Of a stretch of 64,000 nucleotides of DNA, positions 1 to 64,000 are shown one piece after another. Source of the DNA: a virus (lineage: Duplodnaviria; Caudoviricetes); IMG/VR virus record IMGVR_UViG_3300001528_000921, positions 3,049 through 67,048 of that record; one strand, 5' to 3'. Made by a program: the position numbers and the translations under genes. Every line of letters starts with the position of its first letter. Positions within the stretch are counted from its first letter, which is position 1. Under the pieces are notes generated by a model, which made no database searches, was not told where the DNA came from, and was given only the letters and a program-made list of their open reading frames with translations.

Positions 1-1866
1 GGACTTCTCGCATGGTCGGTCATCCGCGGCGAAAACACGCTGAAAGAAGCGATTGGCGAACTCGAAGCATGGGTTGACAACTACACGCAGAAAGTCATCG
101 GCGACCCGCTGAATTTACAGCAAGGAATTTCGAACCTCATCACGTTCCTGTTCAGACACGTCGAAAAAGACGGCAAAATCCTTCCGTCGACGTGGAAAGA
201 CGGTCTGACCGAAGAAGAAATGCAGAAATTGGGCATCGACGACGCCGAAGACAATACGGCGATGACTGAAGAAGAGATCCGGGAGTCGATTCGCACAAAT
301 TTCGAACGTTTCCGCGAAGGAACGCACGAACGCAACAACGCCGTGACCAAAATCCTGCGCAAGATTTCGGGTTCAAACCTCCAGTCCATCAGCGTCGAGC
401 GCTTGATTCGCTTCATGTGTCAGTCGGATCGGAGCTTGTCCGCGACAGCTTGCAAACGAACCATAAAAGAGTTTCAGTTTCAGGGCATCGAAGGCTTGAA
501 CCAGACTGAAATCGCGAGAGCCGAGCTGCAAAACATAAACGACTTGTATAAGACTCCGAGCGACAAGCTGACGGATTTGACCGTAGGCACAGACCCGTTC
601 CCGAACATTCGCTTCTTTAACGACAATTTCTTCGCTTGGGTCGGCGCGAACTGGGAGCAGCTGGACGAATCCGAAATCAGACGGTCGATCGCCCAAGACT
701 TCGGCACTCTTCCCGCAGCAAAGAAAGACGGCGACCACAAGGGCATCGCCAACATCATGAAGACCATGGTCAAGCACGATTTGCAAGAAGCAAACGTCAG
801 AGGTCTGAACATGGCGAACGGATATGTGCTGCCCGACGGTCGAGTCTTGCCGCACGACAAAAAATACGGAGCCACATATCTGCTGCCGTTCTCATACGAT
901 CCGACGCTCGCTGATTTGCACTCGGCTCCGCTGTTCACGGCATATCTGCGGTCGATTTGGGGCGAAGACGAAGATTATCACGAAAAAGTCCGCTGCCTTC
1001 AAGAAGCGATTGGCGCCACGCTGTTCGGTTTGGCTCCGTCATTCGCAAGGGCGATTTTGCTGTTCGGCATCGGCGGCACGGGCAAATCGCAGATGCTCAA
1101 AATCGTCCAGTCCTTGCTGCCCGATGAAGCTTTGAGCTATGTGACGCCGTACAACTTCAACGACAAATTCGCAATCACGGAATTGAGCCACAGCTTACTC
1201 AACGTGGCGGGCGAACTTTCGGAATCCTCGAACATTCCAGGGGATGTGTTCAAATCTGTAATCGCGGGCGAAACAATGACAGGGCAATACAAGGGGCGTC
1301 CGCTGTTTCCGTTCGAATGTAAGGCGGCGCATTGGTTCGCATCGAACCATTTGCCGAAGTCAAGGGACGCGTCAAGCGGCATGTTCCGCAGATGGTGTGT
1401 CTTGTCGTTCACGAAAATCGTCAAAAACGAGGACAAAATCCTCAACCTCGGCGAACGAATCGCGGCGGAAGAACGCGAATCCATCGTGGCATGGGCTATA
1501 AGCGCTATTCCCGAACTGCTGGCAAACAAGGACTATCACTTGCCGAAAAGTCATTTTGAAGCGATAAACAGCATGCAATGCGACTCCGATTCGGTTTTTT
1601 ACTGGGCGAGTGCTCGATCTCAGAACTCTCCGAGATACTCGCCAAAGAAGTCAGCCCTGCCACAAGCGTTGTTTACCGCGTACTCAGAGTTCTGTTATTC
1701 CGAATTGTCCGTAAAACCGGTTGGCTTCCGAAAGTTCTTCATGAGATTGAAGGAGTTGGGGCTGATCAGCAAAATTTTCTCCGTGGGACCCTTGTCAGTT
1801 GTTGGATTGACTCTCGACACCGACGCGGAACCACTGGATCTGACGGGAGTTTCCCACAGTGGATGA
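1..1866 (+). CDS. D5/P4-type primase-helicase (SF3), 5'-truncated by window edge
   Basis: Frame 1 is open from base 1 into ORF 220-1866; Walker A GIGGTGKS, SF3 motifs (LNVAGE, FASNHLP), C-terminal winged-helix-like region. Confidence 0.88.
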   Translation, partial: GLLAWSVIRGENTLKEAIGELEAWVDNYTQKVIGDPLNLQQGISNLITFLFRHVEKDGKILPSTWKDGLTEEEMQKLGIDDAEDNTAMTEEEIRESIRTNFERFREGTHERNNAVTKILRKISGSNLQSISVERLIRFMCQSDRSLSATACKRTIKEFQFQGIEGLNQTEIARAELQNINDLYKTPSDKLTDLTVGTDPFPNIRFFNDNFFAWVGANWEQLDESEIRRSIAQDFGTLPAAKKDGDHKGIANIMKTMVKHDLQEANVRGLNMANGYVLPDGRVLPHDKKYGATYLLPFSYDPTLADLHSAPLFTAYLRSIWGEDEDYHEKVRCLQEAIGATLFGLAPSFARAILLFGIGGTGKSQMLKIVQSLLPDEALSYVTPYNFNDKFAITELSHSLLNVAGELSESSNIPGDVFKSVIAGETMTGQYKGRPLFPFECKAAHWFASNHLPKSRDASSGMFRRWCVLSFTKIVKNEDKILNLGERIAAEERESIVAWAISAIPELLANKDYHLPKSHFEAINSMQCDSDSVFYWASARSQNSPRYSPKKSALPQALFTAYSEFCYSELSVKPVGFRKFFMRLKELGLISKIFSVGPLSVVGLTLDTDAEPLDLTGVSHSG

Positions 1867-1965
1867 TGGAAATGAGAATCAGCTTCCAATGCCCGCCGCA
1901 CATCTTTCAAGACGAAAAACTGGCGGAACTGCTGCGAAAATACGGAATGGATGACATCTTAACAA

Positions 1966-2652
1966 GTGAAAGGATTATTGGCTATGGCACAAACCATCTT
2001 TGAAAAATACGGCGACGAGCCGACAATCATGGATCAGCTGGATTGGACCGGCAACTCAAAAACCACGTTCTCAACGTTGGGAGCAAGCAATCATAGCTCG
2101 TATGACCGAGCGGCGGACGACTTCTACGAAACTCCTGCAGAAGGCGTCACGCGCTTGCTCGACCGCATCGAACTCGCGCCATCGGCGAATGCGATGATTT
2201 GGGAATGTGCCGCGGGGCGCGGAGCAATCTCGAACGTCCTGACCGAACGTGGATATACCGTACACTCGACCGAACTTCGCGACCGCGGCTTCGGAGAAAC
2301 CGGTGTGGATTTCTTCAAAGCGGAAAGACCCGACACCAAGGGACGTCCGCTGACCATATTTACGAATCCGCCGTTTAAATATGGAATTGAGTTTATTCAA
2401 CACTCACTCGAATTGCTCAACGACGGCGAATCATGCTACTTCCTCTTGCGCCTGTCATTCCTCGAAGGGCAAAAGCGCAAAGCGTTTTTCGAAATCTGCA
2501 ATCCGGAATTTGTCGCCGTGTTCGGCAAACGAATCACTTGCAATAGAAACGGGGACGCGTCGAACATCGGGCAAGGAACAGGTGCAGTTGCGTTCGCATG
2601 GTTCAAATGGACAAAAGGTTATACCGGTAAAACAACAGTGGAATGGATTTAA
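1966..2652 (+). CDS. DNA amino-methyltransferase (probably N6-adenine)
   Basis: SAM-binding WECAAGRG and catalytic NPPF motif; DDFYETP N-terminal motif typical of phage MTases. Confidence 0.85.
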   Translation: MKGLLAMAQTIFEKYGDEPTIMDQLDWTGNSKTTFSTLGASNHSSYDRAADDFYETPAEGVTRLLDRIELAPSANAMIWECAAGRGAISNVLTERGYTVHSTELRDRGFGETGVDFFKAERPDTKGRPLTIFTNPPFKYGIEFIQHSLELLNDGESCYFLLRLSFLEGQKRKAFFEICNPEFVAVFGKRITCNRNGDASNIGQGTGAVAFAWFKWTKGYTGKTTVEWI

Positions 2653-2655
2653 ACT

Positions 2656-3261
2656 ATGAGCAAACTTTATTTTATATGCGGAACTATGAACTCCGGAAAA
2701 TCAACAGCTCTCATAACCAAAGAGTTCAACTACCGCGAGAATGGGAAAAAGACGCTCATCGTAAAGCCGACCACGGACACCAGAAATGGAACGTGGGGGC
2801 ACGGGGAATGGGGATTGACATATTCCCGCCCTATGAAACAGGGAAGTAAATGCCTTTTTCTGGAACCTGGGCGATGGAACGAAATCGAAAATTATGTGGA
2901 CGTGCGGGATTTGGACATCATTTTCGTCGACGAAGCGCAGTTCTGCTCGGCGACGGACGTCGATGAAATGGCTCGGTGGGTTGACGAATACGGAAGAAGC
3001 GTGCTGGTCTATGCCCTAAAAACCACGGCGGAAGGCGACTTGTTTCCAGGTTCGGCGCGGCTGCTCGCTTTGGCGGACGAAATCGAGATTATGATAAGCG
3101 TGTGCTCCTTTTGCGGGCGCAGAGCGTCGCATCATGTTCGGATTTCGGGCGGTCGGAAGCTGGTTGGGAACTTGGGAGTAGAGAGTGAGGATGTAAAGTA
3201 TAAAGCATGCTGCCGTAGGTGCTTCAAGCGCATATTGAGCGAACAAGAGAGCGGGGTGTAG
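2656..3261 (+). CDS. tdk: Thymidine kinase
   Basis: GTMNSGKST Walker A, FVDEAQF Walker B, CxxC...CxxC zinc site. Confidence 0.93.
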   Translation: MSKLYFICGTMNSGKSTALITKEFNYRENGKKTLIVKPTTDTRNGTWGHGEWGLTYSRPMKQGSKCLFLEPGRWNEIENYVDVRDLDIIFVDEAQFCSATDVDEMARWVDEYGRSVLVYALKTTAEGDLFPGSARLLALADEIEIMISVCSFCGRRASHHVRISGGRKLVGNLGVESEDVKYKACCRRCFKRILSEQESGV

Positions 3262-3383
3262 AGCTCCGCTTTTCTGTATAAGAGGTCAAGTGTTTTTGCA
3301 AAAATTGGGGCATAAAAAATGGGGGACTGTCGCAAATCGTCGCTCCTCTGTACTGGAAAAATTGCTATACCCCTTACCTGATT

Positions 3384-3468
3384 ATAGCTTATAAAAATAA
3401 AAAATTCAATAACTTTTTTATATAAATTATATAAAAAAGTTATTGAGTTTTTTATTTTTATAAGCTAT
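3384..3468. repeat. 85-bp AT-rich near-perfect palindrome
   Basis: 41-bp arms 3384-3424 and 3428-3468, one mismatch, 3-nt centre. Confidence 0.95.
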
Positions 3469-3695
3469 TCTTAAAAAGCTTTGATAAAGTAAAAACATAA
3501 AGAGTAAATAGAAACAGTACATAAGGCAAAGGTTTGCAGTACGGACGGGGACTTCCCGCCCGTACTAAAAGCCAAAACAACGGGACTATATCTCACCGTT
3601 GCGAAAAAATTAAGGATATACGCCAAGGGTAGAAGTGTATCTTTAATCTTGTCGCAAGGGACAAGGAAAGCGATGCAAATGCATCGCTTTAACAA

Positions 3696-4295
3696 ATGAA
3701 CGAAAGAAAGGATAAAACTATGTTAAACTATGCCGACAAAAAAGAAGTCGCGATTCGTACACTTGCCGATACGGCAAGAATCAAAGCGGATGCAATCACA
3801 CTCAAACAGGCGACAGGATACAACGCCCTGCTTCTTGTTTGCGATCTGCCCGATTCAAAGGCTTATGACGCTTTGTTCGACGCTTTGAAGCGGGATTGCA
3901 AGGAATCAGGCTATAAGTTTGCGGGAACGCCGTTACACAAAGCGTGCAACGTCGTCAAGTCGATCAAGTTCAGCTGCCCCGAATCGTGGAAAACGATTAC
4001 CGAATCCGCCGATTCCCGTACGGAAAAAACGCCTGAAGAACGCCTGTTTTTCGCTTTTCAGGAATTTTTGAAAGGAAAAGGTTTAACTTTTTCCGCAACG
4101 CAAGGCAAGATTGCGGAAACGTTAAATCCCGCAACCGAATCGGCGGAGTCCGAAAACGATGCAAATGAACCGCTTGAAGACGACGAAATGCAAGCCGTTT
4201 TGATGTACATTCGGACTTGCGGGAATGAGGCATTCCAAAAAATAGTGGATGAAGTACTTGCCCGGGGGGAAAACCGCGCGGAAAAGATAGCGTAA
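3696..4295 (+). CDS. Hypothetical early protein (start may be ATG 3720)
   Basis: 199-aa ORF following a structured leader; no recognisable motif. Confidence 0.7.
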   Translation: MNERKDKTMLNYADKKEVAIRTLADTARIKADAITLKQATGYNALLLVCDLPDSKAYDALFDALKRDCKESGYKFAGTPLHKACNVVKSIKFSCPESWKTITESADSRTEKTPEERLFFAFQEFLKGKGLTFSATQGKIAETLNPATESAESENDANEPLEDDEMQAVLMYIRTCGNEAFQKIVDEVLARGENRAEKIA

Positions 4296-4383
4296 CCAAA
4301 CAAGGGGAATCGGAACTTGATTCCGATTCCCTACTCGAAACCCGATGCAAATGCATCGGAAACAGGAAAAAGGAAAAAAGGAA

Positions 4384-4722
4384 ATGAAAATCTTAAATTA
4401 CACGCCGCACGAAATCACGTTTAAAACGTCGACGGCGACTTTTCAAATTCAATCTGTCGGTGTCGCCCGTGCAACCACGGAATCAAAGCTTGTAGGCTTT
4501 GCCGACGACTTGCCAATAATGCAAAAGACGTTCGGCAAGGTTTACGGATTGCCCGACCCGAATCTGGTTGACGAAAACACGATTTTAATCGTTTCATCGT
4601 TGACGGCACAGGCGGCAAAAGCGGAAAACCATCCGCTTTTGTCAAAAATGTTCATCGTGAATGACACGTTGCGTGATTCCAATGGCAGAATCATGGCGGC
4701 AACGTCTTTAGCAAAGGTTTAA
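4384..4722 (+). CDS. Conserved phage hypothetical protein (NxTPH N-terminal motif)
   Basis: AGGA RBS, MKILNYTPHEI...IVSSL pattern recalled from phage hypotheticals. Confidence 0.7.
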   Translation: MKILNYTPHEITFKTSTATFQIQSVGVARATTESKLVGFADDLPIMQKTFGKVYGLPDPNLVDENTILIVSSLTAQAAKAENHPLLSKMFIVNDTLRDSNGRIMAATSLAKV

Positions 4723-4726
4723 GCCG

Positions 4727-4966
4727 ATGACCGCCAAAGAACTGTTTGAAAAACTACAGGGTGGAGATTATCTCCGAATCACCAACGCGGAGGACGCACC
4801 AGCAACTTTAAAATTGTCGCACGACCGACAATATATCCGTTTTCAGCATTTCGGGACGTTTGCTTGCAAAAACGATTTCGCAACCTTTGAAAGGTTCTTT
4901 CCAATTGTCGCAAAAGCCGAAAACTTGTCAGTCAAAAAAGTAAGCGGATTCTATTCCGAAAACTGA
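4727..4966 (+). CDS. Hypothetical early protein
   Basis: ORF packed directly after the previous gene. Confidence 0.6.
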   Translation: MTAKELFEKLQGGDYLRITNAEDAPATLKLSHDRQYIRFQHFGTFACKNDFATFERFFPIVAKAENLSVKKVSGFYSEN

Positions 4967-5015
4967 TTTCGATTTCGATTTCGAAACTCAAATTGAAAAA
5001 AGGGAAACAAAAACA

Positions 5016-5159
5016 ATGACATACGAAGAATTGCAAGACGCCTATTTTAAGGCTGTCGCAGACGAAAACGAAGCGAAAGCGGCGGACATCGCGGCAAAAA
5101 TTGCGGAAATCCAACGGGAGAATCAGAGCGGCGACGTCTTTAGCAAAGGTGTAAAATGA
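5016..5159 (+). CDS. Small hypothetical protein (47 aa, not in ORF track)
   Basis: MTYEELQDAYF...FSKGVK*; GGGA RBS; stop overlaps the next ATG (ATGA). Confidence 0.6.
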   Translation: MTYEELQDAYFKAVADENEAKAADIAAKIAEIQRENQSGDVFSKGVK

Positions 5160-5347
5160 TAGAAACTCTCTACATAAGCAAAACACCATACGGAGTAGCG
5201 ATATTTTCCGACGTTCTCGGCGAAAACTTTAAGCGGTTTTATATCGGTTATTCGGAAAGAAAAGCGATCGCCGAGTATATGCACGAAATTCGCACCCGTA
5301 TGAATGTAAAACGCCTACCCTTCAAATTCAAAGAAGTCCGAATTTGA
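5156..5347 (+). CDS. Hypothetical early protein
   Basis: Translationally coupled ORF. Confidence 0.6.
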   Translation: MIETLYISKTPYGVAIFSDVLGENFKRFYIGYSERKAIAEYMHEIRTRMNVKRLPFKFKEVRI

Positions 5348-5363
5348 TGCAAATGAATCGATT

Positions 5364-5762
5364 TTGATTTCGATTTTGAAACTCAAATTGAAAAGGAAAA
5401 AGAAAATGATGAAAGTAAAAGACGAAAACCTGCCGATTCGTTCGGGAATGTTTGATACCTGTCCGATTGTCGAATCGGATTCGATTGTCAAAAAGAAGTT
5501 GTCCGATATTGACTGTTTCGCTTTGCGATATGCCGCAATCGAACTTTGGCGGAACAACGAATGCTTCGGGGATCCAGAACCGTCGATTAACGCCTTCGAC
5601 GAATCGAACGCAATCCAAGACAACGAACTGTATCTTGGCGGATTCGAGGGAATCTATATCACGCCGGAAATCAACGTTAGGACACTGTTCCGGACGACCG
5701 ACAACCGAATCTGTGCACACGTCGAATACAACGACGAATACTTAGTTGTTCTTATCGACTGA
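5364..5762 (+). CDS. Hypothetical early protein (true start probably ~5406-5409)
   Basis: AAGGA RBS before ATGATG at ~5406. Confidence 0.65.
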   Translation: MISILKLKLKRKKKMMKVKDENLPIRSGMFDTCPIVESDSIVKKKLSDIDCFALRYAAIELWRNNECFGDPEPSINAFDESNAIQDNELYLGGFEGIYITPEINVRTLFRTTDNRICAHVEYNDEYLVVLID

Positions 5763-5792
5763 ATCTTTTTACTTAAACAATACTTTGAAGCG

Positions 5793-6350
5793 ATGCATTT
5801 GCATCGCTTCATCCAACACCACAAACAAGGAATCAAGAAAATGAAAGCAAACAACTTCACGCGCCCCGCCGAGGGCGAAACGCCGATTGAAATCAAAATT
5901 TGTGACGACTTCGAACAATCCGCACAGGATTTCGCGGACAACTTCGTCCGTCTGAGTCCGAATCGTCAATACCAAGCGGATATTTACTATTTCGGGGACG
6001 AACTCCCGCCCGAAATCGAAGAATTGCGCGACTTGGACGATTCCGAGATTATGGATAAGATTCCGAACGGATACACCGTGCATCGTTCACACGGCTATTC
6101 GCAAGGCGACATCGCTTTTGTAATTTACCCCGAACCCGGAACGATGCAAATGAATCGGATTATTGATTCGATTCTCTGGGATGTACCCGTATACATCGAA
6201 ATCACAGTCGGAAACGAAACGCTATCAAACGGTGATTTACTCGAAGACAGCTACAACTATAACAAGCAGGAAATCATTTCCAACTATGACGACCCAACCG
6301 TGCGGAAATTCCTCGAAGAACATCTTCCCAATTCACAATCGGAGATTTAA
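5793..6350 (+). CDS. Acidic hypothetical early protein (true start probably ATG 5841)
   Basis: AAGGA RBS upstream of MKANNF. Confidence 0.65.
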   Translation: MHLHRFIQHHKQGIKKMKANNFTRPAEGETPIEIKICDDFEQSAQDFADNFVRLSPNRQYQADIYYFGDELPPEIEELRDLDDSEIMDKIPNGYTVHRSHGYSQGDIAFVIYPEPGTMQMNRIIDSILWDVPVYIEITVGNETLSNGDLLEDSYNYNKQEIISNYDDPTVRKFLEEHLPNSQSEI

Positions 6351-6352
6351 AA

Positions 6353-6595
6353 ATGAAATGCAATCGCAAAACCATTCACGGCGAAAAATTCGCTTATGAC
6401 GGATGCCACAAGATTTACGTCCTCGAAAATCAATCTCAAATTGACGAAGCAACCGAAGACGGCTTCCAAATTCACGACATCATCGATTTGCCGTACGTCT
6501 ATGCCGATTCGTGCCCGCTTCGATTCATTTCCTACTGGGACGTTTCGAAGCCCTACATCTGCCCGCAAGGCGTCGAAGCACACTTTAAGGAGTAA
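6353..6595 (+). CDS. Conserved phage hypothetical protein (FAYDGCHKIY motif)
   Basis: ORF with recurring phage motif; coupled to the previous gene. Confidence 0.65.
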   Translation: MKCNRKTIHGEKFAYDGCHKIYVLENQSQIDEATEDGFQIHDIIDLPYVYADSCPLRFISYWDVSKPYICPQGVEAHFKE

Positions 6596-6891
6596 ATCAC
6601 GATGCCGCACTTACGCAGAATCACGATTTTGATTTTGATTGCCGGTTTCATTCCGGCAATCAAAACGGCAATCACAACGTCATCTTATTTGACGCTGTTC
6701 GACATCGCAACCGCATTCCTCTGTTTTCTGCTCGCAAACGCTGTCCAGGAAGCTTTGGATAGGCGGGAGCATAAGGGATAGCTTAAATCACTCAACCACG
6801 CTGTACGGGCTTAAAAAGTGTCCTAGCGTCGATTTTAAACAACATATCCCGATGCATTTGCATCAGAAATCAAAAACAAGGAGTCAAAACT

Positions 6892-7092
6892 ATGAACATT
6901 CAACAACTGCTTTCGGTAAACAAACCATTCAAAACCTTCTACAGAGAAGGAGCACCAGATGCCCTTTACATGGAGCTTCCCTGCGGCGAAATAGCCAGAG
7001 CACAAAAAAGCAATGATTACGCGCCAGAATTTGATTCCGATTTTAAATTCGATGTCAACGACCTCATTGCAACTGACTGGGAGCTTGTGTGA
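6892..7092 (+). CDS. Small hypothetical protein ending DLIATDW (DUF2829-like C-terminus)
   Basis: AAGGAG RBS; C-terminal D-x-x-A-x-D-W motif. Confidence 0.55.
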   Translation: MNIQQLLSVNKPFKTFYREGAPDALYMELPCGEIARAQKSNDYAPEFDSDFKFDVNDLIATDWELV

Positions 7093-7732
7093 AAAGTATT
7101 AACGTTTGGACAAAACCAGAAAACAAGTGCAAAATGCTGTTTTTCCAAAGCAAATCAAAGGGTTAAATCGATATGCTTCAGATTTTTGTCTAAAAATCTT
7201 CGTGAGTGATTTAAAAACCCTTTGTTTTCAATCACTTACAACAACAGGTCAAGAAAGTTCGTGTTAGGTCAAGTCAAACACGACTTGACTTTTCTTGACC
7301 GATTTCGGGGGGTCAAATCGGGTGCCAGCCCGCCGCCAGCCTCAAAACAGGGGGGTCGAAAAATTGACTTAAATTTTCTTTTCAATTTCTAACTCCGCTG
7401 AAATCTCTTAGTAAATATAAATAAGGGCTGAAGGTTTTTAAAAAAAATTTCAATGCAACAAAACGCCACCACTGTTTTGAGCGTTTCTGCGGTGTTCCGC
7501 TGAAAAATACCCCCAAAATCGGTCAAGAAAAGTCAAGTCGGACACCGACTTGTAAACCCAACACCTGTAAAAAAGAGTAAAAATTTCGTTCGACAAAACG
7601 ATTTTTTTGTCCAAAACACCAAGTCGGATTCCAAAATCCGATTCAAATTCCGATTTCAAATCACGAAATCGCACCAGTTTCCTATATATACTATGTATAT
7701 ATAGGAAACCAACCTAAGAGGAGTGAAAAAGA
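7093..7732. other. Non-coding repeat-rich region (origin or terminus candidate)
   Basis: 30-bp inverted repeat 7281-7310 / 7511-7540 (1 mismatch), many GTCAAG/CTTGAC hexamers, 33-bp palindrome 7677-7709. Confidence 0.6.
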
Positions 7733-8182
7733 ATGTCAAATCGCTATTACATAGGCAATCCGCGCACGATTCTAAGACCAGACGCTTACGCTCACATCTT
7801 CACTGTTAATTCGTGGCAAGCGCAAACAACCAGACTTCGGAAGCTGACGGATTATCACGATTCGCGTGCTGCTCAAGTGCCAAAAGACGCCAGAACAAAT
7901 ACTTTGATTCCGATTCCCGATTCTGCTTCGCACCTTGTCAATATGATTCGGGACACATACCATACGGAAACCCACCTGATTTTTGTTCCTGCAATCGATT
8001 CCGTGACGGTTGACGACCCGACTGCAATCTGTTTTGAAGTCCCGGACGACCTCTTTGCTTTTGTTGGGTTTTCAGGAAGAAATCCTCTTACTGTTAATTT
8101 CACGATAACATTGCATTTAAGTTTCCACGGTCGAGTGTTTGCAACTCCCGACACGAAATTGATGAAAGGATTGAGAAAATGA
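7733..8182 (+). CDS. Hypothetical protein
   Basis: GAGGAG RBS; first gene of a tightly packed + strand operon. Confidence 0.7.
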   Translation: MSNRYYIGNPRTILRPDAYAHIFTVNSWQAQTTRLRKLTDYHDSRAAQVPKDARTNTLIPIPDSASHLVNMIRDTYHTETHLIFVPAIDSVTVDDPTAICFEVPDDLFAFVGFSGRNPLTVNFTITLHLSFHGRVFATPDTKLMKGLRK

Positions 8183-8574
8183 TTGATTTCACGAAATGCA
8201 AGAAACCTGTGGATTACGAAAAGGTTATAATGTCCGAATTGAAAGTTCGCGTTGAAGGTTCTTTTGTTTACGTTTCCAACCTGCCTTTGCCAACTGTTGT
8301 TGTGATGGTGTTCCGGCGACATATAGACAGTTTTCCGTCGTATGTTACAAAATCAGGGCACGCCGAGAACTGTTTGTTCCCAGGCGACGAGGTTGAAACG
8401 GAATGTTGTGCTCTGTGCGACCATGAAAATGAGGTTCCGTTCCGCCCCGGCGGTTATGTGTCGGTGTGCGAGAACTGCGGAAAGAAGATGCACCTGTGTT
8501 CGAGATGTCTGTACGATAATCCCGAACACGGTTGCGATTGGAATGAGAAAACAAATTCTTGTTGGAGAGGATGA
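8179..8574 (+). CDS. Cys-rich putative zinc-binding protein
   Basis: CxxC, CxxC and CxxC...C motifs in the C-terminal half. Confidence 0.65.
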   Translation: MIDFTKCKKPVDYEKVIMSELKVRVEGSFVYVSNLPLPTVVVMVFRRHIDSFPSYVTKSGHAENCLFPGDEVETECCALCDHENEVPFRPGGYVSVCENCGKKMHLCSRCLYDNPEHGCDWNEKTNSCWRG

Positions 8575-8927
8575 ATGAAATGAATCAAATTTTTAAATCT
8601 GGCTACATGCGTTTTGACAGATATGGTCGAGTCGAACATCATTTTGACGCTGAAAATGACTTTGCTTTCCGTTTTTTACCGGAAGAACATCGGAACCACT
8701 TGTTTGTGGCTAAAATTCCGATAGGAAACGGCATGTATGACAGGATTGCTTGGGTTGCGGTATCCAAGGATGAAAAAACGATTTTGACCGGCGCTCGCCA
8801 GTCGGAGATGCCGCCGCGTCCGACGCTTAAATCCGTCGGGAAGGTTCAAGATTGGTTGGTGGGTTGGGCGAAGTTTGTTTTGGATATGACCGATGGCGGA
8901 ACCGATGGCGGAACTGTTTCTAAGTAA
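8559..8927 (+). CDS. Hypothetical protein
   Basis: Overlapping operon ORF. Confidence 0.6.
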   Translation: MLERMNEMNQIFKSGYMRFDRYGRVEHHFDAENDFAFRFLPEEHRNHLFVAKIPIGNGMYDRIAWVAVSKDEKTILTGARQSEMPPRPTLKSVGKVQDWLVGWAKFVLDMTDGGTDGGTVSK

Positions 8928-8951
8928 AACTCAAATATAGGAGTAAGTAAA

Positions 8952-9197
8952 ATGAGTGAAAGATTACATTTGTGCGTGTATAAATATGCGCGTCCCTCTC
9001 TGGTGATTTCCGAAGAATTGGACGCTCGGGTCTACGAGCTGACGCACAATTCGATTGGGGACTTTGAACCGAACGACGAGGAGTTGTGGGAAACGCTCGA
9101 GAAGATTGGCGAAAGCGACGACGAAGCTAAAGACTTGCTGTCTGTGTTGAAGTCGAACGCCCGCTCGGCTGACCTCTGTCAGTTTGAATTTTATTGA
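8952..9197 (+). CDS. Hypothetical protein
   Basis: AGGAG RBS. Confidence 0.65.
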   Translation: MSERLHLCVYKYARPSLVISEELDARVYELTHNSIGDFEPNDEELWETLEKIGESDDEAKDLLSVLKSNARSADLCQFEFY

Positions 9198-9356
9198 TGA
9201 AAGGACTTGACTTTTGGATAATGCTACATTACAATCACTGTTATCGATGCGCCGACCCGTTTGGGTTCGGCGCGGAGGGACGCTTGCCGCCTACGAAACG
9301 AACACGACCGGCGTGTTCGATGTGTATCGGCGGTCGGCGCATGGATTTGAATTTTA

Positions 9357-9632
9357 TTGCCGATTATGGGTTTCGGCGTTGAAAGGTTGAAGAAGATGAA
9401 AAACGACATTACAGCTTTAGGTATGATTTCGTTCGTCAACGGAGCGCGGCAGGCGTTTGCCGCGTTGCTGGATTTGCGTGAACGGCGTTCCGAAATCGAT
9501 GTCGATTCGCTGTTTGATGCAATTGCATCGGTGAAAGAGCATCTCGATTCGTTGGTTCCTGCGGAAATCCGCGAGTTGGACAGTTCGGCGCCTGCGTTTG
9601 AAATCAAAATCAGAAAGGAAACTTTACAATGA
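9357..9632 (+). CDS. Hypothetical protein (start probably ~9396)
   Basis: Operon ORF coupled to the next gene. Confidence 0.55.
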   Translation: MPIMGFGVERLKKMKNDITALGMISFVNGARQAFAALLDLRERRSEIDVDSLFDAIASVKEHLDSLVPAEIRELDSSAPAFEIKIRKETLQ

Positions 9633-10159
9633 CCTGCAAAATACAACTTTGTTCAATTTGGGAAGGCTTCGACGGCGAACGATTTGAAGTGGTTGACAGC
9701 CGCGACAAAACTGTTGTTCTTCGTTCGACCAGTGATGGTCGGCGTTTGGAAGTTCCAACATGGAAGTTTGAAGCGGGGATGCTCCGTGAGGTAAAACATG
9801 GGCGTCGGCGCCTGTTTGTTCCTTCCGACATCAAACTCGGACACGAGCTTTGGGCTTTGGATTATGGGACAGCGATTCGACCTTCGGCGAAATCCAAACG
9901 CAAAAATCGGTACCTGTGCCGGATTTATTCGGACGAAGGTGCGGGCTCGGTTTCGTACAAGCATCTGTCCGCTCGACAGATTTGCGCTCGCTTGAACACG
10001 AAAGTCGACCATGTGGTTGACGGGGATTTGCGACCGGGGTGTGAATTGATTTGCGGGATTCGGATTGACCGCAGACATGGAAATTTCGTTCGGTTTTCTG
10101 CGCGTGCTGGCGACTTTGTTTCCAACATTGAAATTTTTTTGAAGGTGGTGAATGACTAA
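9629..10159 (+). CDS. Hypothetical protein
   Basis: AAGGA RBS, ATGA overlap. Confidence 0.65.
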   Translation: MTCKIQLCSIWEGFDGERFEVVDSRDKTVVLRSTSDGRRLEVPTWKFEAGMLREVKHGRRRLFVPSDIKLGHELWALDYGTAIRPSAKSKRKNRYLCRIYSDEGAGSVSYKHLSARQICARLNTKVDHVVDGDLRPGCELICGIRIDRRHGNFVRFSARAGDFVSNIEIFLKVVND

Positions 10160-10400
10160 CAAACCTAAACTTTACACAGCTACGTTTTGCCCGAAGTGCC
10201 GGCAAATACACCAATGGTTCCCAGACGGATTTGAATTTGTTTCCGTCGACAAATGGGGACACGAGGAAATCGAAAGTGCAGGGTTGACAGCGCTTCCGAC
10301 TGTTGAATTGCCCGACGGAAAGAAGATTTACGCCGGCGCGATGTCAAAAAGTCAACTCCAAAACTTGTTGGAGGGTGGAACCGATGCCCAAAACAAATGA
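10152..10400 (+). CDS. Glutaredoxin/thioredoxin-like protein
   Basis: CPKC redox motif and LPTV cis-Pro motif. Confidence 0.75.
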   Translation: MTNKPKLYTATFCPKCRQIHQWFPDGFEFVSVDKWGHEEIESAGLTALPTVELPDGKKIYAGAMSKSQLQNLLEGGTDAQNK

Positions 10401-10629
10401 CGAATTGAAATCTGCGCTCGCTTCCGGCATTGTGCGCCTGTCTTTTAAAAAGAAAGACGGCACGATCCGCAAGATGCGTGCGACCACGCAGCCAAGTGTG
10501 GTTCAGCCGTTGATTAAACCTGGCGCGGCGCCGAGGAAGCCTAATCCCGACGTTTGCTGTGTGGTCGATGTCGAAAAGAACGAGTTTCGGTCTTTTCGTT
10601 GGGATTCCTTAATCTCTTGGGAGGTCTAA
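10384..10629 (+). CDS. WYL/SH3-like phage protein (DUF2693-like)
   Basis: FKKKDGTIRKMRAT...DVEKNEFRSFRWDSL signature; GGAGG RBS. Confidence 0.75.
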   Translation: MPKTNDELKSALASGIVRLSFKKKDGTIRKMRATTQPSVVQPLIKPGAAPRKPNPDVCCVVDVEKNEFRSFRWDSLISWEV

Positions 10630-10630
10630 C

Positions 10631-10867
10631 TTGGAAAAACATAAAACTGCCATTCTCCGCGGCATCATGGCTGGGAAATCGAACGAGGAAATCGCCGAAT
10701 CGCTCAATGGAGCGCTGGCGTTTCAGTCGATAAAACAGTACAATTACATCATTTTCCGTCAGTTTGGAGTGAAAAACCGCGTCGAATTGATGGCGAAACT
10801 GTTTCGGAAAATCGTTTCTGAAGACCAAATCGAAAACATGTTGAAAGGATTGGAAAATGTCAAATGA
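10631..10867 (+). CDS. LuxR-type HTH protein
   Basis: GKSNEEIAESL...IFRQFGVKNRVEL matches a LuxR HTH pattern. Confidence 0.7.
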   Translation: MEKHKTAILRGIMAGKSNEEIAESLNGALAFQSIKQYNYIIFRQFGVKNRVELMAKLFRKIVSEDQIENMLKGLENVK

Positions 10868-11093
10868 AATTGATGCGAGCCAGCTTTTGTCTTACGTTGA
10901 ACGTGTCGAGCGTCTGAACGAAGAAGTGAAAGCTCTGCAAACGGACGTCAAAGAAATCTACAAAGAAGCTGAATCGAACGGATACGACGTCAAAGCGCTG
11001 AAAGCGATCGTCGCGCTGCGCAAACTGGATGAGGTGGAACGCGAGGAAGCGCAAACGGTGCTTGACGTCTATAAAGCCGCGTTGGGTATGTGA
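10857..11093 (+). CDS. gapR: GapR/DUF2312-family nucleoid-associated DNA-binding protein
   Basis: QLLSYVERVERLNEE...KEAESNGYDVKAL...LRK...YKAALGM closely follows the GapR pattern. Confidence 0.85.
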   Translation: MSNEIDASQLLSYVERVERLNEEVKALQTDVKEIYKEAESNGYDVKALKAIVALRKLDEVEREEAQTVLDVYKAALGM

Positions 11094-11524
11094 AGATGGC
11101 TGCTTGGGGTTGGCATTTTGTTTCTGGGGTTGAGTTCTTCCTCGAACCGGGGAAAGTGCCGCCCCTGTGCCCGGTCGCTGTACCGACGTTGGAATGTCCG
11201 CACCGAACCGTCGGTGAACCAAGGAAGCTCGCTTTTCGATGCGACAGAGTGTATTTGAGCGCGAGCCGCCCAACGGTTGAAAACGTCGAATGGTCGGACG
11301 ACGTATTCTATTACGGAATCAAGTCGTTTAAGCAGATCGAGGAGCGCTGCGCGACGACACAGGGTTATGTGCCTTTGGTCGTTCATAATTTACGCTTGTT
11401 CGATAAGACCGAAGACGTGTTTCGGCGGGCGTTGGCGGTGGCGAGTTCGAGCGGGCGTCCGATTGTGTTTGTGAGCGAGGATTCGGATTGGATTGTCGCT
11501 CCGAGTTTTGTGGAAAGGATTTGA
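11090..11524 (+). CDS. Hypothetical protein
   Basis: GTGA-coupled operon ORF. Confidence 0.55.
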   Translation: MKMAAWGWHFVSGVEFFLEPGKVPPLCPVAVPTLECPHRTVGEPRKLAFRCDRVYLSASRPTVENVEWSDDVFYYGIKSFKQIEERCATTQGYVPLVVHNLRLFDKTEDVFRRALAVASSSGRPIVFVSEDSDWIVAPSFVERI

Positions 11525-11526
11525 GG

Positions 11527-11814
11527 ATGGAAATCGACATCGACATCGACGGCTTGCATTGCGACGGCAAGCTGGTTATGATTTGGGCGGACGCGTCCGA
11601 TTTGGTCGCACGGGATAAGTTGATTGCTGAGTTCGAGGTGCCTGATTTGCCCGCGGAGGAACGGGACAAGTTGAACGATCGGATTTGGGAACTTGAAGAC
11701 AAAGTGCAAGACCTCGAAGACGAAATGGATGGCTACAAATCGGATTGCGATTATTTGGAAGAATTGGTTGAAAAACTGAAAGGGGAAGTAAAAAATGGAC
11801 TGCACGAAAATTAA
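11527..11814 (+). CDS. Acidic coiled-coil hypothetical protein
   Basis: GAGG RBS before ATG 11527; heptad pattern. Confidence 0.6.
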   Translation: MEIDIDIDGLHCDGKLVMIWADASDLVARDKLIAEFEVPDLPAEERDKLNDRIWELEDKVQDLEDEMDGYKSDCDYLEELVEKLKGEVKNGLHEN

Positions 11815-11930
11815 AACCGGCGACAAAATCAAGCTCCGTTCCGAACCCGACAAGTGGTGGACGGTTGAAATGATTGTCGAAATGACAACGGAAATCCGCA
11901 GCGGGAAGCTGTGTTGCCGAATGTTTTACT

Positions 11931-12398
11931 TTGTCGAGCCGCATCCGCCGGCAACAGAGACGAATGTTGTGGGGCATAAAGCGAATGGCGCGGTGGACAG
12001 CTGAGCGCAACGCGGAGTTTGCACGAAGATATAGAGCTGGTGAGTCGTTCGAGTCGATTCTCAAATCGTGTTCGCTCGAACGGCACGCCTTGCGCATGGC
12101 TCTCAAATCCGAGGGCTGCGTCGTGCGAACGAAAACCGAAGCGAAGTTTCGGGAATCGCTTTCCGAATGGCATCGCCAGTTCGGACTGATGATTTCCGAG
12201 CTTCTTATCGACCACGATTTGGAGCGGCGGCAAGTCGCAATGAAGCTCGGCATGTCGCTGAACCAGCTGATTGCGATATGTCGCGGTGAGTACGACCTGA
12301 CCATTCGGCAGCTTATCATTCTGTGCGACTGGTTCGAACTTGATACCGCCGAAGTCTTTGAAAAGTTTTTGGAGAAAAAGAGTCATGGAAAAATTTGA
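11931..12398 (+). CDS. XRE-type HTH regulator (start uncertain)
   Basis: RRQVAMKLGMSLNQLIAICRGEYDLT HTH in the C-terminal half. Confidence 0.7.
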   Translation: MSSRIRRQQRRMLWGIKRMARWTAERNAEFARRYRAGESFESILKSCSLERHALRMALKSEGCVVRTKTEAKFRESLSEWHRQFGLMISELLIDHDLERRQVAMKLGMSLNQLIAICRGEYDLTIRQLIILCDWFELDTAEVFEKFLEKKSHGKI

Positions 12399-12712
12399 AA
12401 TTAAATACTCGCCCGACCATGGCGACAACGTTTACGTCATTGAAGTTGAAGCTGAATCGATGGCGAAAGCTCGAATCGAAGCGTGGCATACAATCAATTC
12501 TTGGCGGTCGCTCGACAAGGAAGACATTTCGTTCAAAACATTTTTGGAGTGGATGACATGGGGTGCGCGGTCGTGATTGGAATCCCCGCTCTCTGCTTCT
12601 ACATCGGATACCTGATGGGAACGAGCGGGTCGAGGGGATTGGCGTTTGAGTTTTTGTGCGAGCGGAACCTTGAGGCTGAATTTGAAAAATGGACTAAGAA
12701 GAAAGCGGGGCT

Positions 12713-12904
12713 GTGATGCTTGATTTATCCGCATGGTTTTCTCCAACGTTTTTGGATTTGATTTGGTATCACTTGTTCGGGCATTTCATCGGGTACACGA
12801 AACAGCAAACGAAAGCGTGGTTCGCAAAGCAAAACGCCGAACGGCAAAATTCTGTTGACGAATTCAATGAAATTTTGTATAAGGAAGGTGACGAATTCAA
12901 ATAA
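12713..12904 (+). CDS. Small hypothetical protein
   Basis: Last ORF before the RNA array; stop at 12904. Confidence 0.55.
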   Translation: MMLDLSAWFSPTFLDLIWYHLFGHFIGYTKQQTKAWFAKQNAERQNSVDEFNEILYKEGDEFK

Positions 12905-12906
12905 GT

Positions 12907-13374
12907 CAGCGGAAAATCTCGGATGGCGCGGCGACGTCAACAGGAAACAATGCTTGGGAAGTCCGCTGCGACGTGCCTGTACGTTTCATTACTTTCCTAA
13001 TTTTTCCATTCGCCGAAAATTACTTACCGCCCAACCTTAAAGCGGTCGCCGTGGGTCGTAAGAAGTTGATGCTTGTTCGGGGGCGGTTTGCTTGAGTATG
13101 GCAATTCTTACCGAATAATCACTTCATCACGGCAAATTTTATGCGAACGCCGCCTACTCCAAGCGGTCGCCGCGGATCGTAAGAAACAATGCCAAGCTGG
13201 GGCGGCGGTCTTCATGGACCCATATTCAGCAAATTGTTTCATCGCGGCAAAATAAACGTAAGTCCGACCGTTTCCAAACGGCGAGCCGCGGCGTCGAAAA
13301 GTCAGATGCCAAACCGGAGGTCGGACGGGGGTAGCAAAGTCCCTTCATAGACCGGTGAATCAACTGCCCGCGGC
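12907..13374 (+). ncRNA. Tandem array of four structured ~120-nt RNA-like units (unknown family)
   Basis: Each unit has a 7-8 bp closing stem, a 6-7 nt loop segment pairing with a downstream segment, a small hairpin and a conserved ATGC; the pairings covary between units. Confidence 0.7.
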
Positions 13375-13405
13375 ACACAATTTTCAACCCTGAAAGGAAA
13401 TCGAG

Positions 13406-14758
13406 ATGAACCCAGAGTTCGGGCTTCGCCCTTACCAAGCGCAGCATTGTGCTTTTCACATAACGCACAGAGCTTCTCTGAATTATTCCGCATGTGCGAC
13501 GGGCAAGACCTACACGATGGCGTGGCTTGCCGAGTATTACTGGAAGACCGAACAGTGCAAGACAGTTTTGATAAATCCGATTTCCTTGTCGGTCAAAAAC
13601 AAAGATGAAATCGTCCGCTTTACGGATTTCGCAGACGACGAAGTTCAGATTGTTTCTGGGACGCCGGCAAAACGCGCTCGTCAATGGAAAAATGTCAAAG
13701 CAAAGGTGTTTATCGTTGGTCCCGACTTGTTCGGGAAAGAATGGGAGCAAATGCTTCCCGACGTGAAATCGATTCTGGTCGACGAATCGCATTTAGCATA
13801 CAGCGGACACAAATCGGCACGTACCCAAGCGTTCTACATGGCGCAGAAAAACGCAAATCATATCACGTTTTTCACGGCGACGCCGTTGTCGTCCGGTTCG
13901 GCGTCTTGCGCCTATCCTTTGTTCGCGGTTTGCGCTCCGAGAATTTACACGAACAATCAGCGTTTCATGAATTACCATTGCATCCGTTCGAACCTCGGCT
14001 TCATCGTTGGGTGGAAGAACCTCGATGTGTTGGGACGGAATTTGAAAACGTTTTCGGTAGGAATTTCGTTTGCCGAAGCGTACAAAAACTCGCCGGGAAA
14101 TATCATTTCGTTTGAGAAATGCGGTTTCGATGACGATGAGCTTGAGCGGATTTATACCGAAATGGAAGAAGAAGGCTTGGCTGAATTGGAAGACCATTAC
14201 GTTGAAACTCCGAATGGAGCCGTGGCGCTGATGAAATGCCGTCAACTTTTGTCTTGTCCTGAAGCGGTCGGGTATAATCCAAAAAAGCTTGCAAAAATGG
14301 AATTGTTGCGGACGCACTTGCAGCGAATCGTTGACGGTGCCGAGAAACAGATTCTTGTTTTTAGCTGCTTCGTCGCCGCGCAGGAACGTGTGGTCGCGCT
14401 CTGCAAGGAAATGGGCTTGAGCGTTGGACTAATCAACGGTTCTGTTGTTGGTGGCGCCCGCGCCCAGATTTCAGACGATTTTGCAAAAGATAGGCTTCAA
14501 GTTCTGGTCGCATCGCCGCTCACAATGTCCGTTGGACACAATTTTCAAAATATCGACGAACTGGTTTTCGTTGATTGTGACTGGTCTTTGTCTTCCTTCG
14601 AGCAAGCGTGCTTCCGCGGCAACCGCGGCGGGCGTTCGACACCGCTTCCGATTACGATTCTGGTCGTGGATTGCAAAGTCGAGAAACGCTACTGGAAAAA
14701 ACTGTTGGGAGAAAAAACTCAATATAAACAAATAGTTGACTCCCAACTCAAAGAATAA
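13406..14758 (+). CDS. SF2 (SNF2/DExH-like) helicase
   Basis: ACATGKT Walker A, DESH motif II, TATP motif III, GHNFQ, EQACFRGNRGG motif VI. Confidence 0.9.
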   Translation: MNPEFGLRPYQAQHCAFHITHRASLNYSACATGKTYTMAWLAEYYWKTEQCKTVLINPISLSVKNKDEIVRFTDFADDEVQIVSGTPAKRARQWKNVKAKVFIVGPDLFGKEWEQMLPDVKSILVDESHLAYSGHKSARTQAFYMAQKNANHITFFTATPLSSGSASCAYPLFAVCAPRIYTNNQRFMNYHCIRSNLGFIVGWKNLDVLGRNLKTFSVGISFAEAYKNSPGNIISFEKCGFDDDELERIYTEMEEEGLAELEDHYVETPNGAVALMKCRQLLSCPEAVGYNPKKLAKMELLRTHLQRIVDGAEKQILVFSCFVAAQERVVALCKEMGLSVGLINGSVVGGARAQISDDFAKDRLQVLVASPLTMSVGHNFQNIDELVFVDCDWSLSSFEQACFRGNRGGRSTPLPITILVVDCKVEKRYWKKLLGEKTQYKQIVDSQLKE

Positions 14759-14803
14759 GAAACGGCGGTCAGGCGACGGTTCTTAAATTTTTCGATTTTC
14801 CGC

Positions 14804-14833
14804 TTGACAACGGGCGTGACGATCCCCTAACCT
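14804..14833 (+). promoter_or_regulatory. Sigma70-like promoter candidate
   Basis: TTGACA, then TAACCT after an 18-nt spacer, upstream of ORF 14881. Confidence 0.45.
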
Positions 14834-14880
14834 AATCATCGTCTAATTCATTAACTCTAACTGAAAGTGAGAACTTCAAA

Positions 14881-15675
14881 ATGTCTAACTTAATTTCCGA
14901 TGTCAACGTCATTAAAGCCATGATTGAAAAAGGCGTAACGGTTTGCCCCGACAACGTTGACCCCAACACGTTCAATGTGTTGATTACCGCTTATGGTCCC
15001 AAATCATCCGTTGTTGAAGATTGTCCGTTTGACGTTGTGACACCCGCGGGTCAGAACAATGCTCTGGTCGCGCAGCCGTCCGCTCCCACCACGGGATTGA
15101 CGATGCCGGCGAATGGCGAATCGTTCGATTTGGATGACTTTGAAAAGAGCGGCTCGAACGTTGACGGTTGGTTGTCTGTCGCTGCCGGCGTTTACAAGTT
15201 CGCGGGTCAGGCAATCAAAATGCCGGACGACGGTATCAAATGTGTGCTGCACGGTGAAGCGACGAAAATCGCTCAAGGCATCCGCTGCACGAACCCGCGC
15301 GATCCTTCCGATTATCAGTATCATAAAAGTTACAACGGTCGCACGACCTCGGACGGTTTGAACTGGGCGGATGTTGTCGCGAACTGCCAGCGCATCAACG
15401 ACAAAGCCTACGTTTATTTCTTGGCTGAAATGGAATTGACGACGGAAGATCCGATTATGGACGTCACGGGCAAAAAGATTGTCGCCGAAGCGGGAACTCG
15501 CGTTGGTTTCGGAAACGCTCCGACAGGTGGCAAGTACGTCAAAGATTTCAACAATGAACTGAAAGCTGAAGGTAAGACGATTAAATCGCCGGACGTTCCG
15601 TGTGTTCTGAAACCGATGTTGGTTCAGCCGCGCAACGGGAACCCGTATCCGATTATCGTCATAGAAAAACGGTAA
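14881..15675 (+). CDS. Replication-module protein, possibly ssDNA-binding
   Basis: Own promoter and terminator, located between helicase and exonuclease; function inferred from position only. Confidence 0.5.
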   Translation: MSNLISDVNVIKAMIEKGVTVCPDNVDPNTFNVLITAYGPKSSVVEDCPFDVVTPAGQNNALVAQPSAPTTGLTMPANGESFDLDDFEKSGSNVDGWLSVAAGVYKFAGQAIKMPDDGIKCVLHGEATKIAQGIRCTNPRDPSDYQYHKSYNGRTTSDGLNWADVVANCQRINDKAYVYFLAEMELTTEDPIMDVTGKKIVAEAGTRVGFGNAPTGGKYVKDFNNELKAEGKTIKSPDVPCVLKPMLVQPRNGNPYPIIVIEKR

Positions 15676-15704
15676 TTTGCATAAACAAAACGACGGGCAG
15701 CGGA

Positions 15705-15727
15705 CGACGTTGCCCGCCGGTTTTAAT
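15705..15727 (+). terminator. Probable intrinsic terminator
   Basis: CGGGCAGCG-loop-CGTTGCCCG followed by GGTTTT. Confidence 0.55.
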
Positions 15728-15745
15728 CACATAAGGAATAGGAAA

Positions 15746-16537
15746 ATGGCTCAAAAATTTGTTTTGATTGACGCGAACAACTGGTTTCGGCGTTATATGT
15801 ATTCAGACCGCTTTTTGTCGGTTGACGGAATGATTGCGGAATTGGCTGCGCTTGAACCAAATTTTCTGATTTGGGACGGGTTCAACGGAAATGCGCGTCG
15901 GCGCGCCATTTTCCCAGACTATAAGAAAGCGCGGAAAGAACGCGACATCGACACCGATTTCGAAACGCTGAACATGATTCGGAACGACTTGATGCCCTAT
16001 TTGCCGTGTGCTTCGTTTTGGGCGGACGGATATGAAGGCGACGATTTGATGAATCATACGGCTCAAGTTTTGGCTCAAGCGGACAAAGAATCTGAAATTG
16101 AAATCGTTTCGACAGATAAGGATTTAGCTGCGATTTTACCGCGGAATCCGCATTTGAAAAATCCGCTTGTTTCGGAGAAATTCATTCAGACCGTCGGCGA
16201 CCGCGCATGGATTCCGCTCTACAAAACGCTCGTCGGAGATCCGTCCGACGGAATTCCCGGACTGAAAGGATTTGGTCCGAAAGCGTGGGATTCTCTTTCG
16301 TCATGGACTCGCGACAAATTGTGCGAAGTGTTTTCGATTGGAACTTCGGACGTTTTGACGGCGGTTGAACCAGAAGAAAAAGCTCTGAGTAAAATCCAAG
16401 AGCATTTTGCCGAGCTTAAACCGATGTGGGACATCGTTTGCTTCTTCACGATTGAGCCGAGCGTAATTAAATGCTGCCCTGCGGAATACAATCCGAAGAA
16501 AATTCGTGAAATTTTAGACTTGCGAGGTGTGATGTGA
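15746..16537 (+). CDS. 5'-3' exonuclease (FEN/T5 D15/PolA-N family)
   Basis: IDANN, WDG, YKxxR, EGDD, STDKD and GDPSDGIPGLKGFG H3TH motifs. Confidence 0.92.
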   Translation: MAQKFVLIDANNWFRRYMYSDRFLSVDGMIAELAALEPNFLIWDGFNGNARRRAIFPDYKKARKERDIDTDFETLNMIRNDLMPYLPCASFWADGYEGDDLMNHTAQVLAQADKESEIEIVSTDKDLAAILPRNPHLKNPLVSEKFIQTVGDRAWIPLYKTLVGDPSDGIPGLKGFGPKAWDSLSSWTRDKLCEVFSIGTSDVLTAVEPEEKALSKIQEHFAELKPMWDIVCFFTIEPSVIKCCPAEYNPKKIREILDLRGVM

Positions 16538-16878
16538 CAGAAGACGAAAAAAAGCAGATTATCGTCGATTTTCAAAAAGCGTTTGACGTCGTGAAGTTGA
16601 GTTCGGAAATCATCGAACGGCTGACGACGCCCGCAAAACCGAACGCTGTGTATGAAGCGGTGTTGACAAAGTTTGAAAGCGGGAAGTCGAAGTTCGGAAA
16701 ACCGTACAAGAAAGTGGAAATGAAAACTGATAAGAAGGAAATTCTGACCACGTTCTTTTCGGACTTCACTTCGCAGGAATATGGGGAATTTGAAATGAAA
16801 GCCGAAATCGGCGCTCGGTATCGGGTTCTGTACGTCGGCGGCAAGTTCCCGGAAATCAAGATTTTGGAAAGGATTTGA
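16534..16878 (+). CDS. Hypothetical protein (possible OB-fold)
   Basis: GTGA-coupled ORF. Confidence 0.6.
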   Translation: MTEDEKKQIIVDFQKAFDVVKLSSEIIERLTTPAKPNAVYEAVLTKFESGKSKFGKPYKKVEMKTDKKEILTTFFSDFTSQEYGEFEMKAEIGARYRVLYVGGKFPEIKILERI

Positions 16879-16881
16879 GAG

Positions 16882-17607
16882 TTGGGTGTACTTTACAACG
16901 GAAAAAATCTTCGCGAGAATTGCGAGGAGCTTGGACTGGTTTATCGGACGGTTCTAAATCGAAGAGGTCGTCATCCGTTCCAAGATCCAAAAGAAAGTTT
17001 GGTTGCTCCGCGAACTGGAAAAGGCGGACGGAAATGCGTGAAGTATTTTACGGAGCGGGGAACAAAAGTTTCCGCGCTCTACGAAAAAATTGACTACGAC
17101 CGTTTCTGCCGCTGTATGCAGCGCGGTTTGAGCTACGCCGACTGTGTAAAACGAATCGAGGTTGTGTGGGATCGCGTTAAATTCAAATCGTGGTGTAAAC
17201 GTAATGATTTGAATTTTGAATTGGCGTCCGAAATGTTTTCCAAAGGTTTGACAACGGAAGACATTTATCTTCAACTCTCCAAAACCACAATCTCGCTTGC
17301 TGATTGGTGTGAAAAGACGGGGGTTCCGTATTTCGAAGCGTTTAACAGGATGTCGAAGAATCCGACTTGGACTCGCGAAGATTTAATCGCTTATCTGAAT
17401 GCTTCTGACGATTTTGTTTTGTACGATGGGAGATGGGAACTTGCTTTGAATGGAGAGCCAATTCGTTTACTGTTTTCGGATAAGTTTTGCAAAGAGGTCG
17501 CGAGAAAAATCAGAAACTTGCGGTTTTCGAAATCTCCGAACGGGCGAGTGGTTCGTGCAATTGAAATGCTAAAGAAGGAAGGATTTGATCATGGAGAACC
17601 TTGCTGA
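16882..17607 (+). CDS. Protein with three repeated small HTH-like modules
   Basis: Repeats LRENCEELGLVY / FKSWCKRNDLNF / LADWCEKTGVPY. Confidence 0.65.
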   Translation: MGVLYNGKNLRENCEELGLVYRTVLNRRGRHPFQDPKESLVAPRTGKGGRKCVKYFTERGTKVSALYEKIDYDRFCRCMQRGLSYADCVKRIEVVWDRVKFKSWCKRNDLNFELASEMFSKGLTTEDIYLQLSKTTISLADWCEKTGVPYFEAFNRMSKNPTWTREDLIAYLNASDDFVLYDGRWELALNGEPIRLLFSDKFCKEVARKIRNLRFSKSPNGRVVRAIEMLKKEGFDHGEPC

Positions 17608-18169
17608 ATGGTGCCGTCAAACGGGCGTCGATTATCAATATGCCTGGAAGCGAATCAACGTCGAAAGACTTTCTCCGGAAACAGTGTTGTTTTGCTGGAA
17701 CAATCATAAATTTCAAAAGTGGGTGAAAGCAAACGATTTGCCAGAGAATCAAGCATTTTCGCTGCGGGATGCCGGCATGGACACGGACGAAATTCTTAAG
17801 GTCTTTAACAAACAGTCTGTAAAACAACCGATAAAACAAAAACCATTCGTTCGATTCCAAAAATGGTGTGAGAAAGTTGGACTTCCGTATCGATACGCCA
17901 GAAACATTCAAACGAATTACGGGTTCAGAACCAGAGAACAACTGCTGAATTGGTTTAAAGATTCTCGCGATTGGGTGTTTCACGGCGGGAGGTGGACTTA
18001 CGGGTACAAAGGAGCGCCGATTGAAGAATGGTTCACTGAAGAGGAATGTAAGCTTATTTGGGAAAGAGCACATTGGTTCGCGATTTCCCAATGCCCGCGC
18101 GGTCGTGTTGAACGAACGATTGACCGCTTTAAACTCAAACCTAAATTTCATGGAAAGGGTGAAGGATGA
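17585..18169 (+). CDS. Paralogue of the preceding repeat protein
   Basis: LAEWCRQTGVDY / FQKWVKANDL / FQKWCEKVGLPY; shared GRW and GRV C-terminal motifs. Confidence 0.65.
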   Translation: MIMENLAEWCRQTGVDYQYAWKRINVERLSPETVLFCWNNHKFQKWVKANDLPENQAFSLRDAGMDTDEILKVFNKQSVKQPIKQKPFVRFQKWCEKVGLPYRYARNIQTNYGFRTREQLLNWFKDSRDWVFHGGRWTYGYKGAPIEEWFTEEECKLIWERAHWFAISQCPRGRVERTIDRFKLKPKFHGKGEG

Positions 18170-18323
18170 TTTCTTTACTTTGCGCTTTTATCGGATGCCT
18201 GCTTACGGCGTTTGGTTGTGACGTTGTTTCCGATGGCGGGATGCTGTTTTTCGCCATCGGATTGGAATCGGTGTTTTGGCTATGTGTTTGGGCTTTGTAT
18301 TTGATTTGGAAAGGGCTTGAGAA

Positions 18324-18509
18324 ATGATGTGGGACGATGACGTGAAGTTTGCACTTGGAATAGTTTTGTTTGGTCTTTTTCTCCTTATAGGAGTGGCTTT
18401 CTACGATTTTTCAAAATCTGTAGGAAAACAGGAATTTTTGAACGAATTGTGTTCCAAGACGAAATATGATTTTTGCGTTCCGAAACAGGAATGGGATTTG
18501 CGGAAATGA
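18324..18509 (+). CDS. Small membrane protein with LC..K..YDFC motif
   Basis: N-terminal TM helix; paralogue at 27358. Confidence 0.6.
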   Translation: MMWDDDVKFALGIVLFGLFLLIGVAFYDFSKSVGKQEFLNELCSKTKYDFCVPKQEWDLRK

Positions 18510-18674
18510 GAGAACGGCGACCGATTAAGCTCAGCCACTGCTGTATGAATTTTGAACCCGAATTGTCGATCGACAGTTACAGCACGATTGAAATCAAATG
18601 TCCGAAATGCGGTCGGCGAGTCGTCGTTCAGCATTGCGGAATAAAAACCGCCGTCGAATTGTGGAATAGGGAGA

Positions 18675-19088
18675 TTGAAGAAAATGGCAAAACAGAATGA
18701 CTTGAAATTTCGTGTTTGGGACGATCGGGACAGAACTTGGGGCGATCCTCTCAATACGGCGTTGAATTGCGACGGCGAATTGCTAGCTCCGGACGGAGCT
18801 GGGGAATTTTACGATACTTATCGTGAAGTTTCTCCCGACGAATTGTCGCATTTCCATATCGACCTTTGTTCTGGCGTCGAGGACGACTGCGGCAACCTGA
18901 TATACGAGGGTGACATATTGAGACTTTCGAGAGAGGAACTCACCGTTGTTACTTATAAACATGGTGCGTTCATGCTCAAAAAACTCGACGAGGAAGGTGC
19001 GGAGCAATTCTTGGCATCTTTCGTCAAATTTAGCTTGTCGATGGAAGTTGTCGGAAACATTCGAGAGAATCCGGAGTTGGTGAAATGA
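18675..19088 (+). CDS. YopX-family protein
   Basis: KFRVWD...DDCGNLIYEGDIL...EVVGNIRENPEL signature. Confidence 0.85.
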   Translation: MKKMAKQNDLKFRVWDDRDRTWGDPLNTALNCDGELLAPDGAGEFYDTYREVSPDELSHFHIDLCSGVEDDCGNLIYEGDILRLSREELTVVTYKHGAFMLKKLDEEGAEQFLASFVKFSLSMEVVGNIRENPELVK

Positions 19089-21198
19089 TTTTGTGCTACG
19101 ACTTTGAAGTATTTTCAAAAACACCGAACGGCGATTGGTGTGTTGTGATTGTGGATTTGCTCACCGGCGAAGAAACGCACATCGTCAACGACACTGACAA
19201 AATGAAACGGTTTTATGAATCGCACAAAGATTTTGTGTGGTGCTCATATAACGGACGTGTTTATGATAACAACATTCTGAAAGGAATCCTGCTCGACATT
19301 GAGCCGCGCGTCATGAACGATTGGCTGATTGAAAAGGAAGGAAAGGCGTTTGAACTCGACAGACGAATCAACGAAATTCAGCTGTACGCTTTCGACGCCA
19401 TGTATTCCAAGATTTTGTCTTTGAAACGTCTTGAAGCGTTTATGGGCGACGACATCGAGGAAACGCATATTCCTTTCAACACGACGAAAACATTGACCGA
19501 GGAAGATTGGAAGTCGGTGCTGTATTATTGCGCCCATGACGTCTATGAAACGATTAAGGTGATGACGAAATCGAAAGCCGAGTTCAACGCTCAATGGTCG
19601 CTCGTCAAAGAATTTGACTTGCCGTTGTCTTTCCTCGCCAAGACGAAAGCACAGCTGACTGCGGAAATTCTTGATTGCGAACCGAAAGTGTGGAATGACG
19701 AATGGGACCTGCCCGAACCCGAATATGAATGCAAGATTGAAAAATATCGAAGCGTTTATGACTGGTTTTTCAAAAAGGAAAATCAGCAAATCGGGTGCAA
19801 GCAGGAAAATGTTGTCGCTGGCGTCCCTCTGGTTTCCGCTTGGGGCGGAGGACACGCCGCGATTCCCAATTTGTTTCAGCGCATGAATTTGATGTGCGTT
19901 GACGTTACCAGTTTTTATCCATCATTGAACATTGAACACAACCTTTTGTCGAGAAACCCTCGGCACAAAGAGAAGTTCGTCGAAATATACAAGAAACGTT
20001 TGCAACTGAAAGCGGAGGGAAAGAAAAAGGAACAAGCTCCTTATAAAATTGTCCTTGACTGTTAGGGTCAATTAAAAAACCTGTTGAACGTTAACCAGCG
20101 GTGTCGGAGAAATCCGGCTAACGGTGAAAACCCACCTGAAATGGGCAACACCGTGCGAAGCTCGAAAGGGAACGTGTAACGACTATTCCGAAAGGAAGTA
20201 GAGAATTTATCGGTACGATTCTCGAAGCGGCAGGGGAAGCGAGAGCTTCCAAGAGATAGTCTAATCCCCAACGAGTGGAAAACTTGGGGTAGGAATGAAA
20301 CGGCACGTTCGGCGCATCGGGCGACAAATACAACAAACTTTTTGACCCCCGTCAATGCCACCGAACTTGTATGACTGGGCAGATTTTCTTGCTCGATCTC
20401 ATGGAGCAGTTGGAAAACGTGTGCGAAATCATCGCTTGCAACACGGATTCCGTGTATGTTTCATACGAGCCTGAAAACCGCGACAAGATTATTGAACTTT
20501 GTCACGATTGGGAGCGGCGGACGAAAATGGTTTTGGAATACGACGATTTTCCGAATTGCATGATGTTTCAGCGCGACGTGAACAATTATCTGATTGTTCC
20601 CGGCGGCGATTTGAGCGGAATGAAAGGGAAGGGAGCGGTTGTCAAAACTTTGAACGAATTGGACAACGACTGCGCGATTTTGAACAAAGCCGTCAAAGCG
20701 TTCTTGGCGCAGGGCATCGAACCGGCGGAAACAATTTATGCGGACGACAATTTGATTGATTTCCAAAAGATTTTCGTCAAATCGAGCGCATACAATTTCG
20801 TTTATGTCGGCGCGAAAGTCGAGGAGTTCAAGGAAATCAACCCCGAAACGGGGAGGTTGAAGACCTATCGGCGTCCGACTTCGCTCGGCAAGATTTTGAC
20901 GGACAAAACATTTCGAGTCTTCGCTTCGACGAACGACGTCGGCACGTTGTACAAAAGCAAGGAACTCGGCAAAGACTTGGCGAAGTTTGCGGGCGCGCCG
21001 GATAACTGCTTCGTGTACAACAAGTCCGTCAAAGACCTGAAAGTTTCTGATTTTCCCGAACTCGACCGGCAGTGGTACATTGATACGACGTGGGACAAAA
21101 TCATTCAGTTTTATACGGACAAGAAAATCAAACCCGAATCCGTTGAAGAAATCAAAAACGAAATTCGGCAGAAACGAAAGGAATTGGAAAATGCCTAA
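19085..21198 (+). CDS. Family-B DNA polymerase, two exons (19085-20055 + 20298-21198)
   Basis: Exo I YDFE, Exo II SYNG, motif A DVTSFYPS; splicing restores motif B K-I-V-L-N-G-T-F-G; motif C NTDS. Confidence 0.9.
20056..20297 (+). ncRNA. Group I intron (IA2-like), 242 nt, no ORF
   Basis: P1 U-G pair at 20055/20065; P3 CCTGTTG/CGGCAGG; P7 GACTA/TAGTC (R ..GTAACGACTA, S AAGAGATAGTC); P7.1/7.2 hairpins; P8 GGAAGC-GAGA-GCTTCC; P9 CCCCAA/TTGGGG; omega-G 20297. Confidence 0.92.
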
Positions 21199-21628
21199 CA
21201 AACCCCTCTCCAAAATCTGTGAAGATTTCATCTTCAAATACTTCAACCGAAACAAATCTTGCTGCTGCTTCCGGTTCTCCGATACCCACGACACGTTTCA
21301 AGGTCGGGGGCACGGAGTTGTGCTTGCGAAAGCTCCGAGCGACTTCGTTATTACCGAATTAGGAAATACGTATTATGCGGAGGTGAAATCGACCGAGAAC
21401 GTGAAAGGAACGACCAAAAAACTGTTCGATCAGCAAGCTGCTCGGCGGGACCAGATTCTTACCTCTTTAGGTGAATACTGGTATTTCGTTTATTCTGAAG
21501 CAAAAGACAAGTGGTATATTTTGAGTGGCTTCGAAGTCGCTCAAAAACCAAGCGTGAAATGGGAAGATCTTGATACACGCTCATCACTTTGGGAACGAGA
21601 TTTAAACGAAGCGTGGCAAAACCGTTGA
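21191..21628 (+). CDS. RecU-like Holliday junction resolvase (PD-(D/E)xK)
   Basis: PSDF...YAEVKST motif; ATG overlaps the polymerase stop. Confidence 0.8.
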   Translation: MPNKPLSKICEDFIFKYFNRNKSCCCFRFSDTHDTFQGRGHGVVLAKAPSDFVITELGNTYYAEVKSTENVKGTTKKLFDQQAARRDQILTSLGEYWYFVYSEAKDKWYILSGFEVAQKPSVKWEDLDTRSSLWERDLNEAWQNR

Positions 21629-21653
21629 CAACGGTTTTGCTTTCGTTTAAACT
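21625..21653 (+). promoter_or_regulatory. Sigma70-like promoter embedded in an inverted repeat
   Basis: TTGACA-17 nt-TAAACT; the -35 sits in the loop of GCAAAACCGT/ACGGTTTTGC. Confidence 0.6.
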
Positions 21654-21743
21654 GACATTGCTTTTGCGGCGGGATTTGTCTTCGATACCCGAAACGATAA
21701 TTCTCTAAATTTCCGCCGTCAAAAGCTGAAAGCGTAGCACATT

Positions 21744-22322
21744 TTGACTGACCTTCATTTTGACGTTCGTGATTTCACAGCCGAGATTTCCTTGATTGAA
21801 AATCGGGAAATCAGACGTTTGGTGATTACGGTACTTCAATCAGTCCCGCGGCGGTTTTTCGTCGAGGGCGCATCGACGACGGGCAAGTATCATTGCCCCG
21901 TGTCGCAGGGTGTCGGAGGATTGGTCAGGCACACGAAGCTTCTCGTCAAATTCGCTCTGGATTTGCTGAATTTAGAGCAGTTTGACGAGCTTCGGAATTT
22001 GAAAGATGAATTGATCGCGGCGATGTTGCTCCACGACTCGATTAAAATGGGTTGGGACGACTCGAACAAGTGGACGGTGTACGACCACCCGAATTTGGCA
22101 GCGGACTTCACAATGAAGAAAGCTTTGGAATTGAAGAATCTCCCGGCAAATACGGTAAATCGCATCTGCGCCGGAATCAGGTCGCACAGCGGGCAGTGGA
22201 ACACCGATCGGGAAGGTCGGGAAATACTGCCGAAGCCTGTGACACGCTTCGAGCAATTCGTCCATCTTTGCGATTATCTGGCGTCCCGCCGTTGGCTCGA
22301 CGTTAAAGCGGAAGATTTATAA
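21744..22322 (+). CDS. HD-domain phosphohydrolase
   Basis: H(TK)...LLHD...HP...HSG...HLCD metal-binding residues. Confidence 0.85.
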   Translation: MTDLHFDVRDFTAEISLIENREIRRLVITVLQSVPRRFFVEGASTTGKYHCPVSQGVGGLVRHTKLLVKFALDLLNLEQFDELRNLKDELIAAMLLHDSIKMGWDDSNKWTVYDHPNLAADFTMKKALELKNLPANTVNRICAGIRSHSGQWNTDREGREILPKPVTRFEQFVHLCDYLASRRWLDVKAEDL

Positions 22323-22390
22323 AAGAAGAATGAAAAAACTTGCTTCGCCGCCCTTGTTTGGACAGGCGAAACTGAAAGGGGATTTTGAAA

Positions 22391-23293
22391 ATGATTATTT
22401 GTGACACCCACATCGGGAAAAAATGGGCGGCGAACGTGCCTTTGCATCGGCGCGGCGACCGAGAGAAGTTACAGCGTGAAACGTTTGCGAACATCTTGGC
22501 GAATTGTCATGAAGACTTGTATCATTTGGGCGACTTGTTCGATTCTTGGAACGTGTCGAACGACGATTTGATGTTTGTGTACGACAAGATTTGCGGCTGG
22601 GCGCATTGCAATCGAGCTTGCCGCGCCCATTTCATAGCAGGCAACCACGATCTGTCCCGCTCCGGCAAGATTTCCTCGTTTGAAATTTTGAAAGAAATGT
22701 TTGACGGGTTCGATAACGTTTTCTTTTACACATACGCCGACATTGTTGACGACGAATTGTTTCTTCCGTTCAGTTATCAAAAATCTTACGCCGAAATGGT
22801 GCTGCCGTTTCTCGGTAAGCATTACACGAACGTTTATGTTCACGCAGACCTCCCCGACGTCGAAGCTTTGAAACAGTTGAACGCAGATCATATTTATTCG
22901 GGGCATCTGCACAATCTCCGTCCGCGCAACGTTGTCGGCGGAGTCGAATTTGTGAACTCGATGTTGCCGCTGAATCATTACGAAGCGGCTGGAACGAAAT
23001 GGGACGGGAATTTGTACAAGACGTATCAATGCGTTGACGAATTTTATGTTTCCAACGAAGACGTCCATGACAAATGCGTAAAAATTCTGGTTCACGAAAA
23101 CGAAATCGCGCCGAATCGAGAAGACATCGACGCCATGCAGGTCGTCATCAAATCCGCCGACGAAGAAGCGGCGAACATGTACGAAGACGTCGTCGCTGAC
23201 GGTTTTGACGCTCGGAGCGTTTTCGACGAATGTATGAAAGACGTCGATACGCAAATCAAAGAAGAATGCTGGGTTATGATGACTGATCGATGA
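22391..23293 (+). CDS. SbcD/Mre11-like metallophosphoesterase nuclease
   Basis: DTH, GDLFD, GNHD and GHLH motifs; paired with the SbcC-like ATPase. Confidence 0.88.
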   Translation: MIICDTHIGKKWAANVPLHRRGDREKLQRETFANILANCHEDLYHLGDLFDSWNVSNDDLMFVYDKICGWAHCNRACRAHFIAGNHDLSRSGKISSFEILKEMFDGFDNVFFYTYADIVDDELFLPFSYQKSYAEMVLPFLGKHYTNVYVHADLPDVEALKQLNADHIYSGHLHNLRPRNVVGGVEFVNSMLPLNHYEAAGTKWDGNLYKTYQCVDEFYVSNEDVHDKCVKILVHENEIAPNREDIDAMQVVIKSADEEAANMYEDVVADGFDARSVFDECMKDVDTQIKEECWVMMTDR

Positions 23294-24652
23294 ATGTCAT
23301 GAATTTGTGCGAAATATGGCTTAGAATAATACTCTTTTGGGCTTGACACAATTCTTTGTTTATGAGAATATGTCATCAAAGAAGCGGATAGGATCGCTCC
23401 CGAAAACTTTGCAACCTACAAAGCTGCCGCTTCTTCATCTTAGGTTTCGCTGAGGAGCGACGAATGATTTTAGCTCACAAAATACGCATATATCCGAACC
23501 GTGAACAGGAACAATTCTTGAAGAAGTCCTGCGGAGTTGCTCGATTTGCTTATAACTGGGGATTGGAAGAATGGGAACGCAGATATCAGAATGGTGGGAA
23601 AATAAATCGTTTTAAATTGGACAAAATTTTCAATTCCGTTAAGAAAAAAGAATTTCCATTTGTTTGCGAAGTAAGCAAGTGCTGTTCTCAAATTGCATTT
23701 AGGAATCTCGGTCGTGCATATAAAAACTTTTTTGATAGACGGACAAAATTCCCACATTTCAAAAAGAAAGGTGTTCATGATTCGTTTGGTTTGGACAACT
23801 TAAATTTTTGCATTGACGGGAAACGCATCAAACTCGCCAAAATGCAACCGATGCGAATGGCTGAACGTCTCCGATTCGACGGCAAAATCATGTCCGGCAC
23901 GGTTTCGCATGTCGCTGACAAGTGGTACATTTCAATCGCGGTTGAATTGCGAAAAGATTTAGCGTTACCGAAGACTGGCAAATATGCAGGCGTCGATTTA
24001 GGCGTGAAGGACATCGCCATCACATCTGACGGGTGCAAATTTGCGAATCCTCGGTGGATTCAGAAATCTGAAAAGAAGTTGAAACGATTGAATCGCGAAC
24101 TGGCTCGGCGTCAGCGGGCAAGCAAAAGGCGTGAAAGAACACGTTTGCGCTTGGCGCGGCAACACGACCGAGTCGCGAATCAGCGAAAAGATTGGCTTCA
24201 CAAGATCACGACATATCTGGTGAGAAAATATGACGTGATCGCACTGGAAGATTTAAACGTTCGTGGAATGGTTAAAAACCACAACCTCGCGAAAGCTATC
24301 ACGAACGTTTCCTTTGGCGAGTTCAATCGCCAGATCGAGTACAAAGCGCAGATTTACGGGAAACATATTTATCGTGTTGATAGATATTTCCCTTCGAGCA
24401 AAACCTGCTCGAACTGCGGTTGTATTCAGGAAAAGATGCCGTTGCAAGTCCGTGAATGGATATGCCCCGATTGCGGGGCGCACCATGATCGCGACATCAA
24501 TGCGGCGACAAATTTGTTACGGCAGGCTATGCCGGAAGTTACGCACGGGGAGAGATCGGCTCTGGTGATTTCTGAAATTTCAGATGTTACGAAACTGGAC
24601 TCGTTGAACCGTGAATCATACAAAATCTTATGATATGAGTAGTAATGCTGGG
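23274..24652 (+). mobile_element. tnpA-less TnpB element (IS607/IS605-type) inserted in the 3' end of sbcD
   Basis: Bounded by the direct repeat AATGCTGGG (23265-23273 and 24644-24652); contains its own promoter, a structured leader and tnpB. Confidence 0.75.
23464..24633 (+). CDS. tnpB: TnpB RNA-guided endonuclease
   Basis: N-terminal HTH (KIRIYPN), RuvC D (GVDLG), E (LEDL), D (DRDINAA), Zn finger CSNC/CPDC; all catalytic residues intact. Confidence 0.95.
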   Translation: MILAHKIRIYPNREQEQFLKKSCGVARFAYNWGLEEWERRYQNGGKINRFKLDKIFNSVKKKEFPFVCEVSKCCSQIAFRNLGRAYKNFFDRRTKFPHFKKKGVHDSFGLDNLNFCIDGKRIKLAKMQPMRMAERLRFDGKIMSGTVSHVADKWYISIAVELRKDLALPKTGKYAGVDLGVKDIAITSDGCKFANPRWIQKSEKKLKRLNRELARRQRASKRRERTRLRLARQHDRVANQRKDWLHKITTYLVRKYDVIALEDLNVRGMVKNHNLAKAITNVSFGEFNRQIEYKAQIYGKHIYRVDRYFPSSKTCSNCGCIQEKMPLQVREWICPDCGAHHDRDINAATNLLRQAMPEVTHGERSALVISEISDVTKLDSLNRESYKIL

Positions 24653-24664
24653 AAGGTTACCGCA

Positions 24665-26581
24665 ATGCTTAAAAAACTTCACCTCAAAAATTACGCCAAG
24701 CACAAAGACTTGGAACTGAATTTCGCTGACGGTCTGACCGCAATTTGCGGAAAGAATGGCGGCGGCAAAACTCTGATAGTTGAAGCGATGTCGTTTGCTT
24801 TGTTCGGGTCAAAGGAGCTGCGAGGATCGAAATCCGATTACGCTGCCGATTTGTCCGTCGAATTGGAAATCGAAATCAAAGGCAAGCCGTATCGGATTGT
24901 CCGCACACTCGACAACTGTAAAATCAATGATACGGTTGTCGGCACGACCGAGTGCAACAAGTTTATCGCCGCGCTGCTCGGATTCGGGTCGGACGTGTAC
25001 AATTTCTCGATTTACTCAAAGCAGGGCGACTTAACTCGTTTGACCGACGTCGCTCCCGCCGAGCGCAAAGCCTGCATCGACGCTCTGATTGGCGCAAAGC
25101 AAATCGACAACGTTATAAAAAACGTCCGTGCAGAACTGAATGGATACAAAGCGAAAGCCGCCGCCTTTCAGACAACGCTGGACAATCTGCCGAAGACCGA
25201 TGTTCCGCCGAAGCCTGCATACGACAGAGCGAACGTCGAAACACAGCTGAAAAAAGTTCGTGAACTCGAAGCCGAGCTGAAAGCCGCGCGCATGTCCGCT
25301 GAAAAGCTAAACCGTGCGCCAGCGATTGAACCTGAAGCTCCGACACAACCGGAGCAAGCGCTTTCGCCCGAAGAAATCGCTACATTGCGGAATCGTGTTT
25401 CCGACCTTAACGCCAGATTTAAAGCGTACTCCGATTTGAACGCTGAAATTGCGTTTGCAGGTATCGAAGAAAAAGACATTCCTTCCGACGAGGAACGCGC
25501 ACGTCAATTCCGTTTGATTGAATCGTATGTTCCTGTTCCCGAATGTCCGAAACCGACGATGACGTTTGAAGAAATCGCTGGGGAATCTTCGGAGTGGCAT
25601 CGCCGCAAAGCTTGGGAAAAAGCTCCGAAGACGAGATGCCCGAAGTGCGGACATGCGTTTGCTGCTGAAGCCGAACCTGAAATTCCCACGCATGCCGAAA
25701 GCGAACTGAGCGAAGAATTACGTCGACTTCAGGCGTGGTCGAACGTTCCTGAAAACGTCGAATCACTCGAAAAACCGAAATACACGTTGAAACAGCTGCA
25801 AGATTTTGCCGATGCGAAGCGGAGATATATTCAGAGAGCGAATTTGTCGCTCGAAGGAATCGAGGACTTGCCGAACTTGCGAAACTTGCTCGCCGCAAAC
25901 GAATCATACAGAACAAAATTGGAACGTTTTGCTTCGGAAAAGCGCATCTACGATGATTTCATCGCCAAGAAGGCGGAGTTGGACACCGAAATCGCTCGAT
26001 TGCACAGTGAATTGTCCTTTCTGCCGCCTGAAGAAGAACTGGAACTGCGGCTGAACGCATGGACGAATTACGAATTGCAGCTCAAATTGTTTGAGCAAAA
26101 CGAATCGACTCGCCGTCTGATTGAAAAAGACCAGAGCGAAGCTGCCGCATTCGCGGACAAATACGAAACCGCTCTTGCGGGTCTGATTGAGTTCAAGCGC
26201 CGAGTCAAAACGTTCGTGATTCCGTCGCTCGAAAGCGTGGCGTCGCAGATGATTTCGGAAATGTCCGCCGGCGAATTAAATCGCTTTGAAATCAGCGAAG
26301 ACTTTGATATTCTGTTGGACGGCAAAAAAATCTGTCTGCTTTCTGGCTCGGAGAAAGCGTTGGCGAATATCGCTTTGCGTTTGTCGTTGGGACGAGTGCT
26401 GACTCGCGGCGTGCTTTCGTTGTTTATCGCAGACGAAATCGACGCTTCGATGTCGGAGGAACGTGCGGAAGAAGTCCACTCGGCACTGATGCGTTTGCGG
26501 GACGGCGGAAAGCTGCGGCAGATTTTGGTTATCACTCACAAATCACTGGAGTGTGACAGGGAGATCGAGATCGGAAAATGA
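24665..26581 (+). CDS. SbcC/Rad50-like SMC ATPase
   Basis: GKNGGGKT Walker A, coiled coil with CPKC zinc hook, LSGSE signature, IADE Walker B, THK. Confidence 0.92.
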   Translation: MLKKLHLKNYAKHKDLELNFADGLTAICGKNGGGKTLIVEAMSFALFGSKELRGSKSDYAADLSVELEIEIKGKPYRIVRTLDNCKINDTVVGTTECNKFIAALLGFGSDVYNFSIYSKQGDLTRLTDVAPAERKACIDALIGAKQIDNVIKNVRAELNGYKAKAAAFQTTLDNLPKTDVPPKPAYDRANVETQLKKVRELEAELKAARMSAEKLNRAPAIEPEAPTQPEQALSPEEIATLRNRVSDLNARFKAYSDLNAEIAFAGIEEKDIPSDEERARQFRLIESYVPVPECPKPTMTFEEIAGESSEWHRRKAWEKAPKTRCPKCGHAFAAEAEPEIPTHAESELSEELRRLQAWSNVPENVESLEKPKYTLKQLQDFADAKRRYIQRANLSLEGIEDLPNLRNLLAANESYRTKLERFASEKRIYDDFIAKKAELDTEIARLHSELSFLPPEEELELRLNAWTNYELQLKLFEQNESTRRLIEKDQSEAAAFADKYETALAGLIEFKRRVKTFVIPSLESVASQMISEMSAGELNRFEISEDFDILLDGKKICLLSGSEKALANIALRLSLGRVLTRGVLSLFIADEIDASMSEERAEEVHSALMRLRDGGKLRQILVITHKSLECDREIEIGK

Positions 26582-26759
26582 CCGAAAAATTTGTGTTCCA
26601 AGTCCATGCCAGAAAACGACAAACGGGTATGGAAAAAATCTTCAAATATAGCTGCGTCGCCGATTGCTACACGGCGGCGCTGGTTAAGTGCATGAACATT
26701 GTGAAAGTGGATCCGCGACTCGATTTCGAATCTGCGGAATTGAAGGAAAGGAAAATCGT

Positions 26760-27365
26760 ATGAGATTTAAACTTTTAAATTGTTTCGGCTTTGAAACCGC
26801 TTTGTGCGGCACGATGTTGTCGTTCGGAAAAACGTCGTTTGACAATTTCGAAGCATCGAAAGAAGACATCGACCGCGTGGCGAAAAAGCTTGCCCCCATG
26901 GACGGCGGACATAACGCCTTTTTGGAATTTATCAATTACCATATTTTGGTTCAAGCTCCGCTTTTCTGGTGGAAGCAACTCGACCGCTATCGGCATTTGA
27001 GCCAGATCAGCGAAAGCACGATGCACAAATCGTGGAAAAACGGACTGACGCAAGAAATGTTTGAAACGCCGATTTTCAAAGACACGCTTGACCGTCTGAA
27101 CGACTCGATTCGGGAATACAATTCGGAGCTGACGAAACCCGACAGAAAAGCGTATTTGCAGGATTTGATTATCGGCAATCTGCCCGATGCGTACTTGCAG
27201 ACGCGGCTTTTGAACGTAAACGCGAAATGTCTGCGGAATATGTATTTTCAGCGGCGGGATCATAAGCTGAAAGGGTTGTGGTCTGGCGAAGGCGGTTTTT
27301 GCGAATTTATCAAGAATTTGCCGTACGGCGATCTGATTACGGCTGAAAGGAACGAAAATGGATAA
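26760..27365 (+). CDS. Divergent ThyX-like (FAD-dependent thymidylate synthase fold) protein
   Basis: GGH..FLE, QLDRYRH.SQISESTMH and LRNMYFQRRDHKL..W..FC pattern; canonical RHRx7-8SxR motif altered. Confidence 0.7.
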   Translation: MRFKLLNCFGFETALCGTMLSFGKTSFDNFEASKEDIDRVAKKLAPMDGGHNAFLEFINYHILVQAPLFWWKQLDRYRHLSQISESTMHKSWKNGLTQEMFETPIFKDTLDRLNDSIREYNSELTKPDRKAYLQDLIIGNLPDAYLQTRLLNVNAKCLRNMYFQRRDHKLKGLWSGEGGFCEFIKNLPYGDLITAERNENG

Positions 27366-27540
27366 AGACTTATTTGGCACGGCAGTGATGATGATCGTAA
27401 CGGCGGTTCTCGGAATCTTCGCAGGTTTGGTTATGGCTTGCGAATCGGCTGATAACAGAGTCGCGAATCGGTTGTGCCAAAAACAGCAGTATGATTTTTG
27501 CGAAATCAGCGGATATAAAATGAAAGGGGAACTGAAATGA
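27358..27540 (+). CDS. Small membrane protein with LC.K..YDFC motif
   Basis: TM helix; paralogue of 18324-18509. Confidence 0.6.
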   Translation: MDKDLFGTAVMMIVTAVLGIFAGLVMACESADNRVANRLCQKQQYDFCEISGYKMKGELK

Positions 27541-28490
27541 CAAAAGAAGAAAAACTCGCATTGCTGAAACTTCCGCTCGAAGATAAAATCCGGCGAACAA
27601 AGGAATTGATTTTGGAGTGGTATCTCCAATACAACGGACAGGTCTTTATAAGCTTTTCGGGCGGAAAAGATAGCACTGTTTTGCTTCATATCGCTCGGTC
27701 GATCAAAACCTGTGCTGACATTCCCGCTGTGTTTGTCGATACCGGTTTGGAATACCCTGAATTGCGTCAGCACGTTAAAGAAACTGAAAACGTGGTCTGG
27801 GTAAAACCGAAATACACCTTCAAGCAGGTTTTGGAAAAATACGGGTATCCGATTATTTCAAAGGAGCAATCAGGATTCATCTATGATTTACGCCACTCCA
27901 AGTCAGAAAAACTTAAAAACATTCGGTTGAATGGTCGTATTCTCCCAGATGGGAGCCGAGGGACTATGTCAAAACTGTCAAATTGTTGGAGACCGCTTAT
28001 TGATGCTCCTTTTGAAATTTCAAACAAATGCTGCGATGTGATGAAAAAGAATCCAGCGAAAAAGTTTGAGAAAGAAAGCGGACGTCATCCGATTGTCGGA
28101 ACAATGGCAGAGGAAAGCCGTTTGCGTTGGAACAAATATCTTGGAACAAATTGCAACGCCTTTTCCGCAAAACATCCTGAAAGCAAACCGATGTCGTTTT
28201 GGACGGAGCAGGACGTTTTGGAATATATCCGTCGTTTCAAATTGAAGATTCCTTCCGTTTATGGAGAAATTAAAGAAGATGAAAACGGAAAATTATATAC
28301 GACTGGCGTTCATAGAACGGGTTGCATGTTCTGCATGTACGGCTTGCATTGTGAAAAGAAAGGCGAAACCAGGTTTGACAAGATGAAAGAAACACACCCG
28401 AAGCAGTATGATTATTGTATGAACCAACTTGGATTGAAAAACGTTATTGATGAATATCTCAAATGCTCACCCAGAAAGGACTCGAAATGA
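27537..28490 (+). CDS. PAPS-reductase-family protein
   Basis: SFSGGKDS PP-loop, DTGLEYPE, KCC, RTGCMFC. Confidence 0.88.
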   Translation: MTKEEKLALLKLPLEDKIRRTKELILEWYLQYNGQVFISFSGGKDSTVLLHIARSIKTCADIPAVFVDTGLEYPELRQHVKETENVVWVKPKYTFKQVLEKYGYPIISKEQSGFIYDLRHSKSEKLKNIRLNGRILPDGSRGTMSKLSNCWRPLIDAPFEISNKCCDVMKKNPAKKFEKESGRHPIVGTMAEESRLRWNKYLGTNCNAFSAKHPESKPMSFWTEQDVLEYIRRFKLKIPSVYGEIKEDENGKLYTTGVHRTGCMFCMYGLHCEKKGETRFDKMKETHPKQYDYCMNQLGLKNVIDEYLKCSPRKDSK

Positions 28491-28849
28491 AACAAGAATT
28501 TTACGACTTGGCGAAACGAATCGCCGATTGGCACGAAGTCACGTTCAAAGATGCGGATAAAGCGGGACAGCTTTTGAAGCTTGATGAAGAATTTGACGAA
28601 TGGCGGGCGGAAACAGCAGACCCCGAAAAGCAAATCACGGAATTGGCTGACTGCTTTATCGTGGCGTCCGCGCTCTGGTTTCGCTTTGAAGCGGCAATCG
28701 GAATGTTCACCTGCAAGGCGATTGTGAAGCATTGCGCCGATGCCGACGGCGAATTGTACGATGCAATCGTTGCAAAAATGGAAGTGAACAAGGAACGAGC
28801 CAGACAAGGTTTGTGGAAGAAACAAGCAAACGGGAGTTATCACCATTGA
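28463..28849 (+). CDS. MazG-like dNTP pyrophosphohydrolase (start probably ATG 28487)
   Basis: EEFDE...ELADCFI acidic motif. Confidence 0.7.
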   Translation: MLTQKGLEMKQEFYDLAKRIADWHEVTFKDADKAGQLLKLDEEFDEWRAETADPEKQITELADCFIVASALWFRFEAAIGMFTCKAIVKHCADADGELYDAIVAKMEVNKERARQGLWKKQANGSYHH

Positions 28850-29124
28850 CACGCGAAGAACTTTTAACCAAAGCTGCTGAAACAGTCTGCGGAAGCCGTG
28901 AACAAGCGCACGGAAACCCGAGCGGAACGTTTGAACGAATCGCCAAAGCTTGGTCAGCGTATCTGAATATCGAACTGACAGCTGCTGACGTCGCCGTGAT
29001 GATGATTTTATTCAAAACCGCGCGGCTCAAAGGCAACCCGAAACACGAGGATTCGTGGATCGACATCGCCGGATACGCCGCTTGTGGTGCTGAAATTTCG
29101 GTTGCGGATTCGCAAACGCCGTGA
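28846..29124 (+). CDS. DUF6378-like phage protein
   Basis: HGNP..TFERIA..WSAYL...DVAVMM...K.AR...H.DSWIDIAGYAAC. Confidence 0.75.
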   Translation: MTREELLTKAAETVCGSREQAHGNPSGTFERIAKAWSAYLNIELTAADVAVMMILFKTARLKGNPKHEDSWIDIAGYAACGAEISVADSQTP

Positions 29125-29156
29125 TATAATTACGCTGTTTTTATTCATAACGCTCG

Positions 29157-29193
29157 AAAGCGGGATTTGTTGGTAGCAAATCCCGCTTTTTTC
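29157..29193. terminator. Terminator between the convergent gene blocks
   Basis: AAAGCGGGATTTG-7 nt-CAAATCCCGCTTT followed by TTT. Confidence 0.85.
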
Positions 29194-30673
29194 ATAATCG
29201 AATCAAGAAATTGCAGTAGATAAATCCGACGTCTTGGGTTGCACCATTGACAGCTTTTGGACTCGAAAAGAACGCGTATGACACATTCCCTGTTTGACCA
29301 GCCCATCCGCCAACACCTCCACACCCGCGTTTCGAGTTGTAATCGATTCGCAGCTTGTATTCCGAATAGCCGCCGTCGTAGTCGCGCATGTCTTTCGCGC
29401 CGGGGGTTATCGAATCGTCAGCCGCGCGTCCGTACAACAATTCGTATACCGTTGAACTTTTAACGTATTCTCTTGATTCGAGTTTGGGTTTTCCACCCAC
29501 GCCGTTTGAACCCGCGTGATTTCCCTTTCTTGTCGAATTTGCTTCTCCTGCGCCGCCCCCACCGCCGAGAACGCATACTCTTCCGCCGTTGAATTTGAGA
29601 GTCGAATCGGCGCCAGGCTGACCAGCTTCGCTGGCTTTGTTTCCTTGATGACCGGGATCTCCGTGTCCGGGCGCGCCAATATCCATGCGATACGTTCCCG
29701 CTTTCGCGACGCCTTTGAAGCGCAAATACGCCCCGGAACCACCCGCGCCCCCGCGTCGATTTCGGTCGCCGCCAGCAGACGCGCTGGATCCACCCCCACC
29801 CGCAGCTTGCAATATGATTTCGCATTCGGAATCTTGCGGAAGCGTTACGGAGATGTAATTTACCAATCCTTGCTGATATTCGATTTCGGTTTTGAATCCC
29901 AAGAATAAAGAAAACGTTTCGTTCTTTCCGTTTTCGATAATCCAGTTATCAGCCAAGAAATTTGGAAGCGTTTTCGTTTGCCCGGATTGCCATTGACCTT
30001 CGGTACCTCCGAGTCCGAGAAACACGTTTTTGTATATCTCGCCACGGTATTTGGCGTTTGACACCGATGCGCCAATCGTGCCACCGTCCGCGGGAACCCA
30101 TTTCGTTTTGTCCCAAGTCGTGGCGAACGTGCGCTTGATGCAAAGCATTGACATCTCGCGAGGGATTTCCGTTTCCAAATCTTTCGCAAAAGCTCGTGCG
30201 GGAATTGTCGAATCGTCAATTCTCGAACCGTTAATTCCGTTCAAGAACCCGATGTCCCCAATCTTAAGGAACGTCGTTGCATCGTTTTTACCGTTGCATT
30301 TCCCGTAGGCGAAAAGCCACATCGGGGTAATCGTGTAAGTCAGCTGCGGAAACGCGTAAACGAGATTTGCCGCTGGTTCGATTGCTCTGAAATTGCTTAA
30401 ATTTTCATTGAGCGGCTGGAACCCAGCGTTCAGTTCTTTGATTGTGTACGGCGCGCCATGCTCGAAATTCCAGAGCGGCTGCCATTGATTGCCAACGTAA
30501 ACGTAAACTTGTTTCTCGCCGCTGTGGCAGAAAATCTGCCCCTCGACAGGGGACACGGGAAAGGTTCGCTGAGAGTCACATCTTGTTGCTGCGGTCAAGT
30601 CCCGTTCTTGCAGTTCGTTCAAACCTTGCGAGATTTCCGTGTTCAATGTAATTGTGGGAAAGTTCTGCGACAT
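29192..30673 (-). CDS. Tail fibre/adhesin with Gly-rich C-terminal domain
   Basis: MSQNF-type N-terminal anchor; AAGGGGS..GGAGGSGAY Gly-rich repeats. Confidence 0.7.
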   Translation of the reverse strand: MSQNFPTITLNTEISQGLNELQERDLTAATRCDSQRTFPVSPVEGQIFCHSGEKQVYVYVGNQWQPLWNFEHGAPYTIKELNAGFQPLNENLSNFRAIEPAANLVYAFPQLTYTITPMWLFAYGKCNGKNDATTFLKIGDIGFLNGINGSRIDDSTIPARAFAKDLETEIPREMSMLCIKRTFATTWDKTKWVPADGGTIGASVSNAKYRGEIYKNVFLGLGGTEGQWQSGQTKTLPNFLADNWIIENGKNETFSLFLGFKTEIEYQQGLVNYISVTLPQDSECEIILQAAGGGGSSASAGGDRNRRGGAGGSGAYLRFKGVAKAGTYRMDIGAPGHGDPGHQGNKASEAGQPGADSTLKFNGGRVCVLGGGGGAGEANSTRKGNHAGSNGVGGKPKLESREYVKSSTVYELLYGRAADDSITPGAKDMRDYDGGYSEYKLRIDYNSKRGCGGVGGWAGQTGNVSYAFFSSPKAVNGATQDVGFIYCNFLIRL

Positions 30674-30683
30674 GCCGCACCTA

Positions 30684-31610
30684 TCACAAACGAATGTAGC
30701 ACTTGACCGAAATCAGATTGATATTCTTTGACGCCGCGCCCACCGTGGACATTGGAAGGGATGAGCATTTTCCGACATCGCCTTGATTTGAGGTTCCAAT
30801 CATAATGCGTCCGCGCGGGTCTGGCAAGGCAAGTTGCCTCGAGTTCGACCAATCTTGCGCCGCGGACGCGCGACTTGTTTCGATACCGTCCGGTCCGTAG
30901 ATTTTAAGATTTGCGTTCGACCAGAGAGTTTTGAACAAATTTTCACACGAATTGTCCGCCGCAGCTGTGGCGTTTGACGTTTTGTTTCCGATCGTGCCGC
31001 CATTCATCAGAACCCAGCCGTCGGACAGTTTTTTCGTTCCCATCGTTTCCATGACGTCGCCCGTGTCGTAGCCTGCTGAACTGACGTTGAAGTTCAGCTT
31101 TTCAATCCCGATGGATTTGTCTGCGATTTGAGAACCGTCAATGGTGTCCTGTGTGGCGAGCGCACCGAGTCCGAGCGTATTTCTCGCTGCGGCGGTATCC
31201 GCACTCTGCAAGAATTGAATTGCCCATTGCTTCATCGTAATCACGGACATCTGCGAATCCGAAACAAAGTAGGGAATCGCGCCGTTCTGGGGAGTGACAC
31301 CGGAAAGAAGCGTCAACACTTCGTCAAGCGGTTGGAACGCAGCGCCGATTTCAGGTTTCGTTGGAACATAACTTCCATAGTTGAAAAGGTCTTCCCAGAC
31401 GACGTTCGGAGTCAACGAAGCCAGACGTTTGATGACTTTGAGGTCGGTCCTATCCAACCAGATGCCAACCATGTCTTCGTTCAGCATTGACGCGTCGGGA
31501 TCACGGGTGCCGCTGAACATGGTCAGAGCGGCGACATCTCGGTTCAACAGTTTTTGAAGCGAGTTTGAGATTTTCTCGGCGGGAGATATGTGAACAAAAT
31601 CTTGACTCAT
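30684..31610 (-). CDS. Short tail fibre with tail-collar-like domain
   Basis: MSQDF anchor; TGDV..T...GWVLMNG..IG...LPDPRGR collar motif. Confidence 0.75.
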   Translation of the reverse strand: MSQDFVHISPAEKISNSLQKLLNRDVAALTMFSGTRDPDASMLNEDMVGIWLDRTDLKVIKRLASLTPNVVWEDLFNYGSYVPTKPEIGAAFQPLDEVLTLLSGVTPQNGAIPYFVSDSQMSVITMKQWAIQFLQSADTAAARNTLGLGALATQDTIDGSQIADKSIGIEKLNFNVSSAGYDTGDVMETMGTKKLSDGWVLMNGGTIGNKTSNATAAADNSCENLFKTLWSNANLKIYGPDGIETSRASAAQDWSNSRQLALPDPRGRIMIGTSNQGDVGKCSSLPMSTVGAASKNINLISVKCYIRL

Positions 31611-31611
31611 T

Positions 31612-31809
31612 TCAACGACACTCCTGCTGCCAGAGGTTGTAGTAGATATTCATGTGGCGAATCGAGTTTTCGGTGTCGGCGCGGCTCGGAAGCATCGGCT
31701 TGTACACGACGCAGAAATCAGTCGCGATATTTGAGCGGCAGCTCGCCAGAATCCACGTCGCCGCGAATATCGTCAAGAGCGTTAAGCATTTTTTGCATTT
31801 GTTCCGCAT
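31612..31809 (-). CDS. o-spanin lipoprotein
   Basis: Signal peptide with lipobox ILASC; overlaps the i-spanin. Confidence 0.75.
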   Translation of the reverse strand: MRNKCKKCLTLLTIFAATWILASCRSNIATDFCVVYKPMLPSRADTENSIRHMNIYYNLWQQECR

Positions 31810-31921
31810 ATTCGGCACCTTTTTTATGGGATTCGTAATTGATTCCGACAATAAACGCCGCGGCGATAACTCCGAAGAACATCGCCACCGCGCCTATGAT
31901 AGCGTATAGCTCACTTGCCAT
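31718..31921 (-). CDS. i-spanin
   Basis: N-terminal TM helix followed by a helical periplasmic part. Confidence 0.65.
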   Translation of the reverse strand: MASELYAIIGAVAMFFGVIAAAFIVGINYESHKKGAEYAEQMQKMLNALDDIRGDVDSGELPLKYRD

Positions 31922-32081
31922 TTGCTTCGCAACCGGAAACACCGGGAACCATGCACGCCAAACGGTCTGCTCCCGTGGACGACATTTCGTAACCCAAAGC
32001 GCCACACAAAGCGACAATGATCGCAGCCAACACGGTTTTCGACCAAACGGCTTTCGCCAGATTTTTCAACGCATTTTTCAT
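31911..32081 (-). CDS. Small membrane protein of the lysis cassette (holin/antiholin-like; not in ORF track)
   Basis: MKNALKNLAKAVWSKTVLAAIIVALCGALGY...GK*, 56 aa, one TM segment. Confidence 0.55.
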   Translation of the reverse strand: MKNALKNLAKAVWSKTVLAAIIVALCGALGYEMSSTGADRLACMVPGVSGCEANGK

Positions 32082-32082
32082 G

Positions 32083-32496
32083 TTAGACACCCTCGCGCAT
32101 CTTTCTCGCCAGATATTCGCACCGAACGGGTGTCTGGCGATGCCACACCGAGTTCAGCATTTCGCGGCTCGCAGTTTCGTAATCAAAATCACGAATCGCG
32201 CGCCACATCTTTTTGAACGCCATCAGACCTTTGAATCCGAGCTGATAGCACATTTCGCATAAAATCATTTTTCTGAACTCGTCGAGGGAAATCTGCTCGT
32301 TTTCGAGATACCCTTCAACCAATTCAACACCTTCCCGAAGCTGATGTCGAAGCAGCCATTCCGCTTCGTATTCGGAAACAGCGGTTGTTCCGTACCCGAT
32401 TGTGGGTACACCTTCGGAACACAAATAGGGTTTCGCGCGGAAACCCTCGGCGAACTTGATTCGTTCGCATAAATCGTTGAAACCTTTTTCTAACAT
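32083..32496 (-). CDS. Endolysin, T4-lysozyme-like (GH24)
   Basis: EG.R.KPYLC..G..TIGYG; EMCYQLG..G; S.W.RQTP.R. Confidence 0.9.
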   Translation of the reverse strand: MLEKGFNDLCERIKFAEGFRAKPYLCSEGVPTIGYGTTAVSEYEAEWLLRHQLREGVELVEGYLENEQISLDEFRKMILCEMCYQLGFKGLMAFKKMWRAIRDFDYETASREMLNSVWHRQTPVRCEYLARKMREGV

Positions 32497-32732
32497 TGAC
32501 GCTTAACCTTCCGTTTGTGTCTGCGAGCCGCGAGAATCGGACGAATCACTTGTTTTTGAAGCGTGTAAATTGCGACAATCAGATAAATTATGGTGATGAA
32601 AAATTTAAACCAATGGTCAAAATAATCAATCCAAAGAGGAAATGTGATTCCGCTGCTCGTTAAAGCAGTTGCGCTCACTTTCTCGCTTAACGGCACTGTA
32701 GCGGTGGGGGACATGTTGTTTGATTCCTGCAT
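32490..32732 (-). CDS. Putative holin
   Basis: TM segment(s) and a strongly basic C-terminus, directly upstream of the endolysin. Confidence 0.55.
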   Translation of the reverse strand: MQESNNMSPTATVPLSEKVSATALTSSGITFPLWIDYFDHWFKFFITIIYLIVAIYTLQKQVIRPILAARRHKRKVKRQC

Positions 32733-32938
32733 TTGTGGTCACGCTCCTACTCTTTGCAATGTAGCATATTTGGGTTGACGTGTCAACCAACCATACCGCA
32801 AGTTGTCCAAATATCCGCCAATTCAGCGAATGAAATATAAATCATATATGGTTTTCGGTTGACGAAGATAACATTCATGGGCGGAACCTTTCGTATGATT
32901 GAAGCTCCGTCCATTTTACAGTAATGCAGGGATTCGTG

Positions 32939-33391
32939 TCAATAGCGCATCGCTCGAAAATACCGAGCCGCTTTGTCTTCGGGAGCGTCTTTGTCGTCGA
33001 TGAAATCCATCGCCAGTTCGACGTAATCCTCGACGGTTCGGCTTTGTTTGGCGTAGTCGCTGTACATCATGTTCAGCACGAAATAAAATTCGGGAATTTC
33101 GTCGGGTTCGATGTTGTGCTTCCGCGCGACGTCCTCGACGTCTTCGTATTTCCAATGCGCGCCCGTTGTTCCATCTTTGTTCTTGAATCCCGCGGCGGCT
33201 TTTTCAGCGAGCTTCCGCGAACCGAACGGACAAACAAACAGTTCGAGGTCACAGAGAAACTTCTCGGTTTGTGCGGGAGCGACCGATTTCATTTCGTCAA
33301 TGAAGCAGGAGGTCATTTTCGTCAGATGCGACATGTTGCAGTCCGCATCGGAATCGGCGTACATTTCGGCTATTTTTCTGTAGTCGGACAT
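32939..33391 (-). CDS. Acidic helical protein of a conserved phage cassette
   Basis: GAHW...FYFVLNMMYSDY...A..F..DKDA...K...YF pattern recalled from gut phages. Confidence 0.7.
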   Translation of the reverse strand: MSDYRKIAEMYADSDADCNMSHLTKMTSCFIDEMKSVAPAQTEKFLCDLELFVCPFGSRKLAEKAAAGFKNKDGTTGAHWKYEDVEDVARKHNIEPDEIPEFYFVLNMMYSDYAKQSRTVEDYVELAMDFIDDKDAPEDKAARYFRAMRY

Positions 33392-33535
33392 TTTTCATCT
33401 TCCTTTTTGTCTTTGAACAATTCGGCAATCGGCGTCTTTTTGATTTGTTTGTCAACAAAAAGGGACGCTTCGCAAAGCGATTTGGCTATGAATTTGCGTC
33501 CCGATTTGCTGCCAACCATGACACCTGCAAGAAAA

Positions 33536-33916
33536 TCAAGCAGTTTCAACGGATTTCTCCTTCTTCGAACTCGCTGTCGTTGTCGTTGTTCCGTTCGGGA
33601 AAGCTACATCGTAGCAGCTTCGACGAAGTGGGCAAATCATCGACACATGGAGCGGGTCCGTTCCGTAGACCATTTCGTAAACCCGACGGCAGCGAATTTG
33701 GTCGGCTCGAAGGTAATTGCCTGTTCGAACAAACATATTCATTGTTTGAGTCGGGGTCGCCAGAATCACTTGACTGACCGCTGCAGCCGTCGGAATGTTT
33801 TGGCACAGAATCAAGCGAAACCGCTGATGATTCGTCAACGTGACGGCAGGAATCGTAATTACGAGCTGGCTGCCGGACATGGCGATAGATGTGGATTTGA
33901 TTGTAAGTTCACACAT
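33536..33916 (-). CDS. Cys-containing beta protein of the conserved cassette
   Basis: AGGAG RBS; LVITIP...LILCQ.IP pattern. Confidence 0.7.
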   Translation of the reverse strand: MCELTIKSTSIAMSGSQLVITIPAVTLTNHQRFRLILCQNIPTAAAVSQVILATPTQTMNMFVRTGNYLRADQIRCRRVYEMVYGTDPLHVSMICPLRRSCYDVAFPNGTTTTTASSKKEKSVETA

Positions 33917-33982
33917 TCGAGTTCTCCTTTTGAGGTCAGGATGCGCCGACGCTCGATTTCACGGTCGGCGCATCCGAATCGG

Positions 33983-34549
33983 TTAGACCAGCACGTTGCC
34001 GTTGCAGGTGCCGCAACCGTTGTTCAGCGAATTGATGCCCAATCCGTTGATGACGGCGGCGTTCGGGCAGCAAGCGCCCACACCCGTAATTTCGGGACGA
34101 CGCAGCATGTTGCACTGAATCGAAGCCAACGTGGCGTTGACGGGAGCCAACTGGTCTTTGACGAACAACTGGTTCTGCAACATCATGTTTTCGCGCTGGG
34201 ATTCAGCCAGCTTATCGCGCAAGTCCTGGTAACCGTAGTAGTCGATTTTGGTCTGCGTCGCCTGAGCGGTGGCGTTGACCAATTCACGGGTCGCAGCGGC
34301 TTGCTGTTCCGTCAGATACTGCGTCCGAGCGGTGTTGACGATTTCAGATTTTTCAGCGTCGCAAGTGGCGCGGAAGTTCTGAAAACCGTAGCCGATCGGT
34401 CCGTTGTCATATCCGAACGGAGTTCCGTTGCCGCAACCGTTTCCGAACCAACCGTTGCCACAACCGCCGCGAGCGAATACCGCGATCAAAATGAGGAAGA
34501 AAATCGCCAAAAAGCCGATTCCGCCCCAACTGTAGTTTTCCTTATCCAT
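33983..34549 (-). CDS. Gly/Asn/Cys-rich membrane protein of the conserved cassette
   Basis: Single TM, GGCGNG repeats, coiled coil, C-terminal NGCGTCNG. Confidence 0.75.
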   Translation of the reverse strand: MDKENYSWGGIGFLAIFFLILIAVFARGGCGNGWFGNGCGNGTPFGYDNGPIGYGFQNFRATCDAEKSEIVNTARTQYLTEQQAAATRELVNATAQATQTKIDYYGYQDLRDKLAESQRENMMLQNQLFVKDQLAPVNATLASIQCNMLRRPEITGVGACCPNAAVINGLGINSLNNGCGTCNGNVLV

Positions 34550-34571
34550 GTCAGGATCCTCTTGTTTAGCC

Positions 34572-34946
34572 CTATGATTTCAGACGAGCAAGCGTCGCTT
34601 GTAGTTCGTCCAGTTCGCTTGCGGGGGCTTGTTCCGCAAATGAAATTTGTTTTGGAGCACTCGCGCTCGAATTGAGCATCTGCTCGGCTTTGTTCAAACC
34701 TGACAGCACGGTTTGTTTGTCGCCACCAAGACATCTGATTATTGTTTCCCCGAATGGATTTCCGAGCAGGTTTCTCGCAGTTTTGATGTTTTCGAGCGTG
34801 ATTCCCGCTTTCTGCATCACTTCTTCTGGGTTGCAGGTGAACGATGTGAGCTGGTTTGCGAAATCAAACGCTTGGCTCAGTCTTTGAGTTCTTTCCGGTC
34901 CGAGAAACCGTCCCGCCAAATTCATTACCGTTTCCTTGCTTATCAT
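34572..34946 (-). CDS. Hypothetical protein (cassette)
   Basis: Overlapping operon ORF with GGAG RBS. Confidence 0.65.
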   Translation of the reverse strand: MISKETVMNLAGRFLGPERTQRLSQAFDFANQLTSFTCNPEEVMQKAGITLENIKTARNLLGNPFGETIIRCLGGDKQTVLSGLNKAEQMLNSSASAPKQISFAEQAPASELDELQATLARLKS

Positions 34947-35229
34947 TTCGGCTCTCCTTTTTCAGGGAATTGATTTCGGCGTTCAGATTGGCGATGGATT
35001 GCGTCATTTGCTTCATCGCTTCTTGAAGCTCTCGATTGATTTCTTCGGGCGTTTTCGGTTTTTGCAAAATCCCCTTGTCGTAAAGGATTTTCTCAAATTC
35101 CTTTGCCGTGTTCACGGCTTTGTTGTATTCTTCGGCGGTGTAGCCGATAAGCGTTCCGCAAGAATTAAAAATCTTGTTTTGCTGCACGAATCCGACGAAG
35201 CTCGTGTTGAATTGCTGAAAATTTTCCAT
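34864..35229 (-). CDS. Hypothetical coiled-coil protein (cassette)
   Basis: AAGG RBS; first gene of the cassette. Confidence 0.65.
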   Translation of the reverse strand: MENFQQFNTSFVGFVQQNKIFNSCGTLIGYTAEEYNKAVNTAKEFEKILYDKGILQKPKTPEEINRELQEAMKQMTQSIANLNAEINSLKKESRNDKQGNGNEFGGTVSRTGKNSKTEPSV

Positions 35230-35426
35230 GAGATTTTACCTTTCAGTCGGCGGAGGGGAGATGCCTCGCTCTCTCAATCTGCACAGGATCAGTTGTAAAA
35301 TAAGTCTGTCGAAATGATGCATCGCTTCATCCCCCTTTCCGTCTACAAGAATAGGATTGCATGAACGAAACCGATTCCGCAAGCTTGCGGAATCGGCGTA
35401 AAATAGATACGAAAAGAGGTTTTAAA

Positions 35427-35804
35427 TCAAGCGGTTGCTTGGGAAGTAGACCACTCGTCGAACGTCATTGGATTGCGCTCGAACCAATCTTCGGACGAAT
35501 CGGGGTAGTCGCGGAGATAAGCACGGTATTGCTTGTACTTGGATTTTTGAGCGGTTGTGATTGGATAGTCCGAGAGCAGGAACTTATCTGTTTTATCTAA
35601 GAGCTGGTTTCTCACTTCACGAACCTGAGCTTTGTATTGTTCAATTGCAGGATCAGAAGTTGTCAAAACAAACTCTCCATCGCAATGAACATAATCAGAT
35701 ACTTGACGTTCTGTATCTACTTCGACCGAATCGTAAACCAAGCAGGGAAAATCATCAGTTTCATTGATAGCAATAATCTTACCGTCTTTAATCGCTTTAA
35801 ACAT
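35427..35804 (-). CDS. Tail fibre assembly chaperone
   Basis: VREVRNQLL..TD...L.DYP...Y..YR.YLRD.P motif; directly downstream of the fibre gene. Confidence 0.85.
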   Translation of the reverse strand: MFKAIKDGKIIAINETDDFPCLVYDSVEVDTERQVSDYVHCDGEFVLTTSDPAIEQYKAQVREVRNQLLDKTDKFLLSDYPITTAQKSKYKQYRAYLRDYPDSSEDWFERNPMTFDEWSTSQATA

Positions 35805-35820
35805 TTCAGAAGCTCCTTCT

Positions 35821-37941
35821 TTAAAGTTCGCCGTCCGCATACACGAACTGAAGCAAAAAATCGTTCGAGTTAGGGCTTCCATCGTAATACAGAACGACCT
35901 TGGTACCTTTTCTCGCTGGACAGCGAAATAGTGTGTATCCCGAGAGTGTCACAGTTCCACCTGATCCAATCTTATTCTCATTATCTCTTAAAGACACGTT
36001 TCCAGTATAACCTGAACCATTTTTAATCCACAAGACGAAGTAACCATTTGCCGGCGCGGCGTAGAGTGTGCCAGTTGCTCCCAAAATCAGTGTAATAAAT
36101 TTTTTTGAAGGCATTCCCATTTGTGCCAACTCGTGCCTGGAGTATGTGTTGATGGAGTTGCGTCTATATAGGGTCAGCCTGGGAAAGTTAGCAGTACAGA
36201 AGTTTCCGAAGTTGTACCCATAAACCTCGTATACTGGGGCGAGAGAATTGGACCAGTCTTGACAATAGTACGTCTTTCTGTTTACTGTGTCATACCAAAC
36301 GCCGGAACCAGATGTCGGAGGAGTTTCGCTTGATACTAAACTATCATTATCTGTAATTGTCTGACCCGCTGTATACGACCACAACTCGACAGGTACACCA
36401 GCTTGTACCGGTTTGGCGAAAATTTTGTTAGTATAACTGCTTTTGGTAGTATAGGTTTCGTTAAAGTTATTCGGATCTGATCCTATGGCTGTATAACTCT
36501 TAAACGTCGGAAGAGCGAAAACAACGTTAGATAAGTATCCGTAACAATCGAATCTCTCCACAAGCGAATAACTGTTACCTGCAGGAGTCGTTCTTGCCTT
36601 TAAAACACAAAGTGGCAAACCAACTTCATCAACGTTTCCCTCCGATATGCATAATTTTATTATGCCTGTATTTCGATAGTATGCCGCGTGCCCAGGCTCT
36701 GGAAGCGTATCATCGTATACAAAATCAAGATATTCTACATCGCAAAGAAAGAAGTTGCCTGACTTGCCAGTTGTGCGGTTTATTAAGGGGAAGACATAGA
36801 AGTATTCGCTAATAGAATCTACAGGTGCTGTTGGTGCCTTGATGGAAAAGCTGAACGGGAAACTCACTGCATTAGAAGATGTGAATCCATTTGAATCAAC
36901 TGTATATGTGTCTGGGTCAAACGCGTATGCTTTTGCGCCATCTAAAAGATTAATAAGGTTGCTACCATAAGCCTGTGATGGATACATATATTCCAAAAGT
37001 TTTGTGGCTTCACCCTCCCACTGTTCAGCTCTCTTGGATACAAGAGGATTGTAATAATTTTTAAGATAGTCGATATTTGTAATGGCATTGCTAGGTGCAT
37101 CATTATTGGGAGTCGGCGCGATTCCATAAGCTCCGCTCGTCCCGGATTGCGGAACAACCACACCAACTGAAGCTTGATAAGAATCTTTGTTTTTAGCCAT
37201 CACCGAAGCGTGGATTCCGGCACCCGACACTGCGCTTTCGACGTGCCCCATATCTCGACCGTTTTTGTCTTGGAATCCGACCGCGTTGTTAGCCACATAG
37301 CTTTCCGCAGCTGTCGTAATGTCGATTTCGGTCGATTTTCTCTGAGCTTCGGCAGTAAAAACTTTTGCCGCCGACACGGTTTGAACCGTGTCGAGCGTCA
37401 CCAAACCGCTTCGCACCTGCTTTACGGTCGGAGCTTTGTTCGTAGCGGTTCCCGCCGTAAATTCGGCATTCGTGGCAAATACGGCGGTATCAAACGTTCC
37501 GACGTCCGTGTCGAACCAGCGCAGCGTCACCGCTGCGTTCGCAGGAATCGCGGGATTGAAGTTCACGACCGTACCATCATCATTCATCGAATATGTCGAC
37601 GGGTCTTGCGCGATTTTATCGACAAACACAAACATCATGTTTTTGTCGATGCACCGCGCGCCTTCCAACGTAATCGACACTCGTTCGGATGTCGCAGCGG
37701 CGAGTTCCATGCTTTTGAGTGCGGCGGAACCACCGCCGCCTTTCTGTGACCAACGATAACCGTCCCAGTAATACAACTTGTCTTCATCAACCCGATAGCA
37801 CGGCTGCCCCACTTTCGGATTCGCAGGGAACTCGTTGCCCGACCACGACGTGCGCAGAGCTTCGCAGTTGTTCTGCAAATCTTCGTAAATCGCGTCGCGA
37901 ACGTTGTCTTTTCTGAGTTGTTCGGTATAATTCTGGGACAT
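35821..37941 (-). CDS. Long tail fibre / receptor-binding protein
   Basis: MSQNY anchor; ends in a gp53-like C-terminal module (APANGY...PARKG..V); followed by its chaperone. Confidence 0.8.
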   Translation of the reverse strand: MSQNYTEQLRKDNVRDAIYEDLQNNCEALRTSWSGNEFPANPKVGQPCYRVDEDKLYYWDGYRWSQKGGGGSAALKSMELAAATSERVSITLEGARCIDKNMMFVFVDKIAQDPSTYSMNDDGTVVNFNPAIPANAAVTLRWFDTDVGTFDTAVFATNAEFTAGTATNKAPTVKQVRSGLVTLDTVQTVSAAKVFTAEAQRKSTEIDITTAAESYVANNAVGFQDKNGRDMGHVESAVSGAGIHASVMAKNKDSYQASVGVVVPQSGTSGAYGIAPTPNNDAPSNAITNIDYLKNYYNPLVSKRAEQWEGEATKLLEYMYPSQAYGSNLINLLDGAKAYAFDPDTYTVDSNGFTSSNAVSFPFSFSIKAPTAPVDSISEYFYVFPLINRTTGKSGNFFLCDVEYLDFVYDDTLPEPGHAAYYRNTGIIKLCISEGNVDEVGLPLCVLKARTTPAGNSYSLVERFDCYGYLSNVVFALPTFKSYTAIGSDPNNFNETYTTKSSYTNKIFAKPVQAGVPVELWSYTAGQTITDNDSLVSSETPPTSGSGVWYDTVNRKTYYCQDWSNSLAPVYEVYGYNFGNFCTANFPRLTLYRRNSINTYSRHELAQMGMPSKKFITLILGATGTLYAAPANGYFVLWIKNGSGYTGNVSLRDNENKIGSGGTVTLSGYTLFRCPARKGTKVVLYYDGSPNSNDFLLQFVYADGEL

Positions 37942-37974
37942 GTCGCCATACCTTTCGTTAAATGATTTGCGTGA

Positions 37975-38035
37975 ATTTTACGATAATTTGGCGTGGAAGT
38001 CAACGCTTGACTTTGGTCGTGCGCAGTTCTATCAT
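37975..38035. promoter_or_regulatory. Back-to-back divergent sigma70-like promoters
   Basis: Minus strand: TTGACT (38003-37998)-17-TAAAAT; plus strand: TTGACT (38007-38012)-17-TATCAT. Confidence 0.75.
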
Positions 38036-38063
38036 AAAACTCACAAACTGAAAGGGGTTCAAA

Positions 38064-38267
38064 ATGTGCGAACAAGACGTAATAAACCGATTACTCGAAA
38101 CCAACGAAAAGATGCAAGCTTCGAACGACAGGAAATTCTTAGCTCTCGCCGTGATTTATTTGCTCACGGTCATTGGATTTTTCGTATATCTTACGATGGC
38201 TCCCGTTTCGATGAAACTCGAAGCAAAAGATGTCGTCAGTTCTGAAATCGCTCAAACGGGAAAATAA
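38064..38267 (+). CDS. Small membrane protein
   Basis: AGGGG RBS; one TM segment. Confidence 0.65.
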   Translation: MCEQDVINRLLETNEKMQASNDRKFLALAVIYLLTVIGFFVYLTMAPVSMKLEAKDVVSSEIAQTGK

Positions 38268-38270
38268 TAA

Positions 38271-38486
38271 ATGGAAACTCGAAGCCGCGCGACGATTGAA
38301 ACGGAGGTTATGCCCGGAAGCGAAGTCGAACTTGACATTCGTTTTCCCGTCACAAGAATCGAAGTGAAAAAAGGATTGTGGAAAGGAACGATGTGGATTA
38401 TTCGCCCGAAACGGGGAAGGGCGAGGGTGTTCGGAAGCGAACAGGAAGCGAGGGATTATGCCGCGCGGATATTCGGCAAGCGATAA
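38271..38486 (+). CDS. Hypothetical protein
   Basis: Packed ORF in the + strand island. Confidence 0.5.
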   Translation: METRSRATIETEVMPGSEVELDIRFPVTRIEVKKGLWKGTMWIIRPKRGRARVFGSEQEARDYAARIFGKR

Positions 38487-38496
38487 ACGCAGATAT

Positions 38497-38757
38497 ATGA
38501 AAATGTTTTTCGAAGGCGCGGCTCCCGAATTTTGCGAGAGCGTCATCGGCAGACTTATGCTTCCATCTTGGAATCGTGAGCTTCTTTTCCGCAGATACGT
38601 TCGCTGTGAATCGGACAAACAAATAGCGAACACGATTTGCACCCGACCGTTGTCAAAAGACCATATCAATAAAGAAATTGCAAAATCGCTCGAAATGGCG
38701 TATGATGCGCTCAAAATAATTCAACAACAAGTGTGGTGCGAAAATGGCAAGTCGTAA
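38497..38757 (+). CDS. Sigma-region-4-like HTH protein
   Basis: NRELLFRRYV..ESDKQIA...HINKEIAKSL. Confidence 0.55.
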   Translation: MKMFFEGAAPEFCESVIGRLMLPSWNRELLFRRYVRCESDKQIANTICTRPLSKDHINKEIAKSLEMAYDALKIIQQQVWCENGKS

Positions 38758-39817
38758 AATTCCCGAATCTGCAGTCGAAAACCTCGTCAATGATTTGGCG
38801 TCGAAACAGGACAAATCGAATCTGTCCACGGCTCTTTTGGAATCGCTCGGATACACAATGGGTGGCGCGACGCCACGAAACTTTGTTTACGAATCTGCCA
38901 CGTCGATTCGAGTCAAAGCTCCGTGGTACTGCAAATTGGACGGATTCGGGTGGTTTTCGATGCCGCAAGACGTCGTTATTCCCATGACCGGACTTGCCGC
39001 GAACACCGAATACTACATTTATTTGTGCAACAAAAACGACGTTTGGTCTTTTCAAACGTCTTCGAACTCGACGATTCCCGACGGATTCACGGCATCAAAC
39101 TCAAGAAAAGTGGCTTGGTTTCACACGATTGGGGCGGACATCGAAACGGGTTTGACCTACGATTGGGGCGGAGCGACCGGGTTGGTGCATCCTTACTCAG
39201 GCATGACCGCAGGAAGCATTGATCCGAACTCCGTTTGGTGTCGCTCGTTCCGACCGAAAACCTCACTGCCTTTTTTCAATTACATCGAGCCGATTGATTT
39301 GGCGGTTTCAGTTTTTCTTCAGTCCGGCACCGGCACGTCCACGCAATTCGTCGCAAACGCGACGATAACCGATGCTCGTCATTACGGGAATCATCTTGAA
39401 GATTTGCTTTCCGTCGATTGCCGGATGCTCACAGAATACGAATTTGCGATGGCGGCTGACGGTTCGAATCAAAAAACGAATATCGCCGGTTCGGCGGATC
39501 CGGTTACAACAGGTTTTCACAAAGATACTGGGGGTCGCTCGATGATCAGTCGATTCGGACTTTGGTCTTGTTGCGGCGAGATGTGGCAATTCTTGCAGTC
39601 GCCTTGCGCTTCTCTGAATAAAGGTTGGCAAGGAATTGATGACGGAAAAGGCGATACTTACGGCGCGTTGGCTGTGTTGCTTGGCGGCGGGCCTTGGATT
39701 GACTCCTCGCACTGCGGCTCACGGGCGCTGGATGGCGCTAATTCGCGTGCTACGCTCGCTACGAATTTTTCGGTCCGCGCTTCGAGCCCGATTTTGCGAG
39801 GGTTCGAGTGGGCGTAG
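38744..39817 (+). CDS. DGR target protein (CLec/FGE-like fold; probable receptor-binding protein)
   Basis: C-terminal VR; RMLTEYEF..AA and GLWSCCGEMWQ (GNVWE-like) motifs. Confidence 0.85.
   Translation: MASRKIPESAVENLVNDLASKQDKSNLSTALLESLGYTMGGATPRNFVYESATSIRVKAPWYCKLDGFGWFSMPQDVVIPMTGLAANTEYYIYLCNKNDVWSFQTSSNSTIPDGFTASNSRKVAWFHTIGADIETGLTYDWGGATGLVHPYSGMTAGSIDPNSVWCRSFRPKTSLPFFNYIEPIDLAVSVFLQSGTGTSTQFVANATITDARHYGNHLEDLLSVDCRMLTEYEFAMAADGSNQKTNIAGSADPVTTGFHKDTGGRSMISRFGLWSCCGEMWQFLQSPCASLNKGWQGIDDGKGDTYGALAVLLGGGPWIDSSHCGSRALDGANSRATLATNFSVRASSPILRGFEWA
39662..39785 (+). repeat. DGR variable repeat (VR), 124 bp
   Basis: Identical to the TR except at 12 positions, all of which are A in the TR. 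Confidence 0.95.
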
Positions 39818-39860
39818 GGCGATCTCTCGGGAGAGCGCGCTCCGTGTGGCGCGATGGAAC
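39818..39860. other. GC-rich hairpins downstream of VR (retrohoming cruciform candidate)
   Basis: CTCT-CGGG-AGAG and CGCGC-8 nt-GCGCG immediately after the target stop. Confidence 0.55.
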
Positions 39861-39937
39861 GAGGGCGCGATCCGCAAAATTTATGTTGCAAATAGTTTGC
39901 GACATGTTGTATAAATTCTTTAAAGTAAATTCGCACT

Positions 39938-40061
39938 AACGCGTTGGCTGTGTTGCTTGGCGGCGGGAATTGGAATAACTCCTCGCACTGCGGCTCACGG
40001 GCGCTGAATGGCAATAATTCGCGTGCTACGCTCAATACGAATTATTCGGTCCGCGCTTCGA
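39938..40061 (+). repeat. DGR template repeat (TR), 124 bp
   Basis: AAT/AAC-rich copy of the VR, upstream of the RT. Confidence 0.95.
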
Positions 40062-40198
40062 TACACATTCGCAAGAAACTTCAACTTGCGGATACGGCTG
40101 GCGAATTTACTGCGGTACGCGATTAAATTCGGTCCGAAACACACAACGAAGTTCGAGAGTTCCCAAGTAGGCTCTCACGAGTTCGAAAGGGACTTTCG

Positions 40199-41464
40199 AT
40201 GAAACGTTACGGCTATCTCTGGGAAAAATTCATATCCAAAGAAAACTTTGAACTCGCGTTCAAAAACGCGGCGCGTGGACGTCGCTCGGTTAAATCGATC
40301 AGAATTTACGAATCGAATCTCGAAGAAAACCTTGAGAACCTCCGTGAAAAATTAAATATGGGTGTTTGGAAACATGGACCGTATCGGAACCGAACCGTTT
40401 TCGAACCGAAGAAGCGCGATATTTCCATTTGTAAATTTGAAGACAGAATCGTCCATTGGGCGATTGTGAACATAATTCAGCCGATTTTCGAACCGACTTT
40501 CATTTCGGCAGCATACGCCTGCCGAAAAGGGTTCGGGCAGCACAAAGCGAGTCAAAAAGTCGCGGAATACACTCGAAAATATGAATACGTCTACAAATTT
40601 GATCACTCAAAGTATTATCCGACGATGGACCACGAATATCTGAAATCGCGACTTCGCTCGAAAATCAAAGACGAACGGTTTTTGGACGTCGTCTTCAACG
40701 TGATCGATTCTCAAGAAATCGGCGTTCCGATCGGGAATCTCACTTCGCAAATTTTCGGGAACATTTATAGAACACCGCTCGATCGCCTGATTAAAGAAAA
40801 GCTGCGCGCAAAAGCTTACGTCAATTACATGGACGACGGAATGGTTTTCTCGAACGACAAGGATTTTCTTCGAGAAGTGAAACGAGAAGTTGAGTTGTTT
40901 GTGCGAAACGTTCAAAAGCAAAAGCTTTCGAAATCGGAAATCTTCAAAACGAATCGAGGTGTTGACGCTCTCGGCTATCGCCACTTTAAGCGATACATAT
41001 TGCTGCGGAAACGAACGGTTCGTAGAATGAAACGATCATTTGCCCGACTGCAAAACTTGACTTATGAATCCGCGCTTGGTAAAATAGCGTCCACGATGGG
41101 GATTTTGAAGCATTGTTGCTCGAAGAATCTCGCGGACAAATTGAAAATAAAAGAACTGTTTGGAACGTACATGAAAAAGTTTTCCGAAATCCGTCATTCG
41201 AACGACTGCTTGTTTGAAGGCACGCATCTCAAAATTGACGAGATTCTCGACAAGGAAATAACCTTACTCGGGTTCAAATCACAGAAATCAAAGCTGAACA
41301 ACGACGATTACGTCATAATCGCTTTCGAACTCAAAGGTGAAAAACACGTTACGTTCACAGGATCCAAGATTCTTCGGGAAAAACTCACCGAATACGCGAA
41401 TGAAATTCCTTTTTCGGTTACGATAACCCGCCCGACCGGAAAAAATTATTACGCTTTTGTTTGA
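40199..41464 (+). CDS. DGR reverse transcriptase with a fused ~97-aa C-terminal domain
   Basis: GVPIGNLTSQ (DGR SQ motif), YMDD, GVDALGY; ORF continues in frame through MKKFSEI...YYAFV. Confidence 0.93.
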   Translation: MKRYGYLWEKFISKENFELAFKNAARGRRSVKSIRIYESNLEENLENLREKLNMGVWKHGPYRNRTVFEPKKRDISICKFEDRIVHWAIVNIIQPIFEPTFISAAYACRKGFGQHKASQKVAEYTRKYEYVYKFDHSKYYPTMDHEYLKSRLRSKIKDERFLDVVFNVIDSQEIGVPIGNLTSQIFGNIYRTPLDRLIKEKLRAKAYVNYMDDGMVFSNDKDFLREVKREVELFVRNVQKQKLSKSEIFKTNRGVDALGYRHFKRYILLRKRTVRRMKRSFARLQNLTYESALGKIASTMGILKHCCSKNLADKLKIKELFGTYMKKFSEIRHSNDCLFEGTHLKIDEILDKEITLLGFKSQKSKLNNDDYVIIAFELKGEKHVTFTGSKILREKLTEYANEIPFSVTITRPTGKNYYAFV

Positions 41465-41476
41465 AAGGACGTCGAA

Positions 41477-41746
41477 ATGAAAGGTTTGCCGAAAAATTAT
41501 AACACGAAACAGGACGTTTTGACTGCGCTGGAACTGTTCCCCGTTGAAGCGAAAGAGCAGTTGCGGTCGATTTGGGCGAATCGCTTTTGCCCGAAACCTT
41601 GCGGAGAAAACGCCGAAGGTGCGTTTGAAGCTCAAATTGACGAAAACACTTCGGGTTGGTTCAGAATGGAACTGGACGAAAACAATTATTTGTACCGTCT
41701 GGGCTTCACTTTGAAAGAATTAAAACGTTTGGGAATTGCGGACTAA
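41477..41746 (+). CDS. Small protein downstream of the DGR RT
   Basis: AAGGA RBS; MKGLPK..NTK.D...LYRLGFT pattern recalled near phage DGRs. Confidence 0.7.
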   Translation: MKGLPKNYNTKQDVLTALELFPVEAKEQLRSIWANRFCPKPCGENAEGAFEAQIDENTSGWFRMELDENNYLYRLGFTLKELKRLGIAD

Positions 41747-42693
41747 TATCCGATAGCGTTCCAAGCGATTGTAACTTCACCCGACGTCCATGCGGTTCCG
41801 TCGGTGAAGTTCAACAGTTCAAAATCAAAATAACCGTATTGATGCGATGAATCCGAACCTACGCCGCGCGTGTCCACGGCAAGAATGTTGACTCGACACG
41901 GAGGATTCGCATTTCGGACTTCCGTAAACACGTTCGGGCGCGTGTAAAACTTCTTCGTGAACCAGACGCGGGTTCTTCCCGAATACGGACGTTCCTCGTC
42001 AAAGATTTCCTGCCCTTTGTCAACGACGTCTTCAACGTCGATGTGCAGCGTTGCTCCGGCGACACCGAAACGTCCGCTTACGGGCGGTGTCAAATCGACT
42101 TGAACACCGACAATCGCATCCTGATATTCGTAATCTCCGGGGTACAACGGACGCAACGCCGAGTAGCCAAGTGGGGATTTGCGCTCGGTGTACGACTTAA
42201 ATTCGTCGTCGTATTCCGGCTGATACGAAATTTCGACGTCGCTTAGAATCGTCACGGGCTCGCGCTCGGCGTTCGTTTCCCGAATTTCCTCGCCGTTGTC
42301 CGATTTGACGTAAGTGTCGTAGAACGAAAGGAAGCGGTGGTCCGTTATGTCCACGTCCGCTTTTGTCGTTTCACCGATTGTCAACGTTTCTGTCACATTG
42401 ACGCGAGCACTCGTGTTTCCGAGCTTATCCGAAATAAACATCGGCTCGTACATCGGAAGATTCGGTTTTGCTGTGAACTGACCTTTCATCGTCAAAGTTT
42501 CGTGGACGTCACCGCTCATCGAGAGATTCCCGAACTCGTCGGAAATTCCGATGTTTTCCGTTACGGAATCTTCCGCCCCAAGTGTGTGAGCGAACCATTC
42601 GTAAGGAACATTCAACATGACGGACGAGTCGGACATCTGGCTCCCGATGTTGTCGTATGTCCACGGAACGATGACGCGAAAGGTTCTTGCCAT
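41743..42693 (-). CDS. Tail-associated structural protein
   Basis: Last gene of the tail-tip operon; beta-rich acidic protein. Confidence 0.6.
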   Translation of the reverse strand: MARTFRVIVPWTYDNIGSQMSDSSVMLNVPYEWFAHTLGAEDSVTENIGISDEFGNLSMSGDVHETLTMKGQFTAKPNLPMYEPMFISDKLGNTSARVNVTETLTIGETTKADVDITDHRFLSFYDTYVKSDNGEEIRETNAEREPVTILSDVEISYQPEYDDEFKSYTERKSPLGYSALRPLYPGDYEYQDAIVGVQVDLTPPVSGRFGVAGATLHIDVEDVVDKGQEIFDEERPYSGRTRVWFTKKFYTRPNVFTEVRNANPPCRVNILAVDTRGVGSDSSHQYGYFDFELLNFTDGTAWTSGEVTIAWNAIGY

Positions 42694-42694
42694 G

Positions 42695-43207
42695 TTACGC
42701 CAACTCGAACGTTAAAGTTTGCGTAAATTCCAAGTTCGGCAACGCGGGAATCGACTCGGCGTAAACCGCTCGGTCAAGCATTGTTCCTGCCGTTTCGGCG
42801 TTGAAGACACCAACTTCTTGAATTTTCTTCGTGATTGTGTTTCGAGCGAAGACCGCCGTGATCGTGAACGACTTTTTGTCATCGTCAAAAGACCACGTTC
42901 CCGCGACACGGTTTCCTTCGTCTTCGAGAGTGACCATCGTCACCGCCGTTGCGGACGACCCTTGCCCGATTGCCACATATTTCATGATGTTCGGACGAGC
43001 GTCTGCATCAGCAATCGCATGGCGCACGAAATCGAAGCCCGCATTGACAATAGCGTTCTTCTTTTCCGTGTAATGAATCTTGTTTCCGTTTTCGTCGGTG
43101 TACCAGCACCGAGCCGTTCCGACGATTTTCAGACCATCTTTCATGTGTGAAATTCCTTCTTTTGCAAAAGATGACGCCAGTTTAGCACACTGGCGCTCAT
43201 CTTTCAA
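42695..43207 (-). CDS. Tail-collar/fibre attachment protein (start probably ~43147)
   Basis: IVNAG...YVAIGQG...L..E..R...I.EVGVFN pattern. Confidence 0.6.
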   Translation of the reverse strand: MKDERQCAKLASSFAKEGISHMKDGLKIVGTARCWYTDENGNKIHYTEKKNAIVNAGFDFVRHAIADADARPNIMKYVAIGQGSSATAVTMVTLEDEGNRVAGTWSFDDDKKSFTITAVFARNTITKKIQEVGVFNAETAGTMLDRAVYAESIPALPNLEFTQTLTFELA

Positions 43208-43225
43208 GCATTGAACTTCGCGCTT

Positions 43226-46200
43226 TCACCGCTCCAACTTATCGTCACCCAAAACCAGCGTGTCGAATTTACCAATCGGAGCGACGTCCGCAACTTCTGT
43301 TCCGTCAATCTTCGTCTTTTCAACACCAAACGACAAGCGGCGAGCACCTTCATCTTGCGTCAGCTGCACGAACAGGAAGTCATACTTGAGCGACCGAGTG
43401 AACGGAGCGCGAAGCACAATTCCGTCGGAACCAATGCAAACGATGTTATCGTTTTCCAAGACAAGACGCAGCCACCGTGTATTCGCAGCATCACGCAGAA
43501 TCATAATCTCGTAGAGGTTGATGCTTTGAGCGGTCAGCTTCACGGTGAAACGCAGCGTGAACGTTTCGGGAACATTTACGGAATATCGCACGTCAACCAT
43601 GCGGTTCAGAACCAAGCCTTGTGTAACACGGGACGGACCATATGCAACTTCATCGGTGTGATTGGGATTCGTCGTTTGCTTGACGTCTTCGAGCGTGCCG
43701 TCGAGTGGGAAGCCCACCTGTCCGTTCGAGTCGGGATACTTGGCATTTTCCTTCCAGCAAATCACCGCTTGCGCCGCACCTTCTTCCTTGCTTTGAACGG
43801 ACGAGTTCAGCCATGAGGTTTCCTGCGCTTGCGGCGAGTTCCAAGGGTAGGTCAAATCGGCGAAATACAAAGGTTGTCCAAATTTAAACGTTTCCGATTC
43901 GTACCAGTTTCGGGCGCGCGTCACTTGGTCCAAGTGAACGGGGAAGTAATGTTCGGCGTATGCCGCGCCGTCGTCCATTTGAATTACGTCCCTCCCTGCG
44001 GATTCATAGCGTACGAAGCCTTCGGTAACACCGTCCCAAGAGTTCAGACCATTTGCAAGGTTCGATCCCGAGGTAATCGCTCCAGCGCACGTCGTCGAAA
44101 ACGAAATCAGGTTTCCGACGCGCCCTGCGTCAATCGCGGTCAGCGTGAGTCTGGTCATGCCGTCATTCGTCACGGTTACGAGCTGGTCTTTCTTATTGAT
44201 TGCCACCTCGGCGTTGTGCAAGGTGCGCTCCAACGAATCCCCGATTTTGATGTCAGTGCCGAACGTGTAAACCGATTCGCCGATTCTGACGGTTTCACCC
44301 GCGACAGGATTTCGCGGAATGCGACGCATCGCTCCGCTTTCGTCTTCTTGCGGTGAGGTCAATTCGATCCAACCGTAAGCTCGAACGGGTTGTGTGTTGT
44401 CGATGTTCAGAATCACATTTCGGTTCTTCCGCAGTTCCATCGAGAACTCGGTGTACACGGGTTGTTCGCAGTACGCTCCGAGCTGCGACCGAGTTTTGAT
44501 GAAGAATCCGACGTATTCACCCGTAATCGGGTAAAGGGACGTGTATCCCGTGCCCGTGGTTGAACAAATCTTCGTTCCGCTTTCCCACGTCGAATTGCCG
44601 GTGCGGACTTCGTAATAGACGTCTTCGCCGGTGCTGTCCCAGTCGAATCGCGGGCGGTCGTTGTTCGTCGTGACATAGAAGTTCGTCACGTTCTTCGGAC
44701 GTCCAGCTTCAATCGTAATGCCCATGGCGATTTCGGAATATGTGCCGATGATGTCTTTCGCTTTGACCCAGATCGTGTGCTTTTCCAAGTCTTTGAAATA
44801 ATACTCGTACTGCGGATCGGTCGTCGAGAACGCGAGAACGGTTCCCGTGTCCCACGTTTCACCTTCGCGAACCTCGTAGCACATCAAATCGGCGTCCTTC
44901 ACAGGATCCCACGTCAGATGCGCTTTCGTCAAACCGCCGTCCGATTTCAGATTTTCAATGTTCTGCGGCGGTTCGTTGACGTTGTATGTGTCGTAACGAA
45001 ATGCGGGCGCGGTTTCCAAATCGGGCAGATAGCCGAGAGTGTTGTACGGGAGCAGCGTCCATTCAATCGCTCCGATAGGCGGATCTTTGATTGTCGCATC
45101 GTACAAGTGGTCGATGTGGTTCCATGCCGATTCGCCATACGGACGCCAGTAAATTTCGCAGGTGCCTTTGTAATACTTATACTGCGGGTCGAGTTCGGGA
45201 ATCAAATCGAGGTAGGCGCACTTTTCGTCCTTGTCAAAGTATTCGTCAAACTCCAAATTCAAGATGTGGGGCACAACCGCGGGAACCTCAAACGTGCCGT
45301 AGTCACCGGCATCAAGCTTCGCCCGCTTGTCCGCGGACGTCTGTTTCAAGCGGTTGACTTCGGTCGCGCCAACGGTAATTCGATCGGGCGAACCGTCTTC
45401 TTCTTTAATCATCGTCACGCGATACGGTTTCGCGTTGCCGACGTCGGTCAGCTGGTCGGTTCGAAGCGTGTATACCGTGTATTGATCGATGTGTTCGTCA
45501 AGTGGAACGTCAAATTTGAGCGTTTTGACATAGCCCACACCGTCAGGAACAAGCTGATACGACAAAATCTTGTCGCCGACTTGGAAATCACAGTAATAAT
45601 TGATGCCGCCGCCGACGATTGCCGATTCGATGAACATCTCGTCGCGCGTGTAAGCGGTGAGCCTGTCTTCTGAAACAGACGTCAGACGTCCGCTTTGCCC
45701 GCTGTTCATATCGGGATCCGCAATCAGAATCACGTCGCCGACGTTACAGTTCAGACCTTCGCGAGCCGTGCTGAAAGACACGGACAAAGTTTCAGTCGTG
45801 TAAGTCAGCAAGGCGAACCACGCTTTTCGGACGGCTTCTTGAACGGAAGTGCAGCCAATCAAGTTTGCGGATGTTTCGTTCTTTCCGTATTTTGCGATTG
45901 CGTCTGTGTCTTCGACGACTCGCTGGTCTTGAATCCAATCTTGTGCTTCGTTGACGAACGTAACGGAAACGGAGTTGTACCAAAGCGACGGGTCGGAGAA
46001 AGAATAGTTGAACAACCCTTCATAGACGTTGGATGGGGTGAAAATGTGGACGGCGGGATCGTCGTCCCGCGGAACTTTCAAGCGAACCGCCCCGGAGTTG
46101 TCCTCGTACAAAATTCCGTTGAACGATGCTGCGATGTCCATAACGACTTCGCGACCCATTTTCTGTTGGTCAATCAAGCCGTTCCATGTGTAACGCGGAA

Positions 46201-47296
46201 CCAGATTTCCGTTTCCATCGTCAACCATTTCGTCGCAGAATTGAGCTGCGTCATAGAAATCCATTTTGTCGACGTCAAACGTGTAAAACGAACCCATGCC
46301 GTAGCGAGGATTCGTCAGCAAATCGTACAGAATCCAAGCGGGGTTGTTTGTCCATGACTTTTTGAACAATCCGTCCCAATCGCCCTCGTAGGTATGCGCG
46401 TGTCCGTCGTAGTTTGAAGGCACTGAAATCACGGCGAGATTGTAGATACCACAGATTTCTGGCTGATTCGAAATTCGGTCGCTTGCTTCAATCAAAAACT
46501 TGGCGCACGCCGTATTGTCGAAAGTGTAGGTTTTTGCAGAATTGCCAACAGCAATTCCTGCGATGCTTGCCGAATACTGATTTCCGTAGGTTCCGGGTTT
46601 GTCGAGCGTGCAGATAAAACGAAGACGAATTGTAGGTCTATCTTCTGACTGTCCGGGTTCGTTTTCCCAAGTCGGAAGCCAAATTCTGTAATCCCGATAA
46701 TATCCGGTTGTGGTTTTTCCGTTTACCGTTTGAACTCCAACGTCAACCCAATCCGTAGCTCCCTGATACTGCCATTTAACGCTGAAGGAGAACGATCCTT
46801 CCGTTTGATCACCAGATGAGGAAGCACTCATCAACTGCTGAATGGCAAGACGGAAATCAATATAATCGTAATCACCGAATTGATTGATTGTGACGTATTT
46901 TGCGCGAGGGTTTTCATCGTCGTTCCAATCGGATTTGTCGTAAGGGTCGTCGGAATCATACCCCGGAAGGGATAAGTTTACCGAACCGACCGAAACGGGG
47001 GCTTCCGCTCCGAGCTGCAATTCGATAGGTTTTGAGGTTGCCGGGTCGCCGCGATAAATGTTCAGCTCGTATTTGGAATAGTTCTTCGAACCGGACGGGG
47101 TTGTCAAAGGCGACGAATCAATGTAAAAAGATTTCGAACCGTCGACAAGTCCTTCGATAGGTCCTTCGCACAAACCCATCAAAGCTTCGAGCCAGTCGCC
47201 GGAAATCAAGTTGTCTTTGATGACCGTCGGATAACTGGCTCCACCCCCGCCGGCAAACAAAGTCTTTGCGTCTTTTTTGTGAACGAAGTTTACCAT
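43226..47296 (-). CDS. Central tail fibre/tip, lambda gpJ-like
   Basis: LCEGPIEGL, Y.G.WDG.FK..WTNNPAW..YDLL...RYGMG, FnIII-like repeats. Confidence 0.9.
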   Translation of the reverse strand: MVNFVHKKDAKTLFAGGGGASYPTVIKDNLISGDWLEALMGLCEGPIEGLVDGSKSFYIDSSPLTTPSGSKNYSKYELNIYRGDPATSKPIELQLGAEAPVSVGSVNLSLPGYDSDDPYDKSDWNDDENPRAKYVTINQFGDYDYIDFRLAIQQLMSASSSGDQTEGSFSFSVKWQYQGATDWVDVGVQTVNGKTTTGYYRDYRIWLPTWENEPGQSEDRPTIRLRFICTLDKPGTYGNQYSASIAGIAVGNSAKTYTFDNTACAKFLIEASDRISNQPEICGIYNLAVISVPSNYDGHAHTYEGDWDGLFKKSWTNNPAWILYDLLTNPRYGMGSFYTFDVDKMDFYDAAQFCDEMVDDGNGNLVPRYTWNGLIDQQKMGREVVMDIAASFNGILYEDNSGAVRLKVPRDDDPAVHIFTPSNVYEGLFNYSFSDPSLWYNSVSVTFVNEAQDWIQDQRVVEDTDAIAKYGKNETSANLIGCTSVQEAVRKAWFALLTYTTETLSVSFSTAREGLNCNVGDVILIADPDMNSGQSGRLTSVSEDRLTAYTRDEMFIESAIVGGGINYYCDFQVGDKILSYQLVPDGVGYVKTLKFDVPLDEHIDQYTVYTLRTDQLTDVGNAKPYRVTMIKEEDGSPDRITVGATEVNRLKQTSADKRAKLDAGDYGTFEVPAVVPHILNLEFDEYFDKDEKCAYLDLIPELDPQYKYYKGTCEIYWRPYGESAWNHIDHLYDATIKDPPIGAIEWTLLPYNTLGYLPDLETAPAFRYDTYNVNEPPQNIENLKSDGGLTKAHLTWDPVKDADLMCYEVREGETWDTGTVLAFSTTDPQYEYYFKDLEKHTIWVKAKDIIGTYSEIAMGITIEAGRPKNVTNFYVTTNNDRPRFDWDSTGEDVYYEVRTGNSTWESGTKICSTTGTGYTSLYPITGEYVGFFIKTRSQLGAYCEQPVYTEFSMELRKNRNVILNIDNTQPVRAYGWIELTSPQEDESGAMRRIPRNPVAGETVRIGESVYTFGTDIKIGDSLERTLHNAEVAINKKDQLVTVTNDGMTRLTLTAIDAGRVGNLISFSTTCAGAITSGSNLANGLNSWDGVTEGFVRYESAGRDVIQMDDGAAYAEHYFPVHLDQVTRARNWYESETFKFGQPLYFADLTYPWNSPQAQETSWLNSSVQSKEEGAAQAVICWKENAKYPDSNGQVGFPLDGTLEDVKQTTNPNHTDEVAYGPSRVTQGLVLNRMVDVRYSVNVPETFTLRFTVKLTAQSINLYEIMILRDAANTRWLRLVLENDNIVCIGSDGIVLRAPFTRSLKYDFLFVQLTQDEGARRLSFGVEKTKIDGTEVADVAPIGKFDTLVLGDDKLER

Positions 47297-48036
47297 TGAT
47301 TTACAGTTCCGTCTTTGATTTGTGGACCGGACATCCCGGAAAGAACCTGTTTATCTTTTCTCGTTCGAAAAATGCCAAAAGACGTTTTGCTCGTCGAGGT
47401 TCTTACCCATACCGGGTCTGTCGTGGAAGTTCCCCAAGAGAGCAACTGTCCGTAAATCCGATAACGACCGTATCCAATGGGGATCGCAGTGCCGACTTTC
47501 GTCGTGTTTCCATTCATCCCGAAAGCATAGTTTTGCTGCGTTTCATTTTGGTCGGGTTTTTTGTCTTTTTGCAAGTGCTGGGCTAACACATTTAACCAAA
47601 TCCCAGCGACAGACATTGCAGCCCCGACAGCAATATATCCGGCTGTTGTCAGCACCGTCGCCGATTCACCTGCGGTGGTGGTAACTGTACTTGTCAAGCC
47701 AGCAGCACCAAATCCGCCCGTGCACGCAATCGCGATAACGGCAACAGCCACGATAATCGCCGTCATAATCCAAGCTTGCTTTGTGGCTCCGCCGCCAGCG
47801 GGAAGAAAGGACGGCATCACGTCTAAAACAGGAGTTGCTCCCCTCTTATACAAATCGTCAGTGGTCTTTATCTGCTTGCAAAAACAGTCGAACCGATGCC
47901 CGTTCTTGCGGGTCAGTTTCTTTTCATTGTTTTTGCAGACGATTCGCAAAGCTTCGTAGGCGTTGTTCGCTTCGACCGTGTGTTCTCCCGGACAAAGCTT
48001 TCCAAGCAAACCGTGAAATTTTACCGTTATTCGCAC
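47290..48036 (-). CDS. Tail assembly protein, gpI-like
   Basis: Ubiquitin-like N-terminus, hydrophobic segments, NTT..G..IP.GYGR. Confidence 0.85.
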   Translation of the reverse strand: MRITVKFHGLLGKLCPGEHTVEANNAYEALRIVCKNNEKKLTRKNGHRFDCFCKQIKTTDDLYKRGATPVLDVMPSFLPAGGGATKQAWIMTAIIVAVAVIAIACTGGFGAAGLTSTVTTTAGESATVLTTAGYIAVGAAMSVAGIWLNVLAQHLQKDKKPDQNETQQNYAFGMNGNTTKVGTAIPIGYGRYRIYGQLLSWGTSTTDPVWVRTSTSKTSFGIFRTRKDKQVLSGMSGPQIKDGTVNQW

Positions 48037-48368
48037 GAATCTTCCTCCGACACCATCAAAGCCATTGTTTCTGGGTCAACATAATAGCAGAAAACACCGT
48101 CTTTGCCAATGATATAATGCTTCTTGTCTGCCCAATTCTGAAACGCCTGATAATCTTCGCGCGACAGGTTCTTGCTTCCGTTCGGATGTGTGTGCCACGT
48201 TGCTTCGGCATCCTCGAACTTTTCCAAATCTTCATACGAAGGACAGTAGGATTCAACGGGATTCGGATGCGTGTTTTCACACTCGACGATTTGACCGTCT
48301 TTTATGAAACCGCCGCGTTCCCCCGGCTTGTCAGAGTAAAACCTTTTGAGCTGAACTTGAATTTGCAT
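48027..48368 (-). CDS. JAB/MPN metalloprotease (N-terminal-like half of gpK)
   Basis: ERGG...HTHP...S.ED JAMM motif. Confidence 0.85.
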   Translation of the reverse strand: MQIQVQLKRFYSDKPGERGGFIKDGQIVECENTHPNPVESYCPSYEDLEKFEDAEATWHTHPNGSKNLSREDYQAFQNWADKKHYIIGKDGVFCYYVDPETMALMVSEEDSCE

Positions 48369-48789
48369 TGACGACGCCTTTCATGATGTCAAACACTTTT
48401 GGTCGTGAAGTGGCTCCGGGATTCGATTTGTGCCGTATGACTCCGACCGTCCAATTTTTCCAAATTGTATCATATCTGTCAATCGAGGACAAGCGGTTCT
48501 GAACATGATGCAGAATCTTGCCGTTTCCGATGTAAATCGCGGCATGGCAAGCGACGGACGCGCCAAGCGCGACCAGAATCAAATCGCCAAATTCCAAACC
48601 GTCGTCAACCAATCGGAATCCTTCGTTTCGGAAGAACTTGGCATACAGCGATTCGTCTTCCCAGAACTTATCATACCGAGCATAATTCCGCAGCTGGATT
48701 CCGAACTCCCACTTATAGAAATCCCGAACGAGGGTGTAGCAGTCGGTTATCCCGAAACGAAATTTGCGTCCGCAGTAATTATCGTACAA
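48331..48789 (-). CDS. NlpC/P60 peptidase (C-terminal-like half of gpK)
   Basis: G.TDCYTLVRDFY...HAAIY.G.G.ILHH. Confidence 0.88.
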   Translation of the reverse strand: MYDNYCGRKFRFGITDCYTLVRDFYKWEFGIQLRNYARYDKFWEDESLYAKFFRNEGFRLVDDGLEFGDLILVALGASVACHAAIYIGNGKILHHVQNRLSSIDRYDTIWKNWTVGVIRHKSNPGATSRPKVFDIMKGVVNANSSSAQKVLL

Positions 48790-48796
48790 TTTGACC

Positions 48797-49324
48797 TCAC
48801 TTCAAAGACAGAACCGGAAATTCAGGCGGTCGATACGTCCGCGGAGGAAGTTTGACGTTGTATCCATCCATCGGCGAACGCAATTCCAACGACACGGAAG
48901 CTTTTGTGAACGATTTGACAGACCAAACGCGCCATTTCTGCGCGAGGTAGATTTCTCGACCGTTCACAATGTCGTCGGCAAGAACTCGATACCGAGTCAT
49001 CATTGCTCCAACCAACGCACCGTTTCGAATATATCCTGAAAACACACCGTTCGGGTTGCCGCAGATGAATTGCGGGCGCTTCGGGGAACCAAGGGAGGAG
49101 TTCTCCCACCCTTCGAATTTGAGCGGAATCCCTTGCCAATGTTTCAAATGTTGCGTTCCGTCTGCGTCCGTGTAGTCGATTCCCCAATCGACAGAGTTGT
49201 TCAGTTTCAGGCGCAGAAAGTAATACTGACCGTTCGAATTGACCAAAAACTCGTATAAGTCGACGTATCCGTCGGCGATGAGTTTTTGGTTTTCGTAAAT
49301 GTGTTTTTCAGGAAGGTTTTTCAT
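48797..49324 (-). CDS. Minor tail protein, gpL-like
   Basis: Position between the Dit and gpK-like genes; lacks the C-terminal Cys cluster. Confidence 0.65.
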   Translation of the reverse strand: MKNLPEKHIYENQKLIADGYVDLYEFLVNSNGQYYFLRLKLNNSVDWGIDYTDADGTQHLKHWQGIPLKFEGWENSSLGSPKRPQFICGNPNGVFSGYIRNGALVGAMMTRYRVLADDIVNGREIYLAQKWRVWSVKSFTKASVSLELRSPMDGYNVKLPPRTYRPPEFPVLSLK

Positions 49325-49719
49325 TCGCTCACCTCAACCAATCTTACGGTGAACGCTTCGACAACACCGTCCGAGCCGGCATAGACTTCAGGCTCGTCCA
49401 GTTGGGCATTGAATCGGACTTTCCGTTTACCGTAAACCGGATCGTCATAATAGAACGTATCCCATAAATCATGACGACGGTAGAAGTCCATGAGCCACCC
49501 GAAATTGTTGACGGACTTGTTCGTTTCGAGATCGATTGTTCCGTCGTCTTTGACGTACCATCGATAACCTTGAAATTTCAATTCCCATTGGAGCATTTCG
49601 GGAGCGGTCGGTTTCGTCGTCATCGAATAGCCGTTGCCGAGCGTCAAAGAACCCGACGTCGAAGAATGAATCACCTTGCGGCTATGAACCATGAAATCGT
49701 CAAAAGTTTCCATAATCAA
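49321..49719 (-). CDS. Distal tail protein, gpM-like
   Basis: Immediately downstream of the TMP; typical size. Confidence 0.65.
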   Translation of the reverse strand: MIMETFDDFMVHSRKVIHSSTSGSLTLGNGYSMTTKPTAPEMLQWELKFQGYRWYVKDDGTIDLETNKSVNNFGWLMDFYRRHDLWDTFYYDDPVYGKRKVRFNAQLDEPEVYAGSDGVVEAFTVRLVEVSE

Positions 49720-52700
49720 TACCTTCCTTGCACGACTTGTTGAATGAGTTGACGAGTCTGACCGCCTTGCAGAATGTCGCGACTGACTGTGACGAGAACA
49801 TCATTTGCCGTCATTCCCGCGGATTGCTGATCCTGAACCACATAAACGTTTGTGACGACAGGCGAGGGTTTTTTGCTTTCCCGAACGTTCGAAGCTTTAT
49901 CGTTCGATGCGCGACTCGTTGCTTGGTTCATGGCGTCAAGCGTTTCTTTGCCAATCATGTCGACCGCGGATTTCTTCATGACATATTCACCAGGCATAAG
50001 CATTGCCGGAACGGAATCGCGTCCCGCAACCGCTCCGCCGATAGCGAAATGACGGATGCCTTGATGCGTGACGTAGCCGCCAATGGCGCCAGTTGTTGTA
50101 CTCAAAAGTCTGCCAGAGCTTGAAGACGGTGTTCCACCCCATCGAGTCGAAGACTGACTCCAGCTATTGATTGAACTACCACCAGTTTTTCCCCCGAAAC
50201 TTCCACCGACAGCAGTTCCACCAATGTTAAGAGCTTGACCAAGAGCGAAAGATAAATAATCCACCCCTTTGTCAATGGCTTTGTTCGCCAAAGCTTGAAG
50301 AATGCTCTGCGCCATATTGCGAAAAGCTTGAGTGACGCTCATGCCTTCAACGGCAATCGACTTAAATGCCGTCTTCAATCCGCTCGAAACAGAGTTCAGA
50401 CCTTCCAAAGTCAGAGCGTAAGCCGCCGACTGCTGGTTTATGCTGTTGAAGAAGTCCGAAGCGCCTTGCATCATCGAATTACCTGTCTGACCCCAGAATC
50501 CATCACCATAAACACCGAGTCTTGCCGCTTCTTCTGTCGCAGCTTTTTCATCGAGTTCGAGTTTGACAACTTGTTCTTGGAGCGGATCAGTCAACGCCGA
50601 GAACTGTTGGTCGCTGTATTCCTTGTAGGTCGTCGCGCGAGCGCCGCGAATCGTCTGCATCGCATCTTCGACAGCCTGTTTCTGGGCGCGAATGTAATCC
50701 AAATTCGCCAATGCAGTTGCACCTTGGTTGTAACCACCCTTTACATCGGTGTATTTTCGTTCCGCCGCAGGGACTCCGTAAGCGAGTTTCGCCGATTCAA
50801 TCGTGTTTTTATACGCGACTTCGGCGGACTTAATCAATCCCGAAAGCACCTTTTCACGAAGCTGTTTCAGAGCTTCAATCAAACCCTCGTCGGCTTTGGC
50901 GTTTTGCAGCTGGTCAATCGTTGAATCGAGCCAAGACTTACCCGAACTCGAAACTCCGAGCATACCTTCGAGCTTTTCCATGAATTTCTCGATGACACCC
51001 TGCTTATTCGTCTGACTCTGATTCTTCAGGTCTTGTTCGATGTCTTCCATCGCTTTCGTAGCAACATTCGTGATTTGCGTTTCGAGTGTTTGGATGTTTT
51101 CGAAAAGCTTTTCACGGGCGGTCGAGGTTTGAGTCTGAATTTCGAGCGACTGCGGGTATTTGTTTGCAGTTTCGTCGAGGGTCTTCATATACCCGCGGAA
51201 CGTGTCAATCGTTTTGAGCAATGTTCCGATGTCTTTCTGGGAACTCGCTCCGCTCCAATCTTTCAGACGATCCGAAAGCTTTTTATAATCTTCTCCGCCC
51301 ATGAATTTCGTCACGGAATCTGTTATATCGGAAATCGAGGTGAGTTCTTTGCGGAACGTTTCTTCACTCGGAGCACCTGTTATTCGAGTCATTCCGCGCT
51401 GAATTTCTTGGCGAGATGTGAGCAAACGTTCAAGCGACCCACGAACAGGGGTTCCGCTCTGGAAGTTATAAATCAAAGACTGAAGCTGCTCGATCGGCAT
51501 GGTTTGAAGCTTGCTCGAAACTTTCTGATACGATTCCCCAGGAGCGAGTCCGAGTGAGGAATACAAATTCTGCAAATCTCCGCGGATGTTTCTGCGATTC
51601 GAATGACCGATAAAATACTTCATTTCGCTGGAGAATTTTTGAACGTTTTGTAAATTAGCGCCAATTCTCTGTCGTTCGGAACCAAGACTTTCACGCTCCT
51701 GCGCAACAGCGATGTCAAGCATGTATTTCTTCAGCTGTTTGTAATCTTGGCTCAAACCTTGAACGACTTTCCGCTCGTTGTTAAATCTGTCGGTCAGATT
51801 CGCATGCGCTTTGTTCGCCTTCACAGCATCATTGCCGATGTTCTGCTGAGCAAGCTTCCACATTTCTTCAGCCAAAGCTTGAGCGGAAGTCTTCATGGAG
51901 TCGAGTTCGGCGGTTGTGCGCTCAATCACGGTATCCGCATCTTGCGCTTTGCCTTTGAACGCTTCTAACGCCTGAGCAAGAACTTCGCTCGCGTCCGCTA
52001 CAGAGGTGACAACAAACTTAAACGCCGAATTTATTGGGGATCCGCCAACGGACAAAATCTCAAACCAAACGTTCTTCAACCGTCCAAGCTGAGCTATCGT
52101 CGTGTCCATACGGACTTCTTCCGCTTTTTCGGAGATGCCGCGACGCTCCATCGCGTCAATCAGCTGATTGTTCAAATCCAGCTGTGATTTCAACGCCAAA
52201 TAGAAAGAAGCCGCCTGTCTGTCCAATCCACGGAAAGCGTTTTCAGCACCGAACCCCGCGTTAGCCAACGTCTGCATAACGTTGGAGAAGCCTTTTGTGC
52301 GGACGTTTACATCCGAAATTGTCAAACCAACCTTTTCCAACTCTTTCTGCAATTTTTTCGAAGGGTCGGACAATTCCGTGAGCACGGCGCGAAGACCAGT
52401 ACCCATAATCGAGCGGGTTTTCAGACCAGCGTTCGTCACAGCAGACATCGCAGCAACCGTTTCGTTGAACGACATCCCCATTTGGGAAGCCGCCGCACCT
52501 GCGTACTGCATGCCTTTCTGAATTGACGAGATTTCAGCTTTCGACGAGTTGACCGCTACAACCAAAGCGTCAACCATTCGCGCGGCATCGGACGTTTGCG
52601 ACGTCCACAACGACATGGACGATGTGAGCAAGTCAACGGAAGTTTTGAGGTCTGTTCCCGTGGCGGTCGCCAAACTGTTGACGCTGCCGAGCAATTTGGA

Positions 52701-53573
52701 AATGTCTTCCGCCGAATAACCCGCTTGCGCCAGAATTGTTGTTGTTTTCGTCAGTTCTTCGGTCGTGAAGCGAGAGTTCGACCCAACTTCGTAAATCGAC
52801 TTTGCGAGTTGACTCATCGTCCCGCTTGTGGAACCGGTGATGGCTTGGGTTTCGGAGAGCCAATCTTCCATTTTCAAAGAATCGGAAGATGCAGCATGGA
52901 GAGCGGATCCCGCAGCCCCAAGAGCGGCTCCTTGTATTCTCCACATAGCCTGTGAAGCGAGCCTGCCCATTTGGGACATAGCTGCTCCTTTAAATGAATG
53001 TGTCCAGCCAAGCACTCGAGCTCTCGCCGCAAAAGTTGAACCGATGCGAGGATCGTTCAATCCACGAACATAACCAAAAGCACCGCTTCGCTGAGCTTCG
53101 ATAACGGCAGACCGCATCCTCGATTTATTAGCTTGTATATCGGCGATTCGGTCTTTCTCTTTTTGCTGATTTTGTTTTCCAACCTCATCAGTCTGCTTCT
53201 TTATTTCCGCAGTCTGGCGTTTGAGCGAAGCTTCGTGATTTTTGTCCGCTTTCTCTTGTAATTGTTTCCAAACATTCGTAGCGGATATTAGCTTATCGGT
53301 GGCAGCTTTATACCCTTTTTCCAAATTCGCAGCAATTCGTTCCTGTTGCTGGGGCGATTTTTGCTTCCATTCTCCGAGAGTATATCCGAGATTTTTTGAC
53401 AAACTACGTTTCTGAAACTCGTTCAATGTCGGATTATTGATCAATTTCATGGCGTTTTTGAATTGATCGCCAAGCCGCCGAACCCGTTTATCTAAAGCGT
53501 CAACAGTTTCGCGTGCTTGTTTCGCATCGACTTCAAGTTTTATAGTCTTCTTCTCAATGTCGTCGGCAGCCAT
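49716..53573 (-). CDS. Tape measure protein
   Basis: 1285 aa, TP901-type TMP domain (LAQAG...LATATG), Ala/Gln-rich helical, GEYV near the C-terminus. Confidence 0.93.
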   Translation of the reverse strand: MAADDIEKKTIKLEVDAKQARETVDALDKRVRRLGDQFKNAMKLINNPTLNEFQKRSLSKNLGYTLGEWKQKSPQQQERIAANLEKGYKAATDKLISATNVWKQLQEKADKNHEASLKRQTAEIKKQTDEVGKQNQQKEKDRIADIQANKSRMRSAVIEAQRSGAFGYVRGLNDPRIGSTFAARARVLGWTHSFKGAAMSQMGRLASQAMWRIQGAALGAAGSALHAASSDSLKMEDWLSETQAITGSTSGTMSQLAKSIYEVGSNSRFTTEELTKTTTILAQAGYSAEDISKLLGSVNSLATATGTDLKTSVDLLTSSMSLWTSQTSDAARMVDALVVAVNSSKAEISSIQKGMQYAGAAASQMGMSFNETVAAMSAVTNAGLKTRSIMGTGLRAVLTELSDPSKKLQKELEKVGLTISDVNVRTKGFSNVMQTLANAGFGAENAFRGLDRQAASFYLALKSQLDLNNQLIDAMERRGISEKAEEVRMDTTIAQLGRLKNVWFEILSVGGSPINSAFKFVVTSVADASEVLAQALEAFKGKAQDADTVIERTTAELDSMKTSAQALAEEMWKLAQQNIGNDAVKANKAHANLTDRFNNERKVVQGLSQDYKQLKKYMLDIAVAQERESLGSERQRIGANLQNVQKFSSEMKYFIGHSNRRNIRGDLQNLYSSLGLAPGESYQKVSSKLQTMPIEQLQSLIYNFQSGTPVRGSLERLLTSRQEIQRGMTRITGAPSEETFRKELTSISDITDSVTKFMGGEDYKKLSDRLKDWSGASSQKDIGTLLKTIDTFRGYMKTLDETANKYPQSLEIQTQTSTAREKLFENIQTLETQITNVATKAMEDIEQDLKNQSQTNKQGVIEKFMEKLEGMLGVSSSGKSWLDSTIDQLQNAKADEGLIEALKQLREKVLSGLIKSAEVAYKNTIESAKLAYGVPAAERKYTDVKGGYNQGATALANLDYIRAQKQAVEDAMQTIRGARATTYKEYSDQQFSALTDPLQEQVVKLELDEKAATEEAARLGVYGDGFWGQTGNSMMQGASDFFNSINQQSAAYALTLEGLNSVSSGLKTAFKSIAVEGMSVTQAFRNMAQSILQALANKAIDKGVDYLSFALGQALNIGGTAVGGSFGGKTGGSSINSWSQSSTRWGGTPSSSSGRLLSTTTGAIGGYVTHQGIRHFAIGGAVAGRDSVPAMLMPGEYVMKKSAVDMIGKETLDAMNQATSRASNDKASNVRESKKPSPVVTNVYVVQDQQSAGMTANDVLVTVSRDILQGGQTRQLIQQVVQGRY

Positions 53574-53588
53574 AAACCAGACCCTCGC

Positions 53589-54247
53589 TTAAAAATTATT
53601 CGCGTCAGCAACAAAAGCCTTCAAATCTCCGAAATTACCGGATTTCTTCGTCGGCGCAGGACGACCATTCCCGTCATCCGAGCCACCGAAGGCTTTGCTC
53701 ACAATCATAACCAAATTCTCATAATTTTGCAAGCAAAGCATTTGCTCTTTACGCAAATAAGCTCCAACTCCGAGTTTGATTTCTCGGAGCGAGAGCTTGT
53801 CTTTGATTTCAGATAGCGCTGTTCCATGAGCAAGGAACACGGCGTCTTCGAACGTTAGTTCTTTTGCCCATCCGTTGTATTGTCCGAGGAGTTCGTCTGG
53901 GTTCCTCGACGTTTCGCTTTGTCGTCCACTTTCTTCAGGGCTTCCATAAAAAAATCGTTCAGATGCTCCTCGGTGAAGTCCAAAATGCGAATCGCGTCGG
54001 AAGATTCCAATTCATCGATGTCGATGATTGTGTCTTCGGAATCATAAAACTTCGTTCCGTCTTCCGTTTTATATTTTGCCAAGAACGCGCGGATAATTCG
54101 ATCCTGCACTTCGGGAACAACGAAAATCGCACCGATTTCAGACAAATCTCCGACTTTCGACGCGACATAGTTCAACCGCCCGAACGTCATTTTGACAGTC
54201 TTGCCTTGAATAACCAATTCATCAGCCATAGCCAAATCCTTTCCCAC
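53589..54247 (-). CDS. Tail assembly chaperones G (53855-54247) and GT (via predicted -1 frameshift)
   Basis: Between the tail tube and TMP genes; in-frame T-TTT-TTT at 53948-53954; -1 frame open to the stop at 53589. Confidence 0.7.
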
Positions 54248-54297
54248 GTTAAATAATTTACTCGAAAATAATACAAAACAAGAACGCGAAAGTCAAT

Positions 54298-54326
54298 AAG
54301 AAAGGGCGGAACCGAAGCTCCGCCCT
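54298..54326 (-). terminator. Intrinsic terminator after the major tail gene
   Basis: AGGGCGGA-loop-TCCGCCCT followed by TTCTT on the minus strand. Confidence 0.8.
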
Positions 54327-54357
54327 ACAAAGTTCCCGCCGTAGGAATACGAGAACC

Positions 54358-55482
54358 TTATTTCTTGTACAGTTCCAACCGGCATTTTTTCTGGCGGTCG
54401 TAACCGTTGTCGCTCGGCAGCAACATGTACGGCGTGATTTCAAACGGCATGGACGCATAGTTGTCCGTCGTCGAAGCCAACGTAAAGCCGTTGGTCACAC
54501 GCGCTTTCTGCGAAATCAGAACGGTCGGTTCTTTTTCGTTCGGCAGAACGAAAACCATTTTCACCGAAACATACGGGGTTTCGTCGTTCGACGCAACCTT
54601 GATGAAGCTGACCGTAATCACGGAATCGCCGGCGACGAAGGACATGCCTTCAGCCAGAGGGTCGTTCAGCGTGATTTCGAAGAAGCCTTTGGTCCCATCC
54701 GTACCGCCAGACAAAGCGACGCCCGACAAGGTGAATTTGTCGGCAGCGTTCGTGGACAAGGTGATAGCATTACCTTCCGTTCCGATAGCGTCAGCCGTAA
54801 CCGTAACCGTCGCTTCGTTCGCAACCAAATCAACACCTTCGACTTCGCATTTCGCGATGTTCGCTGCTGTTTCGCTTTCGCTCGAACCGATTTGGAAGTC
54901 CGTACCAGCCAACAAAGCTTTGTTGCCGATTTTGATTTGGTCGCTCGCTTCGGGAGTTCCCGCAACTGTAATCGTTCCGGTCGCTTTCGAACCGCCGGCA
55001 GGAGCCGTGTAAGCTGTCGATTTAACGACGCCCAGAGCAACACGGTCGTCCGCACCGGAGAATTTCGCCTGAACCAGCAAATGCTGACCTTCGGGGAAGT
55101 TCGAGGACGGGTCGCTGTCGGACAAAATCGTGATTTTGTTCGTCGTGTCGCCATCGCCGTTGACCGCTTCTTTCAGGTAGTACGTTTTGCCCGTTTTGTA
55201 TTCCGAACCGTCCAAACCTGCGGCATACGCCAAGTTTTTTGCCGTGTATTCGTACACGTCGGCGGTAACGGAAACGTCGTTGCCCGTAACCTGCGAGTCA
55301 ACGACCAACTGCTGCAAGCCCTGCGTCAATTCGATACGATTCTTCGTGGACGTGCACGTCAGCTGTTTGATCAAACCGACGGAATGAGTTTCCGGGGTCA
55401 AGTCATACGCTTCACCCGGTTTGCCAATCATCAACGTACCGTCGGAAACGTTGAATTGGATCGTTTTTGCTTCACCAGCCAT
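54358..55482 (-). CDS. Major tail tube protein with inserted domain
   Basis: Position, size, own terminator; central TG/TA-rich insertion. Confidence 0.8.
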   Translation of the reverse strand: MAGEAKTIQFNVSDGTLMIGKPGEAYDLTPETHSVGLIKQLTCTSTKNRIELTQGLQQLVVDSQVTGNDVSVTADVYEYTAKNLAYAAGLDGSEYKTGKTYYLKEAVNGDGDTTNKITILSDSDPSSNFPEGQHLLVQAKFSGADDRVALGVVKSTAYTAPAGGSKATGTITVAGTPEASDQIKIGNKALLAGTDFQIGSSESETAANIAKCEVEGVDLVANEATVTVTADAIGTEGNAITLSTNAADKFTLSGVALSGGTDGTKGFFEITLNDPLAEGMSFVAGDSVITVSFIKVASNDETPYVSVKMVFVLPNEKEPTVLISQKARVTNGFTLASTTDNYASMPFEITPYMLLPSDNGYDRQKKCRLELYKK

Positions 55483-55695
55483 AATTCGAGATCTCCTATA
55501 AAATGGTGGATGCCTTTAATTTACGCCAAAGAGAACGAAAAAGCAACAAAAAATAACCGTGCGGGGAAGGGGGTCCACACGGTTATTTTACATATAGACC
55601 GGTTAAACAAACGAGTGTCGCGACCACATCATTTGAAGCTCAAGATTAGGGATCCACCGCGATATTTTGCGGGTTACCTTAGCCCGGTTCATTGT

Positions 55696-56193
55696 CTATT
55701 TTATACAGCGGCTGAATCCGCGTGTCAAGTCAGAAACGCAATCGACCGTAAACATTTGCACGCATCGAATGTCGATTTTTGACACAGGTGACAAAAGCTT
55801 ACCGTCCAAAATGTTGGCGTTTCCGATTTTCTTCAAGTTTTCATCGAACAACGAGAACGAACCGAGAACTTCAAAGCGGTCGTACAAATACGACAACGCC
55901 TTGTAATGCCGATGTAGGTTCACGTCCTCGAACATAGACACGCCGACTTGGAAGCTCAAACTGTAGATTTTGTCTTCTTCCTCGCAGCTGAAACCGTTGA
56001 ACAGCAGCACGTCTGTTTTCGGCACGTCTGTTTGGAAAGCGTGATTCTCTGTCAGAAACACCTGCGCATCGGACAAAACCAGTTGTTTTTCTTTCATTTC
56101 AGCAAGGCACTGACTTAAAGCTCCGATGCAAGACGTATGCATCAAATCGACGATGTTTTCGTTTTTGATAGGTTGATTGAAAAATTCGGGCAT
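55696..56193 (-). CDS. Tail terminator-like protein
   Basis: Synteny (directly upstream of the tail tube gene). Confidence 0.5.
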   Translation of the reverse strand: MPEFFNQPIKNENIVDLMHTSCIGALSQCLAEMKEKQLVLSDAQVFLTENHAFQTDVPKTDVLLFNGFSCEEEDKIYSLSFQVGVSMFEDVNLHRHYKALSYLYDRFEVLGSFSLFDENLKKIGNANILDGKLLSPVSKIDIRCVQMFTVDCVSDLTRGFSRCIK

Positions 56194-56194
56194 C

Positions 56195-56866
56195 TCACAC
56201 GCTCCTTATCAGTTTGCCGATTCGCGGCGACACGACTTTGAACAATAAATAGCGCAGAGCGGGCGTCGCAAACGGACGGGTGTCGTCGTTCAACGCGAGC
56301 TTTTCTGCGCTTCTCGGACCAACGATTTTAGCCCAATCTGCTTCGGTCGGACGTCGGCGCATCTTTATTTCGTATTTTATCTCGGCGGACGGATTCTCGA
56401 TTCGCTCGTATTTTTTGGTCAGGCTTGATTTGAGCGACCGATAATTCTTTTGCGAAACAGAAAACCAAGACGAACCGTCAATCGAACCTCGTACCTGCAC
56501 AATCTGATTCGCCATTGTTCTCGAAACTTTATGCCGTTTCAGCTGCGTGTACAAAGAACCCGAATACGAATAAAATCCTTGCCGACCGCCGAGGTGCTTT
56601 CCTCGCTTCGCAAATCGCTTTGCCTTTCGAGCCAGATATTTCGCCGTCAGATGCGGATACATATCCCAGTGCTCGCCGTATTCAGGCACAAGATTCGTGT
56701 CGCCACCTTCTGTTCCAATCCACGAAGCCATAAGCTTCGGTAAATCGGCGAGCGAATCGGCGATGATGTCTTCCATTTTTGGAGAAAGGGTTTGCGCGGT
56801 TCTCGTCACTTTTTCAGCGAGAAATTCAGCCGCTTCTTTTTTGAGCCATCTATCAAACGTAGACAT
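56195..56866 (-). CDS. Neck/tail completion protein
   Basis: Basic protein with YSGSL and RPF motifs; synteny. Confidence 0.55.
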   Translation of the reverse strand: MSTFDRWLKKEAAEFLAEKVTRTAQTLSPKMEDIIADSLADLPKLMASWIGTEGGDTNLVPEYGEHWDMYPHLTAKYLARKAKRFAKRGKHLGGRQGFYSYSGSLYTQLKRHKVSRTMANQIVQVRGSIDGSSWFSVSQKNYRSLKSSLTKKYERIENPSAEIKYEIKMRRRPTEADWAKIVGPRSAEKLALNDDTRPFATPALRYLLFKVVSPRIGKLIRSV

Positions 56867-57386
56867 TATAAACTCCGAGCGAATAATCGACTCGAAGCGC
56901 GCGGTACTTCCCGATGAAATCGCCTTCGACGATTTCGGCGTTCGTCACGATTCGAAAGTCTTTTTTGACAACTTTCATTGTGTCCAACGTCTGACCGTCA
57001 ACTTCAAACGCCGTCCAAATCAAACCCAAGTCCTCGATTTCTTCACCTTCGGGCATCTGCGTCACGGGATTGATTTTGGTCTTCGTGCGAGTCCAGCGCA
57101 TTTCGCGGTTGACGTGGATTGCAACAAACGTGTTGACGTCGGAGCGGATGTATTCGTCCTCGCCGTTGTAGGCTGTAAGGTAGGATTCGTTCTTCGGTGT
57201 GAAAAACACAACACCGGCGGTCATACCCACAACGTCATCGACTCGAAGTTGACGACGGGTCGGAGTGAAATCGGTCGTGCGGTTATTCGAAATCGTAGGT
57301 AAGCTCAACTGCCCGAAGAACTGGGTTCCGTCTTCGCGCGTCATTCTCACCTTGAATCGATTTCCAATGTCCTTGAACCGCATCAT
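56853..57386 (-). CDS. Head closure-like protein
   Basis: Synteny; beta-rich. Confidence 0.5.
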   Translation of the reverse strand: MMRFKDIGNRFKVRMTREDGTQFFGQLSLPTISNNRTTDFTPTRRQLRVDDVVGMTAGVVFFTPKNESYLTAYNGEDEYIRSDVNTFVAIHVNREMRWTRTKTKINPVTQMPEGEEIEDLGLIWTAFEVDGQTLDTMKVVKKDFRIVTNAEIVEGDFIGKYRALRVDYSLGVYNVYV

Positions 57387-58114
57387 TCACCTGTGAAAAT
57401 ATCTTCCGTGGTCACAACGTTGAAGTATTCAATCGCCCCAGCTCCATCGGCTCCGTCCGTCAAATCGTCAAGCAAATCGTCCAATTCGGCTTTCGCAGCA
57501 TCGATTTGTTCGTCGAAATCCATCGCTTTTTCGAATCGGGTCATTTTACTCGTACCGTCCGATTCGGAAGCAACCGCAAGCAACCGCAAACCGTTCGAGA
57601 AGGACAAAGCACACGTCAGAGTCAGAATCCGATTCGCTTTGATGGCGTTGACACCGCCACCTTTGAACCAAGATTCCAACGTGGGATATTTTGTGAGCAA
57701 TTCGAAATAGCACGAATCGAGGTCAATCAGTTCGTTCGAAAGGTCGGAATCGTTCAATCCGAAGACCAAACGAACATTGTCTTTCGTCGTCGTGTACGCG
57801 GGAATGTTCGAAACACGGTACTGTTCTTTGAACGTAATCACTTTTCCGCCGATAACAACGTCGAGTAAAAGTGTTCTGATTTCGCTTTGAGCGGTAATCG
57901 TGTTCGCTTCGGCGGGGATTACAACGGACAGAGAGGTCGAAGGAGGTGTAAGAACCTCTCTGTCCGTGTAATCGTCCATTGGGGAAAAGTCATTCCCCAA
58001 AAGCGTATATTTAACAACAGAATCGGCATCCGGTTGTACGAAGTTTCCTCCGACAATCAAGTCAACCGTAATCGTAGCAGACTTATTAGCAAATACCGAC
58101 TGCATTGTCAACAC
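57383..58114 (-). CDS. Head-tail adaptor-like protein
   Basis: Synteny; helical C-terminal part. Confidence 0.5.
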   Translation of the reverse strand: MLTMQSVFANKSATITVDLIVGGNFVQPDADSVVKYTLLGNDFSPMDDYTDREVLTPPSTSLSVVIPAEANTITAQSEIRTLLLDVVIGGKVITFKEQYRVSNIPAYTTTKDNVRLVFGLNDSDLSNELIDLDSCYFELLTKYPTLESWFKGGGVNAIKANRILTLTCALSFSNGLRLLAVASESDGTSKMTRFEKAMDFDEQIDAAKAELDDLLDDLTDGADGAGAIEYFNVVTTEDIFTGE

Positions 58115-58118
58115 CTAT

Positions 58119-58349
58119 TTATCTGTTTCGTTTTCCACGACGGGTGGGTTGGGTTTCGACGACAGGTTCGGCTTCAGCTTCGACGACAGGTTCAACAACC
58201 GGTTCGGCTTTCACCATTTCAACACGACCGTTGCGGATTTCGGATTGCAACAAAGCGCAATCTTCAACTTCGGAAGCTTCAGGTAAAACAAATTCGCCGT
58301 GCCCTAAGGGAATAATGAACGCACCCGTGGTTTTTACGAGAATTTTCAT
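58119..58349 (-). CDS. Small head-associated protein with EPVVE repeats
   Basis: AAGGA RBS before MKILVKTT; low-complexity tail. Confidence 0.55.
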   Translation of the reverse strand: MKILVKTTGAFIIPLGHGEFVLPEASEVEDCALLQSEIRNGRVEMVKAEPVVEPVVEAEAEPVVETQPTRRGKRNR

Positions 58350-58411
58350 AACGAAATTCCTTTTTATAGTTTCGATGTCAACAGAATAACGCAAATCTCG
58401 GTGCAAGTCAA

Positions 58412-58438
58412 AGAAAAACGGCGGGTCGAAACCCGCCG
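58412..58438 (-). terminator. Intrinsic terminator after the major capsid gene
   Basis: CGGCGGGT-TTCG-ACCCGCCG-TTTTTCTT on the minus strand. Confidence 0.85.
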
Positions 58439-58463
58439 CTCTTTTTAGGTCGAAACCCAGTTA

Positions 58464-59651
58464 TCACGACTTGGACGCGTAGTCGAAAATCGAACGCGTA
58501 TCGCCGAAGATCAGCGAGTAGCCGACGTTTTCGGTGTTCGTGTACAAAATCGACTGATTCAAGATGTTGCGGTCTTCTTCGGACAGCTGAGAACCGGCTT
58601 GGACCAATTCTTCGATCGTGTCGGGGCGAGAGAAGCACAGCAACTTGCCTGCGGGGACGGACTGGTTCAACACGAAGTTGATCGCGCCAAACGGATTCCA
58701 CTGACCGAATTTCGGAGCCGTGCCGTCAGCAGCGCGGGTCGCAGCGTCGGTCGTGACGTTCGCCGTCGGTTTGAACATCGCAATCCACTGTTCATACGCA
58801 TCCCAGTTACCGGCAACGGTGTCGATGCTGACGCCCAGTTTGTTCATCGCGATAATGTGTTTGATCAAACCGTCGAAGTGCAGTTTGCCGTCATTCATCG
58901 TGCTGTCATAGTCAACCTGCTTGTAAACGGTCGCAGCAGGGTGATACGACGTGCCATCGCCGGCAATCATGATGTTCGTGCACATTTCGATTTTCATCAG
59001 TTCTTTTTCGCGAGCAATGCGGGCGGCGAAGGGGGTCAGCACGTCCAACGAAGCGTTGCGGGCAAATTCGTAGGAAATACGAATACCGGAACCGACTTTA
59101 CCAAATTTCACGGACATATCGGCGGTTTTCACATCGCGGAAGGGAATTTCGCCCAATTCGCTGATGTTGAAGGATTTGGCGGCGTCAGCGCCGTTCAGGT
59201 CGATGATCTGGCGGACCAATTCAACGCCCTGAATCGTGCGCGAACCGGCAATCATACCGTCGATTTTCTGAACGTTGTCCTGACGGGTCTGCCAACGCAG
59301 CATGTCGTCAACAACATAACGGAACATGTTGCGGGAACCCGGATACATGGCGAACGTGTCGGAAGCTTGAGCCAGCGTGATCTGATTCGCAAAGTCATTG
59401 CGAGTCGGCAAGTTCAAGGCGACTTTAGCCATTTCATAACCGGACAGACCTTTGGACGCCAATTCTTTCGTTTTGGGTTCGGCGTCGAAGTCGATCGCCA
59501 AATTCAAATAGTCGCGGGTGTTCAAACCGTATTCTGCAGCCGTGCGCGACAAGCGCATGCCGGCATCGCGGGAAACCTGGTTCGAAGCGTCTTTGATGCC
59601 CGTCAAAACGTCGGACAAAGACTGTTTCTTGATTTCAGACAGAGATTTCAT
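58464..59651 (-). CDS. Major capsid protein (HK97-like fold inferred)
   Basis: 395 aa, highly biased codons, followed by a strong terminator, canonical position. Confidence 0.82.
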   Translation of the reverse strand: MKSLSEIKKQSLSDVLTGIKDASNQVSRDAGMRLSRTAAEYGLNTRDYLNLAIDFDAEPKTKELASKGLSGYEMAKVALNLPTRNDFANQITLAQASDTFAMYPGSRNMFRYVVDDMLRWQTRQDNVQKIDGMIAGSRTIQGVELVRQIIDLNGADAAKSFNISELGEIPFRDVKTADMSVKFGKVGSGIRISYEFARNASLDVLTPFAARIAREKELMKIEMCTNIMIAGDGTSYHPAATVYKQVDYDSTMNDGKLHFDGLIKHIIAMNKLGVSIDTVAGNWDAYEQWIAMFKPTANVTTDAATRAADGTAPKFGQWNPFGAINFVLNQSVPAGKLLCFSRPDTIEELVQAGSQLSEEDRNILNQSILYTNTENVGYSLIFGDTRSIFDYASKS

Positions 59652-59666
59652 TGTTCCTGTTCTCCC

Positions 59667-60074
59667 TTACTTCACGATTACAGCCGTTTTACCGGTTGCA
59701 TCGATTTCAAAAACCTGGGGCAGAACAACGCCCGCCGGAATTGTGTCATTACCGGACGTATCGCCCGATTTGACCTTGCGGACTTTGCCCGAACCGGCAG
59801 CAACAACGTAGTCGCCGACAGCCAGAGTGCCATCGTAAGCAACGCGCGCGCCAAATTCAAAAGCGACAGTCGCCAAAACACCTTGAGCCTGGGAGCGCAG
59901 GTCTTCAACCTGTTCAACCAAACCCAGAATCACATCGCCATCGGCAGCAGCTTTGACGGTGTTCGCCGCGGACGCGTCCAGAGCGCAGACGGTTCCTACG
60001 TCGGCGTTCGTAAACGTGGTCGGGGCGTTCAACGTGTGCTCTCTTTTGGCGAAACCTTGCATCGTAACAGCCAT
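59667..60074 (-). CDS. Capsid decoration/cement protein
   Basis: Small Ala/Gly/Val-rich protein between the scaffold and MCP genes. Confidence 0.7.
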   Translation of the reverse strand: MAVTMQGFAKREHTLNAPTTFTNADVGTVCALDASAANTVKAAADGDVILGLVEQVEDLRSQAQGVLATVAFEFGARVAYDGTLAVGDYVVAAGSGKVRKVKSGDTSGNDTIPAGVVLPQVFEIDATGKTAVIVK

Positions 60075-60087
60075 TGTGAAAGTTCTC

Positions 60088-61392
60088 CTATTTAAACGCG
60101 TTCAGCTGATTGATTTTCATGCCGTAAAATGTCGGAGCTTCTTCGTCCTTCGCTTTTGCGGCAGCGGTCGCGCGCCCGTCAACGGGAATCGCAGCCAAAG
60201 TCACATTAGCGTCGTGGAGAGCTTTCGCCATCGCGGACAGGTCGGTTTCCGCAGAAACCTTTTCTTTGTCGGCGGCAACCAACGCTTTGTTCACTTCTTC
60301 AGCAAACGTCGCCTTCGCCGTCGCCAATTCGGACGCCAAGCCTTCCTTTTCAGCCTTCAGCTTTTCAACTTCGGCTTCCAAAGCTTTGACTTTTTCGTCC
60401 TGTTCGTTGTCTTCTTCTTTGTCGGCGGGTGCCGCTTCCGCAGGGGCTTCCGCAGGTTTGTCGCCTTCTTCCGCAAGCTTGTCCCCTTCGGGAGCAGGTG
60501 CTTCAGCAGGTTTGTTACCTTCGGGAGCGGGTTCCGCAGCAGCGGGAGCCGGATCTTCGGAAGAGGACAGTTTCGCAGACATGTCAGCCAGTTTGGCATC
60601 CATCTCCGCAAATTTGGCAGTCATTTCTTCTTCAGTCATTTTAGACTCCAGTTTTGTTAAAACAGTCGTGTTTCCGACTTTCGCCAACAAGGATTTGGCG
60701 TCTTTCTTTGCGTCTTCGAACGACAAAGAAAACTTTGCAATCTCTTGAATCTTGGCTTTGTGGGCGGCGCCTTGATTCACAATCGAGATTTCAGAAAAGC
60801 TTTTCGGAGCATCCAAAACCAAATGCGCTCCGTCCTTGCCCATAACGTGTCCGTTTGCGCAAGTGGCGTTCCACAAATGGTCGAATTTTTCGTCTTCGTC
60901 CAAGTCGTTGTCGAAGAAATCCCATCCGCAAACGGAACATTTGCCCGATTTGATTTCAAAGCCAATCGACACTTCGTCCAAAATACCAGCGTCGATTTTT
61001 TCAATGACTTCTTTGTTTTCGTCATTTTTCAAAATCGCCAGATAAGCATACGCGGCATGGACGGAATCAAACTCGACGACTTCCCACATATCGAACACGC
61101 GACCAATCGACAAAGCGAAGTCATCGTGCATCGTATGCACCGAAACGTTTTTCTGGGGTTCGTTCGCCATCGCGACAATCGAGCGGATGAATCCTTCCGT
61201 CGGAGTGGCTCCATTCAAAAGATCGGAGCCGCGCTTCGAAATGGCTTCGGTGCTGATTGCGCGGGCTTTGTACACAACATAATTGTCAGGCGAAATGTCT
61301 TCTCCCAAAACACTTTTCATTTTGGAAATAATCGTTTCGTTTAAAACAACTCTTTTTGTCATGCCGAGAGAACCTCTTAAAATTCTGTTCAA
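60088..61392 (-). CDS. Prohead protease-scaffold fusion; nested scaffold from ATG 60639
   Basis: HTMH, EVSIGF and SEISIV protease motifs; P/A/E-rich C-terminus; internal GGAG RBS. Confidence 0.8.
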   Translation of the reverse strand: MNRILRGSLGMTKRVVLNETIISKMKSVLGEDISPDNYVVYKARAISTEAISKRGSDLLNGATPTEGFIRSIVAMANEPQKNVSVHTMHDDFALSIGRVFDMWEVVEFDSVHAAYAYLAILKNDENKEVIEKIDAGILDEVSIGFEIKSGKCSVCGWDFFDNDLDEDEKFDHLWNATCANGHVMGKDGAHLVLDAPKSFSEISIVNQGAAHKAKIQEIAKFSLSFEDAKKDAKSLLAKVGNTTVLTKLESKMTEEEMTAKFAEMDAKLADMSAKLSSSEDPAPAAAEPAPEGNKPAEAPAPEGDKLAEEGDKPAEAPAEAAPADKEEDNEQDEKVKALEAEVEKLKAEKEGLASELATAKATFAEEVNKALVAADKEKVSAETDLSAMAKALHDANVTLAAIPVDGRATAAAKAKDEEAPTFYGMKINQLNAFK

Positions 61393-61423
61393 CGATAACC
61401 TAAAACGAAGAACATTGCAAGAA

Positions 61424-62899
61424 CTATTTTTCGTCAGGTTGAACAGAATTGGATTTTGACGACGTTTCGTTGTCGGGAGTGAGTTCGCGGTTCAGCGAAG
61501 AACGATTTGCTGTCGGGTCGGACGTGTCAACGCTCGCGTTTCCGCCGTCCAAGAAATTCGTCCCCGAAAGCTGCTTCGCGCCTTCCGCTGCAAGTTCGCC
61601 GTTCACACGCAAATGATATTCGTCGTCCGTAATCAGACCATAGCTCAACTGCGTCATCAAACGGGTCTGAAGCATCGTTTTCTGGTTTTCCAGTTCCAGG
61701 GCAGGGCGCAGTTCCACGGGATCAAAGCGGAACTCGCAGTACCCTTCGAATCCTGCAATTCGCAAAGCCAGGGTCAGAACGCGGGACATCAAATCTTCCA
61801 TCGGGCGGTTGAACGCATCGGCTGATTTCGAGAAGATGATTGTTTCTGTCGAAGCGGTGTTCACGCCGGCGGTGCCGCGACCCAAAACGGTGGCGACGAC
61901 TTTCAGACCAGCTTGGTTCTGCGCGTTCAGACAATCGATGATTTCCGAAACCTGCAAACTTGCACCGGACATCTTTTCGTTCAGAATCGAAACTTCCGCG
62001 CTGTCGGTGTGAACCAACGGCGCGGTCGGTTGCAAAGACACGAGTTTGGACGTGATTTCCGTCATACGGGCGTTCACCCAAGCGATTTTTTCTTTATCGT
62101 TGGCGAGCGCGGACTTCGGAGCGTTCTTCAGTAGCACTTCTTCCATGACTTTCACGCCGATTCGCGGATAACCCGTGTAATTCATAATGCGATACAGGTC
62201 GTTTATGATTTTCATGCGGGAAGCAATCGTGTTGATTGCCGCGGCAAAATGCGAGTGAGAGTAAGGGGACGTCGGGGATTGACGGAAGCGAGCGGTGAAG
62301 AACGTCGGGATGTCAAGGTCAATGTTGTCCGATTTGTCCGTTTTCTGCACGGGTTTGAACTCGCCGATTTTCTTTTCGGTGTATTTTACAGTCGCCATAT
62401 CGACGATTCGCAATTCAATCGGGCGCATTGCTTTATCATAGACCAATTCCGCGCCAATCGCACCGCGCGCCAGTTGGAGCCAGCCCTGCGCGTCTTTGAA
62501 CTCACGGAAGCTCGGTTTCATCTGGTAATTCAGCGTGTAATCGTTAATCGAGAACAGGGATTCCATAATCCCCTCGGCGATTTTAATCCCTTCACGGTCG
62601 AGTTCGCCGTCTTGATTGTAAACGAGCATCTGATAGTTGGTATCCGATAATGTCAGATACGCATTTACCGCGGCGGAACAGTCGGGGTCGTTTATAAACA
62701 GCTTGTCGATGAGGTCAAATTCGTCATCCGATAAACGATCGTCTTGGATGTCGCTCAAATACTGCTGATAATCGGGCAAAGACAAAGTTTCCGTCTGTCC
62801 CGATTGATATGTGTCCGTTACGGACTTGCCGCCCGAAGTCGTTTTCTTTTTCGGGAGGACAAATTCCACAAGGGAGCTCAAAATGTTTTTAGATGCCAT
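61424..62899 (-). CDS. Portal protein
   Basis: 491 aa between the terminase and protease genes. Confidence 0.8.
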   Translation of the reverse strand: MASKNILSSLVEFVLPKKKTTSGGKSVTDTYQSGQTETLSLPDYQQYLSDIQDDRLSDDEFDLIDKLFINDPDCSAAVNAYLTLSDTNYQMLVYNQDGELDREGIKIAEGIMESLFSINDYTLNYQMKPSFREFKDAQGWLQLARGAIGAELVYDKAMRPIELRIVDMATVKYTEKKIGEFKPVQKTDKSDNIDLDIPTFFTARFRQSPTSPYSHSHFAAAINTIASRMKIINDLYRIMNYTGYPRIGVKVMEEVLLKNAPKSALANDKEKIAWVNARMTEITSKLVSLQPTAPLVHTDSAEVSILNEKMSGASLQVSEIIDCLNAQNQAGLKVVATVLGRGTAGVNTASTETIIFSKSADAFNRPMEDLMSRVLTLALRIAGFEGYCEFRFDPVELRPALELENQKTMLQTRLMTQLSYGLITDDEYHLRVNGELAAEGAKQLSGTNFLDGGNASVDTSDPTANRSSLNRELTPDNETSSKSNSVQPDEK

Positions 62900-62905
62900 A
62901 GCAAA

Positions 62906-64000
62906 TTACCGCCTTGACAAAATGCGATGATGATTCGAACTGCCACCAGAATACGACAAAATGTCATAGCAATCAAGCTGTTTTTGCTCAACGCCCATGA
63001 AACCAACAACCGATTCTGTCGGAGCGTCGGACATCGCGTCAGACATTTGCTTCAAATAAACGGCGGTCAGAGCATAGCCGAGGGAGTGAAAATAGTGATC
63101 GGTACCGTGCAATTTTTTATACCGAATCTTCTCATCGGTGTCGTCCCGAACCATGTCCATAAGATGAGTCACGATTACATCGTGCTGATTTCCGTACCCA
63201 TAAAATTTGATTTTGCCGCTGCGGACCGCTTCGGTCACAGCGTCAAGTGCAAGCGTTCTGTCCACTTGATAATAGGCAATGTCGCCCGTCACTTCTTTAT
63301 ACGGAACGGCTCGCTTGTTGTTTTCCGAGTAAACGACTGGGAATACCCGTCCGTCGGAAATGTCGCGCAGTTTGTACGCCGTCGGAATAAACGGCGCGCG
63401 GTCGATCATTCCATTTATGACGTTGTAATTTTCGAGCAAATCCGTAATTCGTTCTTCGACTTTATCCTGCGGAATCACCTCAAACTTCAGAACTTCACCG
63501 CCGTCGGCTGAAACAATCGTAAGATGGCAGCCCATACCCATATCCAATCCGAAGAAAATCGGTTTGTCTTTTGGAATTTCAGGACATTTCGGTGTCACGA
63601 AGCACTTTTCGATTTCGGATGCGGTCAGACGCGAATCCCCACCGTTGTACGTTTCTCCCAAGGTTGTGTTAATGACGCGGCGGGCTTGGTTCTTCGCGAT
63701 ACCCTCAGCGACCGTCGTGACGAGGTATTTAATCGAAAGAAGACCGGAGGAAAACGGCAAAAGCTGATAGCCGTGCTTGATATTACTGCGTTCCGGGTAT
63801 TTCGCAACCCATTCGCGGCGACTCGCATCGGCGGGGTTGATAGGTTTCAAACAGTGGGGGCAGCGAACGTATGCGTTATCATAATCGAGAATCGCGGCGA
63901 TGTCCGGTGAAACGTCAAACACCAAATCTTCGACGTCTTTCGGCATGTTCGAGAAATAAACATGCTTCAAATCATACTGCGGGACAAAGACGTTGTTGCA
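62906..64000 (-). CDS. Terminase large subunit (GpA-type), C-terminal nuclease part; 5' end outside the window
   Basis: Frame open to base 64000; CPHC zinc motif, GLDMG and DHYFHS RNase H-like nuclease motifs. Confidence 0.88.
   Translation of the reverse strand, partial: CNNVFVPQYDLKHVYFSNMPKDVEDLVFDVSPDIAAILDYDNAYVRCPHCLKPINPADASRREWVAKYPERSNIKHGYQLLPFSSGLLSIKYLVTTVAEGIAKNQARRVINTTLGETYNGGDSRLTASEIEKCFVTPKCPEIPKDKPIFFGLDMGMGCHLTIVSADGGEVLKFEVIPQDKVEERITDLLENYNVINGMIDRAPFIPTAYKLRDISDGRVFPVVYSENNKRAVPYKEVTGDIAYYQVDRTLALDAVTEAVRSGKIKFYGYGNQHDVIVTHLMDMVRDDTDEKIRYKKLHGTDHYFHSLGYALTAVYLKQMSDAMSDAPTESVVGFMGVEQKQLDCYDILSYSGGSSNHHRILSRR

Follow-up and report, generated by a model that had tools for sequence, protein, structure and literature searches.

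Tandem copies of a predicted, apparently uncatalogued RNA fold precede the helicase gene of an uncultured gut phage

To our knowledge, the phage tandem RNA arrays described so far (tRNA clusters, pseudo-ToxI copies, CRISPR-repeat mimics, UG27 and VIPR arrays) all give unit-length RNAs acting in trans. ToxI repeats are pseudoknotted and joined by A-rich single-stranded sites; their number is variable, and phage pseudo-ToxI copies serve as decoys. The type III antitoxin RNAs (ToxI, CptI, TenpI) are near-identical repeats of 34-45 nt located just before the toxin gene. In the T4 gene 32 leader, an H-type pseudoknot whose loop 1 is very short is followed by an A/U-rich single strand ahead of a DNA-metabolism gene. 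The first phage tandem RNA array found to template cDNA synthesis was described only in 2026.

Among phage arrays, tandem pseudoknotted units that are diverse in sequence and conserved in structure have been described in a single case, UG27. The UG27 ncRNA units consist of a main hairpin, an asymmetric internal loop with short conserved motifs and a pseudoknot; the arrays are found in gut phages, with units of about 135-167 nt, the motifs AUCNNNNNNNUANAG and UUYA, and adjoining RT, sORF and bORF (bioRxiv 10.64898/2026.09.22.753630). Flaviviral exonuclease-resistant RNAs (xrRNAs) are also tandem and stop the bacterial RNase J1 (PMC5760640). Clustered hammerheads cut the polycistronic RNAs of prophages, and in the HF1 and HF2 haloviruses a hammerhead variant lies 13 nt before the helicase start codon, at a mapped transcript 5' end (PMC3088659).

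The window, the whole stretch of 64,000 nt analysed here, comprises bases 3049-67048 of a 67,048-bp IMG/VR virus record that has direct terminal repeats and is rated complete. All plausible genes near the array are on the + strand. Small early ORFs of no known families run up to 12904 and are followed by a 501-nt gap, after which the replication module begins with the helicase gene; next in the module are genes for a 264-aa protein, a 5'-3' exonuclease and a DNA polymerase. Among cultured phages, those with the most similar helicases (28-35% identity) are about 80 kb in size and are phages of Achromobacter, Xylophilus, Pseudoalteromonas and Caulobacter. No close DNA relative of the window phage was found among deposited phages, and no tRNA or tmRNA was detected. 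We detected four head-to-tail units on the + strand at 12907-13380, each 104-119 nt long and about 50-60% alike (mean column identity of 64% in a MAFFT alignment of the four). The features are as follows.

12713-12904, + strand: upstream small ORF, 63 aa, no Pfam or PHROG family; stop codon 2 nt before unit 1
12907-13025, + strand: unit 1, 70.5 bits with covariance model R1
12907-12913 / 12962-12968, + strand: unit 1 helix P1, CAGCGGA/TCCGCTG
12924-12928 / 12935-12939, + strand: unit 1 helix Px
12929-12934 / 13010-13015, + strand: unit 1 helix P2a, CGGCGA/TCGCCG
12943-12951 (one bulged C) / 13000-13007, + strand: unit 1 helix P2b
about 12955-12961 / 12993-12999, + strand: unit 1 helix Py
12970-12974 / 12981-12985, + strand: unit 1 helix P3
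13016-13025, + strand: unit 1 A/U-rich linker
13026-13147, + strand: unit 2, 83.4 bits with R1
13026-13032 / 13081-13087, + strand: unit 2 helix P1, ACCGCCC/GGGCGGT
13043-13047 / 13054-13058, + strand: unit 2 helix Px
13048-13053 / 13128-13133, + strand: unit 2 helix P2a, GCCGTG/CACGGC
13062-13070 (one bulged U) / 13118-13125, + strand: unit 2 helix P2b
about 13074-13080 / 13111-13117, + strand: unit 2 helix Py
13088-13091 / 13101-13104, + strand: unit 2 helix P3
13134-13147, + strand: unit 2 linker, identical to the linker of locus L002
13148-13261, + strand: unit 3, 97.1 bits with R1
13148-13154 / 13201-13207, + strand: unit 3 helix P1, CGCCGCC/GGCGGCG
13164-13168 / 13175-13179, + strand: unit 3 helix Px
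13169-13174 / 13243-13248, + strand: unit 3 helix P2a, GCCGCG/CGCGGC
13183-13190 / 13233-13240, + strand: unit 3 helix P2b, GAAACAAT/ATTGTTTC
about 13196-13200 / 13226-13230, + strand: unit 3 helix Py
13208-13210 / 13217-13219, + strand: unit 3 helix P3
13249-13261, + strand: unit 3 linker
13262-13380, + strand: unit 4, the most divergent, left out of model building; 18.8 bits with R1, E 0.0098-0.017
13262-13269 / 13319-13326, + strand: unit 4 helix P1, GTCCGACC/GGTCGGAC
13279-13283 / 13292-13296, + strand: unit 4 helix Px
13285-13291 / 13368-13374, + strand: unit 4 helix P2a, GCCGCGG/CCGCGGC
13300-13307 / 13359-13365 (small internal loop), + strand: unit 4 helix P2b
about 13313-13317 / 13352-13356, + strand: unit 4 helix Py
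13329-13331 / 13341-13343, + strand: unit 4 helix P3
13392-13408, + strand: helicase RBS (GAAAGGAAA) and ATG, 17 nt past the P2a 3' strand of unit 4
13406-14758, + strand: SF2 helicase (ResIII and Helicase_C; PHROG 62 DNA helicase), first gene of the replication module

An earlier, sequence-only reading of this DNA had described tandem, sequence-diverged units starting at 12907, 13026, 13148 and 13262, and the starts fall exactly there. The P1 closing stems of different sequence, the long-range pair (P2a), the small hairpin after P1 (P3) and the A-rich spacer that it had seen in each unit are likewise present in all four. Its secondary structure was correct in P1, P2a and P3 and missed three further helices, which we add in every unit: P2b, Px and, less firmly, Py. 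The conserved 'TC-purine-rich-ATGC loop stretch' of that reading does exist, but it is no loop, being made of the Px 3' strand, AAA and then the P2b 5' strand. Tandem Repeats Finder detected no array at a score of at least 30, suggesting that the units are old, diverged copies.

With the added helices P2b, Px and Py, each unit can be drawn as a hairpin spine with a 5' tail paired back twice, a predicted double pseudoknot. We are nearly certain that this is an uncatalogued RNA fold of about 105-115 nt, present here in four tandem copies. Each copy is predicted to fold independently, with P2a, P2b and Py stacked as the spine and with an apical loop that includes P3 and the 3' strand of P1. Through P1 the 5' tail pairs with this loop, and through Px with the 5' side of the lower internal loop. 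P2b is formed by the 'purine-rich ... AT' stretch and the bases just 5' of the P2a 3' strand. Px (5 pairs, among them an invariant G-C and G.U) brings together the CGGC that ends the first joiner and the GUCG after the P2a 5' strand; AAA comes next. In the strand order Px5'-P2a5'-Px3'-...-P2a3', the first two strands lie 0-2 nt apart; this is the order of a classical H-type pseudoknot, and Px and P2a may either coexist or alternate. Py (4-7 bp, different in sequence in every lineage) joins the last part of the post-P2b stretch to the last part of the junction that leads to the P2b 3' strand.

About 15 unpaired or wobble positions per unit are near-invariant, and the helices covary. In J3, the junction after P3, there is no invariant C and the last A alone is invariant. 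The 5' edge of the unit has no conserved nucleotide; the 5'-most nucleotides of each unit are bound into P1. The linkers are 10-14 nt long and A/U-rich, with A first in 21 of the 22 units of the family sample, and between units 2 and 3 the window and L002 have the same linker sequence though the flanking P1 helices differ. The MFE folding of single units (z-scores of 0.01 to -2.2) misses the pseudoknots and is uninformative alone because the structure is pseudoknotted. An alternative 5' hairpin taken from the MFE folds, between the P1 5' strand and the CGG of J1/2, gave 4.05 bp for own strands versus 3.61 bp cross-lineage; it is not specific, and no switch is claimed.

The family sample includes 22 distinct units from 8 phage contigs, falling into 9 unit lineages and 5 phage lineages. 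In our own segmentation of P1, Px, P2a, P2b and P3, 666 of 670 pair cells were standard (614 Watson-Crick and 52 G.U, with 4 mismatches and 1 A.C), the absence of mismatches in P1 and P3 being partly by construction because the boundaries of these two helices were chosen per unit. The count of 52 G.U against 1 A.C points to folding of the + strand, as the G-U pairs had suggested to the sequence-only reading. A MAFFT alignment of 17 units showed P2a and P2b to be 98.3% paired, with 11 of 14 pairs changing on both sides and a covariation of 0.783, compared with at most 0.211 when partners were slid. In the model-guided alignment of 22 units, which was fitted to P2a and P2b and so leans to those two, Px being outside the model, 98.6% of the P2a, P2b and Px cells were paired (P2b, 98.9%), 15 of 19 pairs changed on both sides and covariation reached 0.794, versus at most 0.103 slid.

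P1 occurs in 12 sequence versions of 5-9 bp, and its own strands form 7.45 bp versus 4.93 bp cross-lineage, a control independent of the boundary choice; the respective values for Py are 4.27 and 2.23 bp. Single changes are also found: Px of window unit 1 has GUCA for GUCG and the partner C is replaced by U, and two swapped base pairs in P2b are almost the sole difference between unit 2 of L002 and that of L005. The covariance model R1, trained on 17 units and limited to P2a and P2b, found the left-out units (L011 unit 3, 38.6 bits; L012 unit 3, 37.7; L077, 32.3; window unit 4, 18.8; L009, 18.0) and nothing else in the window, in 30 further loci or in the rest of four full virus records. Judged from these alignments, the helices recur with other sequences far more than by chance and the predicted fold is clearly conserved by evolution on the + strand. 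The selection on RNA structure proposed by the earlier reading is supported: covariation in the aligned units lay far above the slid controls, and the covariance model recovered left-out units.

The earlier reading could name no known family, and the Rfam searches agree. Rfam 15 produced no gathering-level match in the 64 kb and, at E<=10, chance-level matches only, both in 12600-13700 and at the L009, L011 and L077 units; the Rfam ribozyme and xrRNA models gave no match. A c-di-GMP-I match at 12794-12862 (15.5 bits, E = 4) lies inside the upstream ORF and was taken as chance. The stem order had been called HDV-like, and the units do share with HDV-like ribozymes a 7-bp P1 at the 5' end crossing a long-range P2, a hairpin after the P1 3' strand and a similar size. 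However, the HDV order is P1-P2-P3(L3)-P1'-P1.1-P4-P2', whereas the units have no local P3 hairpin between P2a 5' and P1 3', and the strand that forms P3/L3 in HDV pairs here with the 3' half of the unit (P2b, Py). HDV has P1.1 and an invariant catalytic C in J4/2; the units have neither, their first nucleotide is unconserved, and no HDV model matched at E<=10. HDV-like ribozyme identity is not supported on these grounds.

Flaviviral xrRNA1/xrRNA2 resemble the units as tandem, diverged, compact pseudoknots of an untranslated region that hold their 5' end in the fold, but their helix layout is another one (the units lack that three-way junction), the carrier here is a DNA phage, and no Rfam model matched. 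Like the units, the prophage and HF1/HF2 hammerheads are structured RNAs that lie intergenically in polycistronic transcripts, and one of them directly precedes an early helicase gene; in contrast to the units, they have the hammerhead core and flank genes rather than standing head to tail. The T4 gene 32 leader is a single small pseudoknot bound by its own gene product, whereas the units have six helices, are repeated and go with no shared phage protein.

Among the arrays, UG27 is similar in being tandem, sequence-diverse and conserved in structure in phages, with copies gained and lost between close relatives. The units differ from it by their length of 104-119 nt, a second pseudoknot (Px), another helix order and the lack of adjoining RT, sORF and bORF. 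The UG27 motif AUCN7UANAG, the one motif scanned for, had 2 matches in the window, fewer than by chance, and none in the array. UG27 identity was rejected by the lack of an adjoining RT, the absent motif and the unit length. ToxI-type repeats were rejected as well: the units, about 110 nt and 50-60% alike, are not near-identical short repeats, and the next gene encodes a ResIII/Helicase_C helicase. PF13958 (ToxN family) had no match in the window phage (G000) or in G001-G003, the control genomes being likewise silent. A VIPR vrRNA array was rejected because GGYNN pentamer runs, with 2 matches in the window (chance level), are absent from the array. The variable parts of the units showed complementarity to the phage genome no better than that of shuffles.

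No promoter or terminator signal above shuffles was detected at the array. Stops occur in all six frames of every array of at least 2 units and no ORF is common to the arrays, excluding a coding role of the arrays; the single-unit stretches of L009 and L077 do contain open frames, but are only 118-130 nt long. The array RNA is probably made from the + strand within a transcript running from the early genes into the replication genes.

We collected relatives through metagenome helicase homologues and analysed the loci with the same gene order. In one clade of uncultured gut phages, the helicase gene follows an array of 1 to 4 units: 4 units in the window phage, 3 in L002-L005 and L008 (helicase 97% or 73% identical), 2 in L006 and 3 in L011-L013 (68-69%), and 1 in L009 (61%). 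L007 (helicase 56%, 63-nt gap) and L010 (41%) have no units, and phages JWF and Lumi keep the helicase with no gap and no array. The copy numbers of 0-4 among relatives suggest that the array is an accessory insert of variable copy number. Each copy is conserved separately, and L002 is a mosaic with a helicase like that of the window and an array like that of the 73% group. The last unit lies just before the RBS of a DNA-metabolism gene in all five lineages, its P2a 3' strand being 0-20 nt from the RBS across the loci.

In IMG/VR, the exact 21-nt core had no match, and the pattern CGGC..GTCGAAAG..ATGC had 114 matches, of which the known relatives and L077 alone were left after the model screen; the pattern TCGTAAG..ATGC..AAT..CAT gave 116 matches, none with P2 pairing. 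A stricter pattern of low sensitivity had 52 matches in 185,579 species genomes, about the chance number, and P2 pairing in none. Model R2 found nothing in 4 + 151 alphaproteobacterial genomes, a low-sensitivity result that is not proof of absence because few candidates were scored per genome. The family looks rare, with five phage lineages found, and the rarity is apparent rather than proven because the wider searches were pattern-limited or of low sensitivity. This apparent rarity limits the general reach of the family.

The second context is a prophage. The L077 unit (5390-5493 of a 56.9-kb record, 68% G+C at the site; R1, 32.3 bits) has all six helices with new sequences, and the first pair of its P1 is G.U, a further resemblance to HDV-like ribozymes. 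It belongs to the early rightward operon of a temperate phage with an S24 repressor on the opposite strand. On the same strand, small ORFs precede the unit, and a 68-aa ORF, an N6/N4 DNA methylase and a DnaA-C-like protein follow it. Located 110 nt upstream of this unit is a bona fide MmgR/suhB-type alphaproteobacterial sRNA together with its terminator (41.2 bits). TnpB and one weak match are the only proteins common to the window phage and the L077 prophage, and TnpB is found in 3 of 4 genomes, being absent from the complete relative G003. The carriers are phages of very different, unrelated hosts with no protein in common. Since no conserved phage protein is shared by the window phage and the L077 prophage, the RNA appears to be independent of such a protein.

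Thus, the RNA must act alone or with something universal, for which RNA polymerase, the ribosome, RNases, a common defence factor or a small molecule are candidates. The conserved autonomous + strand fold, the variable copy number, the in-operon site and the unrelated hosts sharing no protein together point to a universal or host-borne partner or to a self-contained activity. The processed decoy array, the new ribozyme class and the tandem aptamers suggested by the earlier reading all stay among the candidate functions. Our preferred hypothesis, to which we assign a probability of only about 0.35, is that host-processed, unit-length RNAs are multi-copy binders of a host factor or ligand. Host RNases would cut the array at the conserved A/U-rich 10-14-nt linkers, leaving stable unit-length RNAs that would act through the conserved core and not by base pairing. 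Their partner would be common to very different hosts, possibly a host protein (e.g., a defence or RNA-metabolism factor) or a small ligand, and extra copies would provide more binding sites, as in a decoy or sponge made early in infection.

This trans-acting binder is ranked first because every copy has been retained individually despite long divergence, because the linkers are A/U-rich and conserved, and because the phage RNA arrays known to us all give unit-length RNAs. Against it, most protein-binding sites are less elaborate than this fold, which would suit a ribozyme or aptamer equally, and the adjacency of the last unit to the RBS in all five lineages is not needed in trans, although phage genomes are compact anyway. 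Mimicry of a host RNA would be at odds with the lack of any bacterial copy in the 185,579 species genomes (strict pattern) and the 151 alphaproteobacterial genomes (model), both being searches of low sensitivity. It is a rather doubtful but far-reaching suggestion that the units are a new functional RNA class working without a phage protein, either a new self-cleaving ribozyme or an RNA-only early sponge or decoy for a host immune protein or signalling nucleotide. If true, an RNA-only sponge would be the RNA counterpart of the protein sponges Tad1, Tad2 and Acb2.

A cis-acting ribozyme or stabiliser is ranked close behind the trans-acting binder, because the last unit always abuts the RBS and precedents exist (PMC3088659, PMC5760640). 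The units would punctuate the mRNA, as a new self-cleaving ribozyme or as a block to 5'-end-dependent decay by RNase J/RNase E, and the replication mRNA would begin at a fixed, protected 5' end independent of the early transcript, the extra copies giving robustness; we regard this as possible, if tentative. The units share strand and operon with the flanking genes and lack their own promoter and terminator; in all five lineages the last of them stops 0-20 nt short of the RBS that serves the first DNA-metabolism gene. Their 5'-most nucleotides are tied into P1, but no ring around the 5' end is evident and P1 could unzip. Double pseudoknots with near-invariant positions of this sort are typical of small ribozymes, and the units combine a double pseudoknot with about 15 such unpaired or wobble positions; on the other hand, the 5' edge of the unit carries no conserved nucleotide and the Rfam ribozyme and xrRNA models are silent. 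The prophage and HF1/HF2 hammerheads (PMC3088659) and the RNase J1-stopping xrRNAs (PMC5760640) are the relevant precedents. One copy would be enough for cleavage, making 3-4 head-to-tail copies redundant, and the long-term separate conservation of every copy suggests dosage.

Tandem riboswitch aptamers, binding a metabolite or signalling nucleotide to set the expression of the downstream replication or modification gene, are unlikely. The fold is complex and aptamer-sized, with conserved junction nucleotides and covarying helices, and it occupies a 5'-leader position before the RBS in two unrelated DNA-metabolism gene contexts. Yet no terminator stands above shuffles, the RBS overlap is inconsistent (0-20 nt), and of up to four copies the last one alone is near the RBS. 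The alternative 5' hairpin has no lineage-specific signal, and close relatives with the same genes are without the element. We know of no precedent for four like aptamers in series without expression platforms, which also counts against this reading.

Whatever the function, this 110-nt RNA, with its six covarying helices, two pseudoknots and invariant wobble, equals known ribozymes and riboswitch aptamers in complexity and matches none of them. It would extend the small set of complex natural RNA folds and the even smaller set of phage tandem RNA arrays. The fold and family appear to be new; arrays of structured phage RNAs are already known as a form of organisation, and in function the units may yet prove to belong to a known kind.

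A DNA-level element, either folded single-stranded DNA or the protein-binding sites of a replication origin beside the helicase, is very improbable. The position at the head of the replication module, the A/T-rich spacers between G+C-rich blocks and the tolerance of G.T pairs in folded single-stranded DNA would fit such an element; six covarying helices, two pseudoknots and an invariant wobble on one strand are unlike known origins, in which iterons are conserved in sequence, the same fold precedes a methylase operon in an unrelated prophage, and related phages replicate without the array.

The least probable reading, a template or guide array for a protein machine (UG27-like RT templates, VIPR/CRISPR-like guides or type III antitoxin repeats), shares with UG27 the tandem, pseudoknotted, structure-conserved and sequence-diverse gut-phage units with copy gain and loss, and with ToxI the A-rich joined pseudoknots, but is already largely refuted by the absence of the UG27 motif, GGYNN runs and near-identical short repeats, by the unit length, by the silent ToxN search (control also silent) and by the shuffle-level genome complementarity. 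RVT_1 is absent in G001-G003, of which G003 is 100% complete and has 3 units. The one RVT_1 gene, that of the window genome, lies 27 kb from the array beside an Mtd-like target protein, as part of a diversity-generating retroelement.

The metagenomic relative L002 suggests that the RNA array of four tandem double-pseudoknot units preceding the helicase gene is mobile. The L002 helicase is 97% identical to that of the window, yet its three-unit array is of the type found in the relatives whose helicases are 73% identical. Comparison of L002 2636-3000 with window 12905-13405 and with the relative L005 places a recombination joint near the helicase start in L002, implying that the array moves as a module. 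The linker between units 2 and 3 is the same in the window phage and L002, though the flanking P1 helices, which close the units, have been wholly replaced, and the linker itself may be a signal, e.g. a putative processing site.

Window 13134-13147; L002 2857-2870: linker of 14 nt joining units 2 and 3, AAATTTTATGCGAA

The site preceding the helicase seems to be a hotspot of accessory cargo. Four relatives (L003, L004, L005 and L008) have an additional gene of 179-190 aa, located downstream of the 62-aa ORF and ahead of the array. After this gene comes a leader that contains a promoter-like stretch and a perfect A/T-rich hairpin (AAATCATCGATCGATGATTT).

L003, L004, L005 and L008, e.g. L005 2511-2634: leader after the additional gene, ~125 nt before unit 1

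The weak c-di-GMP-I riboswitch-like match at window 12794-12862 (+) (15.5 bits, E = 4, gathering score 35) falls within the 63-aa ORF immediately upstream of the array and is most likely due to chance.

Two further elements of the window were considered.

38744-41464 (+): Mtd-like protein (mtd_2nd domain), then 421-aa reverse transcriptase (RVT_1)
23464-24633 (+): TnpB gene (OrfB_IS605, Cas12f1-like TNB and HTH)

The first pair makes up a diversity-generating retroelement that has no connection with the array; some array-bearing relatives have no reverse transcriptase. TnpB homologues are also present in two further array-bearing records (G001 and G002), and no TnpB was found in the complete three-unit relative G003. 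TnpB (33% identity) is the sole clear protein common to the window phage and the single-unit prophage L077.

MmgR/suhB (RF00519) is an alphaproteobacterial sRNA, and the copy carried by L077, with both the UUUCCUCCCUAGAC motif and the terminator, points to an alphaproteobacterial host for this temperate phage. The copy is located in the phage early region and precedes the single RNA unit by 110 nt.

L201 (stretch overlapping L077) 1317-1391, L077 about 5206-5280 (+): MmgR/suhB sRNA copy, 41.2 bits, gathering score 41
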